From the NCBI GenBank assembly GCA_965227065.1, contig CBDDFN010000003.1:30303-94302 (forward strand): a DNA stretch of 64,000 bases, in the 5' to 3' direction. The notes under the pieces are model-generated. The model saw only the letters and a program-made list of their open reading frames with translations. It was not told where the DNA came from and did no database searches. This document shows positions 1 through 64,000 of the stretch, piece by piece. Position numbers and translations under genes: made by a program. This DNA comes from Alphaproteobacteria bacterium (lineage in GTDB: Bacteria; Pseudomonadota; Alphaproteobacteria; SPJN01). How positions within the stretch are numbered: position 1 is the first letter of the stretch; every line of letters starts with the position of its first letter.

Positions 1-1368
1 GACAGCCAGCTCCAGCGGGGTGGACAGCACAAAGCCCTGGCCGATCCCGGCAACCAGCGTTTCACCCACCTGCCAGGGCCGCCCGAATTCGGCCAGCTTC
101 CACGCCTTGGTTGGAACCGTGCCGCGCCGGACCCCGTCAATCGCCAGATCAAAGCCGGTGCCCAGACCCAGACGGGTCGCCATTTCGGCAATGCGGTCGA
201 TGCCGGTCTCTCGCGCAATCTCGTAAAAATAAATATCGCAGCTTTCCCGCATGGCGCCCACTGCATCCATATGCCCGTGACCGCGGCGGTGCCAGCAATG
301 GAAACGCCGGTCGCCAAGTTCAATATGGCCTGAGCAATAAATCGTCTTGCGCGGGTCAATCACCCCCGCTTCAAGCGCGGCTGCCAGAACTGCAATCTTG
401 AACGTCGATCCCGGCGGATAGCGGCCGGCAACCGAGCGGTTCAGCAAAGGCGCATAAGGATGATTGCGGATCGCGTCCCACCGGTCCTTGGGCAGCCCGC
501 CAACAAAACCATTGGGATCAAAGCTGGGCGTCGAGGCCGAGGCGTAAATATCGCCGGTCTCGACATCCATCACGACGGCAGCCCCCACCTCACCCGACAA
601 GCGGTTCATGGCAAAGGTTTGCAGCCGAGCATCCAGCGTCAAGACAACATCATTGCCGGTCAGCCCCTCACGGCGGTCAAGCTCGCGAATGACCCGGCCA
701 ACCGCATTGACCTCAACCTCGCGATTACCCGCTTGCCCGCGCAAGGTCTTGTCGAAGTTGCGCTCAACGCCACGACGCCCGATTTGAAAACCTGACAGGC
801 CCAGCAAGGGATCGGTATCGCGAAAACGGTCATCTTCGCTGGCTGGTCCGACATAGCCGATCATATGGGCGATCGCCTCGCCCATGGGATAGATACGGCG
901 GGTTCCGGTTTCGCCATGCACGCCGGGCAAATCGGGCGACACGACATTGACGCGGGCAAAATCATGCCAGTTCAAATCGCGCGTCACGGTCACCGGAACA
1001 AAGGGGCGGTTGCGCTTGACCTCTTTGAGGATAATCGCCCGCCGTTCAGTGGTCAGCGGGACAATGCGCGCCAGTTCTTCCAGCGTTTCTTCCACACCAT
1101 TGGTCTGTTCCGGCACAATCACCACACCCAGCGTGCGCCGGTTACCCGCCAGCACGGTGCCGAACCGGTCGGTAATGCGCCCGCGCAAAGGCGGCAGCAA
1201 TTCCAGATTGACCCGATTGTCTTCAGCCAGCATGCGGTAGCGTTCGGCATCAATTACCTGAAGCTGATAGAGCCGCCCGCCGATAATGCCAAAGCCCAGA
1301 AGCTGCGCGGCCCCCACCAACATGGAGCGGCGCGAAAAGCTTCTGATCTGTTCGCGATCTTCTGCCAT
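1..1368 (-). CDS. mrdA: Penicillin-binding protein 2, 5' part (runs off left edge; absent from ORF track)
   Basis: Manual translation from ATG 1368: MAEDREQIRSFSRRSMLVGAAQLLGFGIIGGRLYQLQV...LPPLRGRITDRFG; SxxK motif in YPPGSTFKI near 400-420; directly downstream of mreD. Confidence 0.95.
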   Translation of the reverse strand, partial: MAEDREQIRSFSRRSMLVGAAQLLGFGIIGGRLYQLQVIDAERYRMLAEDNRVNLELLPPLRGRITDRFGTVLAGNRRTLGVVIVPEQTNGVEETLEELARIVPLTTERRAIILKEVKRNRPFVPVTVTRDLNWHDFARVNVVSPDLPGVHGETGTRRIYPMGEAIAHMIGYVGPASEDDRFRDTDPLLGLSGFQIGRRGVERNFDKTLRGQAGNREVEVNAVGRVIRELDRREGLTGNDVVLTLDARLQTFAMNRLSGEVGAAVVMDVETGDIYASASTPSFDPNGFVGGLPKDRWDAIRNHPYAPLLNRSVAGRYPPGSTFKIAVLAAALEAGVIDPRKTIYCSGHIELGDRRFHCWHRRGHGHMDAVGAMRESCDIYFYEIARETGIDRIAEMATRLGLGTGFDLAIDGVRRGTVPTKAWKLAEFGRPWQVGETLVAGIGQGFVLSTPLELAV

Positions 1369-1371
1369 GGC

Positions 1372-1902
1372 CTACCGGTACAATAAGGGCAAGGGCGACA
1401 AGAGCTTGGCGAGTGCGGCCAAAACAAAGCCCACAAAGGGATAGATCAAGGCCGACATCAGGATTTGCTCACCCAGCGGCACCAGCGAGAAAAAACTTTG
1501 CGTGTAGACCACCGCAACCAGCGTGGCGACGATGCCGTAGATCAGCGCGGCGAGGAAAAAGCCGAAGACATAAAAGCCGAATGCAAAATTGGCGAGCGCC
1601 TGATAGCTCGCCCCCACAAAGGTGATGGCCGCCAGCATGGACAGGGACGACAATCCCAAAGGCGCCCCCGACAAAGCGTCTTGCAAAAAGCCGATCATGA
1701 AAATGGCCGGGGCGCGCATCAGGTCAGGCCGGCGCATCGACCAGAAGTAAACCACCATGAGCGCAAAGAGCGGGGCCACCGGCAGTGAAAAGCCGAAACT
1801 GACGGGCAGATTTGCGCCCAGCACAACCACAAGCGCCGAGCCGATCGGCAAAGCCGCCCGCATCCAATAGCCGAACCATTCGCCCGACAGGACCTGCATC
1901 AA
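1372..1902 (-). CDS. mreD: Rod shape-determining protein MreD
   Basis: Hydrophobic 176 aa with YFWSMRRPDL and IGFLQDALSGAPLG motifs; between mreC and mrdA. Confidence 0.9.
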   Translation of the reverse strand: MMQVLSGEWFGYWMRAALPIGSALVVVLGANLPVSFGFSLPVAPLFALMVVYFWSMRRPDLMRAPAIFMIGFLQDALSGAPLGLSSLSMLAAITFVGASYQALANFAFGFYVFGFFLAALIYGIVATLVAVVYTQSFFSLVPLGEQILMSALIYPFVGFVLAALAKLLSPLPLLYR

Positions 1903-1915
1903 CGCTTCCTAACAG

Positions 1916-2989
1916 TTAGTTTGCGGGACGAGCGGTTGGCCGGGGCGTTGCTGGCGCAGCGGTTAAACCCTCGTCACTGTCTTCCCCATTCTGGGGTGCA
2001 AATATGGCGGCATCGGGGACAGCGCCTTCAACGGCCTTGTCTTGCGCCGCCTGCTCTTCATCAGAGCCGATCAGCCCGCCTTGCAAGCGCGGCAGGCTGC
2101 GATCGCGTTCCACATCGGGTGCAGTGCCCAGATTGGGCAGGCTCAACACCTTGACGAAATCAAGCCGGCTGAGATCGGCGACCGGGCGGACCAGAATACC
2201 TTCATCTTCGGAATAGCGTTCAATCACGCCGACGGGAATGTCTGCGGGGAACAGCCCGCCATCACCCGAAGTGACGACCAGCACACCGGGGTCGGTCAAT
2301 GCATCGGCGGGCAGGAAGCCCAGCTTGAGCAACGGCCCGTTGGTGCCCGAGGCAATCCCGCGGGCATTGTCGCCGTCAAGCTTGACGGGAATGCGGCTGT
2401 TCAAATCAGTGATCAGCAAGACCCGCGCGGCATTGCGGGCAGAGCCATCAATGCGGCCAACCAGCCCGCTTTCAGAATGAACCGCCTGGCCTTTTTCAAT
2501 GCCGGTTGCCCGCCCTTCATTGATGATCAGCGAGCGCACAAAGGGCGTCGAGGTGTCGGCAATGACGCGCGCGGTGACGACAATCGGATTGTCGCCCACC
2601 CGCACATCCAGCATGCGCTTCAAGGATTTGTTTTCCGCATCAAGCTTGCGGGCATTCATCTCCCAGCCTTTGAGGCTGGCGATTTCTTCTTTCAGGCGCT
2701 GATTTTCTTCATGAACGGCAAACAGCGCGCCGGTATTGTCGATGGCGCGCTGAACGGTGGTGACAGGCTTGGCAAAGGCTTCAAGAACAGGCGCGGCCAC
2801 ATCGGTCACCGCCCCGCGCACACCTTCCACCACAAAGCTTTCAGCCCGCCCCAGCAGCAGGAAGGACGCCGCCAGCGCAACCATGAACAAAAAGCTCAGA
2901 CGGTCATAAATGACCCGGCGGACCAGCGTCTGCGTCTCAGCCCCGCCCGGGGGCTGGAAAGATCGGCTGTGTCGCGGGGCCTGGGCCAC
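1916..2989 (-). CDS. mreC: Rod shape-determining protein MreC
   Basis: N-terminal TM, coiled coil (EENQRLKEE...ENKSLKRML), VVTSGDGGLFPADIPVG; follows mreB. Confidence 0.95.
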   Translation of the reverse strand: MAQAPRHSRSFQPPGGAETQTLVRRVIYDRLSFLFMVALAASFLLLGRAESFVVEGVRGAVTDVAAPVLEAFAKPVTTVQRAIDNTGALFAVHEENQRLKEEIASLKGWEMNARKLDAENKSLKRMLDVRVGDNPIVVTARVIADTSTPFVRSLIINEGRATGIEKGQAVHSESGLVGRIDGSARNAARVLLITDLNSRIPVKLDGDNARGIASGTNGPLLKLGFLPADALTDPGVLVVTSGDGGLFPADIPVGVIERYSEDEGILVRPVADLSRLDFVKVLSLPNLGTAPDVERDRSLPRLQGGLIGSDEEQAAQDKAVEGAVPDAAIFAPQNGEDSDEGLTAAPATPRPTARPAN

Positions 2990-3007
2990 CTTGGCTCTCC
3001 TTCAAAC

Positions 3008-4288
<1,281 letters not shown>

Positions 4289-4309
4289 TCATCTTGCTCG
4301 CGTTAACCT

Positions 4310-5896
4310 TTAGATCGACAGGCTCGACGGTGCGGTCTTTTCCCGCCGCGTGATCAGCTTGTTGAGCGCGTTGACGTAAGCCCGTGCGCTCGCCACCAGC
4401 GTATCGGTATCAGCTCCCTGGCCGACGACGGTCTTGCCGCCCTCTTCCAGCCGCACCGAAACCTCGGCCTGCGCGTCAGTGCCCTGGGTCACTGCGTGAA
4501 CCTGATAGAGCTGCAAGCTCGCCTCGTGCGCCACCAGCGCCTTGATCGCATTGAAGGTGGCGTCAACCGGGCCATCGCCGGTGGCTTCAACCGTGTCTTC
4601 CACGCCGTTGATTTCGAGCGTCAAGGTCGCCTTTTGCGGGCCGTCCGTTCCGGCAATGACGGTCAGGCTTTTCACCTTGATCACATCATTGCCGCGCACA
4701 ACCTCATCATCGATCAGGGCAACAATGTCCTCATCAAAGATCTGCTTTTTCTTGTCAGCCAGATCCTTGAAGCGGCGGAAGGCGTCCTGCAACGCATTGT
4801 CGCCCAGATCATAGCCCAGCTCACGCACCTTGGTGCGGAAGGCATGGCGGCCCGAATGTTTGCCCATGACCAGCGAGCTTTGATTCACGCCCACAGACTC
4901 CGGCGTCATGATCTCATAGGTCTGGGTGTTTTTGAGCATGCCGTCCTGGTGGATGCCGCTTTCATGCGCAAAAGCGTTCGCGCCGACAATCGCCTTATTG
5001 TACTGGACGGGAAAGCCCGTGACGGTTGAGACGAGTTTTGAGCCGCGCATGATTTCGGTCGCGCGCACATTGGTCCAATAGGGCAACGCGTCAGAGCGGG
5101 TCTTGAGCGCCATGACGATCTCTTCCACGGCCGCATTGCCCGCACGTTCGCCCAGCCCGTTGATGGTGCATTCCACCTGACGCGCGCCGCCGCGCACACC
5201 GGCCAATGAGTTGGCAACCGCGAGCCCCAAATCATTGTGGCAATGGGTTGAGAAGATGACCTCATCAGCGCCGGGCACTTTTGCGCGCAGCATTTTGATC
5301 AACGCCTCATACTCATCCGGCACGGTATAGCCGACAGTATCGGGAATATTGATGGTGCGGGCACCGGCGCGAATGGCGATTTCAACCGCACGGCACAAAA
5401 AGTCATGCTCGGTGCGGGTGGCGTCTTCAGCCGACCATTCGACGTCATCGACCAGGTTGCGCGCCAGCGTCACCGACGATGAAATCGCATCCAGCACATC
5501 TTCAGGCTCCATCTGCAACTTGTGTTTCATATGGACGGGGCTGGTTGAAATAAACGTGTGGATGCGCGCGCGTTTGGCGGGCTTGAGCGCCTCGGCCGCG
5601 CGCTCAATATCCTTTTGACCCGCGCGGGAGAGCGAGCAAATCACCGGCTCGGTCAGCAATTTGGCGATCTCATTGACGGCTTCAAAGTCACCGTTCGAGG
5701 CAATGGCAAAGCCTGCTTCAATGACATCGACGCGCATATCTTCGAGCAATTCGGCGACGCGCAATTTCTCGCTCAGCGTCATGGACGCGCCGGGGCTTTG
5801 CTCGCCATCGCGCAAGGTGGTGTCAAAAATCAACACACGGTCTTGCGGTGCGCCTTGCGGCTCAACCGCCTGAGGAATGTTGGATTGGTCAGTCAT
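4310..5896 (-). CDS. leuA: 2-isopropylmalate synthase
   Basis: DTTLRDGEQSPG, HCHNDLGLAVANSL, GLGERAGNA, FAHESGIHQDG and C-terminal regulatory domain (GDGPVDA). Confidence 0.98.
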   Translation of the reverse strand: MTDQSNIPQAVEPQGAPQDRVLIFDTTLRDGEQSPGASMTLSEKLRVAELLEDMRVDVIEAGFAIASNGDFEAVNEIAKLLTEPVICSLSRAGQKDIERAAEALKPAKRARIHTFISTSPVHMKHKLQMEPEDVLDAISSSVTLARNLVDDVEWSAEDATRTEHDFLCRAVEIAIRAGARTINIPDTVGYTVPDEYEALIKMLRAKVPGADEVIFSTHCHNDLGLAVANSLAGVRGGARQVECTINGLGERAGNAAVEEIVMALKTRSDALPYWTNVRATEIMRGSKLVSTVTGFPVQYNKAIVGANAFAHESGIHQDGMLKNTQTYEIMTPESVGVNQSSLVMGKHSGRHAFRTKVRELGYDLGDNALQDAFRRFKDLADKKKQIFDEDIVALIDDEVVRGNDVIKVKSLTVIAGTDGPQKATLTLEINGVEDTVEATGDGPVDATFNAIKALVAHEASLQLYQVHAVTQGTDAQAEVSVRLEEGGKTVVGQGADTDTLVASARAYVNALNKLITRREKTAPSSLSI

Positions 5897-5940
5897 GATA
5901 AATCTCTTCGTTTTGGCGTTTCTGCTTTGGTGTTTTTAAT

Positions 5941-6103
5941 CCCCTAAGCATCCGCCTCCCGAAGGGCCGGTCGATGCCTAGGGGCAGCTAAGAAGCAGAA
6001 GCCCAAGCGGACGCGCATAACCAACCGCCGAGGGAATGCCCTCGCCGCCGGTCTTGCTTGCAATGATCATGGTCTGCGCCACGACGCGTCCTTTCACAGT
6101 CAT
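5941..6103 (-). promoter_or_regulatory. leuA leader peptide/attenuator: uORF ending ...RPLGLLLLSCP*, with the stop codon inside a 12-bp stem
   Basis: Codons CTT GGG CTT CTG CTT CTT AGC TGC CCC TAG (stop 5978-5980). In-frame starts at 6070, 6082 and 6103. CCCCTAGGCATC (5984-5973) pairs with GATGCTTAGGGG (5952-5941). Promoter CTTG-N18-CCTATAT at 6140-6112. Confidence 0.75.
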
Positions 6104-6189
6104 CAGGTGGGATATAGGCCAGCTTGCATCCCAGCGCAAGACACATTTGCGGCAGCGCGGGGGCTCAAGCCCCGGCAGCGTGAGCGACA

Positions 6190-6534
6190 TTAATGATCAA
6201 CCAGCACCCATTCACCGTCGCGCCACACAAAGCGCGCGCTGGCGGCATCATTGGCGCTGCGCTGATTGCCTTGCGGATCAACCAGCCGTTCTGAGAAATG
6301 ACATTCAAATTTGGCGGCCGCGACGGGATTGCAGCCCAGAGAATCAATTTCGCGTTTGAGTGGCAATGCCCGGCCCTCCAGGGGCTGGTGATGGACTTGA
6401 CGCTCTTGATCCATCAGCGCGGCAATCATGGCTCCGTCGGGACCACTGCCATATTCCGGTTTCTTGTCGAACCGGTAATGGGCATAGCCCAGAAGGGCTG
6501 CAATCACTGCGAAGACAAAAATGTTCGCGCGCAT
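6190..6534 (-). CDS. Small membrane-anchored hypothetical protein (paralog of 6653-7060)
   Basis: MRANIFVFAVIAALLG N-terminal TM; C-x7-FEC-x-FS and terminal G-x-W-x-LVD pattern shared with neighbour. Confidence 0.7.
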   Translation of the reverse strand: MRANIFVFAVIAALLGYAHYRFDKKPEYGSGPDGAMIAALMDQERQVHHQPLEGRALPLKREIDSLGCNPVAAAKFECHFSERLVDPQGNQRSANDAASARFVWRDGEWVLVDH

Positions 6535-6652
6535 AACGCCACTTACTCCACACGCATTTATCCAACACCTCTTTTTGGATGTTGTTGAAGAGAGAGTAGG
6601 AAGCAGGGGAAAACAAAACGTTAATGCGAATTTCGAAAAAGCGTTAACCGCC

Positions 6653-7060
6653 CTAAAGCAAATCAACCAGCCAGACACCATTGTGATATTTGAGCTTGGC
6701 GGCGACCACCTGGCTTTTCAAAAAGCTCTTCTGGGCCTTGAGATAGGGGGAGACCGAAAAGCGGCACTCAAAGGTCGCCGACTGGCCCTCAGTGCAGCGG
6801 ATCGAGCTCACCGTATAGCCCAGCTTGCCATCAAGGGCGGGATCAATACCGACACGGGTGTGGAGCTGATATTCAAAAAAACGCTGCTCCATGATCGCCT
6901 GCAAGACCGCGCGGGTGGGTTCTGGCCGGCCTTCCACCACGCCATGGGCTTGGTCGGCCGCGCGCCGCTCAGCCTGGATAAAGCCCAGCATAAATGCGCC
7001 GCCGACAATCAGCAGCAGCGCAACAACAATCACCCAGACGCGAAACGGGATGTGAGGCAT
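6653..7060 (-). CDS. Small membrane-anchored hypothetical protein (paralog of 6190-6534)
   Basis: N-terminal TM; IRCTEGQSATFECRFS...NGVWLVDLL. Confidence 0.7.
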   Translation of the reverse strand: MPHIPFRVWVIVVALLLIVGGAFMLGFIQAERRAADQAHGVVEGRPEPTRAVLQAIMEQRFFEYQLHTRVGIDPALDGKLGYTVSSIRCTEGQSATFECRFSVSPYLKAQKSFLKSQVVAAKLKYHNGVWLVDLL

Positions 7061-7084
7061 GACGGGCCACCCCGGATTGAAACT

Positions 7085-8350
7085 TCAGACCGTCCGCTCA
7101 TAGCGCGTTCTGGTTAACACGCCAACAACGATCATCAGGGTGACCACCGACAGGCCGGCGGCCAGCCAATAGGGCGCGCCGGGCAGATAGGTGATGGCAT
7201 CGGCGCCGGTAAACAGGTTGAAAGTGCGCGTCATAACGAGCGGCGCGACAATCATGGTGAGCGACATGACGCTGGTGATCGCGCCCTGCATCTCGCCTTG
7301 CTGATTGGCAGGCAAAGTGCGCGAAATGATCGCCTTGAGTGCGGGGTTGACCAATCCGATCAGCGAAAAGGGAATGATCATCGCCACCATCACCCATTCA
7401 TTGGGCGCGGCGGCAAATCCGGCAAAGCCAATCACCATCATGATCAGGCCGAAGATCGCCACCTGGGGTTCGGAATAGCGTTTGAGCGCAAAGGGCAGAA
7501 CCAGGCTCATCACAATGACCATGCAGATGCCGACAAAGGCCATGGACAGGCCGACCGCCTGCCCGCCCCAGCCAAATTTCTCGCGCGCGTAATAGGCCCA
7601 CACTGAGGGGTTGGCATCATGGGCGAACTGAAAAAACACAAAGGCAATCAACAGCCCCAGAACCATCGGGTTCTTGCTCATCACCATCAAGGAACCGACC
7701 GGATTGGATCGCCACAACACAAAGGCGCGGCGATTATCAGGCGACAGGGTTTCAGGCAGTACAATCACACCGGCGATCAACGTGATGATGACCAACCCTG
7801 CTGCGGCATAAAAAGGCGCATATAAGCCAAACTGGGCCATGATCACCCCGCCCAAAGCGGGCCCGACAATGAAGCCAAGCCCCCACGCCGCCCCGATCAA
7901 TCCGAAATAGCGCGCGCGTTCGTCCGGTTCGGTCACATCGGCAATAAAGGCATTGGCGGTCACCGCCGTAGAGCCCGCCGCCCCGGCAATGGCGCGGCCG
8001 ATCAACAGCACGGTAATGCCGCTTAACCCGACAAAACCCGCCACGCTGGCGGCATTGGCAAGTAACAGATAATCGATGGAAAGCGCGGTCAGCGCGATCA
8101 ACAAGACCGGGCGGCGGCCATAGCGATCACTTAAATTGCCCATGACGGGGGCGAAAAAGAACGCCATGAGTGCATAGATCGATATCATCCAGCCGCCGTC
8201 AACGGCCGCCTGGCTCAAATCCTGGCCGCCCAGCTTCACCAGCAGATCGGGCAGCACCGGAATGATAAATCCAAAGCCGACCGTTTCCAGAAAAACCGTG
8301 GTCAAAACAAATCCCAGCGCTGCGCGCCGGTTGGACACCATTTCGGACAT
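7085..8350 (-). CDS. MFS efflux transporter, TCR/TetA-like (DHA1)
   Basis: About 12 TM helices; motif A GNLSDRYGRRPVLL; motif C GFIVGPALGG; ANQQGEMQG. Confidence 0.9.
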   Translation of the reverse strand: MSEMVSNRRAALGFVLTTVFLETVGFGFIIPVLPDLLVKLGGQDLSQAAVDGGWMISIYALMAFFFAPVMGNLSDRYGRRPVLLIALTALSIDYLLLANAASVAGFVGLSGITVLLIGRAIAGAAGSTAVTANAFIADVTEPDERARYFGLIGAAWGLGFIVGPALGGVIMAQFGLYAPFYAAAGLVIITLIAGVIVLPETLSPDNRRAFVLWRSNPVGSLMVMSKNPMVLGLLIAFVFFQFAHDANPSVWAYYAREKFGWGGQAVGLSMAFVGICMVIVMSLVLPFALKRYSEPQVAIFGLIMMVIGFAGFAAAPNEWVMVAMIIPFSLIGLVNPALKAIISRTLPANQQGEMQGAITSVMSLTMIVAPLVMTRTFNLFTGADAITYLPGAPYWLAAGLSVVTLMIVVGVLTRTRYERTV

Positions 8351-8439
8351 GCCCCACCCCCAATTGTTCATTTAATGTTCTAGTGGCTCTTTGGGCGCGG
8401 GTCAATCATGATGGCATTGATTTCAAGAAAGGTTGATCC

Positions 8440-9081
8440 ATGCTACGCGCGCTTCCCTTCACCTTTCTGGCAGGCCTTGTTGCCCCCGCCCTTGCCTGGG
8501 CCTGCCTCAGCGCCGGAGACCCGGCTTTGTTCGGCACCTATGATTATGTGACAAGCCGGCAGGCAAGCGATGTAGCCGCCACTGCCGACTGGGCCGCTTC
8601 GCCGCCTGTATCGGCCATCTCGATGGGGGAAGCGGGCCTCGTCTGGCATGATGGGTCTCAGTGCTCAACAGGATGGTCAAGCGTGAAACGCGACGCGCCC
8701 ACCATCAATGGACACGATCCCATACTCGCCGATAGCCAGATCCTGCCCGCCCGCGATGGGGCCCCTGACGCCCGCACCAATCAGGGCTATGACATTGTGT
8801 GCGGCCAGACGCTGGTTGGGCGGCTGACCCGCATTGATGGCCGTGTGATTGCAGTGAGTTCGGCAAACGGAGCCAGCATTCACCTGTTTCAAAAAGAGCT
8901 CAGCAAGGATGAGCGCAACCGCATAAGTGACGCGCTCAACCGCTTCAAGTTTCTGGAGACGTCCGCGCCTGATGCAGATACGCTCAATCGCGCGCTTGGC
9001 TTTTACCTTGACTATCGCGGCGTCCCCTACCGGTTCGCCGCGCCGGTCATCACCGAAAACCTGATGGAAGATTTGAAATAA
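8440..9081 (+). CDS. Exported hypothetical protein, possible C-terminal peptidoglycan-binding-like helices
   Basis: Signal peptide ending ...APALA; SD AAAGG; 213 aa. Confidence 0.7.
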   Translation: MLRALPFTFLAGLVAPALAWACLSAGDPALFGTYDYVTSRQASDVAATADWAASPPVSAISMGEAGLVWHDGSQCSTGWSSVKRDAPTINGHDPILADSQILPARDGAPDARTNQGYDIVCGQTLVGRLTRIDGRVIAVSSANGASIHLFQKELSKDERNRISDALNRFKFLETSAPDADTLNRALGFYLDYRGVPYRFAAPVITENLMEDLK

Positions 9082-9119
9082 CAGGTGCGAGCAAGCGCCA
9101 TACGTCTTGGGGGAGACAC

Positions 9120-11064
9120 ATGATAACCGTCATCGAATTCGCAAAGGGCTCAGCCACCGTATGCGCGCTTTCTCTCGCGCTGATCGCAAGTGCGGGGTGC
9201 TGGTCCGGATCGGCCCTCGCTCAGAAAAGCGCTGCCGATATTTTGAACGATCTGGGCAAGGACGCAGACAGTTCACAAGATGTCGGGAAAGATGACGGCA
9301 ATCGGGCCGCTCCTCCCGCTGATCCCCCGCAGCGTGGGAACGGTTCGGCGGCGCGAATGCATGACGGTGAACAAGTCAGCGACCATGTCTTGGTCGATCT
9401 CGATCGCTGGGGTTGGGAAGGCTATTGGAATGTCACTTTCCATGACGCCCCGAAAGCGGGTCAGACACGCACAGCGGTCATGCGGCTGTCCCGCGCGCGG
9501 GAACCAAACCGGCTTGATCCGTCCAAAACGGGCTATCTGATCTTTCCTCACATGGCCACGGGAAACTACGATATCGAAGGTCAATATTGGGCTGACCCCA
9601 CACAACCTGAAAAGCACTACAGAATTTATTCCGAACTTGATGCCAGCAAAACCGGGCCGACGGGCGGGGTCTATACCGGTTCCCGGCTGGTCTACAATGT
9701 CAGCGTTCAAGACCTTCGTCAGCGGGTCGAGTTCTGGCTGTCCCGCGACGGCAATCCCGACGTCATGTATGGCCGGTGGTACGACGATCACCGCGGCAGC
9801 GAGAAATCGGGAACGGCAACATTTGAACGGATCAAACCTGAGCTAAGGGAAACACATTTTTATTCCCTTGAGACCAGCAAGATCAGTCCCGCCAACCAAA
9901 TTGGCCGGGTCAAAATACAATACACCAAGCACACCCAGGACAATCTGCTACGCTTTCATACGGACCAACCCGCTTTTCGGGTTCATTTGCTGTATGCCGG
10001 CTTTCCCCCCGCTCCACCCCCGCGGCCTTCTTGTTCGCGCAATTTCGCCCTACGGAACAAAAATCTATAGCCCACAATGGGGAAAAGAATGTGAACCGGT
10101 CACACCCGCGCCAGACCTGACTTGCGTAAATCTCGACATCAAGCTGTTCACGCACCTTCAGGAAGGCTGGCACATTATCCGCATCGACAATGATGACGTC
10201 TATTACTGGCTGGAGCTGGAAGGGCTTGAGGATGACAGCGCCTTCACGCTTCAACTCAATCACTGGGACAGCAAGGAAACGGTTTCAACCGGCAGGCGGC
10301 GCGGAGCAACAGCGCAAACCACGCTTGACGGCGATCACCCTTTCAAGCTTCGCGTCGTGCTTAAAGAGCCCTCTAACCTGCCGCAGCGCATTGCGCATAT
10401 GCACTGGAAAGGTGGTGGATACAGCGTCGTTCTTCACCGCTCCGATGATGGCAAAGCCTATGTCTCCGACCCGCTATTGCTGACCCATGCACAAAATCGC
10501 AATGCGCGCTGGTCCGCCATCACCTCCCCCAAGGAATCCGGCATATGGCCCGCCCCAAACCCCCAATTGCTTGCGCGGCTCGATGGCACTTGGCGGTTGC
10601 GCGAAGAATTTGATGATGATGCGCCCGATCTGGGTTTTGCCGAAATTTCCGACAAAGGCACGGGTATAAATCTGGTTCGGCAGATCAACCGGTTTGTTCA
10701 GCAAGGCTGGAGTATTCAACAAACCGGCTTCATCAAATCCGATGACGGCTCACGCGACCAGATCCTGCTGCGCTTTGGCCTGCCCGTTGATGACAAGCTG
10801 CCCGCAGCATTGCAGAGCGATGCGCCGCCCGCAATCCTCATCCCCGTTCCACCCGAAGTGACCGAAATCCCGATCAGCCATCTCGACAAGGCGATCATTG
10901 CCAGGGTCGAACAGCCCATGGCGCGGCTTCATCCAGATCTTTACTACCAACTTCGCATCAAGGATGCCGAAACCCTGGTCGGTTCAGGATGGATTGTCGG
11001 GCTTGATGGAGTCCGGAAGGAGCTGGGCCGCATGGTTTGGCAACGCGCGCCCGGGGCTGACTAA
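9120..11064 (+). pseudogene. Large secreted hypothetical protein split by a +1 frameshift (ORFs 9120-10070 and 9868-11064)
   Basis: ORF1 has a signal peptide and SD (GGGGGAG) and degenerates after ...LLYAGF. ORF2 has no plausible own start and becomes protein-like at the same point. C6 run at 10005-10010 and C5 run at 10017-10021. Confidence 0.65.
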
Positions 11065-11065
11065 A

Positions 11066-11368
11066 ATGACGGCAACCGCACCGGTCTGGTGGGTCGACCT
11101 TAAAGCCTATCCTCATGTGATCTGGGCGCATCTGCGGATCAATGATCATGGCGAGATCACCGTGCTGACCGTGCAGGGGGCGATGCATGAATTCGACGCG
11201 CTGGACGAAGCGATCAGCTATTTGCGCGCGCAAGCCTACCGCCCGGCAGCGGAGATCGCCTCGGCCGAACTGGCACTGATGGGAATTGATACCCTAACCC
11301 CGCCGCCCGAAACGGGCTACTTCACCGATTTGTTGCCCCTGATGCGCCAGGCTGCAGGACTTGAGTGA
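11066..11368 (+). CDS. Hypothetical protein (100 aa)
   Basis: ATG 1 nt after the upstream stop; MTATAPVWWVDLKAYPHVIWAHLR... Confidence 0.6.
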   Translation: MTATAPVWWVDLKAYPHVIWAHLRINDHGEITVLTVQGAMHEFDALDEAISYLRAQAYRPAAEIASAELALMGIDTLTPPPETGYFTDLLPLMRQAAGLE

Positions 11369-11390
11369 CCGCCTGGCGCACCTCTTCACA

Positions 11391-11768
11391 TCAAGCGGAT
11401 TGAAGAATTTCGATCACCTGGGGGTCGGAGAGGAAACGGCGCAAAACTTCTGAGATCGGCGCGTTCAGCTGATCCTCAAATTCGCCGAACTTGCCATGCG
11501 ATTCCGCATAGTCGATCCGATTGCGGTAAACTTCCTGTCCTGACCGGACAATCGTGAAGGTGATCGACAAGCTCCATTCAGAGGTAAAGCCCAGATCGCC
11601 GACGCGGAATTTGTTGATTGTTCCACCAATGATAGGGTCGTTGCCCTCACCCACCGTCACACCACCGCGCTGTAATTCGGCCACCATGGCATTGCGAATG
11701 TAAGCAGCAACCGGCGTATCGATTTTGACCGCTCCGACCGCGCTGTTATTGATCTGATTTTCGCTCAC
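11391..11768 (-). CDS. YajG-like fold hypothetical protein lacking a signal peptide (paralog of 11862-12371)
   Basis: NQINNSAVG...VAAYIRNAMVAEL...GGTINKFRVGDLG...FLSDPQV aligns with neighbour; GTG start. Confidence 0.6.
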   Translation of the reverse strand: MSENQINNSAVGAVKIDTPVAAYIRNAMVAELQRGGVTVGEGNDPIIGGTINKFRVGDLGFTSEWSLSITFTIVRSGQEVYRNRIDYAESHGKFGEFEDQLNAPISEVLRRFLSDPQVIEILQSA

Positions 11769-11861
11769 TTCGCCGGCAACAAACGGCTCATAAACAAAAG
11801 TGCGCAGGCCATACAGTCCCTCACACTCCGGTCAAGCGTGGGCCTCCGCAATCAGCGAACC

Positions 11862-12371
11862 TTAGTCCCCCGCCGCATAAAACAGCGCGAGGGCTTTCGG
11901 GTCTTCGAGGAAATCCTCGATCAGCTCTTCCATCATGCGGCTGACAGGCTCGGCCACTTGCAAGACGGTGCGCGGATAGGTGAGGTCCGACTTATAGGTC
12001 TCAGAAAAGATTTCTCCATCCGCTTTCTTCACTGAGAAACGGACCTTCATGAGCCCGGTGAGCGAGCTGTCAATCTCATCGACCCACAAGGTATCAATCC
12101 GGCTGTGAATAGAAAGCGCCGCATCGGCGCTTTGGGGTATGTCCCGGTCTTTGAGGCCCCTCCGCAAATGCTCAGCGAGATACTCTGCAATATCGACGCT
12201 CAAATTAGCGGGTGGACCGATCGACCGGCGCACCTGATGGGGCCTGACCCGGCCGTTTTCGGCCGCCTGGTAGACGACCGGCCCGATGGCGATTTCAGCG
12301 CGCGCTGGTGGTGCTGCAAACTCTGTGGCGCTGAACACAATCGCTGCAATGGCTAAAATACTGTGGCGCAA
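11862..12371 (-). CDS. Exported hypothetical protein, YajG-like fold
   Basis: Signal peptide MRHSILAIAAIVFS...ARA; C-terminal LIEDFLEDPKAL. Confidence 0.7.
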   Translation of the reverse strand: MRHSILAIAAIVFSATEFAAPPARAEIAIGPVVYQAAENGRVRPHQVRRSIGPPANLSVDIAEYLAEHLRRGLKDRDIPQSADAALSIHSRIDTLWVDEIDSSLTGLMKVRFSVKKADGEIFSETYKSDLTYPRTVLQVAEPVSRMMEELIEDFLEDPKALALFYAAGD

Positions 12372-12469
12372 ATCATTTCTCCTTTGCGCCCCCTCCCGTC
12401 AGCATATTGAAACCCGCCCCGGCCCGGTTCCGCAACCCACCTCACCAAAGCGTGTTTGAACAAATCTGA

Positions 12470-12497
12470 TTGACACTAAACGAACGTTTAGTAAGCT
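12470..12497 (+). promoter_or_regulatory. sigma70 promoter with a palindromic TetR operator in the spacer
   Basis: TTGACA (12470-12475)-N16-TAAGCT (12492-12497); perfect inverted repeat ACTAAACG-AA-CGTTTAGT at 12475-12492; ATG 7 nt after the -10 with no SD. Confidence 0.75.
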
Positions 12498-12504
12498 TTT
12501 CCCC

Positions 12505-13122
12505 ATGAGACCGCTGACACCGATTCCCCGCGCGCATATGCTCAACACGGCAGCTGAGCTGTTTGCCACCCATGGCTATGCAGCAACCTCAATGCGCAAG
12601 CTGGCCACCGCGCTTGGCATTACGCCCGCCGCGCTCTACCACCATTTCGCTTCCAAAGACGCGCTCTATGATGCGGTGCTGGAAGCAACCTTTCGCGCAC
12701 CGGCTGAACCCATGGCGGCGGTGCTGGCCGCGCCGGGCCCCGATGCGCAAAAGCTGCGTGCGCTGATCCGGCTGGGGATCGATATGATTGAGGCTCACCC
12801 GGTCGGCGTGCGCCTGATGCGCCGGGAATTGATGGAAAATGATCCCAGCCGCCTGCACCGCGTTCTGGATGAGAATTTCAACGCCCCGCTGACGCTGATG
12901 CTGGGCTTTATCGGACGGCTGTTTGACGATCATGACCCGATCCTGGTGACCGGCGCAATCGGCTCGCTGTTGCTGGGCTTTTATGAACTGCGCCCCATCC
13001 AGAAAAGCTTGACAGGCGGCGCGCCCCTGCCCGGCCCCGAGGCACTGACCGACACAATCGTTTCTCTCATCGAGAACGGCTTTCCCAAAAAACAAACCCA
13101 ACAGAAGGCAAACCGACAATGA
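12505..13122 (+). CDS. TetR/AcrR family transcriptional regulator
   Basis: AAELFATHGYAATSMRKLATALGITPAALYHHFASKDALY helix-turn-helix. Confidence 0.95.
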   Translation: MRPLTPIPRAHMLNTAAELFATHGYAATSMRKLATALGITPAALYHHFASKDALYDAVLEATFRAPAEPMAAVLAAPGPDAQKLRALIRLGIDMIEAHPVGVRLMRRELMENDPSRLHRVLDENFNAPLTLMLGFIGRLFDDHDPILVTGAIGSLLLGFYELRPIQKSLTGGAPLPGPEALTDTIVSLIENGFPKKQTQQKANRQ

Positions 13123-14372
13123 GCACTGTGCACCCCAAACGCCCCGGCCATTTCAAAAAACGCGAATTCGGCTTTTTCACCCATCGCAATGCCCGGATCG
13201 TCAAGCTGTTGACCGGCGCCAATATTGAACCGACCGAAAAACATTATGATGATTATGCGCGCATGTGCTGGGAGGGTGATCCGCTGGCCGATGCGGTGGT
13301 GGACTGGTTCCGCGAGGTGAGTTTCGTCAAAGGCCGGGCGATGATCGAACAGGCGCTCGACCACGGGATTGAGAGCCTCGACAATCCCCCGCAATGTCTG
13401 ATCGATCTGTTTGCCCAGGTGGACAAGGACCCCTTCTGGCTTGACCGTGACCTGCTGGCTGAAGGCGCACAGGCCATTCACCGCTCCGGCCCGCTTGGCC
13501 TGTTCGTGCTGGGCGACATTGCGCTGATGGGCGGCTATGCCATTTCAAGCGTGATGAACAAATCGCTCGTCTTCACCGGGGCGCTGGAAGACAACAGCCA
13601 GGGCCGTCTGGCCGAAACCGGCAAATGGTGGATGGATGTTACATCCGAAGGCGGGCTTGACCGCTTTGGCAAAGGCACCCGCACCACCGTGCTGGTGCGC
13701 ATCATGCACGCCATGGTGCGGATGCGCCTCAGAAAGCATGAGGGCTGGGATTTTGAAGAGTTGGGCATGCCGATCAGTCAGGCCCACATGCTCTCCACCA
13801 ATATGGCCTTTGGCGTTTTGTTCATCCAGATGACCAATATTCTGGGCGTGCGCTATTCCAAACGCGAGCGCAAGGCGATGATGCATTTGTGGCGCTATGC
13901 CGGCATGCTGGGCGGCATTGATGAAGCCTATAATTTTGAAAGCGAAGTTGAGGGTCTGCGCGTCTTGTGGCTGTCGGCGACGAGCCAGCCGCCTGCTGAT
14001 GAAGACGCGATAGCGCTTGCCAATGCGCTTTTGGATGTCTCGCCTTTTGAAGGCATTGGCGGGCGCTATGAGCAGCGCCTCAAAGACGCGGTCATCGGCC
14101 TGCGTCTGGGCCTCACCCAGATGGGCGGCCCTGGAATGCTGCGCGATCTTCAATTGCCTGCCGACAAAGCCTGGCGCTGGTCGCCTTTGGCTATTCGAGC
14201 CGGCTTTACTGCACTCGAACTCGGCCGCGCGGTCATTCCCGGCGGCAAGCGGCTTCAGGCCAAAGTGGGCCGGGGCATTCTCGATGCCATGCAAAATGCC
14301 CGCCCGCGCGAGGAAGCCAAGTTCAAGCCCGTCGATGACCTCAAGCATGATGTGAAAATGGCAGCGGAGTGA
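13119..14372 (+). CDS. MpaB/Lcp-like (DUF2236) heme oxygenase family protein
   Basis: LVFTGALE...GRLAETGKWW, VRIMHAMVR, GMPISQAHM, HLWRYAGMLGGI; ATGA overlap with tetR. Confidence 0.85.
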   Translation: MSTVHPKRPGHFKKREFGFFTHRNARIVKLLTGANIEPTEKHYDDYARMCWEGDPLADAVVDWFREVSFVKGRAMIEQALDHGIESLDNPPQCLIDLFAQVDKDPFWLDRDLLAEGAQAIHRSGPLGLFVLGDIALMGGYAISSVMNKSLVFTGALEDNSQGRLAETGKWWMDVTSEGGLDRFGKGTRTTVLVRIMHAMVRMRLRKHEGWDFEELGMPISQAHMLSTNMAFGVLFIQMTNILGVRYSKRERKAMMHLWRYAGMLGGIDEAYNFESEVEGLRVLWLSATSQPPADEDAIALANALLDVSPFEGIGGRYEQRLKDAVIGLRLGLTQMGGPGMLRDLQLPADKAWRWSPLAIRAGFTALELGRAVIPGGKRLQAKVGRGILDAMQNARPREEAKFKPVDDLKHDVKMAAE

Positions 14373-14403
14373 ATAAGGCGTTTGTCGCGCTACTGCCCAT
14401 AAT

Positions 14404-14448
14404 CGTCATCCCGGATGTCGGGTCTGTTGACCCTCCTCCGGGGTGACG
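14404..14448. repeat. Short palindromic element (GTCATCCCGG family)
   Basis: CGTCATCCCGGA...TCCGGGGTGACG inverted repeat between convergent genes. Confidence 0.6.
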
Positions 14449-14461
14449 GTTGGTGATGCGA

Positions 14462-15058
14462 TCAGCGCTCGTAAAAACCCTCAGGCACTTCATCTTCCTT
14501 GAGCTGATAAGGTGCGGTGCCAAGCTCAAGATTGAAGATATCGCCCTTGCGCATGGCGCGCAGATAGCCGATTTCGCCCTCGGCTTCGATACACTCCCAC
14601 TCTTCCTCGCCCTGGCTGAGCGCGCTTCTGGGCAGGGTCCGGCAAAAGAAGATGCCGTCGATCCGCCACTTTGTGCGCTTGATGGTGAATTGCTTGGCCC
14701 GCCAATGATAAGTCACACCATTGGGCGCGTAATAATTGACCTCAAGCCCGCGCACCGGATCATCGCGCAAGGCGGTGTTGCCGGCAAACAAGGCCGTCAC
14801 ATCATCGATATAATCCGACATGGTGCCTTTGAAGGTTTCATAGCGGCGAATGGCGACGACATCGCCATTGTCAGACCGGCAAAAGCGCGTCCAGCGAAAC
14901 TCACCATGCCGCGCAATCTCCTGATTGGCCAGCGCAAGCACGGCATCGCAGGTCATATCGGTTGTCGGATCAAGGCTGGTGGGACGCAATTCAGGTTCTT
15001 CATATCCCGGCACGCACGCCCCAAGCGCCAGCACAATGACAATCAAAAAACGCATCAT
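14462..15058 (-). CDS. Hypothetical lipoprotein
   Basis: MMRFLIVIVLALGA-C lipobox; start overlaps the VOC gene stop. Confidence 0.75.
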   Translation of the reverse strand: MMRFLIVIVLALGACVPGYEEPELRPTSLDPTTDMTCDAVLALANQEIARHGEFRWTRFCRSDNGDVVAIRRYETFKGTMSDYIDDVTALFAGNTALRDDPVRGLEVNYYAPNGVTYHWRAKQFTIKRTKWRIDGIFFCRTLPRSALSQGEEEWECIEAEGEIGYLRAMRKGDIFNLELGTAPYQLKEDEVPEGFYER

Positions 15059-15537
15059 TCCGAATAGCTCAATCCCATGGCCTTCATGGCAAACCGGTCC
15101 CACTTGTCCGGCAGCACCGTCTTATCACGCTGACGGAAGCTCCAAACATGGCCTTCAAGGTCGCGGGCGGCATAGACAATATCGCCGTAAAATTGCTCGG
15201 CGGGTTCGCTCAACACCTCACCGCCCTCACGCAAGGTGCGGCGGAAATGTTTGAGCGCGTCGCGCACCTGAACATCAAGCATGACATTGATCTTGCCGGC
15301 ATTGGATGCGGGGCTGACCGTATAGTCCGCCCATTGGGTGCGGCCCACCGCAATCACGCCCGACCCGGTATGCAACTCGCCATGGGCAATGGTGCCGTCA
15401 CGTTCTGAGACGCGAAACATTTCTTCAAACCCGTAGGTGCGAGTGAGATAGTCCATCGCCCGGTTGGGATCGTCATACAGAACAAAGACCCGCACCCCCA
15501 GCCGGGGGCCATGCGGATTTGACTTGCTGTTCGCCAT
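15055..15537 (-). CDS. VOC/glyoxalase/bleomycin-resistance (PhnB-like) protein
   Basis: YDDPNRAMDYLTRTYGF, HGELHTG, EQFYGD...RDLEGHVWSF; SD GGGGGAG. Confidence 0.85.
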   Translation of the reverse strand: MANSKSNPHGPRLGVRVFVLYDDPNRAMDYLTRTYGFEEMFRVSERDGTIAHGELHTGSGVIAVGRTQWADYTVSPASNAGKINVMLDVQVRDALKHFRRTLREGGEVLSEPAEQFYGDIVYAARDLEGHVWSFRQRDKTVLPDKWDRFAMKAMGLSYSE

Positions 15538-15580
15538 CGTCTCCCCCTTTTGAAGGGGCGAGGTTAACCATGTCCGGCGC

Positions 15581-15617
15581 AAAAACGAAAGGGGTGCCGC
15601 TTGCACAGCACCCCTTT
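15581..15617 (-). terminator. Terminator of the ilv operon
   Basis: AAAGGGGTGC-N10-GCACCCCTTT with a T-rich tail on the - strand. Confidence 0.7.
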
Positions 15618-15627
15618 CTTGTCATTT

Positions 15628-15747
15628 GTCATTCCGGAATTTCGCATTCGCGAAATATCCGGAATCTGATGTCGTCAAAATCCGTGCCACGGTCAGATTC
15701 CGGGTTCCCTCCTTTGCCCGACGGGCTTCGGAGCGCCCCGGAATGAC
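15628..15747. repeat. MITE/REP-like palindromic element, 120 bp
   Basis: Terminal inverted repeats GTCATTCCGG/CCGGAATGAC; internal CCGGAATTTCGC-ATTC-GCGAAATATCCGG. Confidence 0.8.
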
Positions 15748-15758
15748 GGGCGGCCGGT

Positions 15759-17340
<1,582 letters not shown>

Positions 17341-17345
17341 ACTCC

Positions 17346-19109
17346 TTAGACCAGCGCTTTGCCCTCTTCCGACACTTCAGTGCCAGAGAGGCCGGCTTCG
17401 TCCGCCAAAATCATTTCATTGTGGGCAGCGCCGGACGGCACCATCGGATAGCAGTTCTCATCCTTGGTGACGACGCAGTCGAACAAGACAGGCTTGTCAA
17501 CGCTGATCATCTCCTTGATCGCCTCATCAAGCTTGGCGGGGTCGGAACAGCGGATGCCGTGGGCGCCGTAAGCCTCAGCCAGTTTGACAAAGTCGGGCAG
17601 TGCCTCGGAATAGCTTTCAGAATAGCGCCCGCCATGCAGCAATTCCTGCCACTGGCGCACCATGCCCATATATTCATTGTTCAGGATGAAAATCTTGATC
17701 GGCAGCCGGTACTGAACCGCCGCCGACATTTCCTGCATGGTCATCTGGACCGAGGCTTCACCGGCAATGTCGATCACAAGCGCGTCGGGATGGGCGGTTT
17801 GAATGCCGAGCGCGGCGGGCAAGCCATAGCCCATGGTGCCAAGCCCGCCCGATGTCATCCAGCGGTTGGGTTCGTCAAAATGGAAATATTGCGCCGCCCA
17901 CATCTGATGCTGGCCAACTTCGGTGGAGATATAACAATCCTTGCCGCGGGTCAGTTCAAACAGACGCTCAATCGCATATTGCGGTTTGATCTGGGCGGTG
18001 TCCTTTTTGTACTCAAGGCACGCGCGCGCCCGCCAGATATCGATCTGACGCCACCAATCTTCAATGGCCGATTTGTCGGTCTGCTTGGCCGATGATTTCC
18101 ACAACCGGATCATGTCTTCCAGAACATGGGCGACATCGCCGATAATCGGGATATCAACCTGAATATTCTTGTTGATGGAGCTGGGATCGATGTCGATATG
18201 GATTTTCTTCGAGCCCGGCGAGAACGCATCAAGCCGCCCGGTCACCCGGTCGTCGAACCGCGCGCCGATGCAAACCATGACGTCACAATCATGCATGGCA
18301 TTGTTGGCTTCATAGGTGCCGTGCATGCCCAGCATGCCCAGCCATTGCTTGTTCGACGCGGGAAACCCGCCCAAGCCCATCAGGGTTGAGGTGACGGGGA
18401 AGCCCGTCAGCTTGGCAAGCTCCCGCAACAGCTGGCTGGCAACAGGCCCTGAATTGATGACGCCGCCGCCGGTGTACAGGATCGGCTTTTTGGCTCCGGC
18501 CATGAGCTCAACGGCTTTGCGGATCTGGTCGACATCGCCTTTGACGCGCGGCTTGTAGGTCTTGTGCTTGACCTCATGAGGCGCGCGATAGTCAGCCTTT
18601 TCAAACTGGATGTCCTTGGGGATATCGACAACGACGGGACCGGGACGGCCATGGGTCGCGACATAAAACGCATCATGCATGACACGCGCCAGATCGTTGG
18701 GTTCCTTGACCAGCCAATTGTGCTTGGTGCAGGGCCGGGTGATGCCGACCGTGTCCGCCTCTTGAAAGGCGTCATTGCCGATCAGATGGGTCGCAACCTG
18801 GCCGGTTAGACAGACGATCGGGATCGAATCCATCAAGGCATCGGTGAGGCCCGTGACCGCATTGGTCGCGCCGGGGCCTGAGGTGACCAGCACAACGCCG
18901 GGCTTGCCGGTCGAGCGCGCATAGCCCTCGGCGGCGTGAACCGCGCCTTGTTCATGGCGGACCAGAATGTGGCGGATTTCGTTTTGCTGGAACAAAACAT
19001 CATAGATCGGCAGGACGGCACCGCCGGGATAGCCAAATACCGTGTCTACGCCTTGATCCTTCAAGGCTTTCAACACAATTTCTGCTCCGGTCATTTGCGC
19101 GGCTGTCAT
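17346..19109 (-). CDS. ilvI: Acetolactate synthase large subunit
   Basis: FGYPGGAVL, VRHEQGA, TSGPGATN, GQHQMWAAQ, SGGLGTMGYG, LNNEYMGMVRQWQ. Confidence 0.98.
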   Translation of the reverse strand: MTAAQMTGAEIVLKALKDQGVDTVFGYPGGAVLPIYDVLFQQNEIRHILVRHEQGAVHAAEGYARSTGKPGVVLVTSGPGATNAVTGLTDALMDSIPIVCLTGQVATHLIGNDAFQEADTVGITRPCTKHNWLVKEPNDLARVMHDAFYVATHGRPGPVVVDIPKDIQFEKADYRAPHEVKHKTYKPRVKGDVDQIRKAVELMAGAKKPILYTGGGVINSGPVASQLLRELAKLTGFPVTSTLMGLGGFPASNKQWLGMLGMHGTYEANNAMHDCDVMVCIGARFDDRVTGRLDAFSPGSKKIHIDIDPSSINKNIQVDIPIIGDVAHVLEDMIRLWKSSAKQTDKSAIEDWWRQIDIWRARACLEYKKDTAQIKPQYAIERLFELTRGKDCYISTEVGQHQMWAAQYFHFDEPNRWMTSGGLGTMGYGLPAALGIQTAHPDALVIDIAGEASVQMTMQEMSAAVQYRLPIKIFILNNEYMGMVRQWQELLHGGRYSESYSEALPDFVKLAEAYGAHGIRCSDPAKLDEAIKEMISVDKPVLFDCVVTKDENCYPMVPSGAAHNEMILADEAGLSGTEVSEEGKALV

Positions 19110-19200
19110 GGCTCCGCCCCTTCTCTACCAACACTCACGAAAACAAACGCCCCGCCAGCGGGGTCACCGCTGTGGACGAGGCGTCCTTCAGATGGCGCGC

Positions 19201-19229
19201 ACCCTACGGGCTCGGATTCAGGGAATCAA
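19201..19229 (-). promoter_or_regulatory. Candidate ilvI promoter overlapping the miaA stop
   Basis: TTGATT-N17-TAGGGT on - strand; two GANTC sites (19215, 19223) inside it. Confidence 0.45.
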
Positions 19230-20180
19230 CCCCTTCTCGTCAATTTTCGATAACAAAATGTCGCAACTTGTTTTCATTTGTTGCGCATTTAGCATCTCCC
19301 ACGAAATCATCTGATTCCGTATCCAGGTCAGCTGGCGTTTGGCATAACGCCGCGTTTCCCGCTTGGCGGTCTCGATCGCTTCGGCTTCATCCATCGCGCC
19401 GGTCAGCGCCTTGACAAGCTGCGGCACACCCAGGGCCCGCATGGCCGGCAAACGGGGATCAAAGCCCGCCTCGTGCAAGCTGCGTACCTCGTCCCATGCC
19501 CCGTTTTGGAGCATCAAATCAAAGCGCTCGTCACAGCGGGCATAAAGCCAGTCCCGCTGAGGCACAAGGGCGGCTTTCACCAGGCGCGCACCCGACAATG
19601 GCCCCGGCACAGTCTGGGCCTGCCAGTCAGCGAGTGAGCGGCCTGTCGCTGTCATAACCGACCAGGCCCGCAATACGCGAAGCTGGTCATTTTCTTCAAG
19701 CCGCGCGGCCATGCCCGGATCAATCGCGGCAAGCCGCTTGTGCAATGCGGGCGCGCCTTCGCCGTCAATGATAGCTTGACCCTCATCAATCAATGCAAGG
19801 GAAACCGGCGGGGTCGGCGCAAGCCCCTCGGTCAGGCTGCGAAAATAAAGCCCGGTGCCGCCGACAATCAGCGGCACCACGCCCTCGTCCCACAATGTGT
19901 GCAGCACTGGCGTGGTCAGTTCGACATAGCGTCCCGCCGATCCGGCATCGGCCACAGACAGCACGCCATAAAGATGATGCGGCGCATGGGCGTGATCCCG
20001 GGCAGACGGCGATGCCGCCAGAACCGGAATTTCCCGGTAAATCTGCATGGCATCACAATTGACGATAGCTGATTTAACGCCGCGTTCACCAAGCGCGTCA
20101 TAAAGCCCAAGGGCAAGCGCCGACTTGCCGCTCGCCGTCGGGCCTGCAATAAGAACAGCCATCGAATCATTTCGTTCCAT
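19218..20180 (-). CDS. miaA: tRNA dimethylallyltransferase
   Basis: IAGPTASGKS, NCDAMQIY, VGGTGLY, TRRYAKRQLTW; start could be 20162. Confidence 0.97.
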   Translation of the reverse strand: MERNDSMAVLIAGPTASGKSALALGLYDALGERGVKSAIVNCDAMQIYREIPVLAASPSARDHAHAPHHLYGVLSVADAGSAGRYVELTTPVLHTLWDEGVVPLIVGGTGLYFRSLTEGLAPTPPVSLALIDEGQAIIDGEGAPALHKRLAAIDPGMAARLEENDQLRVLRAWSVMTATGRSLADWQAQTVPGPLSGARLVKAALVPQRDWLYARCDERFDLMLQNGAWDEVRSLHEAGFDPRLPAMRALGVPQLVKALTGAMDEAEAIETAKRETRRYAKRQLTWIRNQMISWEMLNAQQMKTSCDILLSKIDEKGLIP

Positions 20181-20209
20181 CCCCCCTTATAGACTGTGGA
20201 TTCTGAAAT

Positions 20210-21106
20210 ATGGACCTTGTGCTGACCTTGATTGCGCCAGAGGGCGCGCTTCAGTCTGAAGCCATCGACCAGGCGCGCGCGATCATTGAGGATCTGGGCG
20301 GCACGGTGGGCCGGACAGGTTGGCTGAAGGAAAACACAGCCGCCGATATTTTGTTTGAACATGCCCCGCTCAACGGGGTGGAAACAAAGATGCGCGCCGC
20401 TGTGCCGGAGATTGATTTGCTGGCGCAGAACGCCCATCCCGATGGCCGCAAGAAGCAGCTTCTGATCGCCGATATGGATTCGACCATTATCCCGGTCGAA
20501 TGTCTTGATGAATTGGCCGACTTTGCCGATCTCAAACCGCAAATTTCAGCGATCACCGAACGCGCCATGCGCGGCGAGCTTGATTTCGAGGCCGCCCTTG
20601 ATGAGCGGATTGGCCTGCTGGCCCAGCATGGCCTGGGTGAGGATGCCTTGCAGGCCTGCTTTGACACGCGCATCAGCCTGTCGCCGGGCGCGGAAATGCT
20701 GGTCAAAACCATGCGCGCCCACGGGGCGGTGACCGCGCTTGTGTCGGGCGGCTTTACCTTCTTTACCGAACGGGTGGCCGAGCTTGCAGGCTTTGAACTC
20801 AACCGCGCCAATATTCTGGAATTTGATGGCGGGCTGCTGAAAAGCGTCGCCCGGCCCATTCTGGGCAAAGAGGCCAAGCGTGAGACACTGATCAAGCTGT
20901 GCGGCGAAGCCGGGCTCAGCACTGATCATGCGGTGGCCATCGGCGATGGCGCCAATGATCTTGCGATGATTGAAAAGGCGGGTCTGGGCGTTGCCTATCG
21001 CGCCAAGCCCGTGGTGGCAGAGGCGGCCCGCGCGCGTATCGATCACACCGACCTCACCACCTTGCTCTATTTCCAGGGCTATAAGGTGGGTGAGTTTGTG
21101 ACCTGA
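20210..21106 (+). CDS. serB: Phosphoserine phosphatase
   Basis: HAD motifs ADMDSTII, VSGGF, AIGDGANDLAMI; divergent from miaA. Confidence 0.96.
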   Translation: MDLVLTLIAPEGALQSEAIDQARAIIEDLGGTVGRTGWLKENTAADILFEHAPLNGVETKMRAAVPEIDLLAQNAHPDGRKKQLLIADMDSTIIPVECLDELADFADLKPQISAITERAMRGELDFEAALDERIGLLAQHGLGEDALQACFDTRISLSPGAEMLVKTMRAHGAVTALVSGGFTFFTERVAELAGFELNRANILEFDGGLLKSVARPILGKEAKRETLIKLCGEAGLSTDHAVAIGDGANDLAMIEKAGLGVAYRAKPVVAEAARARIDHTDLTTLLYFQGYKVGEFVT

Positions 21107-21107
21107 C

Positions 21108-21211
21108 CTCATCCCGGCCAAGGCGAAAGCCGCGAGCCGGGATCCAGAAAGCGGCACAGCCTATGAAATGTCTGGATCCCGGATATTTCACACGCGAAAT
21201 TCCGGGATGAC
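21108..21211. repeat. MITE/REP-like palindromic element, 104 bp, same family as 15628-15747 in opposite orientation
   Basis: CTCATCCCGG...CCGGGATGAC termini; reverse complement begins GTCATCCCGGAATTTCGC-GT-GTGAAATATCCGGGATCCAG. Confidence 0.8.
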
Positions 21212-21219
21212 GTACCCTC

Positions 21220-21741
21220 TTAGGAACAGTTCCGCTCAAACAGTCCGGTCTTCTTGTTTTCAGCAAATCCCATGGCGGCAAAGAAGGCACGGCCGGCCCT
21301 GTTGCCATGATCGGGGTCAGCGATGGCGGTACACGGGCCTTGCTCGATCACCAGCTCATCAAGCACCAGCCGCAGCGCCTCACCGCCAATGCCCTTGCGG
21401 CGATAATCGCGAATGGCGACGAACAGATCAACGCCCCAGGCCCCGTCGGGCGCCTTGCTCCACGGTCCCAAAGGCGCGCGGGAGACATCATAGCGCTGGA
21501 TATAACCGACCGGCTCGCCGTCACGTTCAATGATCAGGCGCACCAGCCACTGGGCGTTGAAGTCGCGGGCAATCTCTCCCATCCAGCTTGGCCCAAACCA
21601 GCGCGCGACCGAGCGGCGCTCAAACCACGACGCCAAAAGCGGCAGGTCCAGAATATGAACCTGCCGCACTGTCACCTGGCCCTGTGGGCCTTGTTTACTG
21701 GTCTTCGTCAAGCCGGAACGGAACGAAGCGCAAATCACCAC
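21220..21741 (-). CDS. GNAT acetyltransferase, AAC(6')-Ib/Acetyltransf_8-like
   Basis: DLPLLASWFERRSVARWFG, PVGYIQRY, GVDLFV...RRKGIG, ADPDHGNRA; start uncertain (GTG 21675 is an alternative). Confidence 0.8.
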   Translation of the reverse strand: MVICASFRSGLTKTSKQGPQGQVTVRQVHILDLPLLASWFERRSVARWFGPSWMGEIARDFNAQWLVRLIIERDGEPVGYIQRYDVSRAPLGPWSKAPDGAWGVDLFVAIRDYRRKGIGGEALRLVLDELVIEQGPCTAIADPDHGNRAGRAFFAAMGFAENKKTGLFERNCS

Positions 21742-23164
21742 CGCGCGAGCGGATCATGAACAAGGCGACCTTCTTGCCGTCCTTTTTGATCGCCTCGATA
21801 CGGGCGGTGACGTCTTCAGGCTTGCCGACCTCTTCACCCGACACTTCGCGGATCAGCTCGCCGGGGCGGATATTCTTGTCCGCCGCCGCGGAGCCGCGCT
21901 CCACCTGCGTGATCAGCACACCGTCTTCATCGTCGGACAGGCCATATTGTTCGCGCAGAACGCTGGTGGGACTCGACAGGCTCATACCGAAGACCGTCTT
22001 GGTCGCGGCAGGCTCATCGGTCTTGCCTTCTTCCAGCGCGGCTTCGGCCTCTTCCATGCGGGCAATGTGCACGGTCAACGTCTTTTCCTTACCATCACGC
22101 CAAATCACAACCTTGACCTTCGAGCCAATTGAGGTGTCAGCGACCAGCCGGCTCAAGGCACGATGATCTTCCACATCCTTGCCATTGAACTCGACAATGA
22201 CATCGCCTTCGACAATGCCGGCATTGGAGGCCGGGTCGCCTTCAAACACCCCGGCGACAAGTGCACCGCGCGGCTTATCCAGGCCAACCGCTTCGGCAAT
22301 ATCGTCAGACACATGCTGGATGCGCACACCCAGCCAGCCCCGGCGGGTTTCACCATATTCAAGGATTTGATCGACCACACCGCGCGCCAGCGATTCAGGA
22401 ACCGCAAAGCCGATGCCGATTGAGCCGCCATTGGGCGACAGGATCGCAGTGTTCACACCAATCACCCGGCCATCCATGGTGAACAGCGGGCCACCCGAAT
22501 TACCGCGGTTGATCGGCGCGTCGGTCTGGATGAAATCATCGTAAGAGCCTGCGCCAATGTCGCGATTGCGCGCCGAGATGATTCCGGCGGTCACCGTGCC
22601 GCCAAGGCCCAGCGGATTGCCGATGGCAATCACCCAATCGCCGACACGGGCGGCGTCGGAGGAGCCCCATTCGACCGACGGCAGCTTTTTGGTCGTGTCG
22701 ACCTTGAGCACGGCAATGTCGGTCTTGGGATCGCGGCCAACCAGCTTGGCGGGCAGCTCTTCACCGTCGGAAAAGATCACCATGATCTCGTCGGCATCAT
22801 CAATGACGTGATTGTTGGTGATGATCACACCATCTTCATCAATGACAAAGCCTGAGCCGAGCGAGCGCACCTTGCGTTCCTTCTGGCCTTCGCCCTGACG
22901 TTCGAAAAAGTCTTTGAAAAAATCCTCAAACGGCGATCCCGGAGGGAATTGCGGCATCTGCATGCCACCCTTGACGTGCGACGTGGTCGAGATATTGACC
23001 ACGGCGGGCGAAACACGTTCGGCCAGATCGGCAAAACTGCCCGGCATGTCGCGGGCCAGCGCCTGGCTGGCGAGTGCAATCATCAATCCGAGAATGAGCC
23101 CCAGCGTGAGCAACGCCCGTACGGGCGCCTCAACCGCTTTGGCTTTTGTTTGAGAACGGGACAT
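21695..23164 (-). CDS. htrA: Do/DegQ (HtrA) periplasmic serine protease with two PDZ domains
   Basis: TNNHVI, DIAVLK, INRGNSGG catalytic triad; signal peptide. Confidence 0.96.
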   Translation of the reverse strand: MSRSQTKAKAVEAPVRALLTLGLILGLMIALASQALARDMPGSFADLAERVSPAVVNISTTSHVKGGMQMPQFPPGSPFEDFFKDFFERQGEGQKERKVRSLGSGFVIDEDGVIITNNHVIDDADEIMVIFSDGEELPAKLVGRDPKTDIAVLKVDTTKKLPSVEWGSSDAARVGDWVIAIGNPLGLGGTVTAGIISARNRDIGAGSYDDFIQTDAPINRGNSGGPLFTMDGRVIGVNTAILSPNGGSIGIGFAVPESLARGVVDQILEYGETRRGWLGVRIQHVSDDIAEAVGLDKPRGALVAGVFEGDPASNAGIVEGDVIVEFNGKDVEDHRALSRLVADTSIGSKVKVVIWRDGKEKTLTVHIARMEEAEAALEEGKTDEPAATKTVFGMSLSSPTSVLREQYGLSDDEDGVLITQVERGSAAADKNIRPGELIREVSGEEVGKPEDVTARIEAIKKDGKKVALFMIRSRGGDLRFVPFRLDEDQ

Positions 23165-23301
23165 AGACACTTCCATTTCTGTCTGGAATTTCCTGTTGGA
23201 ACTGTTGAACCCTGCAGTGTGCCGGGAAGTTTGTAAAAAATAAGGCAGCGGGGCGTCGCATTGCAGTCTTTTTATGGCTTGGCCCTCACTCTTTCGTGCC
23301 C

Positions 23302-23487
23302 TCACCCTTTGGCCAGCGCGACGATCAACAGCCCAAGCAAGGCTGCGACCAATCCTGTAATGCGCAGCTGGCCTTCAGGCATGGCCAGCACTGACACAAT
23401 CATCTTGCGCATCGTCTGGGGCATCGCCGCATAAAGGACGCCCTCCATGACAAGGGCGATGCCCAGACCAATCAGGATGACGTCCAT
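23302..23487 (-). CDS. DUF2065 (YjeT-like) small membrane protein
   Basis: LGIALVMEGVLYAAMP...LRITGL; canonical position after hflC. Confidence 0.9.
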   Translation of the reverse strand: MDVILIGLGIALVMEGVLYAAMPQTMRKMIVSVLAMPEGQLRITGLVAALLGLLIVALAKG

Positions 23488-23496
23488 GGCGCGCGC

Positions 23497-24366
23497 TTAA
23501 TTCCGGCCTTCAATATCACCAAAGAACTTGAAGAAGTCGGATTTGGGATCAAGCAGCATGGACGTTGAACTGCCGCCCAGGGCCCGCTGATAGGCAAGCA
23601 TGGAGCGATAGAATTCAAAGAACTCCGTGTCCTTGCCGTAAGCTTCAGCGAGGATGCGGTTGCGTTCCCGATCACCTTCACCGCGCAGAATGTCGGCTTG
23701 CTTTTCCGCATTGGCCTTGATGACGGCGACCTGACGGTCGGCATCAGCGCGGGTCTCTTGCGCATCCTCCGAGCCTTCGGCGCGCAGCTGATTGGCGTCG
23801 CGCTTCCGTTCGGCATTCATCCGATTGTAGATCGAGTTTGAGTTTTCTTCGGGCAGATCAACCCGGCGCAAGCGCACATCGACAATCTCGATACCAAAAT
23901 CAGCGGCCTTTCGCGTCACATCCTTGGCAATATCGACCATCAACGCGCCCCGCGCACCCGACACAATATCGTCGGATTCGCGCTTGGCGAGGATTTCGCG
24001 CACCGAGGCATCCATCAGCGTCTGGATACGGTTGGCGGCCACCCGCTCATCACGCAAGCGCTGGAAGTACAAAAGCGGATTGACAATGCGCCAGCGCGCA
24101 AAGGCATCAACCACCAGACGGCGATTGTCGCCGGCGACAATTTCCTGAGCCTTGGCATCAAAGTTCAGGATGCGCTTTTCCATATATTCAACCTGCTGGA
24201 TGAACGGCAGTTTGAAATTGAGCCCGGGCTCGACAATGGTGCGCTTGGGTTCGTTGAGCTGGAAGACCAGCGCCTGTTCGGTCTGCTTGACGGTGAACAT
24301 GGAGCTCATCGCCACAAACGCGCCGATCACGAGGATAACGCCAACAATGATGATGGAACGGTTCAT
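23497..24366 (-). CDS. hflC: FtsH modulator HflC
   Basis: SPFH domain; DVRLRRVDLP, RMNAER, YGKDTEFFEFYRSM. Confidence 0.96.
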   Translation of the reverse strand: MNRSIIIVGVILVIGAFVAMSSMFTVKQTEQALVFQLNEPKRTIVEPGLNFKLPFIQQVEYMEKRILNFDAKAQEIVAGDNRRLVVDAFARWRIVNPLLYFQRLRDERVAANRIQTLMDASVREILAKRESDDIVSGARGALMVDIAKDVTRKAADFGIEIVDVRLRRVDLPEENSNSIYNRMNAERKRDANQLRAEGSEDAQETRADADRQVAVIKANAEKQADILRGEGDRERNRILAEAYGKDTEFFEFYRSMLAYQRALGGSSTSMLLDPKSDFFKFFGDIEGRN

Positions 24367-25511
24367 TATTTTGCACCTCGCTTGCCAAGTTCATTGAGCG
24401 GCAGATACGGCACGACACCCTGTTCGTCGCCATCAATGATGATCTTGTCCATATCGCCCAGAACCTTTTCCATGGTCTCAAGGAAGATGCGTTTGCGGAC
24501 AACATCCTTGGAATTCTTGTACTCTTCATAGATCGAGATGAAGCGGGCGGCCTCACCTTGCGCGGTGGCAATCGAGCTTTCCTTGTAGCCCTTGGCTTCC
24601 TCGATAATCCGCTTGGCGTCACCCCGTGCGCGGGGAACAACGTCGCGCGCATAGGCTTCGGCCTTGTTGCGCTCGGTCTCCGCATCGGCCTGGGCGGCCT
24701 GGACGTCGCGGAAGGCGGCAATCACCTCGCTTGGCGGATCAACATTTTGCAGCTGAACTTCCTGGATCAGAACACCTGCGCCATATTCATCAAGCACGTT
24801 TTGCATCGCGATCTTGACTTCATCCTCGATCTGGCCGCGGCCCTCGGTCAGGATGAAGTTGATCTTGTTCTGGCCGATCACTTCGCGCATCACCGATTCG
24901 GCGACCGCTTTCACAACTTCGACCGGGTCTTTCAGATTGAACAGATAATCGGGCGCATTGCCGATTTTCCACAGAACCGAGAAATCAATATCAACGATGT
25001 TTTCATCGCCGGTCAGCATCAGGCTTTCGGTTTTCAGGTCCGACCCGGTCGCCGAAAAACCGACATCAACGCGGTTGACGGTTTCAACCTTGGGCGTCAT
25101 GTGGCTTTCGATCGGATAAGGCAGGCGGTAGCGCAAGCCCGGATTGGTCTGTTCGGAATATTTGCCGAAGCGCAGCACAATGCCCTGCTCTTCGGGGCCG
25201 ACCTGATAAAAGCCCGATGCAAGCCACAGGCCGACAATCACTGCCGCTATCAGCGCAAACAGACGGCCGGAATTGCCGCCGCTGCCGCCGAACATCTGGT
25301 TGAGCTTGTCCTGGCCCTGGCGGATCAGGTCATCGAGGTCCGGGCCTTGAGGACCTTGGGGGCCACCGCCACCGGGACGCCGCGGTCCGCGCGGACCCCG
25401 CGGTCCACCCTGGCCGCCGCCGCCGCCCCAGGGGCCCTGATTGTTCGGGCCACGGCCCCAGGGACCGCCATTTCCGCCTGAATTCTCGCTCTTATTGTCA
25501 TCCCATGGCAT
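24366..25511 (-). CDS. hflK: FtsH modulator HflK
   Basis: MPWDDN...GPWG Gly-rich N-terminus, MLTGDENIVDI, VIAAFRDVQAA, VVPYLPL. Confidence 0.96.
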   Translation of the reverse strand: MPWDDNKSENSGGNGGPWGRGPNNQGPWGGGGGQGGPRGPRGPRRPGGGGPQGPQGPDLDDLIRQGQDKLNQMFGGSGGNSGRLFALIAAVIVGLWLASGFYQVGPEEQGIVLRFGKYSEQTNPGLRYRLPYPIESHMTPKVETVNRVDVGFSATGSDLKTESLMLTGDENIVDIDFSVLWKIGNAPDYLFNLKDPVEVVKAVAESVMREVIGQNKINFILTEGRGQIEDEVKIAMQNVLDEYGAGVLIQEVQLQNVDPPSEVIAAFRDVQAAQADAETERNKAEAYARDVVPRARGDAKRIIEEAKGYKESSIATAQGEAARFISIYEEYKNSKDVVRKRIFLETMEKVLGDMDKIIIDGDEQGVVPYLPLNELGKRGAK

Positions 25512-25588
25512 TGGGCAACCATCCTTGCTGTTCATTGTCCGCCTGCGTGAACCGCCTGTGGAAGACGAAAGCCGCACACATTCCTAAC

Positions 25589-25617
25589 AGATAGGGTGCG
25601 GGGCTTTCCTTTGAAAG
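25589..25617 (-). promoter_or_regulatory. Possible RpoH-type promoter for hflKC
   Basis: CTTT-N18-CCTATCT on - strand; the -35 deviates from CTTG. Confidence 0.3.
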
Positions 25618-25723
25618 GGCCTCCGTTATATGACAGGCATGAAGGTCTATCAACAAAGGCCTATAGACCAAACGCTTGCCCCGCGCGTCTGGATCAGTGC
25701 GGCGCGGATTGTATGAGGACACT

Positions 25724-26839
25724 ATGACCGATGTAACCCGGGACGCCGTGCTAGCCGCGCTCAAAACCATCAAAGACCCCAGAACCGGCAAGGACATTGT
25801 CAGCGCCGGCCTGGCCCAGGGCGTGGTCGCCAAAGGCCCCCATGTCGGCTTCACTCTCGAAATCGATCCCGCCCACGCAAAAGTGATGGAGCCGGTGCGC
25901 AAACAGGCCGAAGAGGCGGTCAAAGCCGTCCCCGGCGTCCTGTCGGTGACCGGCGTGATGACGGCGCATTCGGATGCGCCTTCGGGCAGCTCGCCCCGGC
26001 AGCCCGACGTCAAAGCGGGAACCGCCGCCCTGAACAACGCCCAGGGCATTCCCGGTGTCAGCCACATTGTGGCGGTCGCCTCAGGCAAGGGCGGTGTCGG
26101 CAAATCCACCGTGGCCGCCAATCTGGCGCTGGCCCTGTCCGGGCTTGGCCTCAAGGTCGGGCTTCTTGATGCCGATGTTTACGGCCCCTCGGTGCCCCGC
26201 CTTCTCAACCTGTCGGGCAAGCCGACCTCGGCCGACGGCAAACGTATCGCTCCCAAGGAGGCCTTCGGCATCAAGGCCATGTCCATGGGCCTGATGGTCG
26301 ATGAAGACACCGCCATGATCTGGCGGGGCCCCATGGTCATGTCAGCGCTGACCCAGATGCTGATGGATGTCGACTGGGCGCCTTTGGATGTGCTGGTAGT
26401 CGATATGCCGCCGGGCACCGGCGATGCCCAGCTTACCATGGCCCAGCGTGTGCCGCTGTCCGGCGCCGTCATTGTTTCAACGCCGCAAGACCTTGCGCTG
26501 ATTGACGCCAAGAAGGCGATGGCCATGTTCAAAAAGGTCGAGGTGCCAATCCTGGGGCTTGTGGAAAACATGTCGGTTCATGTCTGTTCCAACTGCGGTC
26601 ATGAAGAACATATTTTCGGCCATGGCGGGGCAGCCCGTGAAGCCGAACGCCAGGGCGCTGACTTACTGGGTGAGCTGCCGCTTGATCTTGAAATCCGCAC
26701 CGCATCAGACAACGGCACACCCATCGTCGCGCTCAAGCCAGACAGCGCCCACGCCAGCCGTTTCACTGAAATTGCTCAGCAGGTCGCCGCCAAGCTGCAG
26801 GGCGCGCAGAAGGCCGCGCCTGCCATCGTGATGGAATGA
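25724..26839 (+). CDS. mrp: Mrp/ApbC Fe-S cluster carrier ATPase
   Basis: ASGKGGVGKST, DADVYGPS, WRGPM, DMPPGTGD, ENMS-CSNC. Confidence 0.97.
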   Translation: MTDVTRDAVLAALKTIKDPRTGKDIVSAGLAQGVVAKGPHVGFTLEIDPAHAKVMEPVRKQAEEAVKAVPGVLSVTGVMTAHSDAPSGSSPRQPDVKAGTAALNNAQGIPGVSHIVAVASGKGGVGKSTVAANLALALSGLGLKVGLLDADVYGPSVPRLLNLSGKPTSADGKRIAPKEAFGIKAMSMGLMVDEDTAMIWRGPMVMSALTQMLMDVDWAPLDVLVVDMPPGTGDAQLTMAQRVPLSGAVIVSTPQDLALIDAKKAMAMFKKVEVPILGLVENMSVHVCSNCGHEEHIFGHGGAAREAERQGADLLGELPLDLEIRTASDNGTPIVALKPDSAHASRFTEIAQQVAAKLQGAQKAAPAIVME

Positions 26840-27265
26840 TCAGCCGAACCTGTAACGCACAAAACCCGGCCACAACCAGGGCCGGGACAACACCGCTGTG
26901 ATAAGCGGGATTTGATCGAAATAGACCCGGCGCAGCTTGACCATGCCGCTTTCCAGATAAAACAGATCGGTCATGGGGATCGCCAGACCCTTGCCGATCG
27001 GCAAGCTCAGCGTCCATTCAATCGCCGCTTCCCCCGGCGTACTGATGGAGCGGTGCACCGTCCCCGACAGGCCCGGCATCCATTTAAGCAGCCGCTCAAA
27101 TTCGGCAATCGCGGCCGTCTTACCCTTGATGGTTGGCAGATGGGGTTGAACAAGGATCACATCGTCGGTCAACAGGCCGGTCAGCCCCGCAACCGTCGGT
27201 GTCGCCCAGGCCTGTTCAAAGGCTTGGCAAAAGGCCGCTTCGGCCCCGTAGTGGGTTGCGGTCAT
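26840..27265 (-). CDS. SnoaL/NTF2-like protein
   Basis: FEQAW...LLTDDVILVQP...GKTAAI...MTDLFYLESGMV..RRVYFD. Confidence 0.8.
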   Translation of the reverse strand: MTATHYGAEAAFCQAFEQAWATPTVAGLTGLLTDDVILVQPHLPTIKGKTAAIAEFERLLKWMPGLSGTVHRSISTPGEAAIEWTLSLPIGKGLAIPMTDLFYLESGMVKLRRVYFDQIPLITAVLSRPWLWPGFVRYRFG

Positions 27266-28305
27266 ACGCCGACCTCATCCTGGACCGCATTCCCTACCGC
27301 ATTCCCCACCGCATCCTGGGCAGGCGTGCGGCTGAGTTTTTCATTCACGCGCGCCGCATCCAGCCCCTGTTTGCGGCCCTTGCGGCGATAGTAGCTTTTG
27401 GCGGCCCAGTTCTGCTGGCTCCAGTACAGCTTGTGGAACAAAGGCAGGTTGGGGATCCAGAAATCATAATCAAGATTGGGGAAGACCGGGTCGGCATCGG
27501 CCGAGATGTCGATCTCGGCGGTGACAAAGCCAGCCCCTTCCATCGCATTGCGCGCGGCCAGCACCTTGCCTTTGGCGTCCACAATCTGGGTCTGGCCGAC
27601 AAAGCGGGTTTGATACTCAAAGCCCCAATCGGCCCCGGCGGTCAGCATGTAGCGGCCCGACAGGGTGCCGGAATGGCTGGCCTGGACCACCGGCACCCCG
27701 ATGCGGCGGGCAAATTCAACCGGAGCCTGTTCGCTCATATAGCGGTTATATTGCCCGATGGGCCCCAGAAGCGAGGGCGCGCCGGGCCAGTTTTCGGGCA
27801 TGTCCCACCAGTGAGTGCCAGTCAACACAAGCTTCACCCGGCCTTTCATGCGCGCCAAAGTCTGGGTGCGGATCAGCTCCCAGCACACGGCTGCGCCAAT
27901 GCCGCCATCGGGCGTTTCAAACACCCCGTCGTCAGACCCGCCGACATAAAAGGCATTCTCCCACATGGTGGGCAAATCCTTGTCATGGGCATGGACCGTG
28001 CCGTCAGCCAGCGCGAGATAGTAGCGATTGTAAAGATCATCGCCGTCGGCCACGAGGACCGAACCGCCAATGGTGCCGGAGTAGCGGCGCGCAAGCTCCA
28101 CCATCATCTCAAGGGCGACATGATCCCTGGGCAGCGCGACCTTGAAGGCATCCTCATTGGGGGCAAGTTTGCCGGAAAAGAATTCGGGCAACGCCACCGT
28201 CTTGGCACCGGCGTCAAAGGCTGCGCGGGCAAGCCGTTCGACATGATCCAGATTGTCACTCACCTGCCCTGATCGCGTATCGATCTGAACCGCTGCCACC
28301 TTCAT
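27262..28305 (-). CDS. Carbon-nitrogen hydrolase (nitrilase superfamily)
   Basis: Glu-Lys-Cys triad: VALPEFF, HDKDLP, AVCWE. Confidence 0.9.
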   Translation of the reverse strand: MKVAAVQIDTRSGQVSDNLDHVERLARAAFDAGAKTVALPEFFSGKLAPNEDAFKVALPRDHVALEMMVELARRYSGTIGGSVLVADGDDLYNRYYLALADGTVHAHDKDLPTMWENAFYVGGSDDGVFETPDGGIGAAVCWELIRTQTLARMKGRVKLVLTGTHWWDMPENWPGAPSLLGPIGQYNRYMSEQAPVEFARRIGVPVVQASHSGTLSGRYMLTAGADWGFEYQTRFVGQTQIVDAKGKVLAARNAMEGAGFVTAEIDISADADPVFPNLDYDFWIPNLPLFHKLYWSQQNWAAKSYYRRKGRKQGLDAARVNEKLSRTPAQDAVGNAVGNAVQDEVGV

Positions 28306-28374
28306 TTGCACACCTCATTCCCGGCTGAACACATCACAAGACGGCCATCCTAGCCGCCCGCGCATCCTTGGCAA

Positions 28375-29370
28375 TTACCTCTCAACCAGCTCAACCCGGC
28401 GATTTTGTTCGCGCCCTTCATCAGTGCCATTGGAAAAGACCGGATTGAGCGGCCCGACCCCGTGGGGCTCCAGCCGCCCCTTGGCAATGCCATAGTCTGT
28501 TTCAAGCGCGGTAACGACAGCCCGCGCCCGGTCGCGCGACAGATTTTGGTTATAGGCAAATGTGCCTTTGGAATCGGTATGGCCGACCACATAGAACTGC
28601 GCGTCTTTGTGGGTGCCGAGATAGTCTGCAATGGCTTTGAGCGCATCGGCGCTTTCAGCCTTCAAAACCGCTTTGTCGAACTCAAACAAGATACCGTCGA
28701 GCACCACCCGCCCCTTCTCGGTGATGTCTTTGCCGATCGCCTCGGGATCGACGGTGACAAGCCCGGTTTCAGCCGCCTTGACCTCGATAATATCGACCAG
28801 CGTACCGAGCAGCTTGGAAGAATGCTGTTCCAGATTGATCACGACATAGACGGTTCCCGCCGCGCGGTCCTTCTTGGCGACCACCGCGCCAGAGCCCCCC
28901 GATGACGATGACCCCGACACCAGCGTACCGAGATAATAGTTCTGAACGCTCCATGCATTGGTGGTGAAATTGACATGTTGCCAGCCGCGCGCGCCAACCT
29001 CGCCCCGCACATTCGATTCTGGAAACACGCCCTCGACAATGATCTCAAAGCCTTCAGCCTTGAGCGCATCGGAGAAATTTTTCCAGATCTCAGCGACCGT
29101 CCGGTCAGTCTTTTCATAGGCATAAAAGGTGCGGGTGACACGGCCTGCGGTTTCGATCCACTCGCCAATGGTGCGATACCCCGTAACCGGGCCGGCCGGC
29201 ACCTTGTAGGGGCGGAAATTTTCAATCTGCTGCCAGCGGATTTCCTGGCCGGGATAGCGCGAGATCAGCGGATGATCCTCGGTCCCTTCCTCATCGGCGG
29301 CCCATGCGGGGACTGCGCTTAAAATCAGCGCCGCCATGCCCGCACATTTCATGATTGTCTTGATGCTCAT
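28375..29370 (-). CDS. OmpA-family protein with N-terminal DUF4892-like domain
   Basis: Signal peptide; DHPLISRYPG; ILFEFDKA, VVGHTD, LSRDRARAV, NRRVE. Confidence 0.9.
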   Translation of the reverse strand: MSIKTIMKCAGMAALILSAVPAWAADEEGTEDHPLISRYPGQEIRWQQIENFRPYKVPAGPVTGYRTIGEWIETAGRVTRTFYAYEKTDRTVAEIWKNFSDALKAEGFEIIVEGVFPESNVRGEVGARGWQHVNFTTNAWSVQNYYLGTLVSGSSSSGGSGAVVAKKDRAAGTVYVVINLEQHSSKLLGTLVDIIEVKAAETGLVTVDPEAIGKDITEKGRVVLDGILFEFDKAVLKAESADALKAIADYLGTHKDAQFYVVGHTDSKGTFAYNQNLSRDRARAVVTALETDYGIAKGRLEPHGVGPLNPVFSNGTDEGREQNRRVELVER

Positions 29371-29432
29371 ACCTGCCTTCCCCTGTTTATCCACCCAGAA
29401 CACTCTAGGGGGGATTGGTGAAGGGGTGAAGA

Positions 29433-29969
29433 CTATTCCGCCGCCTGATCCGCCAGGGGCGGCACATACGGCACCAACCCCTGATTGAGGCCTTTTTCAA
29501 GCTGGCCCAGATAGGCATCGACACCCTTGTCAGCGCCCCGGAACACCATCATCAAAATGCGCAGAACCGGCGCCAGGACATGGCCATTGACCAGTGTGAT
29601 GTCGGTCTTCATCGCGATGTAGGAGCCGCTTTTGGACGGCGCGATCAGAACCTCGGTGACCGCTGTCATCGGCATTTTGAGGTCACGATAGGTGCGCACA
29701 ACCCGGCCTGGTGATTGCGCCTCAACGGTTTCCACCTCAATTTTCGAGGTGCCGATATCCTCGCGCCAGCGGGTCTCGCTCAGCGGCTCGACCTGTTTGG
29801 TCAAATCTGCGCCAACGGGAAAATTTTTCGCGTCCATGACCGCGGCAAAGACCTGCTCTGGCGGATAGACAACACTTTTCTCAGAAGACCCGGTAAGTGT
29901 TTGCGGCAGGAAATAACCGACGCAGTAAGCACCGGCCACAAGGACCAGCACACCCAAAATCCAGACCAT
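29433..29969 (-). CDS. SRPBCC/START-like membrane-anchored protein
   Basis: N-terminal TM with GYFLP; PPEQVFAAVMD; beta-rich core. Confidence 0.7.
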   Translation of the reverse strand: MVWILGVLVLVAGAYCVGYFLPQTLTGSSEKSVVYPPEQVFAAVMDAKNFPVGADLTKQVEPLSETRWREDIGTSKIEVETVEAQSPGRVVRTYRDLKMPMTAVTEVLIAPSKSGSYIAMKTDITLVNGHVLAPVLRILMMVFRGADKGVDAYLGQLEKGLNQGLVPYVPPLADQAAE

Positions 29970-30003
29970 GGCGCACCCCTTTGCTGTGCGCTTGGCTCAG
30001 CCC

Positions 30004-30945
30004 TTAGCCGTCGGACTGCCCAAGCGTTTCGCTCAACTCCCGCCACTCCCGTGCCGACAAACCCGATGTTTCTTGGGTCACCGTCTCGCCTGCCAGCATG
30101 CGTTGCACGATCGACAAACCCTGTGCCGACAGATGAACGCCTCCAAAGCGATAGTCCATAAACGCCTCATGCGCAATCGGCACCCACGCCTTGACCGTGT
30201 CGAGCATCACATCGGCATAGACACGAATCTCATACTGCGCATGCGAATCTGCCCGTAAGCTCAAGAAATGAAAGAGATTATGAAGATCGGTCTTCCAGTA
30301 CCACTGGGTGTAGTAGTTGAGCGTGAGGTTCATCCGCGCCAGCTCACGCGCCAGCCCCTCGCGGCTTTCATCCGCCGCTTCACCATCGGGGCCTTCATTG
30401 AGCATATATTCGTAATTGGCGTAGGTGCGTTCCGAATCCTCGATCAGCAGCCGCTTGACCTCAGCGGCCTCATCACCGGTCAGCACTGCGTCCCGGCCCT
30501 GCCGGTTTGACTTGGATTGTGCGGCGAGCTGGTCATCAGAGGGGATATAAAATTCCTTGTCGAGGATCGAATAGCGGGCGGAATATTCGTTCACATTGGC
30601 CGTGCGGTGGCGGATCCATTGGCGCGCCACAAAGATCGGCAATTTGACGTGATATTTGATCTCGCACATCTCAAAGGGCGTCGAATGGCGATGCCGCATC
30701 AGATAGCGGATCAAGCCCCGGTCGTTGGAAATCATCTTGGTGCCCTTGCCGTAGGACACCCGCGCAGCCTGCACAATGGCGGCATCATCGCCCATATAGT
30801 CAATCACCCGGACAAAGCCGTGATCAAGAACCGGCAAGGGGTCATAGAGCATCTCTTCAAGCGCAGGCGCGACCGCCCGGCGGGTCGGCGCCGACTGGGC
30901 CTTGAGCGCCGCAAGCTCGGCGCGCTCTTCTTCACTGAGCTCCAT
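30004..30945 (-). CDS. thyX: FAD-dependent thymidylate synthase
   Basis: HGFVR...[30 protein letters not shown] (RHRX7S), [11 protein letters not shown]. Confidence 0.98.
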
Positions 30946-31106
30946 GATGGGCCTCTTTGTTCGGAAAAAATCTCGAACGCTGATCCTACCCATCCCGCTC
31001 CGAGTCGCAACCGGCCATGTGGCCGGAGACAGTTTCGCTCCGCGACGGAAAGTGAGCCGGCGTTAAGCGGGCGAACGCAAGGCCGACTGAGGCCCGCCGC
31101 AGGAAT

Positions 31107-31502
31107 TTAGATAAAAGCCTGGGTCAGCACGATCACCGACAGGGCAAAGCCGCCCAGATAGGTGAACACCGCCCCCCATTTGCGGAACGGATGGACTTTG
31201 GCGAGCGAGTCGCACCACAAAAAGCCTGCAATCGTCACCAGCCGGGCCACCGTCACCACCACACACAGCGCATCGACCCAATAGGCGCCCGACAAATCCT
31301 CGGCAATCAGCATCAGGATGCACAGGATCGGCGCAAACTCGGCCAGATTGCCATGCGCCCGCACCGCCTTGTTGAGGGCTGAGGTCGGATCATCGCTCAA
31401 TCCGGTGAGCATGAGTGTCCCGCGTCGTTGGAACGACACATGCAAACTCAACGCAAAAAAGCTCATGCCCAGAAGCGCTGTACACACCATTGCGATATTC
31501 AT
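31107..31502 (-). CDS. MAPEG family membrane protein
   Basis: RAHGNLAEFAP motif; several TM segments. Confidence 0.85.
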   Translation of the reverse strand: MNIAMVCTALLGMSFFALSLHVSFQRRGTLMLTGLSDDPTSALNKAVRAHGNLAEFAPILCILMLIAEDLSGAYWVDALCVVVTVARLVTIAGFLWCDSLAKVHPFRKWGAVFTYLGGFALSVIVLTQAFI

Positions 31503-32137
31503 TGCTCCGTCTCCCCTTCCACAAGACCATGGACGCGCGCAAACGGGTCCCAGCCTGCATCCTTGTGCCAGTCATATTCGGCAAACAAGGCCGCCTTCTC
31601 CGCTTTGTCGAGATCATAATGATGGGCCATGACGGCAAGTGCCATATCCATTCCCGCCGATACTCCCGACGAGGTCCAGATGCGGCCATCTTCGACCCAG
31701 CGTGCCTCGGCCACCCACTGGGTTGCAGGACCGGTCTGCACCATCTCCTGAAATACGAGCTTGTTGGTGGTGGCGCGCTTATTGTCGAGCAATCCCGCCC
31801 GCGCCAGAAGCGAGGCGCCGGTGCACACCGACATGACACACCCCGCCTTCCCGCCCGCTTCGGTGAGCCAGCCGATCAGCGCCTCATTGTCAATTTCGCT
31901 GCGGGTGCCAAACCCGCCCGGCACCAAAATGAAATCATAGTCGGAGCCGTCGGCAAACGTCCGGTCAAGCGCGGCGCGCGGGCCCTGAATGCTCGGCACT
32001 GAACCGCCGCCCTGCCCCACAATCAAAAGCTCAACCTCCTCGCCCAGATGTTTGAGCATGCCGAACATCTCAAGCGGCCCATAAAGATCAAGCAGTTCAA
32101 AGCCGGGAAAGACGAGCGCTGCGAGGGTTTTACTCAC
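31499..32137 (-). CDS. DJ-1/PfpI (ThiJ/InhA-like) protein
   Basis: LVFPGFELLDLYGP, VPGG, SVCTGA, WTSSGVSAGMD; GTG start overlaps upstream stop. Confidence 0.9.
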   Translation of the reverse strand: MSKTLAALVFPGFELLDLYGPLEMFGMLKHLGEEVELLIVGQGGGSVPSIQGPRAALDRTFADGSDYDFILVPGGFGTRSEIDNEALIGWLTEAGGKAGCVMSVCTGASLLARAGLLDNKRATTNKLVFQEMVQTGPATQWVAEARWVEDGRIWTSSGVSAGMDMALAVMAHHYDLDKAEKAALFAEYDWHKDAGWDPFARVHGLVEGETEQ

Positions 32138-32604
32138 GATTGTTTCTCCCAATAGTCGGCCATGATCTCGCGCGCCCATTCAGGCTCAAAGAAATCGCCG
32201 CGCGGGCGAAAGCCTGCCATGACAGGCTTGAGATCAAGCACCGGCGTGCCGTCAATTGCATCAAGCCCGCGCACAAACAGCCTTGTGCCTTCAACCTTCA
32301 CCACATGGGCAATGGTGACGCCCAGATGATTGGGCCGCGAATGGCCGCGCTGGGCGAAAATGCCGACCTTGGGCCAGTCGGTGCGGCCGCGCGGATGGCG
32401 CGCGCCGGTGACAATCTTGGCGGGGTCGGCCTTGTGGAAACAGTAGATCACCTGCACATGGGAAAATTGATCAAGCCCCAGAAGCGCATCGCCGGTGAAG
32501 CGGCTTTCATCCAGCGCGATCACCGCCTCAACGGCGTCCCAATCATCATCATCAGGTTCAATCCGTCCGCCTTCAACGGTTCCAATGGGAGTGATATCAG
32601 TCAT
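32134..32604 (-). CDS. TsaA/TrmO-like (UPF0066) SAM-binding protein
   Basis: GIFAQRGHSRPNHLGVT, GLDAIDGTPVLDLKP. Confidence 0.88.
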   Translation of the reverse strand: MTDITPIGTVEGGRIEPDDDDWDAVEAVIALDESRFTGDALLGLDQFSHVQVIYCFHKADPAKIVTGARHPRGRTDWPKVGIFAQRGHSRPNHLGVTIAHVVKVEGTRLFVRGLDAIDGTPVLDLKPVMAGFRPRGDFFEPEWAREIMADYWEKQS

Positions 32605-32649
32605 TGCAGGTTTCCTTGCCGGAGGACTATGGGCAGGCGCGATGCGCAT

Positions 32650-32679
32650 AAAAAACCCCGGTCGGTTGACCGGGGTTTT
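32650..32679 (-). terminator. Rho-independent terminator (bidirectional shape)
   Basis: AAAACCCCGGTC-GGTT-GACCGGGGTTTT. Confidence 0.85.
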
Positions 32680-32703
32680 GTGTTGGTCGTTCAAGCGCGC
32701 AGC

Positions 32704-33513
32704 TTAGAGCAACGGAGGCAGAAGCCCGCCGCCACCGCCACCGCCGCCATTGAGGATTTCCTCAACTTCGCGGATGTCTTTGATGATCCGTTCGGTTTCG
32801 CGGATGTTGCGAACCAGCAGATTGCCCGGATCATCATAGCGGTCACGATGCTTGACGGTCTTGCCTTCGCCCCACAGTGAAATGCGGATGCCGCCCAAAA
32901 CCACTTCATCGGTTTCGGTGCCGATCTTGCCGTCCACGAACAGGGTCACACCTTCAAGCAGGCCGAACTCAGCCCCGGCATTGAACTGAAAGTCTTCATT
33001 GCCTTCAAAGCCAAGCGCGGTCACACCCAGATTCAGCGCCACATCGTCGGTGGCGTAGAACTTGCCTTCAACACCGGCGAACCAGAAATCATCAGAGATG
33101 AAATCGGTCTCGGCCGATTGCCAGCCGATCGTGCCGCCCAGCGTCACATCATCGAAATACCATTCGGTTTCGATGCCCAGCCGCCAGACATCATAGATAT
33201 TGTCGACATCCATATAAGACGCGACCAGGCCGAACAGGCCGGTTGACGGCGCGCGCCAGAACAGGTGGCCGCCGATACCGTAGGCGAATTCGCCATCCAG
33301 CGAACCGGCCATTGCGTCAACCTGCGCGCCAATACCTTCAAGGATCGGAATGGCGACCGAACCGGCACCGCCATACGCTTCCCCTTCGCTCAAAATTCCG
33401 CCAAAGCCTTCGCCTTTAATATTAAGCTGTGACACGGCGTTCTTCTCGGCAAATGCCGGAGCCGCCAACATCAAAGCCGTCCCCGCGATGGCCGCTGCCA
33501 ATCCGTAGCGCAT
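32704..33513 (-). CDS. Predicted outer-membrane beta-barrel protein
   Basis: Signal peptide ending ...APAFA; alternating amphipathic strands rich in G/Y/F/W; C-terminal Gly run. Confidence 0.75.
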   Translation of the reverse strand: MRYGLAAAIAGTALMLAAPAFAEKNAVSQLNIKGEGFGGILSEGEAYGGAGSVAIPILEGIGAQVDAMAGSLDGEFAYGIGGHLFWRAPSTGLFGLVASYMDVDNIYDVWRLGIETEWYFDDVTLGGTIGWQSAETDFISDDFWFAGVEGKFYATDDVALNLGVTALGFEGNEDFQFNAGAEFGLLEGVTLFVDGKIGTETDEVVLGGIRISLWGEGKTVKHRDRYDDPGNLLVRNIRETERIIKDIREVEEILNGGGGGGGGLLPPLL

Positions 33514-33729
33514 GATCTCTCACCCTCTTTTCACTGGTGGTCTGAAATTAGACGAACAATAGCCGAGCCGCCCCGCGTGTCAAAGAACAGCTTGAGCTTT
33601 CGCACTCCTTAACCGCGTTTCACGCCCCCCTGCGGGAAATATGCCACGCCTTGATGACACAAAATGGGGAGCCCGCACGACAAAAGGCGCGCAATTCCGC
33701 CCGCGGCTTCCGTCAAGGCAATTTTTTAC

Positions 33730-34003
33730 TTATCCACAGCTTTTCCTCCTTGCGCGTGATTCCGGGTTAAGGCACTATATGTAGCGTTGCGAGGGGGAAC
33801 GAACCACGCGATCTTGGTTGAAACACCGGATTTTGCGTTTTCCAACACCTCACATACTCTGACCGACGCACCCGTCTGGTGCGGAAATTCTGAACGATAA
33901 CAGCGAGTTACTTGACTCAACGAGTTATCCACACGGTTTTCCACCGGCTGGCCGGGACAGAGGCGATAGAGAATTCAAGACCACGGACCACCAGATATGG
34001 GGG
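33730..34003 (+). promoter_or_regulatory. nrdA control region: NrdR boxes, DnaA boxes and GANTC sites
   Basis: NrdR-like gcaCTATATGTAGcgt (33772-33787), weaker copies at 33804-33819 (32 bp away) and 33988-34003; perfect TTATCCACA at 33730-33738 and 33925-33933; GANTC at 33758 and 33914. Confidence 0.7.
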
Positions 34004-34108
34004 GCTGAGCCGTTTAGGACGGCCCCATACAGGAAACGAGTCTCAAAATCAGCCGCCAAGGACAGAAGGCGGGGGCAGAGGACGAAAAGAGGATAAGGGG
34101 CGAATAAG

Positions 34109-36091
34109 ATGAGCAATCGGCAAGACAATACGGCCCATCTGGAACATACTCCGGTCAACGAATCCGAGGCCAAGGCGGCAGTCAATCGCCAGCCTTTGCG
34201 CACCGGCCCCTCCACCTCTCCCCGATCATCCGAGGCCCAGTCGCCCGACGCCTTTAACCGTGCACCGATCAAAATGCCCAGTACCAAACCCAAAACATTC
34301 GAAGCCGCCGATGATTATGCCATCCGCATTGATCATGCGCGCGACGCCAATCTGACCGACTTTGGCAAAGCCACGCTCACCGACCGTTATTTGCTGCCCG
34401 GCGAATCCTATCAGGACCTGTTTGCCCGGGTCGCCCGCGCTTACGCCGATGATCAGGCCCACGCCCAGCGCATCTATGACTACATCTCGAAATTATGGTT
34501 CATGCCGGCAACGCCGGTTCTGTCCAATGGCGGCGCGAATCGCGGCCTGCCGATTTCGTGCTTTCTGAATTCGGTCGATGACAATCTCGACGGCATTGTC
34601 GGCACCTGGAATGAGAATGTCTGGCTTGCCTCCAATGGCGGCGGCATCGGCACCTATTGGGGCGGTGTCCGTTCGATCGGGGAAAAGGTGGGCAAAGCCG
34701 GCCAGACCAGCGGCATCATCCCCTTCATCCGGGTGATGGATTCGCTTACCCTTGCGATCAGCCAGGGCAGCTTGCGGCGCGGCTCGGCAGCCGTCTATCT
34801 CGACGTGCATCACCCCGAAGTTGAAGAGTTTCTTGAGATCCGCAAGCCTTCAGGTGATTTCAACCGCAAGAGCCTGAACCTTCATCATGCGATCAACATC
34901 ACCGATGAATTTATGGAAGCGGTGATTGCCGATGAGGAATTCGGCCTGCGTTCGCCCAAAAATGATGAGGTGATCAAGACCATCAATGCCCGCAAGCTGT
35001 GGCAGAAGATTTTGGAAATCCGCCTGCAAACGGGCGAACCTTATCTGATCTTCTCCGACACGGTGAACCGGCAGATGGCCGCCCATCAACGCAAACTGGG
35101 CCTTAAAGTTTCGACCTCGAATCTGTGCTCGGAAATCACGCTGCATACCGGGCCTGATCATCTGGGTCACGACCGCACCGCCGTGTGCTGCCTGTCATCG
35201 CTCAATGCCGAGAAATGGTTTGAATGGTCGGAAGACGAGCTGTTCCTTGAAGACGTCATGCGCTTTTTGGACAATGTCTTGCAGGACTTTATCGACCGGG
35301 CGCCCGAAGCCATGCAATCGGCCGTCTATTCAGCGATCCGCGAACGCTCCGTCGGGTTGGGACTGATGGGCTATCACTCCTTCCTGCAAGGCCAGAACAT
35401 TCCGTTTGAAAGCGCGATGGCCAAATCATGGAATATGCGGCTGTTCAAACATATCCGCGCCGGTGTTGATAAAGCATCAATCACCCTTGCCGAAGAACGC
35501 GGCTCGTGCCTTGACGCTGAAGAGGCGGGCATGGTGGCGCGCTTCTCGCACAAGCTTGCCATTGCGCCCACCGCTTCGATCTCGATCATTTGCGGCGGCA
35601 CGTCGGCCTGTATTGAGCCGATCCCGGCCAATATCTACACGCACAAAACCCTGTCGGGCTCGTTCACTGTGAAGAACCCGCATCTGATTGCCCTGCTCGA
35701 TGAAAAAGAGCTCAACACGGCTGAGACCTGGCACTCGATCCTCGAACATGAAGGCTCGGTCCAGCATCTTGAGGGGTTGAGCGAGGATGAAAAGGCGTGC
35801 TTCCGCACCGCCTTTGAAATCGACCAGCGTTGGGTGATTGAACATGCCGCCGACCGCGCGCCTTACATCTGTCAGGCCCAATCGATCAATCTGTTCCTGC
35901 CCGGCGACATCGACAAATGGGATCTGCACATGCTGCATTGGCAAGCGTGGGAACGCGGCGTGAAGAGCCTTTATTACTGCCGCTCGAAATCGGTGCAGCG
36001 CGCAGGCTTTGCCGGTGGCGAAGCCAAGGCTGACTTCGGTGACATGGAGATCGAGCGCACCGACTATGATGAGTGTCTCGCCTGCCAGTAG
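34109..36091 (+). CDS. nrdA: Class Ia ribonucleotide reductase alpha subunit, no ATP cone
   Basis: PATPVLSNGG, PISCFL, SNLCSEI, IAPTASIS, SLYYCRS, C-terminal CLAC. Confidence 0.96.
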   Translation: MSNRQDNTAHLEHTPVNESEAKAAVNRQPLRTGPSTSPRSSEAQSPDAFNRAPIKMPSTKPKTFEAADDYAIRIDHARDANLTDFGKATLTDRYLLPGESYQDLFARVARAYADDQAHAQRIYDYISKLWFMPATPVLSNGGANRGLPISCFLNSVDDNLDGIVGTWNENVWLASNGGGIGTYWGGVRSIGEKVGKAGQTSGIIPFIRVMDSLTLAISQGSLRRGSAAVYLDVHHPEVEEFLEIRKPSGDFNRKSLNLHHAINITDEFMEAVIADEEFGLRSPKNDEVIKTINARKLWQKILEIRLQTGEPYLIFSDTVNRQMAAHQRKLGLKVSTSNLCSEITLHTGPDHLGHDRTAVCCLSSLNAEKWFEWSEDELFLEDVMRFLDNVLQDFIDRAPEAMQSAVYSAIRERSVGLGLMGYHSFLQGQNIPFESAMAKSWNMRLFKHIRAGVDKASITLAEERGSCLDAEEAGMVARFSHKLAIAPTASISIICGGTSACIEPIPANIYTHKTLSGSFTVKNPHLIALLDEKELNTAETWHSILEHEGSVQHLEGLSEDEKACFRTAFEIDQRWVIEHAADRAPYICQAQSINLFLPGDIDKWDLHMLHWQAWERGVKSLYYCRSKSVQRAGFAGGEAKADFGDMEIERTDYDECLACQ

Positions 36092-36130
36092 GTGGCCATC
36101 TGGCCACTGAGATTATCGCTCCGTGAAGGA

Positions 36131-36160
36131 AAGGCGCCGGTCATGCGGCGCCTTTTTCTT
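36131..36160 (+). terminator. Terminator after nrdA
   Basis: AAGGCGCCG-GTCATG-CGGCGCCTT-TTTCTT. Confidence 0.85.
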
Positions 36161-36237
36161 GAGAGCAGCGGAACTCGTCAATTGGTTCCCCTTGCCGCAT
36201 CGTTGAGCCATCATCCGGTACCGAAAAGATTTCATCA

Positions 36238-36319
36238 TCGCGACCGGCCCGAGGGTGGGTGCGGGACGCGCCCGCCCATGGGGGCGGGTCGGGCGCGATC
36301 TATCGCTCCGCGATAGATA
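36238..36319. repeat. GC-rich hairpin cluster at the left flank of the low-GC gene
   Basis: GGGTGGGTGCG-GGA-CGCGCCCGCCC and ATCTATCGC-TCC-GCGATAGAT stems. Confidence 0.6.
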
Positions 36320-36325
36320 AAAATC

Positions 36326-37345
36326 TCAATGATCCACGCTGTCCGAATCTAGCACTTGCCGAATTAGTCCGGACGTAATCCATCCAAGCTGTCCAACATA
36401 AATTTGAGCCAACGTCGCGCGTATTCCGCGCGAATCTGTCGTCGCCCTAGTCATCCAGTTTACAATCGGTTTTAGCCCAGGATCAAAGTGTGAACCGACA
36501 AGATTGCCTAGCTCTTTCAAAACTTGCCGATTGGTTAAATCGAGCTGGTTCACCTTCCCCCATCTACAATCTAACCATACATCGAGGTCTATCTGAATTG
36601 GCCATTTTTCGTGTCTTTCCAGCTCAATCGTTGGAACAGTTATCTGAGAATTAGATTTTTCTTTAACTGTTCCTACCGCGAACTGCTCGCTTAAATGGTG
36701 ACCGCTATCATATACCAACAAGCGCCTATTCTTGATTGCCGCACATGCTTGAAGAAGTGGAAGAGGACGCCCATCTGCTATCGTGAGCCTCAACCGTGAC
36801 GCCAGTCCCTTATAGTGATGCAGGCTGCCTGCGCGAAGAAAATCTAACAAATCGTCGATCTGCTGCTGCTCTTCACGCAACGCGCTAAGGAATTCCTCGC
36901 TCGTCGCAGCGATCCGACCGGGTGGCGTTTGCCAACCAGCCAAAGTGTCCCTTCTTTTGCGAAAAGCTAGCTCATTCTGCGCAGAAAAATCGCATTCGGC
37001 TCCTGATGAAATCGCTTGAACTGTCCAATTTTCCGGTACTGACTGGTCATTATTTGATATCAGCAGTCCTTTCAGAGCCAGATTCCATTCCGAAGGAAAC
37101 TCCCATGAAAACGCAATTTTTGTTCTTTTGGTGTTGGCAAAATTCAGTTGCGGCGTTCTTGCCTCAATCTTCAAACCATCGATTTTCCGTATAACTTTCA
37201 AACATATTTTTCCCTCTCTTGTCGCTGTCGCAACAAAAGTACCTACGTCAAAATCTATTCTCTGTATTTCAAAATTGCGTTTTGGCGGCCATTCCGTGGA
37301 GGACAAAAATTCGAAAACATATGTGCCTTGGTCAATATTCTGCAA
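36326..37345 (-). CDS. Low-GC orphan hypothetical protein (about 340 aa), horizontally acquired
   Basis: Long open frame in AT-rich DNA (sampled lines 37-50% GC); likely TTG start at 37345 with GGAG 7 nt upstream; frequent TTA/CTA/ATA codons. Confidence 0.75.
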   Translation of the reverse strand: MQNIDQGTYVFEFLSSTEWPPKRNFEIQRIDFDVGTFVATATREGKICLKVIRKIDGLKIEARTPQLNFANTKRTKIAFSWEFPSEWNLALKGLLISNNDQSVPENWTVQAISSGAECDFSAQNELAFRKRRDTLAGWQTPPGRIAATSEEFLSALREEQQQIDDLLDFLRAGSLHHYKGLASRLRLTIADGRPLPLLQACAAIKNRRLLVYDSGHHLSEQFAVGTVKEKSNSQITVPTIELERHEKWPIQIDLDVWLDCRWGKVNQLDLTNRQVLKELGNLVGSHFDPGLKPIVNWMTRATTDSRGIRATLAQIYVGQLGWITSGLIRQVLDSDSVDH

Positions 37346-37418
37346 TCTCAAGCTCCGTAACTTGGATTTGGTGCAAGTATTTTCTCAGTCGGAGCGCGAA
37401 CGCTGCCCGACGCCCCCC

Positions 37419-38183
37419 TCACCCGCCATTCATTTCGGCCAGCGCATCAGGGTTGGCAAAGGAGAAGATGAAGGCCGGGCGCCCGCGCGTGGGGGAGCGA
37501 TTAGGCCCAGTGTAATGAGGCGTGGCATAGCCATGAACCGTGGCGCCGCCCGCTTTCAACGGACAGGCGATCTTGGCAGACAGATCAAGATCGCGGTCCG
37601 GGTCGGTCATGGCCAGCAAGCGTCCATCATCATCAGGATCACCCGCTGACACAAAATGCTCCGGCATGGGCGCATTGTGCATGCCGGGAATGAATTCCAT
37701 GCAGCCCATATCGGTATCAACATCATCAAGCGCGAGCCAGAATTGCGCGATGGCATGGTTGGGCAGTTGGGTTCCAGCCGCACTCACCGGCCGGCCGGCA
37801 TAGGCCATATCCTGATGCCAGGGCGTTTCATGGGGATGCCGGGGCGGCTTGTGAATCGCCATGGAAAAACGCAGCTCCGGTTGGTCCTGCCGGACCAGAC
37901 GGCTTGCGATGATGCGCGCATTTTCAATTGCTTCATTGTCGGCAAAGGCGGGATGACACAGATGAGGCATCATAATTTGCCGGGTCAGCCCGCCAAGCTG
38001 GCGATCAAATTCCCCGCAGGCGACGCGGCCTTCCAACATATCATCATAGGCGGCCTTGAGCTGTTCGACGCACGCGGCAGAGGCAAGGTTTTCGATCACC
38101 GCGAAACCATTGTGCTCAAAATCCGACGACAGCTGGTCGAGATCAAACGCTCGCCCCCTGTCCTTTTTCGCCTCGCTGGCCAT
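37419..38183 (-). CDS. Phytanoyl-CoA dioxygenase (PhyH) family Fe(II)/2OG enzyme
   Basis: TPWHQD, FWLALDD...MGCMEFIPGMH, PHYTGPNRS...RPAF. Confidence 0.9.
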   Translation of the reverse strand: MASEAKKDRGRAFDLDQLSSDFEHNGFAVIENLASAACVEQLKAAYDDMLEGRVACGEFDRQLGGLTRQIMMPHLCHPAFADNEAIENARIIASRLVRQDQPELRFSMAIHKPPRHPHETPWHQDMAYAGRPVSAAGTQLPNHAIAQFWLALDDVDTDMGCMEFIPGMHNAPMPEHFVSAGDPDDDGRLLAMTDPDRDLDLSAKIACPLKAGGATVHGYATPHYTGPNRSPTRGRPAFIFSFANPDALAEMNGG

Positions 38184-38286
38184 GGCGCAGCTCTCCCGGT
38201 TTCACAGTCAGGTCTTGTGCCTTTTCCTGACTTATACCGGAGCGGCGTCCCCGACGGTAGGGAGATGTCAGGGGCGCGGTTGCCCC

Positions 38287-39639
38287 TCACACCACCTTCA
38301 ACTTCCACTTGCCGCGCCGGAACGCCCAGCACAGCAATGCCGTCCGCACGGTGAAGTCGACCAGCAGCACCGACCACAGCCATTCGACATCAAGGCCAAA
38401 CACATTGGCGATGAAATAGCCTGGCAACAGGCGGAAGCCTGCCAGCGCCACCAGAAGCGCCACCATGGGCGTGCGCGTATCGCCCGCCCCGCGCAGCGCC
38501 CCGCCTATGGCAAAGTCGACTGCCAGCATGGGCATGCACAAAGCCAGGATGATGATGAAGCTCTGGAACAGGCCGATTACCTCATCTGAATCGATGAAGA
38601 ACCGCCCCAAAGGCTCTGACGCCACAAACAAAACGCTGGCCATGCCGATCATGAACACCATCGCCATGCGCGCGGCTTTCCAGCCTTCGCGTTCGGCCTG
38701 CTCGGGCCTGCCCGCGCCGAGGTTCTGGCCGACCAGCGCCGAAGCTGCGACCTCAAAGCCATGACCGGGCAGAAAGGCGAGCATGAAGATCTGCACGCCG
38801 ATCTGATAGGCAACCAGTTCCGCGGTACCATAGCCTGCCATCAGTCCGACAAAGGCGAGCATGACCACATTAAACAGCACGCCTTCGGCCGCACTCGGCG
38901 CGCCGATGACGGCAATGCGCCGCCACATGGCAAAGTCGAGCCGCCATCGCCCGCCGGTGATCGGCAGGATCGTCCAGCCCTTGCGCCACCAAAACACCAG
39001 CAGCAGCGTGGCAACGACAAGGCTGAGGCTCGAGGCAAGTCCCGCGCCCGCCGCCCCCATGGCAGGGGCGCCCCAATGGCCATAGATGAAAATCCAGTTG
39101 AGCCCGACATTGAGCACATTGGCGATGAGGCCAAGCCATAAGGGCGTCATGGCATCCCCGCCCGCCCGCAAGGACGACGCAAGCTGCATCGACACGGCCA
39201 AAGGGACAAGTCCGGTCAGCATCCAGAACAGATAGCCCGCGCCCAGCGCGGTCACTTCGGCTTCGGTACCGATCCATACAAAAATCGGTTCAAGCAATAA
39301 AAGCCCGACGCCAAAAGTTACGATGGATACCACGACAGACAAGGAAACCGCCTGGCGTGTGGCCTGATCGACCTCGTCAAACCGCCCTGCCCCATAGGCC
39401 CGCGCCACAATCGCGGTCAGCCCGACCGACAGGGCAATGACGGCCATCTGAAACAGCCAGGTGGCCTGTCCGCCAACCGTGACGGCAGCCAAAGGCACCT
39501 CGCCCAGCACGCCGACCATCTTCATGTCCGCCCACCGGGTTGCGGTGTGCGATGCCATGGCAAGCATGGTGGGCCAGGCGAGCGACCAGACGCTCAGTGA
39601 CGCAGGCGTACCGCCCGCTGTGGTTTTGATCTCAGACAT
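38287..39639 (-). CDS. MATE family efflux transporter
   Basis: LAWPTML, DMKMVGVLG...LAAV, LRAGGDAMTP, NVGLNWIFI, GAGLAS, LRGAGDTRTP. Confidence 0.92.
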   Translation of the reverse strand: MSEIKTTAGGTPASLSVWSLAWPTMLAMASHTATRWADMKMVGVLGEVPLAAVTVGGQATWLFQMAVIALSVGLTAIVARAYGAGRFDEVDQATRQAVSLSVVVSIVTFGVGLLLLEPIFVWIGTEAEVTALGAGYLFWMLTGLVPLAVSMQLASSLRAGGDAMTPLWLGLIANVLNVGLNWIFIYGHWGAPAMGAAGAGLASSLSLVVATLLLVFWWRKGWTILPITGGRWRLDFAMWRRIAVIGAPSAAEGVLFNVVMLAFVGLMAGYGTAELVAYQIGVQIFMLAFLPGHGFEVAASALVGQNLGAGRPEQAEREGWKAARMAMVFMIGMASVLFVASEPLGRFFIDSDEVIGLFQSFIIILALCMPMLAVDFAIGGALRGAGDTRTPMVALLVALAGFRLLPGYFIANVFGLDVEWLWSVLLVDFTVRTALLCWAFRRGKWKLKVV

Positions 39640-39875
39640 TGGAATAAGGCCGATGGAACTGTTCGCGTGCACCCCTGATCGCCGGTCGTTCCGTGTCCGG
39701 CGGGGTGAATGGAGGCATGGCTCAGCGCCATACGGTCAGACGGCGCTCCATGCGAATGGTCGAAATTAGATCAGTCATCGGCTTGTCCCTTGGTTGGGGA
39801 CGCGTCTTGTAGGCGACACGAAAGCCCAAGTCCAGCGAAAATGACGGCTTCTCACAAACGTCACACACTGAATGG

Positions 39876-39900
39876 GTCATCCCGAACGTGATTCGGGATC
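39876..39900. repeat. Half copy of the GTCATCCC palindromic element
   Basis: GTCATCCCGAAC-GTG-ATTCGGGATC. Confidence 0.5.
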
Positions 39901-39981
39901 ATAAAAGCGGTTGCCACCCTTCCAAGATTTTGAATGTCGGCTCTGCTGAGCCTCCTTCAGATTGGCGATAAAGGAGGAGGT

Positions 39982-40692
39982 TTACTCCGCCGGCTCGTGC
40001 ACCGCATCTGAAGCAGATTGCGGCTCATTGAGATCAATCCGGCCAAACAACAGGGCAGCCGCGCCCACCGCAATCACCGCACCGGCGCATTGGGCGACAA
40101 TGAAGGCTGGGGCATGGCCGGGGAAGATGCCCGCAAATGTATTGCTGAGCGACCGGGCGATCGTCACCGCCGGGTTGGCAAAACTGGTCGAGGCGGTGAA
40201 CCAGTAGGCCGCCGTAATATAAAGCCCGACAGCCGACGGCACGAAACTGGCGCGGGTCTTCAAGGTCGCAAGGATGACAAACATCAGCCCGAAGGTTGCC
40301 ACCAGTTCGGAAAACCATTGGGCGGGACCATCGCGTAGCTTCTGGCTGGCCTGCATGATCTCTTGTTCAAACATCAGATGCGCCGCCCACACGCCAAGCA
40401 CGCCGCCAATGATCTGCACCCCGACATAGGCGAGCGCGAGCGCCGCGCCGATATTGCGTTTGATGAAGAAGCCCAGCGTTACCGCAGGGTTGAAATGTGC
40501 ACCTGACACCGGCCCCAGCATGGTGATCAGCACAATCAGGATTGCGCCTGTGGGGATCGTATTGCCCAAAAGCGCAACCGCAACATTCCCGCCCGCCAAC
40601 GTCTCGGCCATGATGCCAGAGCCGACGACGGTGGCGAGAAGAAAGAAGGTGCCGATCAGCTCGGCACCCAGTTTCCGGGCCGGCGAGATCAT
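39982..40692 (-). CDS. aqpS: MIP/aquaporin family channel, AqpS-type arsenite channel
   Basis: SGAHFNPAVT and STSFANPAVTIAR NPA boxes; coupled to arsC. Confidence 0.85.
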   Translation of the reverse strand: MISPARKLGAELIGTFFLLATVVGSGIMAETLAGGNVAVALLGNTIPTGAILIVLITMLGPVSGAHFNPAVTLGFFIKRNIGAALALAYVGVQIIGGVLGVWAAHLMFEQEIMQASQKLRDGPAQWFSELVATFGLMFVILATLKTRASFVPSAVGLYITAAYWFTASTSFANPAVTIARSLSNTFAGIFPGHAPAFIVAQCAGAVIAVGAAALLFGRIDLNEPQSASDAVHEPAE

Positions 40693-41210
40693 TACTCGGC
40701 AGCCGAATCGGTGGCCTGCGCCGTACCGATGGCGTCGAGCTTGTCTTGCAGTGACAGCTTGTCGAGCGAGCTGAGCGGCAGATTGACAAAGATCGAAATG
40801 CGCTGGTTGAGCATCCGGTAGGCATCGGCAAAAGCGGCGGCGACTTCGGCGTCGGTGCCTTCAACAGCAGCCGGGTCAGGCAGGCCCCAATGGGCGCTCA
40901 TCGGCTGGCCGGGCCAGATCGGGCAGACTTCGTTCGCGGCATTGTCGCAAACGGTGAAGACGAAATCGAGCTCGGGCGCGCCATCGGCGGCAAACTCATC
41001 CCAATTTTTTGACCGCAGATTGCCGGTCTTGTGGTTGAGCTGCTCAAGCAAATGAATGGCCGCGGGATGCACTTCGCCCTTGGGCTGGCTGCCGGCGGAA
41101 TAGGCGTTGAACTTGCCCATGCCCTCACGCGCCAAAATCGCTTCGGCCATGATGGAACGGGCGGAATTGCCCGTGCACAGGAAAAGAACGTTAAAGACGC
41201 GGTCACTCAT
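40692..41210 (-). CDS. arsC: Arsenate reductase, LMW-PTP fold
   Basis: NVLFLCTGNSARSIMAE, TVCD...EVCP, HWGLPDP. Confidence 0.93.
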   Translation of the reverse strand: MSDRVFNVLFLCTGNSARSIMAEAILAREGMGKFNAYSAGSQPKGEVHPAAIHLLEQLNHKTGNLRSKNWDEFAADGAPELDFVFTVCDNAANEVCPIWPGQPMSAHWGLPDPAAVEGTDAEVAAAFADAYRMLNQRISIFVNLPLSSLDKLSLQDKLDAIGTAQATDSAAE

Positions 41211-41229
41211 CGGTGAAGCTCCTGGGAAA

Positions 41230-41589
41230 TCAGGCGGGGTGTCGTTCCGCCTTGTGAGAAGATGGTGTTTCAAGCGGGTTCATCAGATTGCCGCACAATT
41301 CAGGCCGGCCATCGCAACAGTCTTCAGCCAGGAAGTTGAGCAAACCCCGCACCACATCCACTTCAACCGCATAGAGGATGAAACGGCCCTGACGGGTCGA
41401 CCGGACAAGCCCGGCCTGCTCAAGCATGTTGAGGTGGAACGACATGGAAGACGGGCTGTGTTTCACCCGGTCTGCCAGATCGCCGGCGGCAATCCCGTTC
41501 GGACCTGCCTTGACCAGCGCGCGGAAGGTTTCCAGACGGGCGGGGTGTGACAGGGCAGACAGGGCGGATATGGCGGCATCAAATTGCAT
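41230..41589 (-). CDS. arsR: ArsR/SmtB arsenite-responsive repressor
   Basis: LSHPARLETFRALV, SFHLNML, C-terminal EDCCDGRPELC. Confidence 0.93.
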   Translation of the reverse strand: MQFDAAISALSALSHPARLETFRALVKAGPNGIAAGDLADRVKHSPSSMSFHLNMLEQAGLVRSTRQGRFILYAVEVDVVRGLLNFLAEDCCDGRPELCGNLMNPLETPSSHKAERHPA

Positions 41590-41601
41590 GGCTTTGATCA
41601 T

Positions 41602-41617
41602 TTCATATAATGTTGAA
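41602..41617. promoter_or_regulatory. Candidate ArsR operator
   Basis: TTCA-TATAATGT-TGAA just upstream of the arsR start. Confidence 0.5.
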
Positions 41618-41687
41618 GTTTTTAAGACAGCGCCCCACTCGCTTCACCAAGAGTGCGCCGGGAATGTTACAGCTTAATGTGAAGCAT

Positions 41688-41716
41688 TTCGCAATAGTGT
41701 TGCGAACGATTTGCAA
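41688..41716. promoter_or_regulatory. Two overlapping palindromes upstream of the TonB-dependent receptor
   Basis: TTCGCAA-N5-TTGCGAA (41688-41706) and TTGCGAA-N3-TTTGCAA (41700-41716). Confidence 0.55.
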
Positions 41717-41910
41717 GAATAAGTGAAAATTTTTTCTTTTCATACGGTCTCAACGGGTTTTGAACGATTGCACGGGTGCGTTCCAGAAAATTTTCTGGTT
41801 GCACCCCAGCCAGTTCTCTATGACTTTTTCTTGAACAGCCAGCGCGCGAACGCTGGGTTTGCAAGCCGTCAGTGGGGATTGATGGGCTGCAAAAAACGGG
41901 GGAAGTAAGC

Positions 41911-44232
41911 ATGATGATGGTTTCGACCCGCCTGGTCCTGGCGGGATGTTTGGCTTTGAGCTTTATCACAATGGCGCAGGCCCAAGATGCGCCCGGTGCA
42001 GAACCATCGGCGGACACAGTTGAAGACAGCGGCCGCCCCAAACTTGAAGAGATCATTGTCACCGCCCAGAAGCGGGCGGAAAATGTTCAGGACGTGCCGA
42101 TTTCGATGACCGCGATCTCCGGCGAGGTCTTGAAAGACAACAATATCGAAAACCTCAACGATCTGTCGCTTTACACACCCAATGTGAAAATTCAGTCCAT
42201 CGCGCCATTTGGCCGGATCAATATGCGCGGGCTGGGGTCGGGCTCGAACCGGGGTTTTGAACAATCGGTTGGCCTCATCCTTGACGGGGTGTTCTTTGCG
42301 CGGCTGCAATATCTGACCGATGCCATGCTGGATATTGAACGGGTTGAAGCGCTGCGCGGCCCCCAAGGCACCCTGTTTGGCAAGAACACGATTGCCGGCG
42401 CCATGAACATTGCATTTGGCACGCCAGAAGAAAGCTTCCGCGCTGAAGCCGATGCCGCCATCGGCCAGTTCAAGCAACGCCGTTTCCGCGGCATGGCCAC
42501 GGGGCCGATCACGTCCGATGACGCCCTGAAGTTCCGCATTGCCGCAGTTTATGACCAAAAGGACGGCCACACCGACAACACGTTTTTGGGGCGTGACGAG
42601 CTCAACACGGACAATCAGGCGCTTCGCGCCAAGCTGGCCTGGGATTCCGATTTCGGGCTGTCGATTGTGGCGGGCGTGACCTATGCACAGTTTGAACAGC
42701 GCAGCTGGGGCATCCAGTTTACCAAACTTGATGCCGACACACGCCTGACCTACGGGCTGTTTGATGACGGCCTTGAAGACGATGTCGGCAACTATGAAGG
42801 TCAGGCCGACTATCCCGGCCAGAATGAACGCGAAACCTGGACCGCCATCGTACAGGCCGATCAGGATATTGGTGAACTCACACTGACTTCGGTTACGGGC
42901 TACTCAACCTTTGAAGAGGTCGGCGGGATTGATGCCGATGGCGGCCCGATGCCGTTCATTACCCTTCTGGGAACTGAAAAATATACCCAGATCAGCCAGG
43001 AGGTCCGGCTGGCCAGTGCGCCGGGCGATTTTCAGTGGCAGATCGGCCTGTATTATTTTTATTCCAAAGTGGATGTGCAGACCGGCGTCGACATTCTGCC
43101 CATTGCCGACCCCGGTTCGCTGATCGCCACGACGCTTGCTCCCATGGCGCTGGCCGACCTTCTGGGGCCCGCCCTTTCGGGACTTTTGGGACCGCTGGGT
43201 CAACCCGACGGGCTTGAAAATGCACGGCTGCGGTTTGACCAGACCCAACATTCCTATGCGGTGTTCGGACAGGCCGATTGGGCGATCACGCCGGAATTGA
43301 CCCTGATCTGGGGTGGCCGCTTTTCCTACGAAAAAAAGTCGGTTGATCAGGAACAGGTTCTCAATGGTGCGGGCATCATCACCATGGGCGTTGCCGAGTG
43401 GGAAGAATATACCAATGTCGATGAACGCACCGAGATCAGCTTTGCACCGAAAGTCTCGCTGACCTATCACTGGACCGATGATGTGATGAGCTATGTCACC
43501 CTCGCCCAGGGCTTCAAAGGCGGCGGCTACAACGCCTCGGCCAGCACCAATGCCGAACTTGAATATAATGAAGAGAACGCCGTCACCTATGAGCTTGGCC
43601 TCAAGACGACATTTCTCGGCGGTGCCGCACGCGCCAATATTGGCGGCTTTTACACCATCTTCCGCGACTTGCAGGTCTCGGTGTTCTCCACCACCCAGTT
43701 CGTGGTGCGCAACGCCGCCGATGCGGTGACGCGGGGAATTGAGTTCGATTTCATGGTTATGCCGCTCGAAGGCTTGTTCGTGATGGCATCCGGCGCATGG
43801 ACGGACGCCTATTTCACCAGCTTCCCGCAAGGCACCTGCCAAAACGGGGTAGATCAGGATTTCTGTGACTTGTCGGGCAAGCGGCTGCAGCGCGCGCCGG
43901 AATGGACGGCCAATGCTTCGGTCAATTACGTTAATCCGCTGTTCAACCTGCCCTTTGATCTGGTGATGGGCGTCGACATTCTGTTTCAGGATGACTTTTT
44001 TCTCGCCGTCGATCAGGACCCGCTGGAACAGCAAAAAGCCTATACCCAGTTCAACGCCCGGATCGGGTTCCGCGCCGATGATGACAGCTGGTCAATCATG
44101 GTGTTTGGCCGCAATCTGACCGACGAGGTGGTGCTTGTCACCGCAGCCGATGCCCCGCTGGCCGATGGCAGCCATATTGGTGCCGTCGAACCGCCCCGCA
44201 GCTTTTCCATCGAAGCAACGGTGCGGTTCTAG
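41911..44232 (+). CDS. TonB-dependent receptor
   Basis: Signal peptide; TonB box LEEIIVTAQKR; plug ERVEALRGPQGTLFGKNTIAGA; C-terminal GRNLTD...ATVRF. Confidence 0.96.
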   Translation: MMMVSTRLVLAGCLALSFITMAQAQDAPGAEPSADTVEDSGRPKLEEIIVTAQKRAENVQDVPISMTAISGEVLKDNNIENLNDLSLYTPNVKIQSIAPFGRINMRGLGSGSNRGFEQSVGLILDGVFFARLQYLTDAMLDIERVEALRGPQGTLFGKNTIAGAMNIAFGTPEESFRAEADAAIGQFKQRRFRGMATGPITSDDALKFRIAAVYDQKDGHTDNTFLGRDELNTDNQALRAKLAWDSDFGLSIVAGVTYAQFEQRSWGIQFTKLDADTRLTYGLFDDGLEDDVGNYEGQADYPGQNERETWTAIVQADQDIGELTLTSVTGYSTFEEVGGIDADGGPMPFITLLGTEKYTQISQEVRLASAPGDFQWQIGLYYFYSKVDVQTGVDILPIADPGSLIATTLAPMALADLLGPALSGLLGPLGQPDGLENARLRFDQTQHSYAVFGQADWAITPELTLIWGGRFSYEKKSVDQEQVLNGAGIITMGVAEWEEYTNVDERTEISFAPKVSLTYHWTDDVMSYVTLAQGFKGGGYNASASTNAELEYNEENAVTYELGLKTTFLGGAARANIGGFYTIFRDLQVSVFSTTQFVVRNAADAVTRGIEFDFMVMPLEGLFVMASGAWTDAYFTSFPQGTCQNGVDQDFCDLSGKRLQRAPEWTANASVNYVNPLFNLPFDLVMGVDILFQDDFFLAVDQDPLEQQKAYTQFNARIGFRADDDSWSIMVFGRNLTDEVVLVTAADAPLADGSHIGAVEPPRSFSIEATVRF

Positions 44233-44342
44233 ACCCGATCACGCAGGCGTGACCGCTATCTGAACCAACAGGCGGTCTGTACGGCATCACCAGCCGTAGA
44301 GGCAGGCAGGGAAGTGACACCACCCAACAAGGGAGTTGAACG

Positions 44343-44924
44343 ATGAAATTCTTGCCTGTCGCGGCCATGACCGCAGTGATGAGCCTGTCCACCGCCGCCT
44401 GGGTTCAGGCCGGGCACCATGAAACCATGGGCAAAGCCGATAATCCGATGGTTGGCGGCGCGCCGATGTATGCCGACAAAACCATTGTCGCCAATGCCGT
44501 CAATTCCGCTGACCATGAAACGCTGGTCGCTGCGGTGAAAGCCGCCGGTCTGGTCGATACGCTGTCGAGCGAAGGCCCGTTCACTGTATTCGCGCCCACC
44601 GATGATGCCTTTGCCGCCCTGCCCGCCGGCACGGTCGAAACCCTGCTCAAGCCGGAAAACAAAGCCAGCCTGACCAAAATACTGACCTGCCATGTCGTGT
44701 CCGGCAAGGTCATGTCGGCTGCGCTTGCCAAGATGATTGAAGGCTCTGCCAACAAATTGCCGGTGCAAACCGTTGGTGGCTGCACCTTCACCGCCAGCCT
44801 TGAAGGCGGCATGGTCAAGATCGAAGATGGCAAAGGTCAGGTTGCTACCGTGACCATCGCCGATGTCCGCCAGTCAAACGGCGTCATCCATGTGATCGAC
44901 ACAGTTTTGTTGCCTGCGTCTTAA
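44343..44924 (+). CDS. Fasciclin (FAS1) domain protein
   Basis: TLVAAVKAAGLVDTL...GPFTVFAPTDDAF, ILTCHVV, SNGVIHVIDTVL. Confidence 0.95.
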   Translation: MKFLPVAAMTAVMSLSTAAWVQAGHHETMGKADNPMVGGAPMYADKTIVANAVNSADHETLVAAVKAAGLVDTLSSEGPFTVFAPTDDAFAALPAGTVETLLKPENKASLTKILTCHVVSGKVMSAALAKMIEGSANKLPVQTVGGCTFTASLEGGMVKIEDGKGQVATVTIADVRQSNGVIHVIDTVLLPAS

Positions 44925-44948
44925 GCGAACCACACGGCAACCAACTTG

Positions 44949-44979
44949 AAGGGCCGCCCCCAACCGGGAGCGGCCCTTT
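44949..44979. terminator. Hairpin between convergent genes
   Basis: AAGGGCCGC-N11-GCGGCCCTT-TC. Confidence 0.65.
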
Positions 44980-45002
44980 CTCATTGCAATGCGCTCAAGC
45001 GG

Positions 45003-46139
45003 CTAGATATTGGCAACGCTGGTGCGGGTATCCACGCCGAGCGATTCGAGCGTCTTGATGGTCAGGCCGCCGGTCGCCATATTGTTGGCGCGCTGATAGC
45101 GGGTCACCGCACCTTGCGTCAGCGGACCATAGACACCGTCAATGGGCCCCGGATTGAAGCCACGCTCTTTCAGCGCAACCTGCAATTTGCGGACCACATT
45201 GGTGGTGGTGTTGGTTTCGCACAGGATCTCACGCCAGTTCAGCGCAGCGGCCGTCACAAGCTCGCGGCGTTCCACCGTTTTATATTCAGCGGGAACCGGG
45301 ATACGGATTTCCTTGGGCTCATTGACAAGCTTGCGCACCTTGACCGTTTTGAATTCGGCGGCATGGGTCACTTTGCGAACCTGGGGTTCTTTGACCATCA
45401 CCCGGCGCTTGACCGTGTTGTATTTGGCCGGGATGGCGGTTTTGACGGTGCGCTCAGGCGCCACCAGAACCGTTTTTTTGATCGATTTATATTCGGCCGG
45501 CACTTCAACCAGACACATGATCTCGCCGGTTGCTTCGTCGATCCGCTCAATCGGGCCACGGCCTTTCTTCCAGGTCGTATAGGCGGGACGAACGAGAACC
45601 TGCTCTTCAACCGTTTTGAACTCGGCCGGGACGGTTTTGAGCTCAAAGCTTGCATCTTCGATAAGGACTTTTTCCTCAACCCACTCATATTGGGCCGGGG
45701 TCACTTCGACCACTTCTTCCCAGGCTTCCTTGACCTTCACGCGCTCTTCCACCCACTGATAGCGGGCATCTTCAAGCTCGATCCGCTCAGAGGCTTCGCG
45801 CACCGTTATGGTGTCGGTCTTCATCTCATATTTCGGCGGGACCAGAACGCGCGCATAGCATTCACCGGGGGCCGCGTTGGGCGGCAGATCAGCAGCGGTC
45901 GGGTCGGCCATCACCGGACGCTCGGACCCAGCGCCTGCCAGCGCCTTTTCGGCAGCGGCTTTTTCCTCAAGCGCCTTGGCGCGCTCGAGCCGGGCTTCCA
46001 GAAGTTCATCTTCAAGCTGCTGGTTGCGGTCTTCGGCGGCTTTCAGCGCACCGGCATCGGTGCCTTGCTGGGCGCAACCGGCCACCGTGAAAGCGGTGCC
46101 AAGCGCGAGCGCACCCGCGCGCAAAACTGTGATCGTCAT
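45003..46139 (-). CDS. Lipoprotein with coiled coil, repetitive VPAxY/F motifs and C-terminal PG_binding_1 domain
   Basis: Lipobox VAGC; LQVALKERGFNPGPIDGVYGPLTQGAVTRYQ. Confidence 0.88.
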   Translation of the reverse strand: MTITVLRAGALALGTAFTVAGCAQQGTDAGALKAAEDRNQQLEDELLEARLERAKALEEKAAAEKALAGAGSERPVMADPTAADLPPNAAPGECYARVLVPPKYEMKTDTITVREASERIELEDARYQWVEERVKVKEAWEEVVEVTPAQYEWVEEKVLIEDASFELKTVPAEFKTVEEQVLVRPAYTTWKKGRGPIERIDEATGEIMCLVEVPAEYKSIKKTVLVAPERTVKTAIPAKYNTVKRRVMVKEPQVRKVTHAAEFKTVKVRKLVNEPKEIRIPVPAEYKTVERRELVTAAALNWREILCETNTTTNVVRKLQVALKERGFNPGPIDGVYGPLTQGAVTRYQRANNMATGGLTIKTLESLGVDTRTSVANI

Positions 46140-46321
46140 TGGGTCTTCCTCGTCTAGCCAGAGTGTCAGTCATTCCCCTCGACAGGCGGGTTACACCTCA
46201 CAAGGCGGTCCCGCCGATCACGTCATCGCACCATAGCTGTGTGACACTCTTTGCCGCCGGACGGCCCAAGAGCGGCTGAGTCCCAAAAAATTCACGCGGC
46301 TAGTGGTTTCTCCCTTTCCGA

Positions 46322-46337
46322 ACACAAGATGTTGGGG
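46322..46337 (+). promoter_or_regulatory. NrdR box upstream of nrdB
   Basis: acaCAAGATGTTGggg matches acaCwAtATaTwGtgt. Confidence 0.7.
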
Positions 46338-46468
46338 TATAGTCTGCAAACGGTCCAGATTTGGGGGCCAATCGCATAAAACAGACAGTGACGCGGCCCG
46401 CGCCGCCCTTGGGATTTGGCTGCGGGACAGGGTTTTTTGCCCTCACAGCGCCGCGGAAGGGGATAAAA

Positions 46469-47533
46469 ATGGTCGATGCAGAACACGCCAACAAAGAAGC
46501 GGACCTGTTTGAGGACAAGCCGGGCCTGATGACCTCGTCACATTCCTACAAGCCCTTCCGCTACCCTTGGGCGTTTGATTTCTGGCAGCGCCAGCAGCAG
46601 GTTCACTGGATGCCTGAAGAGGTTCCCCTGGGCGAGGATTGCAAGGACTGGGCCGTCAAGCTCGATGATAATGAGCGCAATCTGCTGACCCAGATTTTCC
46701 GCTTCTTCACCCAGTCCGATGTCGAGGTGAACGACAATTATATGGAGCGCTACGCGCGCGTCTTTAAACCCACTGAAATCAAGATGATGCTGGCGGCCTT
46801 TTCGAATATCGAGACCGTGCATATCGCCGCTTACGCATTGTTGCTTGAAACCATCGGCATGCCCGACAGCGAGTTCCGCGCCTTCCTCGATTATGAAGAA
46901 CTCGCCGCAAAGCACGAATATATGCAGGAATTTGGCGTCGAGACCCATGCCGATGTCGCCCGCACGCTGGCCATGTTCGGCGGCTTCACTGAAGGGCTGC
47001 AACTGTTTGCAAGCTTCGCCATGCTTTTGAACTTCCCGCGTCACAACAAGATGCGCGGCATGGGCCAGATTGTGACCTGGTCGGTGCGCGATGAGTCGCT
47101 GCATTGCGAAGGCATGATGAAACTGTTTCACGCCTTCACCCGTGAAACCGGCTGTCTGACCCAGTCGGTCAAGGACGACATTGTCGATTGCTGCAAAACC
47201 GTTGTCGGCCTTGAAGACCGCTTCATCGATCTCGCCTTCGAGATGGGCCCGGTGCAAGGCATGACGCCTGAGGATATCAAGAAATATATCCGCTATATCG
47301 CCGACTGGCGGCTCACCCAGCTTGAGTTGCCGACCGTCTACGGCATTTCAGAACACCCCCTGCCCTGGCTGACTGAAATTCTGAACGGGGTGGAACACGC
47401 CAACTTCTTTGAACAGCGTGCCACCGAATATTCCAAAGGCGCCACCAAGGGCCAATGGCATGGCGATGAAGGTGTGTGGGCAGCGTTCGACACGATGATG
47501 GATGGCCGCAAACAGGTTGATCTGGGCCTTTAG
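46469..47533 (+). CDS. nrdB: Class Ia ribonucleotide reductase beta subunit
   Basis: KPFRYPW, HWMPEEV, ETVHIAAY (radical Tyr), EGLQLF, RDESLH, NFFE. Confidence 0.97.
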   Translation: MVDAEHANKEADLFEDKPGLMTSSHSYKPFRYPWAFDFWQRQQQVHWMPEEVPLGEDCKDWAVKLDDNERNLLTQIFRFFTQSDVEVNDNYMERYARVFKPTEIKMMLAAFSNIETVHIAAYALLLETIGMPDSEFRAFLDYEELAAKHEYMQEFGVETHADVARTLAMFGGFTEGLQLFASFAMLLNFPRHNKMRGMGQIVTWSVRDESLHCEGMMKLFHAFTRETGCLTQSVKDDIVDCCKTVVGLEDRFIDLAFEMGPVQGMTPEDIKKYIRYIADWRLTQLELPTVYGISEHPLPWLTEILNGVEHANFFEQRATEYSKGATKGQWHGDEGVWAAFDTMMDGRKQVDLGL

Positions 47534-47595
47534 ACCCATTCACCGGCTTGATAGCCCTTCCCCGCCGTCCTAGGCTTGGCGGTATGGGAGGGTTC

Positions 47596-48378
47596 ATGAG
47601 CCAGATCATCATCAGAAATCCCCAATTCGACTTTCCTGACCGGCCCGATCTTTGCCTGTATGACGGCAATCCCCATGCATCGGCTTTGATGCACGGCTTT
47701 TCAATGACCATGCCGCATCTTGAGCCCTATCTGATCCGCACCATGCGCGCGGCTGCGCCTGAAATCCGTTTTGATGATCTGCGCGACGATGTAAGAGCCT
47801 TTGCCGGGCAGGAAGGCAATCATTACCGCACCCATGCTGCAATGAATGATGCCATTAAACGCGCAGTGGGGGACCACCACGCTGCGCAACTGGATGCCAT
47901 CGAGGCACAGATGGAGGCCGATTATCAGAGCTTCACCCGCACCAGGTCGCTCAAATTCAATTCTGCCTATGCTGAAGGTTTTGAGGCGATGACCTTTGCT
48001 TTCGCGCGGGCGGCGCACAAGACACAGTCCATCGCCGCGATGAAAGGCTGGGCGCGTGATGTCTGGCTTTGGCACCTCGCAGAAGAAACAGAACACCGGA
48101 CGGTCGCTTTTGAGGTGTTTGACCATCTTTATGGCGGCTACTATCAGCGCGTCTGGATGGGCCTGCGCGCCCAACAGCATTTCGGAGGCTATTGGCAACG
48201 CTTTGCGCAGGTCATTTGTGAGGCCATGACCGGCTCCACGCTGTCGATGAAACAGGCGCGCAAGGTTTTCGGCTTCGCAGGCAGCCGCGCCTATCTTGCA
48301 ACGCTTCTTCCCACCTATCACCCGCGCAAATACCCGATGCCCGAAGGGCTGGCACAAGCCCTGGGCGGTTTCAAATAG
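47596..48378 (+). CDS. Metal-dependent hydrolase family (ferritin-like)
   Basis: PHLEPYLI, QEGNHYRTH, AEGFEAMT, WHLAEETEHRTVAFEVF. Confidence 0.85.
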   Translation: MSQIIIRNPQFDFPDRPDLCLYDGNPHASALMHGFSMTMPHLEPYLIRTMRAAAPEIRFDDLRDDVRAFAGQEGNHYRTHAAMNDAIKRAVGDHHAAQLDAIEAQMEADYQSFTRTRSLKFNSAYAEGFEAMTFAFARAAHKTQSIAAMKGWARDVWLWHLAEETEHRTVAFEVFDHLYGGYYQRVWMGLRAQQHFGGYWQRFAQVICEAMTGSTLSMKQARKVFGFAGSRAYLATLLPTYHPRKYPMPEGLAQALGGFK

Positions 48379-48390
48379 GGAGACGACGGC

Positions 48391-48786
48391 ATGACACTCG
48401 ACACGGCGCGTGCGCATTCAGTCAAATCAGCGGTTTGGACGATTGAGGGGGATCAGCAAAAGCTCACCCCCTTTGCCATGGATGATGCCTTCTGGCCCAA
48501 ATTGATGGCCGGTGACATTCCCGGCGAGGCGCTGATCAGTTTTTATTTCATGGACGGCAAATTTCCCCATCGCGAGATGCATCCCAAGGGCGATGAGCTG
48601 TTCATCCTGCATGAGGGCGAAATCACCGTCTATCTTGAAGGCCCCGATGGCGACACACCCCACACGCTCAAGGCGCGTGAGACCTTGTTGATCCCCAAAG
48701 GAGTGTGGCATTGGGCAGAGCATGTCACGCCGGGCTGGCTGACGGTGATCACCTTCGGCGAAGGCACCGAGCACAAAGCCCTTTAA
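48391..48786 (+). CDS. Cupin domain protein
   Basis: EMHPKGDELFILHEG...LIPKGVWH. Confidence 0.88.
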   Translation: MTLDTARAHSVKSAVWTIEGDQQKLTPFAMDDAFWPKLMAGDIPGEALISFYFMDGKFPHREMHPKGDELFILHEGEITVYLEGPDGDTPHTLKARETLLIPKGVWHWAEHVTPGWLTVITFGEGTEHKAL

Positions 48787-48813
48787 TGTCCCCCCACGGG
48801 GCGGCGGCGAAAA

Positions 48814-49413
48814 TTACCTTGAGGGGTTGGCGGGCCGCCACATGGGCCACATAGGCGGGCAATCATCGGGCGTCTCAACCTCTTTCAAGACCTCAAAGCC
48901 ATGGGCGCGGTAAAAGCCCAGATTGCGTTCTTTTGAGTTTTCCAGATAGCACGGCATGCCCTCGGCATCCGCAAGGGCAAGCCCTGCCCGCATCACCGCC
49001 CCGCCAATACCCTGGCCCTGGGCTGCGGCGCGGGCGGCAATCGCAAACAGATAATAGTGCGGCTCATGGGGGTGATGCTTTGCCATAAACGCCCCCATCG
49101 CCATGCCGCGCCGGGCACCCGTCAACCCGCCATGCCGGGCATTGATGCCCAGCATGCGCAGCGTAAATCCAAACCCCTGATCATAGGACTGGCCGGGCTT
49201 GAGCCACAGGCTCGCCCCCTTGCCTTGGGCCTCAATATGGGCAACGCCCCCGGCCTTGAAATTAAGATCGGCCATGGCTTTCAAAAATGACGGGATGGCC
49301 GAAAAACTGTTGAACGCCCAGCCCATGACCGGATCGTCATGGAACCCGTCGGCAAGTATCTCCACAAGCGCGGTCTTGTCCGCGGCGCTTGCTGGTCTGA
49401 TCTGGGGGGTCAT
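48814..49413 (-). CDS. GNAT N-acetyltransferase
   Basis: GFHDDP, YYLFAIAA...QGQGIG, CYLENSKERNLGFYRAHGF. Confidence 0.9.
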   Translation of the reverse strand: MTPQIRPASAADKTALVEILADGFHDDPVMGWAFNSFSAIPSFLKAMADLNFKAGGVAHIEAQGKGASLWLKPGQSYDQGFGFTLRMLGINARHGGLTGARRGMAMGAFMAKHHPHEPHYYLFAIAARAAAQGQGIGGAVMRAGLALADAEGMPCYLENSKERNLGFYRAHGFEVLKEVETPDDCPPMWPMWRPANPSR

Positions 49414-49417
49414 CTGT

Positions 49418-50083
49418 CTACTCCAGCACTTGCCAGGGTTCATTTTCGGCGGTGCGCGCCTTGGGGATGGCAAGGGTCAGCGTCCGCAGCACCATCACAC
49501 ACCACACCGCCATGATGAAATGGAACAGGACGATATCATATCCCGGTGCCAGGCTCGCCAGAAGCCCTGCCATCATCGCCCCCATGATCAGCACCATCAC
49601 GACAAATGTCGCAACCATCATCAGCGCAGCAGGCGCATTGCCCCGGCCCGACAGGATGGCACCCGACAATATGCCGGCAATGACCGCCGCTACAAAAAAG
49701 ACCGGGCGATAGGGCATTGGATCACCAAACATGACGAGGCCAACCCCAATCAGAACCGCCACCGCACACAGCCCGGCACGCAGCCCAGATGCCATGATCA
49801 TGCCCTTATGCGCCGCTTCAAGCGCACCGGCCCCCATCAGCACGAACCCCGCCGTGCCGCTGAGATTGACCAGCATCTGGTGAAGCCCGGCCCAATGCTC
49901 CCATTCCATACCGACGCGAATACCCCCGGCAATGGCCGCCAGCGCGGTCAACACCAGCCCGCCCGCAAAAGCCCAATGGGCGGCGGAGCCGCGCACCATG
50001 AATTTGACTGCAATCCAAAGCGCGGTCCCCGCCAGCACCGCTTCTGAAATCACAAACCACAACTGGCCTTGATTGACGATCAT
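49418..50083 (-). CDS. Multi-pass membrane hypothetical protein
   Basis: About 7 hydrophobic segments; FHFIM near the C-terminus. Confidence 0.75.
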   Translation of the reverse strand: MIVNQGQLWFVISEAVLAGTALWIAVKFMVRGSAAHWAFAGGLVLTALAAIAGGIRVGMEWEHWAGLHQMLVNLSGTAGFVLMGAGALEAAHKGMIMASGLRAGLCAVAVLIGVGLVMFGDPMPYRPVFFVAAVIAGILSGAILSGRGNAPAALMMVATFVVMVLIMGAMMAGLLASLAPGYDIVLFHFIMAVWCVMVLRTLTLAIPKARTAENEPWQVLE

Positions 50084-50198
50084 TGTGCGTCCCCCGAAAT
50101 GTTGAATGAAACTAAGCTTTTGTGACGCGCCGCGAAAGCCTCTTTGGGAGCCGGGCGGGCTTTGCTAAGAGGGGGCATCATTTCTTGCGGGGTCCATC

Positions 50199-50945
50199 AT
50201 GCTTGAACTGCTGTCGCAACCCGAAGCCTGGCTGTCGCTGCTGACGCTGACATTCCTCGAAATCGTGCTCGGCATCGACAATGTGGTTTTTGTTTCGGTG
50301 GCGGCATCGCGCCTGCCCCAGCACCAGCAGCCGCGCGCCCGTACCATCGGCTTGCTACTGGCTTTGCTGATGCGGATCGGGCTGTTGCTGATGATCAGCT
50401 GGATTGTCGGGCTGACCCAGCCGGTCTTTGCAGTGGAAGGCTTTGAAGTCAGCTGGCGTGACATCATATTGTTTTCGGGCGGTCTTTTCCTGATCTACAA
50501 GGCGACCCATGAAATTCACGCCATGATCGACCCCGACGAGCCCGATGATCTCGAAGCCAAGGACGACAAGCCCGTCAGCTTCACCCGCGTCATTTTCGAA
50601 ATCGTCCTGCTTGATGCGATTTTCTCGCTCGACAGCGTGATCACCGCTGTCGGCATGGTCGATCATATCGAAATCATGGTGACGGCCGTTGTCATCGCCA
50701 TGGGCGTCATGCTGGTTGCAACCTCTTATATCGCCGCCTTTATCCACCGGCATCCGACAACCAAGATGCTGGCTTTGTCCTTTCTGCTGCTGATCGGGGT
50801 GGCGCTTGTGGGTGACGGGCTGCATTTCCACATTCCGCGCGGCTATATCTACTTTGCTATTGCCTTCTCGATTGCGGTTGAAGCCGCCAATCTGATGGCC
50901 GCCGCCCGCCGGCGCAAACGCCGGGCGGCGAAACAAGCGCACTAA
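50199..50945 (+). CDS. TerC family membrane protein
   Basis: LEIVLGIDNVVF, DAIFSLDSVITAVGM, HIPRGYIYFA. Confidence 0.95.
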   Translation: MLELLSQPEAWLSLLTLTFLEIVLGIDNVVFVSVAASRLPQHQQPRARTIGLLLALLMRIGLLLMISWIVGLTQPVFAVEGFEVSWRDIILFSGGLFLIYKATHEIHAMIDPDEPDDLEAKDDKPVSFTRVIFEIVLLDAIFSLDSVITAVGMVDHIEIMVTAVVIAMGVMLVATSYIAAFIHRHPTTKMLALSFLLLIGVALVGDGLHFHIPRGYIYFAIAFSIAVEAANLMAAARRRKRRAAKQAH

Positions 50946-50987
50946 GCCGCCTTTAAATCGGCACGATTTGGGCTTATATAGCGAGGT

Positions 50988-51331
50988 GCCGGAGCAATCC
51001 GGCTATGGCGATAAACGGGATTCGTAATAAACGGATCGGACCCGGGGGCAGTACCCGGCGCCTCCACCAAATTCGGTTCCCGGCCTTCCTGCTCCCGCCA
51101 CACGGCGCCGGCAGGACGGCCGGACCAGCATGGGGGCGAAATAGGCTCGACGAACGTCTAAAGGCTTCCTTTTCGCTCGGTATGGTCCCGCCGATATCGG
51201 ACCATTACATAGTTGCAAATGACAACGATGTGCAGGCTGTCGCTGCGTAAGCAGTTCAGCCTAACCTAAACTCCTAGGCCTTCACACGCCTAGGCGGGGT
51301 TCGGAGGGCACCTGGCAACAGAAGCCCTCCA
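50988..51331 (+). ncRNA. ssrA: Two-piece (circularly permuted) tmRNA
   Basis: T-arm/acceptor GACCCGGGGGCAGTACCCGGCGCCTCCACCA ends 51069; intervening hairpin; coding piece starts GGGGGCGAAATAGG at 51132; tag ANDNDVQAVAA* at 51215-51250. Confidence 0.95.
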
Positions 51332-51367
51332 CTCTTTCGGCCCGCTGTCCGCGACGAGCGTGAAGGA

Positions 51368-51544
51368 TCAAAGCCCGATCAGATAGCCCAGCGCCAATAT
51401 CCCGAAAATCCAGAAATACCAGGGAACGCCAAACAGGGTCGGTCCCAGCGCGCCTTGGAAAATATCGCGCTTGTCTTCAGCCTCGCCGCGCTTGCGCGCC
51501 CGGCGGCGGTCTGCAACGCGGTCCTTGAACGTCTCTCGCTTCAT
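51368..51544 (-). CDS. Small membrane protein (58 aa)
   Basis: SD GAGGA; basic N-terminus and C-terminal TM (GVPWYFWIFGILALGYLIGL). Confidence 0.6.
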   Translation of the reverse strand: MKRETFKDRVADRRRARKRGEAEDKRDIFQGALGPTLFGVPWYFWIFGILALGYLIGL

Positions 51545-51615
51545 ATCCTCACTATAAGAAAGGGAGAGCCCGTCCCCAAGCCCTCCCTCGCAGAACAATC
51601 ATGTCACCGGCCTCT

Positions 51616-52119
51616 TCACCGGTGGCCGAAGACCTTATCAATCCAGCACTTCTGTTTGTCATCCATCGTCTCGTAAAGCGCGGCAAGCTTGGGCTGAATG
51701 GCATCAAGCTGCTCTGCGCCTTTGGCTGACACCACCGCCATCACCGCCATCCGTTCGGGCGCGGTCTGGGCGGGTGTGGTGCATACGGGATCACGCAGCG
51801 CCAGGACACCGGCCCGCATTTCATCGCGCAAATCAACCCACAAGACCTGCTGGTCCTCGCGAATATCAAGCCGGTCTTCGGCCCGCTCCAACCAGCGGTC
51901 GAGCTTGGCCTCCCCCTTCTCGCCGCACCAGCGGGCATGATGGCGCCCGCCAAACCATGATCTGCGCATGTCTTGATCCTCCTCTGCGGCCTGGGCTGAA
52001 AAGCCCGCGCCAAACGGGTCGAGCGCCGCATAAGTGGCGCTCGCGCCCACCACAATGGCGGTTGCCGCCACAATCGACAGGGACAGTTTCCGCAATGCTG
52101 AGATATCGGTCTTGGCCAT
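51616..52119 (-). CDS. Spy/CpxP (LTXXQ-like) periplasmic protein
   Basis: Signal peptide; LDIREDQQVLW...PERM...LYETMDDKQK; SD GAGGAGG. Confidence 0.85.
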   Translation of the reverse strand: MAKTDISALRKLSLSIVAATAIVVGASATYAALDPFGAGFSAQAAEEDQDMRRSWFGGRHHARWCGEKGEAKLDRWLERAEDRLDIREDQQVLWVDLRDEMRAGVLALRDPVCTTPAQTAPERMAVMAVVSAKGAEQLDAIQPKLAALYETMDDKQKCWIDKVFGHR

Positions 52120-52174
52120 CTTTGCCTCCTCGCGCTTCAATGAGCACAGGATGGCAAGCGCCCGTATCAGGGAT

Positions 52175-52210
52175 ATAACCGGGCCTTTAAGAAATGTAAC
52201 AATGCGTAAC
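52175..52210. promoter_or_regulatory. Phased direct repeats, OmpR/CpxR-type binding site
   Basis: GTAAC at 52196 and 52206 (10-bp period), ATAAC at 52175. Confidence 0.55.
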
Positions 52211-52288
52211 TGCGCGTGCGGACCGGGTTACCCTTTGTTGCCAAAAGGTGGGCGATTTCAAGCGCTTTGCCCGGTATAGTCAGCTTCC

Positions 52289-53014
52289 ATGACAGATCAG
52301 ACACAACAGACCCGCGTGCTGGTGGTCGATGATGACGCAGAAATCCGCGATCTTCTGGGCCGCTATCTCGCCACGCACGGCTTTGAGGTCAGTCTCGCCG
52401 CCAGCGCCGGCGAAGCTGAACAGATGTTATCGGGCGCCCCTGAGCTGGTCGTGCTTGATGTCATGATGCCCGGCGAAACCGGAACCGACTTTTTAAGCCG
52501 CTTGCGCGCGCAAAAAAACTCGGTGCCGGTGATCTTGCTGACCGCCATGGCCGAAGATACAGACCGGATCGTCGGCCTCGAACTGGGCGCCGATGATTAT
52601 GTCACCAAGCCGTTTAACCCCCGCGAACTGGTGGCGCGCATCAAGACGGTGCTGCGCCGGGCCGATTCCCAAAACCAGCCCGCCGCGCCATCGGGTGATG
52701 GGTACCGCTTTGCCGATTTTGAAGTCATCCCCGAACGCCGCACCGTGACCCGCGCGGGCGAGGCGCTTGAGTTGACAAGCGGCGAGTATGAACTGTTGCT
52801 GTGCTTCATCACCCATCCGGGCCGGGTGTTGAGCCGCGATTTTCTGATGGATCACACGCGCGGCCGCGACGCCGATCCGCTTGACCGCACAATCGATGTT
52901 GCGCTCAGCCGGCTGCGCCGCAAGATCGAAGCCGATCCAGCCCATCCTGAGTTGATCAAGACCGTGCGCGGCGGCGGGTATGTGCTGTCGGCCAAGGTGG
53001 ACCGCACCTCATGA
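52289..53014 (+). CDS. OmpR-family response regulator
   Basis: VVDDD, VLDVMMPG, GADDYVTKPF, winged helix RTIDVALSRLRRK. Confidence 0.96.
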   Translation: MTDQTQQTRVLVVDDDAEIRDLLGRYLATHGFEVSLAASAGEAEQMLSGAPELVVLDVMMPGETGTDFLSRLRAQKNSVPVILLTAMAEDTDRIVGLELGADDYVTKPFNPRELVARIKTVLRRADSQNQPAAPSGDGYRFADFEVIPERRTVTRAGEALELTSGEYELLLCFITHPGRVLSRDFLMDHTRGRDADPLDRTIDVALSRLRRKIEADPAHPELIKTVRGGGYVLSAKVDRTS

Positions 53015-54339
53015 GTTGGCATCGCCCCCATGATGCAACGATGACGGTCAAGATCGCCATGACGCTGATCGGGGTCATGCTGCTGGTTGCGGGCGGAGCG
53101 GTGTACTACATCGTCAAAGTGACCGGCGAACAGTCGAGCCAGGAGTTTGACCGCCGCCTGAAAAGCCAGCTCACCGCCATTTTAACCCTGATGGACGAAA
53201 CCCCTGCGGCAGACCGGGCGCGCCTGTTGCCAGCCCTCAACACGCCCTTGTTTTCGGTTGATCTGCAAGACACGCCACGCGGCTTTGTTCCCCCCAGAGG
53301 GGAAGCCCGCCGCGTGCTGACTGAAATGACCGACAATATTCTGTCGCCGCTCAAGTCGCGCACCGTGCGCGTCCATGTGCCGGACTGGGATGAAAGCCGC
53401 TCACCGGTGGCAGACACGCGCATTGCCGTGGCGCTGAAAGACGGTGGATGGCTGGTCTTTGGCATCCCCTCCTACATCACCCACACAATCTGGAAGACCG
53501 GCGAGGTTTTGACCGCTGTGCTGTGGGTCATTGTCTTTATTGTTCTGGTTATCTTTATCGCCAAGCGCCTGTCGCGGCCCTTGCGCCGCTTCACCGAGGC
53601 GGCTGAGCGGCTCGGCACCGATCTTGATGCCCCGCCCATGTCCGAGCATGGCGGCCCTGAACTCAAGCGGGCCGCGCGCGCCTTCAACCAGATGCAAACC
53701 CGCCTGCAACGCTATCTCGAAGACCGCACCTTGATGCTGGCCGCGATCAGCCATGATCTGCGCTCCTACCTCACGCGGCTTCGGCTGCGAATCGAGTTTC
53801 TCGAAGGCGAAGAACGCGACAAGGCTGCGCGCGATGTTGAAGATATGGAGCGGATCTTGAACGACACGCTTGATTTTGCGCGCGACGATGCCGCCAAGGA
53901 AGAGCGGGACAGCATTGATCTGGCTGCGTTTGCCAAAGACAGGACAGGCCGCTTTGCTGATGCGGGCGCCGATGTCACCTTCACCGGCGGCCCGGCCCTT
54001 ACCCTGGTGGCACGGCCGGTTGCCATTGCCCGCGCACTCGACAATCTGATTGAAAATGCGGTGCATCACGCCGGGTCGGCCCGCATCTCGATTGAAGCGG
54101 CCCATGACATGGCCGCGCTGGTGGTGCGGGACCCCGGCCCCGGTATCCCCCAGGAGGAATGGGAGGCGGTGTTCCGCCCCTTCTACCGGCTTAATTCGGC
54201 GCGCACACTGGGCACCGGCGGGTCGGGCCTGGGGCTGGCGATTGCGCGATCAACCGCGCGCAGTCATGGCGGTGACGTCCGGTTTGTCCAAGACGGCCAA
54301 GGCTTTGGCGTCAGGCTCGAATTGCCGGTCAAAAAGTAA
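53011..54339 (+). CDS. HAMP sensor histidine kinase
   Basis: Two TMs; AAISHDLRS, DNLIENAVHH, DPGPGIP, GGSGLGLAI. Confidence 0.96.
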   Translation: MSWHRPHDATMTVKIAMTLIGVMLLVAGGAVYYIVKVTGEQSSQEFDRRLKSQLTAILTLMDETPAADRARLLPALNTPLFSVDLQDTPRGFVPPRGEARRVLTEMTDNILSPLKSRTVRVHVPDWDESRSPVADTRIAVALKDGGWLVFGIPSYITHTIWKTGEVLTAVLWVIVFIVLVIFIAKRLSRPLRRFTEAAERLGTDLDAPPMSEHGGPELKRAARAFNQMQTRLQRYLEDRTLMLAAISHDLRSYLTRLRLRIEFLEGEERDKAARDVEDMERILNDTLDFARDDAAKEERDSIDLAAFAKDRTGRFADAGADVTFTGGPALTLVARPVAIARALDNLIENAVHHAGSARISIEAAHDMAALVVRDPGPGIPQEEWEAVFRPFYRLNSARTLGTGGSGLGLAIARSTARSHGGDVRFVQDGQGFGVRLELPVKK

Positions 54340-54342
54340 GTA

Positions 54343-54948
54343 TCAGGGAAGTTTGGGGCGCCGGTTGAGGCCAAGCGGGGCCTTTCCCGGATCAGGCGCG
54401 CCTGCCCGGTCGATCCCGGTTGGCCGCATACCCATACCCATTCCGTTCGAACCATCCTGGGCGGCAAATTCAGATCGCAGCTCGCGATAGGCCGCCCGGT
54501 TGCCCGATGCATGGACACCAAGCAGAACCTGATTGTTACGGACACCGCGCACATAAGGCAGGGCGCGGGCAGCCGACAGGCCCGCCCGGCGGTCAGAACT
54601 GACTGCCGCCGATGAAATCAGGGCCGCGCGGCTTGGCGCAACATTGGCCGCAGCAACAGCTATGGCCGGGATCTGGCCGCGATTGGCGCGCATGATCTGT
54701 TCAAGGGCGTGTTCGGCATCGCCATCGCTTTCACGCCGCATGGCCGACCGGATACGATTGGCGGTCACAGGATCAAGGCGTTCTTCACCACTGCCGGGAA
54801 GCCGGACGATCATTGATCCATCGGCACCATAGCGGACATCACCAGCGGCTTGCGCGCTGTCGGCGCTAAGCGCCAGCGCTGAAGGCAGGCCAACACCGCC
54901 CGCAAGGGCCAGTGCAAAACCAAGCGCGCCGATGCGCAACGCCTTCAT
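54343..54948 (-). CDS. Exported hypothetical protein
   Basis: Ala/Gly-rich signal peptide from MKALRIG. Confidence 0.6.
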   Translation of the reverse strand: MKALRIGALGFALALAGGVGLPSALALSADSAQAAGDVRYGADGSMIVRLPGSGEERLDPVTANRIRSAMRRESDGDAEHALEQIMRANRGQIPAIAVAAANVAPSRAALISSAAVSSDRRAGLSAARALPYVRGVRNNQVLLGVHASGNRAAYRELRSEFAAQDGSNGMGMGMRPTGIDRAGAPDPGKAPLGLNRRPKLP

Positions 54949-55143
54949 TGCCCGTGTGTGTGTCCTGAAGATCACCGAATCCTCTTTCGCCAATTTTTGA
55001 GCCCACACTCAACTTTCCGTTTCCCGAATCTAGCGGTGGGCCTCTTGCTTGCCTAGAAGCTAGGGGCCGATTGTGGCTGAAACGCGGCGTGAACAGCACG
55101 GCTTTGCGGCATTTTGGTCACAGATTTGGCCGGAATTGGCGAA

Positions 55144-56877
55144 TTAACCAAGCTGGCGGCTGCCTGCGCCACGCTGGGAGCGCTGCTGCGCGCGATGGGC
55201 AAATCGGCCCGCATGAATCAATTGCCACTCCTCAGCGTCGAGAGACAGAACACGTCCGGCCACACAATCGGCAAACAGCTGGCCAAGCAGCGGCGCAGTC
55301 ACAAATCCGCGGGCGCCAAGCCCGGTTACGCGCCAGCGCGTGCCGTCTTCATCGACCGGCCCCAGCGCGGGGAGCCGGTCGGGCAAGGTGACCCGTACGC
55401 CCGCCCAGCGGCCTTCAACCTGAACGCCTTCCGCTCCCAGCCTTTCAGCAGCCGTCATCAAATCGCGCTCAATCGCGTCATCCCATTCAAGCGCTGAATG
55501 ACCATCATGGGGCGTGAAGCTTGCGCCCACCATGGCGCGTCCCTCTGCCATCGGCACCACAAACTCCCCAGCCACCAGGGGGCGACCAGGCAAGTTCTGC
55601 GCCGAAATTTCAATCGTCTGTCCCGCACGATAGCTGACCGGCCAGGCATCGCCGTCGGCCTCCACCTCTGCCCCGATGGCTTCAAGGATGATCCGGGCCG
55701 GGTCAAGCTCAGACGTCACGGGTGGCGGTGTCAGCGCCTTGAGCGTGGCGCGCGGTTCAAGCCAGCCGCCGCGCGGATGATGCAAGCATGCGCCATCCCA
55801 CCGGGCATCACTGTGTTGGGCAAAGCGGGCAAAGCGGTCGTGATCACGGTCTGATTGCGGGTGCTGGTCAACGCCGATTTCCTTCAGCACCCCAAGCCCG
55901 GTCCAGTGCGCATGGGCGGTGTCGAAATAACGGCGCAACAGCCGTTCTTCGGCACCCCCGCCGACATGGACGCGCGGCATCATCAATGCGGCTACATTTC
56001 CCGATGCGCCTGCCCCCATGCCATTTTTGTCGGAAAGACTGACCGCCTGCCCCGCCTGGGCAAGCGCATGGGCCGCGCACAGGCCCGCAACCCCGCATCC
56101 GTGTACCGCGACCGGACCGCCGGGCAGCGCATCGACAAACCACCAGGGACGAGCCTGAAGCGTTGCAAGCACTCCGGTAATGCGGTGACGCTTGCCGCCA
56201 AATCCCGGTTCGCGTCTGATTTCAAATCCCGCCGCTTCCAAACCCCGCCGGACATGCCCCGCTGCGGTAAAACTGGCAAGCCGCGCGCCGGGTGCAGATT
56301 GTGCAGCCAGTGTTTCAAACAGCTCCGCGCGCCACATATCGGGATTGCGGGAGGGCGCAAAGCCATCAAGAAACCACGCCTCCACCCCGCCCGGCACCAC
56401 GGCTTTGGCAAGATCGACAGCCTCGCCCACAATCAAAGTCAGACGAACTGCACCCCCGTCGAACAAGAATTGATGCAACCCCGGCGCCAGTTGATCGGGC
56501 CAGACGGACTGGAGTTGTGCGGCATAGCCCGCCACCGCCGCGAATGGTTTATGCGACCGGGCCAGTTGCTCCGGCGTCATCGGATAGGCTTCAACCGACA
56601 CGAAGTCGAGCGTGGGCGGTGTCCCGCCCGCTTCTTTCCACGCCTGCCAGGCCAGCAGAAAGTTCAGCCCTGTGCCAAAGCCGGTTTCGCCGATGCGCGA
56701 GGGCCCGCCCGGCACCGCCCAGCGTTCGGGCAGCCCGCACCCTTCGAGAAAGACCAGTCGGCTTTCAGCCACCGGGTCGGGCGCATAATAGCTGTCTTCA
56801 AACTGTTCGGCCTTGGGCCGGCCATCGTCTGTCCAGCTGAGCTTGGGGGGCTGTCCAATTTCGGTCGGTGTTCTCAT
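55144..56877 (-). CDS. mnmC: Bifunctional tRNA mnm5s2U biosynthesis protein (methyltransferase plus FAD oxidase)
   Basis: ESRLVFLEG, IGETGFGTGLNF, WFLDGFAP..NPDMW, GCGVAG, GASGN, TGLGARG. Confidence 0.93.
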   Translation of the reverse strand: MRTPTEIGQPPKLSWTDDGRPKAEQFEDSYYAPDPVAESRLVFLEGCGLPERWAVPGGPSRIGETGFGTGLNFLLAWQAWKEAGGTPPTLDFVSVEAYPMTPEQLARSHKPFAAVAGYAAQLQSVWPDQLAPGLHQFLFDGGAVRLTLIVGEAVDLAKAVVPGGVEAWFLDGFAPSRNPDMWRAELFETLAAQSAPGARLASFTAAGHVRRGLEAAGFEIRREPGFGGKRHRITGVLATLQARPWWFVDALPGGPVAVHGCGVAGLCAAHALAQAGQAVSLSDKNGMGAGASGNVAALMMPRVHVGGGAEERLLRRYFDTAHAHWTGLGVLKEIGVDQHPQSDRDHDRFARFAQHSDARWDGACLHHPRGGWLEPRATLKALTPPPVTSELDPARIILEAIGAEVEADGDAWPVSYRAGQTIEISAQNLPGRPLVAGEFVVPMAEGRAMVGASFTPHDGHSALEWDDAIERDLMTAAERLGAEGVQVEGRWAGVRVTLPDRLPALGPVDEDGTRWRVTGLGARGFVTAPLLGQLFADCVAGRVLSLDAEEWQLIHAGRFAHRAQQRSQRGAGSRQLG

Positions 56878-56886
56878 CCCTGTCTT

Positions 56887-57654
56887 TTAGAAGGGCTCCT
56901 TATAAGGGCGCAAATCAAGATCGAGCGTCCAGGTCGTTTTGGGCTGACAATGCAGCATCCAATAGGCCGCCGCCATGTCGGCAAGATTGAGCACCCCATC
57001 CTCGCCACGCGCCTCATAAAATTCGGGGAAGCGTTCGCGCACCTTGTCGCCGCCGATAATGCCATCGACAATCACATGGGCGACATGGATGCCAAGCGGG
57101 CCGAACTCACGGGCAAAGCCATGCGCCACCGCCCGTTCGGACGCCTTGGCGGCGGCAAATCCGATAAAGGGCGGACGCGAGCGCGTGCTGGCCGTCGCGC
57201 CGGTATAGATGATGGAGCCGCCCAGATCATGATCAAGCATGTGGCGCGCGGCTTCCCGTCCGGCAACAAACCCGCCATAGGCGCACAGCCGCCACAATTT
57301 TTCGAACTGTTTGCCCTCCATTTCGAGGCTGGGGACGGCCAGATTGTTGCCGGTGTTATAAACCGTGAGCACCACAGGTTTCTTGGCCGCCGTCATCTCT
57401 TCGTAAAAAGCGCTGACCTGAGCTTCATCGGTCGAATCACAAATATGGAATTCCGCGCGTCCGCCTTCGGCCTCGATCACATCAACCAGTGTTTGCAGGC
57501 TTGCTTCGGTTCGGCCAACGGCGATTGTCTTCAGCCCTTCGGCCGCGAACTTGCGGCAGAGCGCCGCACCCAGCCCCTCCATCGGCCCAACCCCGAACAC
57601 CACGGCAAAGCGGTCAAGCTGGCCGGAATCAATCTTTCCTGCTGGTGAATTCAT
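56887..57654 (-). CDS. Short-chain dehydrogenase/reductase
   Basis: GVGPMEGLG, YNTG, TGATASTR..PPFIGFAAAK, HVAHVIVDG. Confidence 0.92.
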   Translation of the reverse strand: MNSPAGKIDSGQLDRFAVVFGVGPMEGLGAALCRKFAAEGLKTIAVGRTEASLQTLVDVIEAEGGRAEFHICDSTDEAQVSAFYEEMTAAKKPVVLTVYNTGNNLAVPSLEMEGKQFEKLWRLCAYGGFVAGREAARHMLDHDLGGSIIYTGATASTRSRPPFIGFAAAKASERAVAHGFAREFGPLGIHVAHVIVDGIIGGDKVRERFPEFYEARGEDGVLNLADMAAAYWMLHCQPKTTWTLDLDLRPYKEPF

Positions 57655-58040
57655 CGTCGTCTCCCTGTTTTGTGACGGGCATCTCGCCCCATCTAACACT
57701 TTGGTGTGACACCCCCGGGCGCGGGAGCATTTTGAAACCTCTTTGTTTTTTCGTCGCTTTTGGACTGATTCTGCACGCTCAGCGGGCCGCCTGTGAACAA
57801 GACACGCCTATAAAGCGATCAGCCGCATCCAACTCCCTGATATTTCTGAAAATATTCGCATCCATGCAGCCCAGGGGTGAATCTGGCGCTCCACACTTTC
57901 TCATCAAGGCTCACAACCCGGTCCATGACCCCCAATCCCGGTGTTGGTCCTTTGGTGTTGGTCTTGCCCACCCTTTTTGTCTGGACAGACCCCATTCTTT
58001 TAGGCATTATCCGTTTACCGAAGCAGTTGCCACTCCAATC

Positions 58041-58196
58041 GCGCTTCGGCGTCCCACCGCCAATGGGACACATGATGACCGGACGAACCACCACCACCAT
58101 GCGTCCGTCATTCTGATTTTCAGGGGAAGTGGTCGCCAACCCACCACCACCGATCCGCCGCTTCCCCTGAAACACTTCTTCAAGCAACACTTCTTC
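58041..58196 (+). ncRNA. Candidate structured sRNA: consecutive hairpins with C/A-rich loops
   Basis: cUUCGg hairpin; GTCCCA/TGGGAC (loop CCGCCAA); ATGAC-C-GGACG/CGTCCGTCAT (loop AACCACCACCACCATG); 15-bp TTTCAGGGGAAGTGG/CCGCTTCCCCTGAAA with loop containing CCACCACCAC. Confidence 0.5.
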
Positions 58197-58356
58197 CAGA
58201 AACAGTCTCTGCAACACGAGATTTTCTCCATCAGAATCATTCAGGTCACAACAGTGTCTAGACCGGTCTGTCTATTGAAGCACAGTTGGACGCCCCCGTC
58301 ATGTCAAAGCGCATGAAACGGCAACCCGGTGTCTGTGACTGGCGTGCTTGCCGGCA

Positions 58357-58416
58357 CTTGCTCTACCTGTTTGCAAGCACGCGCTTGCTCTACCTGTTTG
58401 CAAGCACGCGCTTGCT
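58357..58416. repeat. Tandem 27-bp duplication (2.2 copies) spanning the DUF3604 stop codon
   Basis: CTTGCTCTACCTGTTTGCAAGCACGCG at 58357-58383 and 58384-58410, then CTTGCT. Confidence 0.95.

Positions 58417-64000: not shown

Follow-up and report, generated by a model that had tools for sequence, protein, structure and literature searches.

The intergenic region and its neighbouring genes

The 64-kb stretch of alphaproteobacterial DNA analysed here (referred to throughout, at its full length, as the window) contains a 735-bp gap at positions 57655-58389, flanked by the start codon of a minus-strand SDR-family oxidoreductase gene (56887-57654; ATG at 57654; Pfam adh_short) and the stop codon of a minus-strand gene encoding a DUF3604 protein (58390-60675; Pfam DUF3604), boundaries which had been given in a preliminary description of this DNA and which match the sequence. 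A third minus-strand gene, mnmC (55144-56877; Pfam Methyltransf_30 and DAO), lies directly after the SDR gene. The putative plus-strand RNA described below is divergent from the SDR gene and convergent with the DUF3604 gene. Measured in 200-nt windows the GC content of the gap is 51-56%, slightly under that of the flanks, and not down to 42% as had been claimed.

Adjoining mnmC, positions 52289-55008 of the window encode an OmpR-type response regulator, a HAMP histidine kinase and a secreted protein of ~216 amino acids with no Pfam domain, all of which are kept beside mnmC in the relatives reaching far enough (L003/L004, L005/L006, L007 and L050). A two-piece (permuted) tmRNA gene of the alphaproteobacterial type (alpha_tmRNA, 283.6 bits) is located at 50948-51333 on the plus strand and shows the host to be an alphaproteobacterium. 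At the opposite end of the gap, a 27-bp tandem duplication (TGC..GCTCTACCTGTT; 58345-58409, two copies, 81% identical) overlaps the DUF3604 stop codon (~58390), so that the C-terminus of the DUF3604 ORF is extended or altered, and a 10-nt inverted repeat, GCGTGCTTGC/GCAAGCACGC, occurs three times (58342-51, 58373-82 and 58400-09). The stretch of ~200 nt from the 3′ end of the RNA to the DUF3604 stop (58186-58389) is without counterpart in close relatives, where L003 has 58 nt and L005 has 30 nt; it looks like a window-specific insertion or duplication, and the second copy of a direct repeat, AACACTTCTTC, falls within it.

Identification of homologous loci

Seven further loci from metagenomes or MAGs, with SDR proteins ~59-84% identical to the window's, were found to carry the element in the corresponding chromosomal location. 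L001, from a MAG labelled Alphaproteobacteria, was recovered by scanning a genome collection with the SDR protein and was the sole true relative there, its DUF3604 homologue being 61% identical to the window's protein. L003/L004, L005/L006, L007, L047 and L048 are contigs encoding the closest SDR homologues (84, 78, 60 and about 59% identity), and L041 was obtained from a scan of metagenomes with the DNA pattern TGGAGTGGCAAC-N0-1-GCTNCGGT, taken from the invariant loop described below. The scan returned 39 loci, of which only L041 was homologous, most of the remaining matches falling within a conserved protein-coding gene, which the flanking sequence suggests is trpB. Four unrelated metagenome contigs (L012 ~4185-4225, L027 ~1055-1095, L028 ~625-665 and L035 ~660-700) have ATTCGTTGCCAC-TGGAGTGGCAACGCTACGGT in common, an inverted repeat (GTTGCCAC/GTGGCAAC) that is a chance pick-up of the pattern scan with no relation to the RNA element and could represent a repeat or the end of a mobile element. 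The contig L050 derives from a near-identical strain and its RNA sequence is identical across the part covered (up to the hairpin 4 loop).

The related loci share the gene order DUF3604, element, SDR, mnmC, ~216-aa protein and two-component system, with local variations. L007 carries a fadB-like gene in place of DUF3604, an additional opposite-strand gene is found in L001 and L041, and the SDR gene of L041 (2028-2640) has decayed to a C-terminal remnant just upstream of mnmC (ELDLRPYKETF followed by a stop), with the RNA element intact. A parD/parE toxin-antitoxin pair is present between SDR and mnmC in one relative only (L003 4809-5362, equivalent to L004 1557-2110).

A profile HMM detected a single copy at each of 8 related loci (E 1e-22 to 1e-34) and a 32-nt fragment at the end of the L047 contig (E = 1e-4), with no further copy elsewhere in the window. 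The element is absent from the loci of SDR homologues at 54-56% identity, which are more distant and have other gene neighbours (L051 from Methyloferula, L052 and a JGI contig), a BLAST search of the element against plasmids gave no match, and a full-text literature search for the loop sequence returned unrelated primers only. Identity in the list of mnmC homologues falls from 63% to 36%, indicating that the host clade is isolated.

A conserved array of four hairpins

On the plus strand, region 58014-58183 folds into four adjacent hairpins with an MFE of -61.4 kcal/mol and a z-score of -6.18 relative to dinucleotide shuffles; the minus strand of the same region gives a z-score of -1.99 and a diffuse ensemble. 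A hairpin array had been proposed here previously, and its loops CCGCCAA, AACCACCACCACCATG and a loop containing CCAACCCACCACCACC were all located within the fold, the plus-strand z-score ranging from -4.1 (58030-58200) to -6.2 depending on the segment folded. The corresponding small RNA is predicted to be ~165 nt in length (~58017-58181, plus strand; both ends predicted).

Hairpin 1 (58018-58049) comprises a 7-bp stem, CCGAAGC/GCTTCGG, and a loop of 18 nt that includes the invariant GUUGCCACUCCA (58026-58037). The GCTTCGG at 58043-58049 had earlier been read as a first hairpin with a cUUCGg loop, but it is the 3′ arm of this longer stem, whose 5′ arm is the CCGAAGC at 58018-58024 and which covaries in the relatives, and the array therefore begins at ~58018 rather than 58041. 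Hairpin 2 (58051-58069) has the stem GTCCCA/TGGGAC and the loop CCGCCAA, while hairpin 3 (58072-58114) has a conserved base, ATGATGA/TCATTCT, bearing an extension, CCGGACG...CGTCCG, with the loop AACCACCACCACCATG (58086-58101). Following a linker that is A/U-rich in most members, hairpin 4 (58118-58172) ends the array as a terminator-like inverted repeat with a 15-bp GC-rich stem and a 25-nt loop, TCGCCAACCCACCACCACCGATCCG. A direct repeat, AACACTTCTTC(A/C)AG, is present in two copies at 58171-58200, the first constituting the 3′ tail of the predicted RNA and the second a window-specific duplication; L003 and L005 contain a single copy of AACACTTCTTC. This repeat (58171, 58186) and the repeat GGTGTTGGTC further upstream (57940, 57954) are exact, as had been described. 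The suggestion that their GTGTT and AACAC motifs pair to close the array is not borne out, given that the predicted promoter starts only after the GGTGTTGG repeats and the second AACACTTCTTC copy exists only in the window.

To assess the structure across the family we utilized an alignment of seven full-length members (A5), aligned hairpin by hairpin and hand-fitted to the structure, with N padding to hold the register in MAFFT. Four adjacent hairpins are present in all seven, and 93.7% of the 252 cells of the four-helix structure are standard pairs (7 distinct sequences). Pairing-preserving changes on both sides were found at 23 of the 36 stem pairs in these seven hand-fitted sequences, and the covariation score of 0.508, compared with 0.228 ± 0.028 in shuffles, was reached by none of 500 shuffled alignments. 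When the pairing was slid by 1-3 columns as a control the paired fraction was 34-47%. RNAalifold recovered the same four helices from A5 (33 pairs, 21 of them compensatory), and from an unguided MAFFT alignment it recovered hairpin 1, hairpin 4 and a portion of hairpin 2.

The clearest case is hairpin 2, where each of the six pairs shows changes in both arms and pairing extends to 100% of cells in the seven sequences, the stems being GUCCCA/UGGGAC, ACCCCA/UGGGGU, ACCCCG/CGGGGU, GCUUGG/CCAAGC, GUUCCG/CGGAAC, GUCCGG/CCGGAC and GCCCCG/CGGGGU. The stem of hairpin 1 covaries (CCGGAGC/GCTCCGG and TCGAGGC/GCCTCGG), with AU replaced by GC at two positions and a U·G pair in L048, and hairpin 4 has both-side changes at 10 of its 15 pairs. 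The base stem of hairpin 3 is common to the window, L001, L048, L007 and L041, and four sequences retain a G·U pair within it; L001 and L048 have only a short hairpin 3 stem, CCGAUGAUG/CAUCGUUGG, and the extension with its AACCACCACCACCAUG loop occurs only in the window, L003 and L005.

The 12-mer GUUGCCACUCCA of the hairpin 1 loop is identical at all eight loci and is the most conserved piece of the element, and CCAACCCACC is present in the hairpin 4 loop of six full-length members, the seventh, L007, having UUCCCUCCUACACCCA instead. These are the loops conserved family-wide. A '(CCA)n loop code' had been put forward as the feature of the array, and CCACCACCACC does have just two occurrences in the whole 64 kb, both within these hairpin loops; but the CCACCACCACC loop of hairpin 3 and the extra CCACCA in hairpin 4 are restricted to the window, L003 and L005, so the (CCA)n loops are a lineage-specific elaboration and not a family signature. 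Among these same three loci the block comprising promoter and RNA has a nucleotide identity of 83.5-88.1%, compared with 74-79% for the SDR gene, 75-77% for DUF3604, 65-68% for mnmC and 14-58% for the remainder of the gap.

Coding potential of the region

Open reading frames cross the element on both strands. A minus-strand frame of 132 amino acids (57819-58217), antisense to the RNA, is uninterrupted in the window, L003 and L005, and annotation pipelines called genes there in L003 (196 aa) and L006 (164 aa), which would be the case if the gap held a small protein-coding gene. However the homologous frame contains stops within the conserved core in L001, L048, L007 and L041, indels are not multiples of three, with loop lengths varying by 1-3 nt between members, and no Pfam domain matches. 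The differences between close relatives fall at compensatory stem positions and alter amino acids of the 132-aa frame, following stem pairing and not codon positions. Coding selection on this ORF had been named beforehand as the result that would count against an RNA; with its core interrupted in four relatives the ORF is judged spurious, the coding explanation is effectively refuted and the RNA reading stands. An 828-nt open frame on the plus strand (275 aa, 57489-58316) spans the whole element and runs into the start of the opposite-strand SDR gene; it too was rejected as a gene, having no Pfam match and a frame broken in relatives, and is a by-product of C-rich, stop-poor sequence. When all frames on both strands are considered, those of the plus strand are also interrupted in some members, and because every frame through the element has stops in some relative the element is not coding, in agreement with the initial impression that no ORF in the gap is convincing. 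The hairpin array is a real, conserved, structured non-coding element.

Probable strand, with a predicted promoter and 3′ end

Four indications moderately favour transcription of the plus strand, the orientation originally proposed: base-pair composition, folding, a promoter-like sequence and U-runs. The consensus helices include 14 G·U cells and 5 A·C cells when read on the plus strand, a modest margin of roughly 9 versus 3 independent events, and since a G·U pair corresponds to a C·A mismatch on the opposite strand this excess favours the plus strand. Plus-strand z-scores for the window, L007 and L048 are -6.2, -8.1 and -6.1, against -2.0, -4.5 and -2.2 on the minus strand, and the ensembles of all three are better defined on the plus strand.

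A promoter-like pair, TGGACA-N17-CATTAT, was found by consensus scan at 57982-58010 on the plus strand, with a predicted start near 58017. The scan calls a plus-strand pair in the window only, and hexamers conforming to T(G/T/A)GAC(A/C)-N17-CAWWWW hold their position at all eight loci (variants TGGACA/CATAGT, TGGACA/CATAAA, TTGACC/CAATTT and TAGACA/CAATAT), separated by a 17-nt spacer that is constant in length and variable in sequence. At the other end of the element, hairpin 4 is followed on the plus strand by U-runs in three relatives, L007 (ATATTTTTTTG; AUAUUUUUUUG), L041 (TTTTTCTTTG; UUUUUCUUUG) and L048 (TATTTTTCTA; UAUUUUUCU); the window has just CACTTCTTC and its clade CACUUCUUC, without a U-run. 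A consensus terminator scan called hairpin 4 in no locus, because its loop of 14-25 nt exceeds the 8-nt limit of the scan.

The same observations bear on a reading of the element as a structured 5′ leader or intercistronic element of the minus strand which would be transcribed together with the SDR-mnmC mRNA and control or stabilise it, the G-rich loops GGUGGUGGUGG and AUGGAGUGGCAAC of the element being its functional face. In every case the element sits upstream of SDR or mnmC with an unchanged relative orientation, a minus-strand promoter-like pair, GTGGCA-N16-GATAAT (equivalently TGGCAA-N17), overlaps it, its near-symmetrical helices can form on either strand, and in L041 the pairing of hairpin 3 is slightly better on the minus strand. 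Such a leader would nevertheless have a poorly defined fold weakly above shuffles (z = -2.0 and -2.2), would leave unaccounted for both the preponderance of G·U over A·C cells (14 to 5) and U-runs that follow hairpin 4 on the plus strand only, and would be separated from SDR by about 90 to 360 nt of unconserved sequence. Read-through from upstream is stopped in L007 by a strong terminator, and in both L001 and L041 an opposite-strand gene blocks it; L041 also retains the element despite the decay of its SDR gene, which disfavours a role as an SDR leader. On balance we consider a minus-strand leader unlikely.

A cis-acting leader or attenuator of a downstream gene on the plus strand was also considered, given that an enoyl-CoA hydratase gene starts ~95 nt past hairpin 4 in L001 and a gene of 260 amino acids starts ~75 nt past it, on the same strand, in L041. 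These two genes are unrelated to each other however, and the next gene is convergent in the window, L003, L005 and L007, which lack a same-strand gene after the element. A search for a riboswitch or cis-leader arrangement likewise found no consistent same-strand downstream gene among the loci, plus-strand genes being unrelated or absent, and a leader or attenuator of this kind is highly improbable.

Candidate regulator half-sites at the divergent units

Two copies of GGTGTTGGTC (57940-57963) lie ~20 nt upstream of the -35 hexamer and are candidate half-sites for a regulator. Half-sites of the same type form a palindrome, AACAC-TTTG-GTGTG, at 57695-57708, 41-54 nt upstream of the SDR start codon, and this AACAC-N4-GTGTG arrangement is kept in L003 and L005. 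The hexamer GTGTTG/CAACAC is enriched within the gap in six of seven loci (P 6e-5 to 1e-2), with a GGTGTTG(G) half-site always ~20 nt upstream of the -35. Its partner half-site forms a direct repeat in the window clade and an inverted repeat in L001, L047 and L048, and L007 has one perfect palindrome, CAACACTTAAGTGTTG, between the two divergent units. The presence of half-sites before both the RNA promoter and SDR suggests that one DNA-binding regulator may act on both units through a shared operator; the OmpR-type response regulator is the only transcription factor conserved nearby.

The enrichment of half-sites around the element, together with the fact that its stems are inverted repeats in the DNA as well, would also be expected if the element acted as DNA, either as a palindromic array for protein binding or as a recombination or replication structure. 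Against this, the four stems differ from one another and covary, it is the loops and not the arms that are conserved in sequence, G·U-compatible changes are tolerated, and the element is single-copy and syntenic without sign of mobility. As conserved loops with covarying arms are the typical pattern of an RNA, a function at the RNA level is favoured and we regard action as DNA as a very slim prospect.

Comparison with known RNAs

No Rfam 15 covariance model matched the window at gathering thresholds, and a search of the region and six homologous loci at E ≤ 10 returned noise only, which agrees with the novelty initially claimed for the element. The cuckoo, CcsR (RSs0680) and alpha-r14 (NfeR1) RNAs consist of 2-4 adjacent hairpins in which every loop displays CCUCCUCCC, the stems being variable and the loops conserved, and their C-rich loops are thought to pair with ribosome-binding sites (PMC4615179). 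The element described here resembles them in its alphaproteobacterial origin, its adjacent hairpins (four, with no multiloops) and its C-rich loops, but its four loops are unlike one another and none contains CCUCCUCCC. CCTCCTCCC is absent from all seven sequences, a lone CCTCC being present in hairpin 4 of L007 only. Moreover cuckoo RNAs occur as several copies in different neighbourhoods of one genome, whereas the present element is single-copy and strictly syntenic. The earlier proposal that it shares the architecture of cuckoo/CcsR thus holds for the layout of several hairpins with C-rich loops and not for membership, since without the CCUCCUCCC motif and with the covariance models unmatched it is not a cuckoo/CcsR RNA; at most it may work like one.

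Similar parallels and differences apply to other RNAs. For C-rich loops in general, repression of translation through pairing with the RBS has been proposed (PMC4615179). Staphylococcus aureus RNAIII also exposes C-rich motifs (UCCC) in loops and has its last hairpin at the 3′ end, but it is unrelated in sequence and host lineage, and the seed GUUGCCACUCCA found here is partly anti-Shine-Dalgarno (CUCC). Small RNAs of the CsrB/RsmY type titrate a protein by means of several hairpins with short repeated loop motifs, and decoys for CsrA-type proteins display GGA motifs. The window clade likewise has several hairpins with repeated loop motifs, in its case CCACC and CCA repeats, but these CCA loops are not conserved in the family and the locus lacks a linked candidate binding protein.

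Proposed function of the RNA

A new, structured, non-coding RNA of the plus strand is the best reading of the element, as had been proposed, and is supported by covariation, conservation above that of the neighbouring genes, broken reading frames, the strand indications and the lack of an Rfam match. Most likely it is an undescribed sRNA of ~165 nt representing a new family restricted to a small uncultured clade of Alphaproteobacteria. Support for this picture is graded, being strong for the structure and moderate for the strand and ends, and the function is suggested by analogy, the target pairing and the titration of a protein put forward earlier being speculative.

Our best explanation, to which we attach a reasonable though far from complete degree of confidence, is a plus-strand sRNA that is transcribed independently from its own promoter and would most likely act by base pairing. 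The non-coding RNA (about 58017-58181) would be transcribed from the sigma-70-type promoter TGGACA-N17-CATTAT, facing away from SDR-mnmC; hairpins 1 and 4 would expose the C-rich single-stranded loops GUUGCCACUCCA and CCAACCCACC, and hairpin 4 would double as the 3′-terminal, terminator-like stem. The C-rich loops could then pair in trans with G-rich sites of distant mRNAs, such as ribosome-binding regions containing GGAG(UGG), and through the GTGTTG/CAACAC half-sites one regulator might control both divergent units. As in base-pairing sRNAs generally, there are conserved single-stranded seeds, GUUGCCACUCCA at eight loci and CCAACCCACC in all but one of the full-length members, and trans-acting pairing is most likely in that it would be the most economical reading of the layout.

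A hybridisation scan using the loops only identified no consistent target, either at the starts of genes adjoining the element in five loci or at 63 crude gene starts within the window; being limited to 64 kb of genome such a scan is a weak test. The only complementarity to recur, a weak one, was between the hairpin 4 loop and the start of the gene for the ~216-aa secreted protein (window 54343-55008), with p values of 0.07-0.41 per locus. Full-length RNA-RNA duplex prediction against the neighbouring starts was discarded, the duplexes being meaninglessly long.

The loops also display NCCA motifs similar to the 3′ end of tRNA. The invariant loop of hairpin 1 has GCCA and UCCA, and hairpin 4 has ACCA and CCCA, expanded to (ACC)n-A in the window clade. 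An RNA of this kind could conceivably serve as a decoy and not as an ordinary anti-RBS regulator, titrating a factor that binds CCA or C-rich sequence and being co-regulated with mnmC via the GTGTTG operator, although we regard this as improbable. If true, it would link tRNA 3′-end or modification status to a dedicated sRNA.

As new sRNAs with C-rich loops turn up regularly, the base-pairing sRNA favoured here does not overturn current views. If expressed, it would nonetheless constitute a new and well-supported sRNA family in a poorly studied, uncultured branch of the Alphaproteobacteria. It would also offer an example of modular sRNA evolution, in which one clade has enlarged hairpin 3 and given it a (CCA)n loop whereas the seed of hairpin 1 has remained frozen, and the sRNA together with the divergent SDR-mnmC genes, with their common GTGTTG operator half-sites, may represent a candidate regulatory unit.
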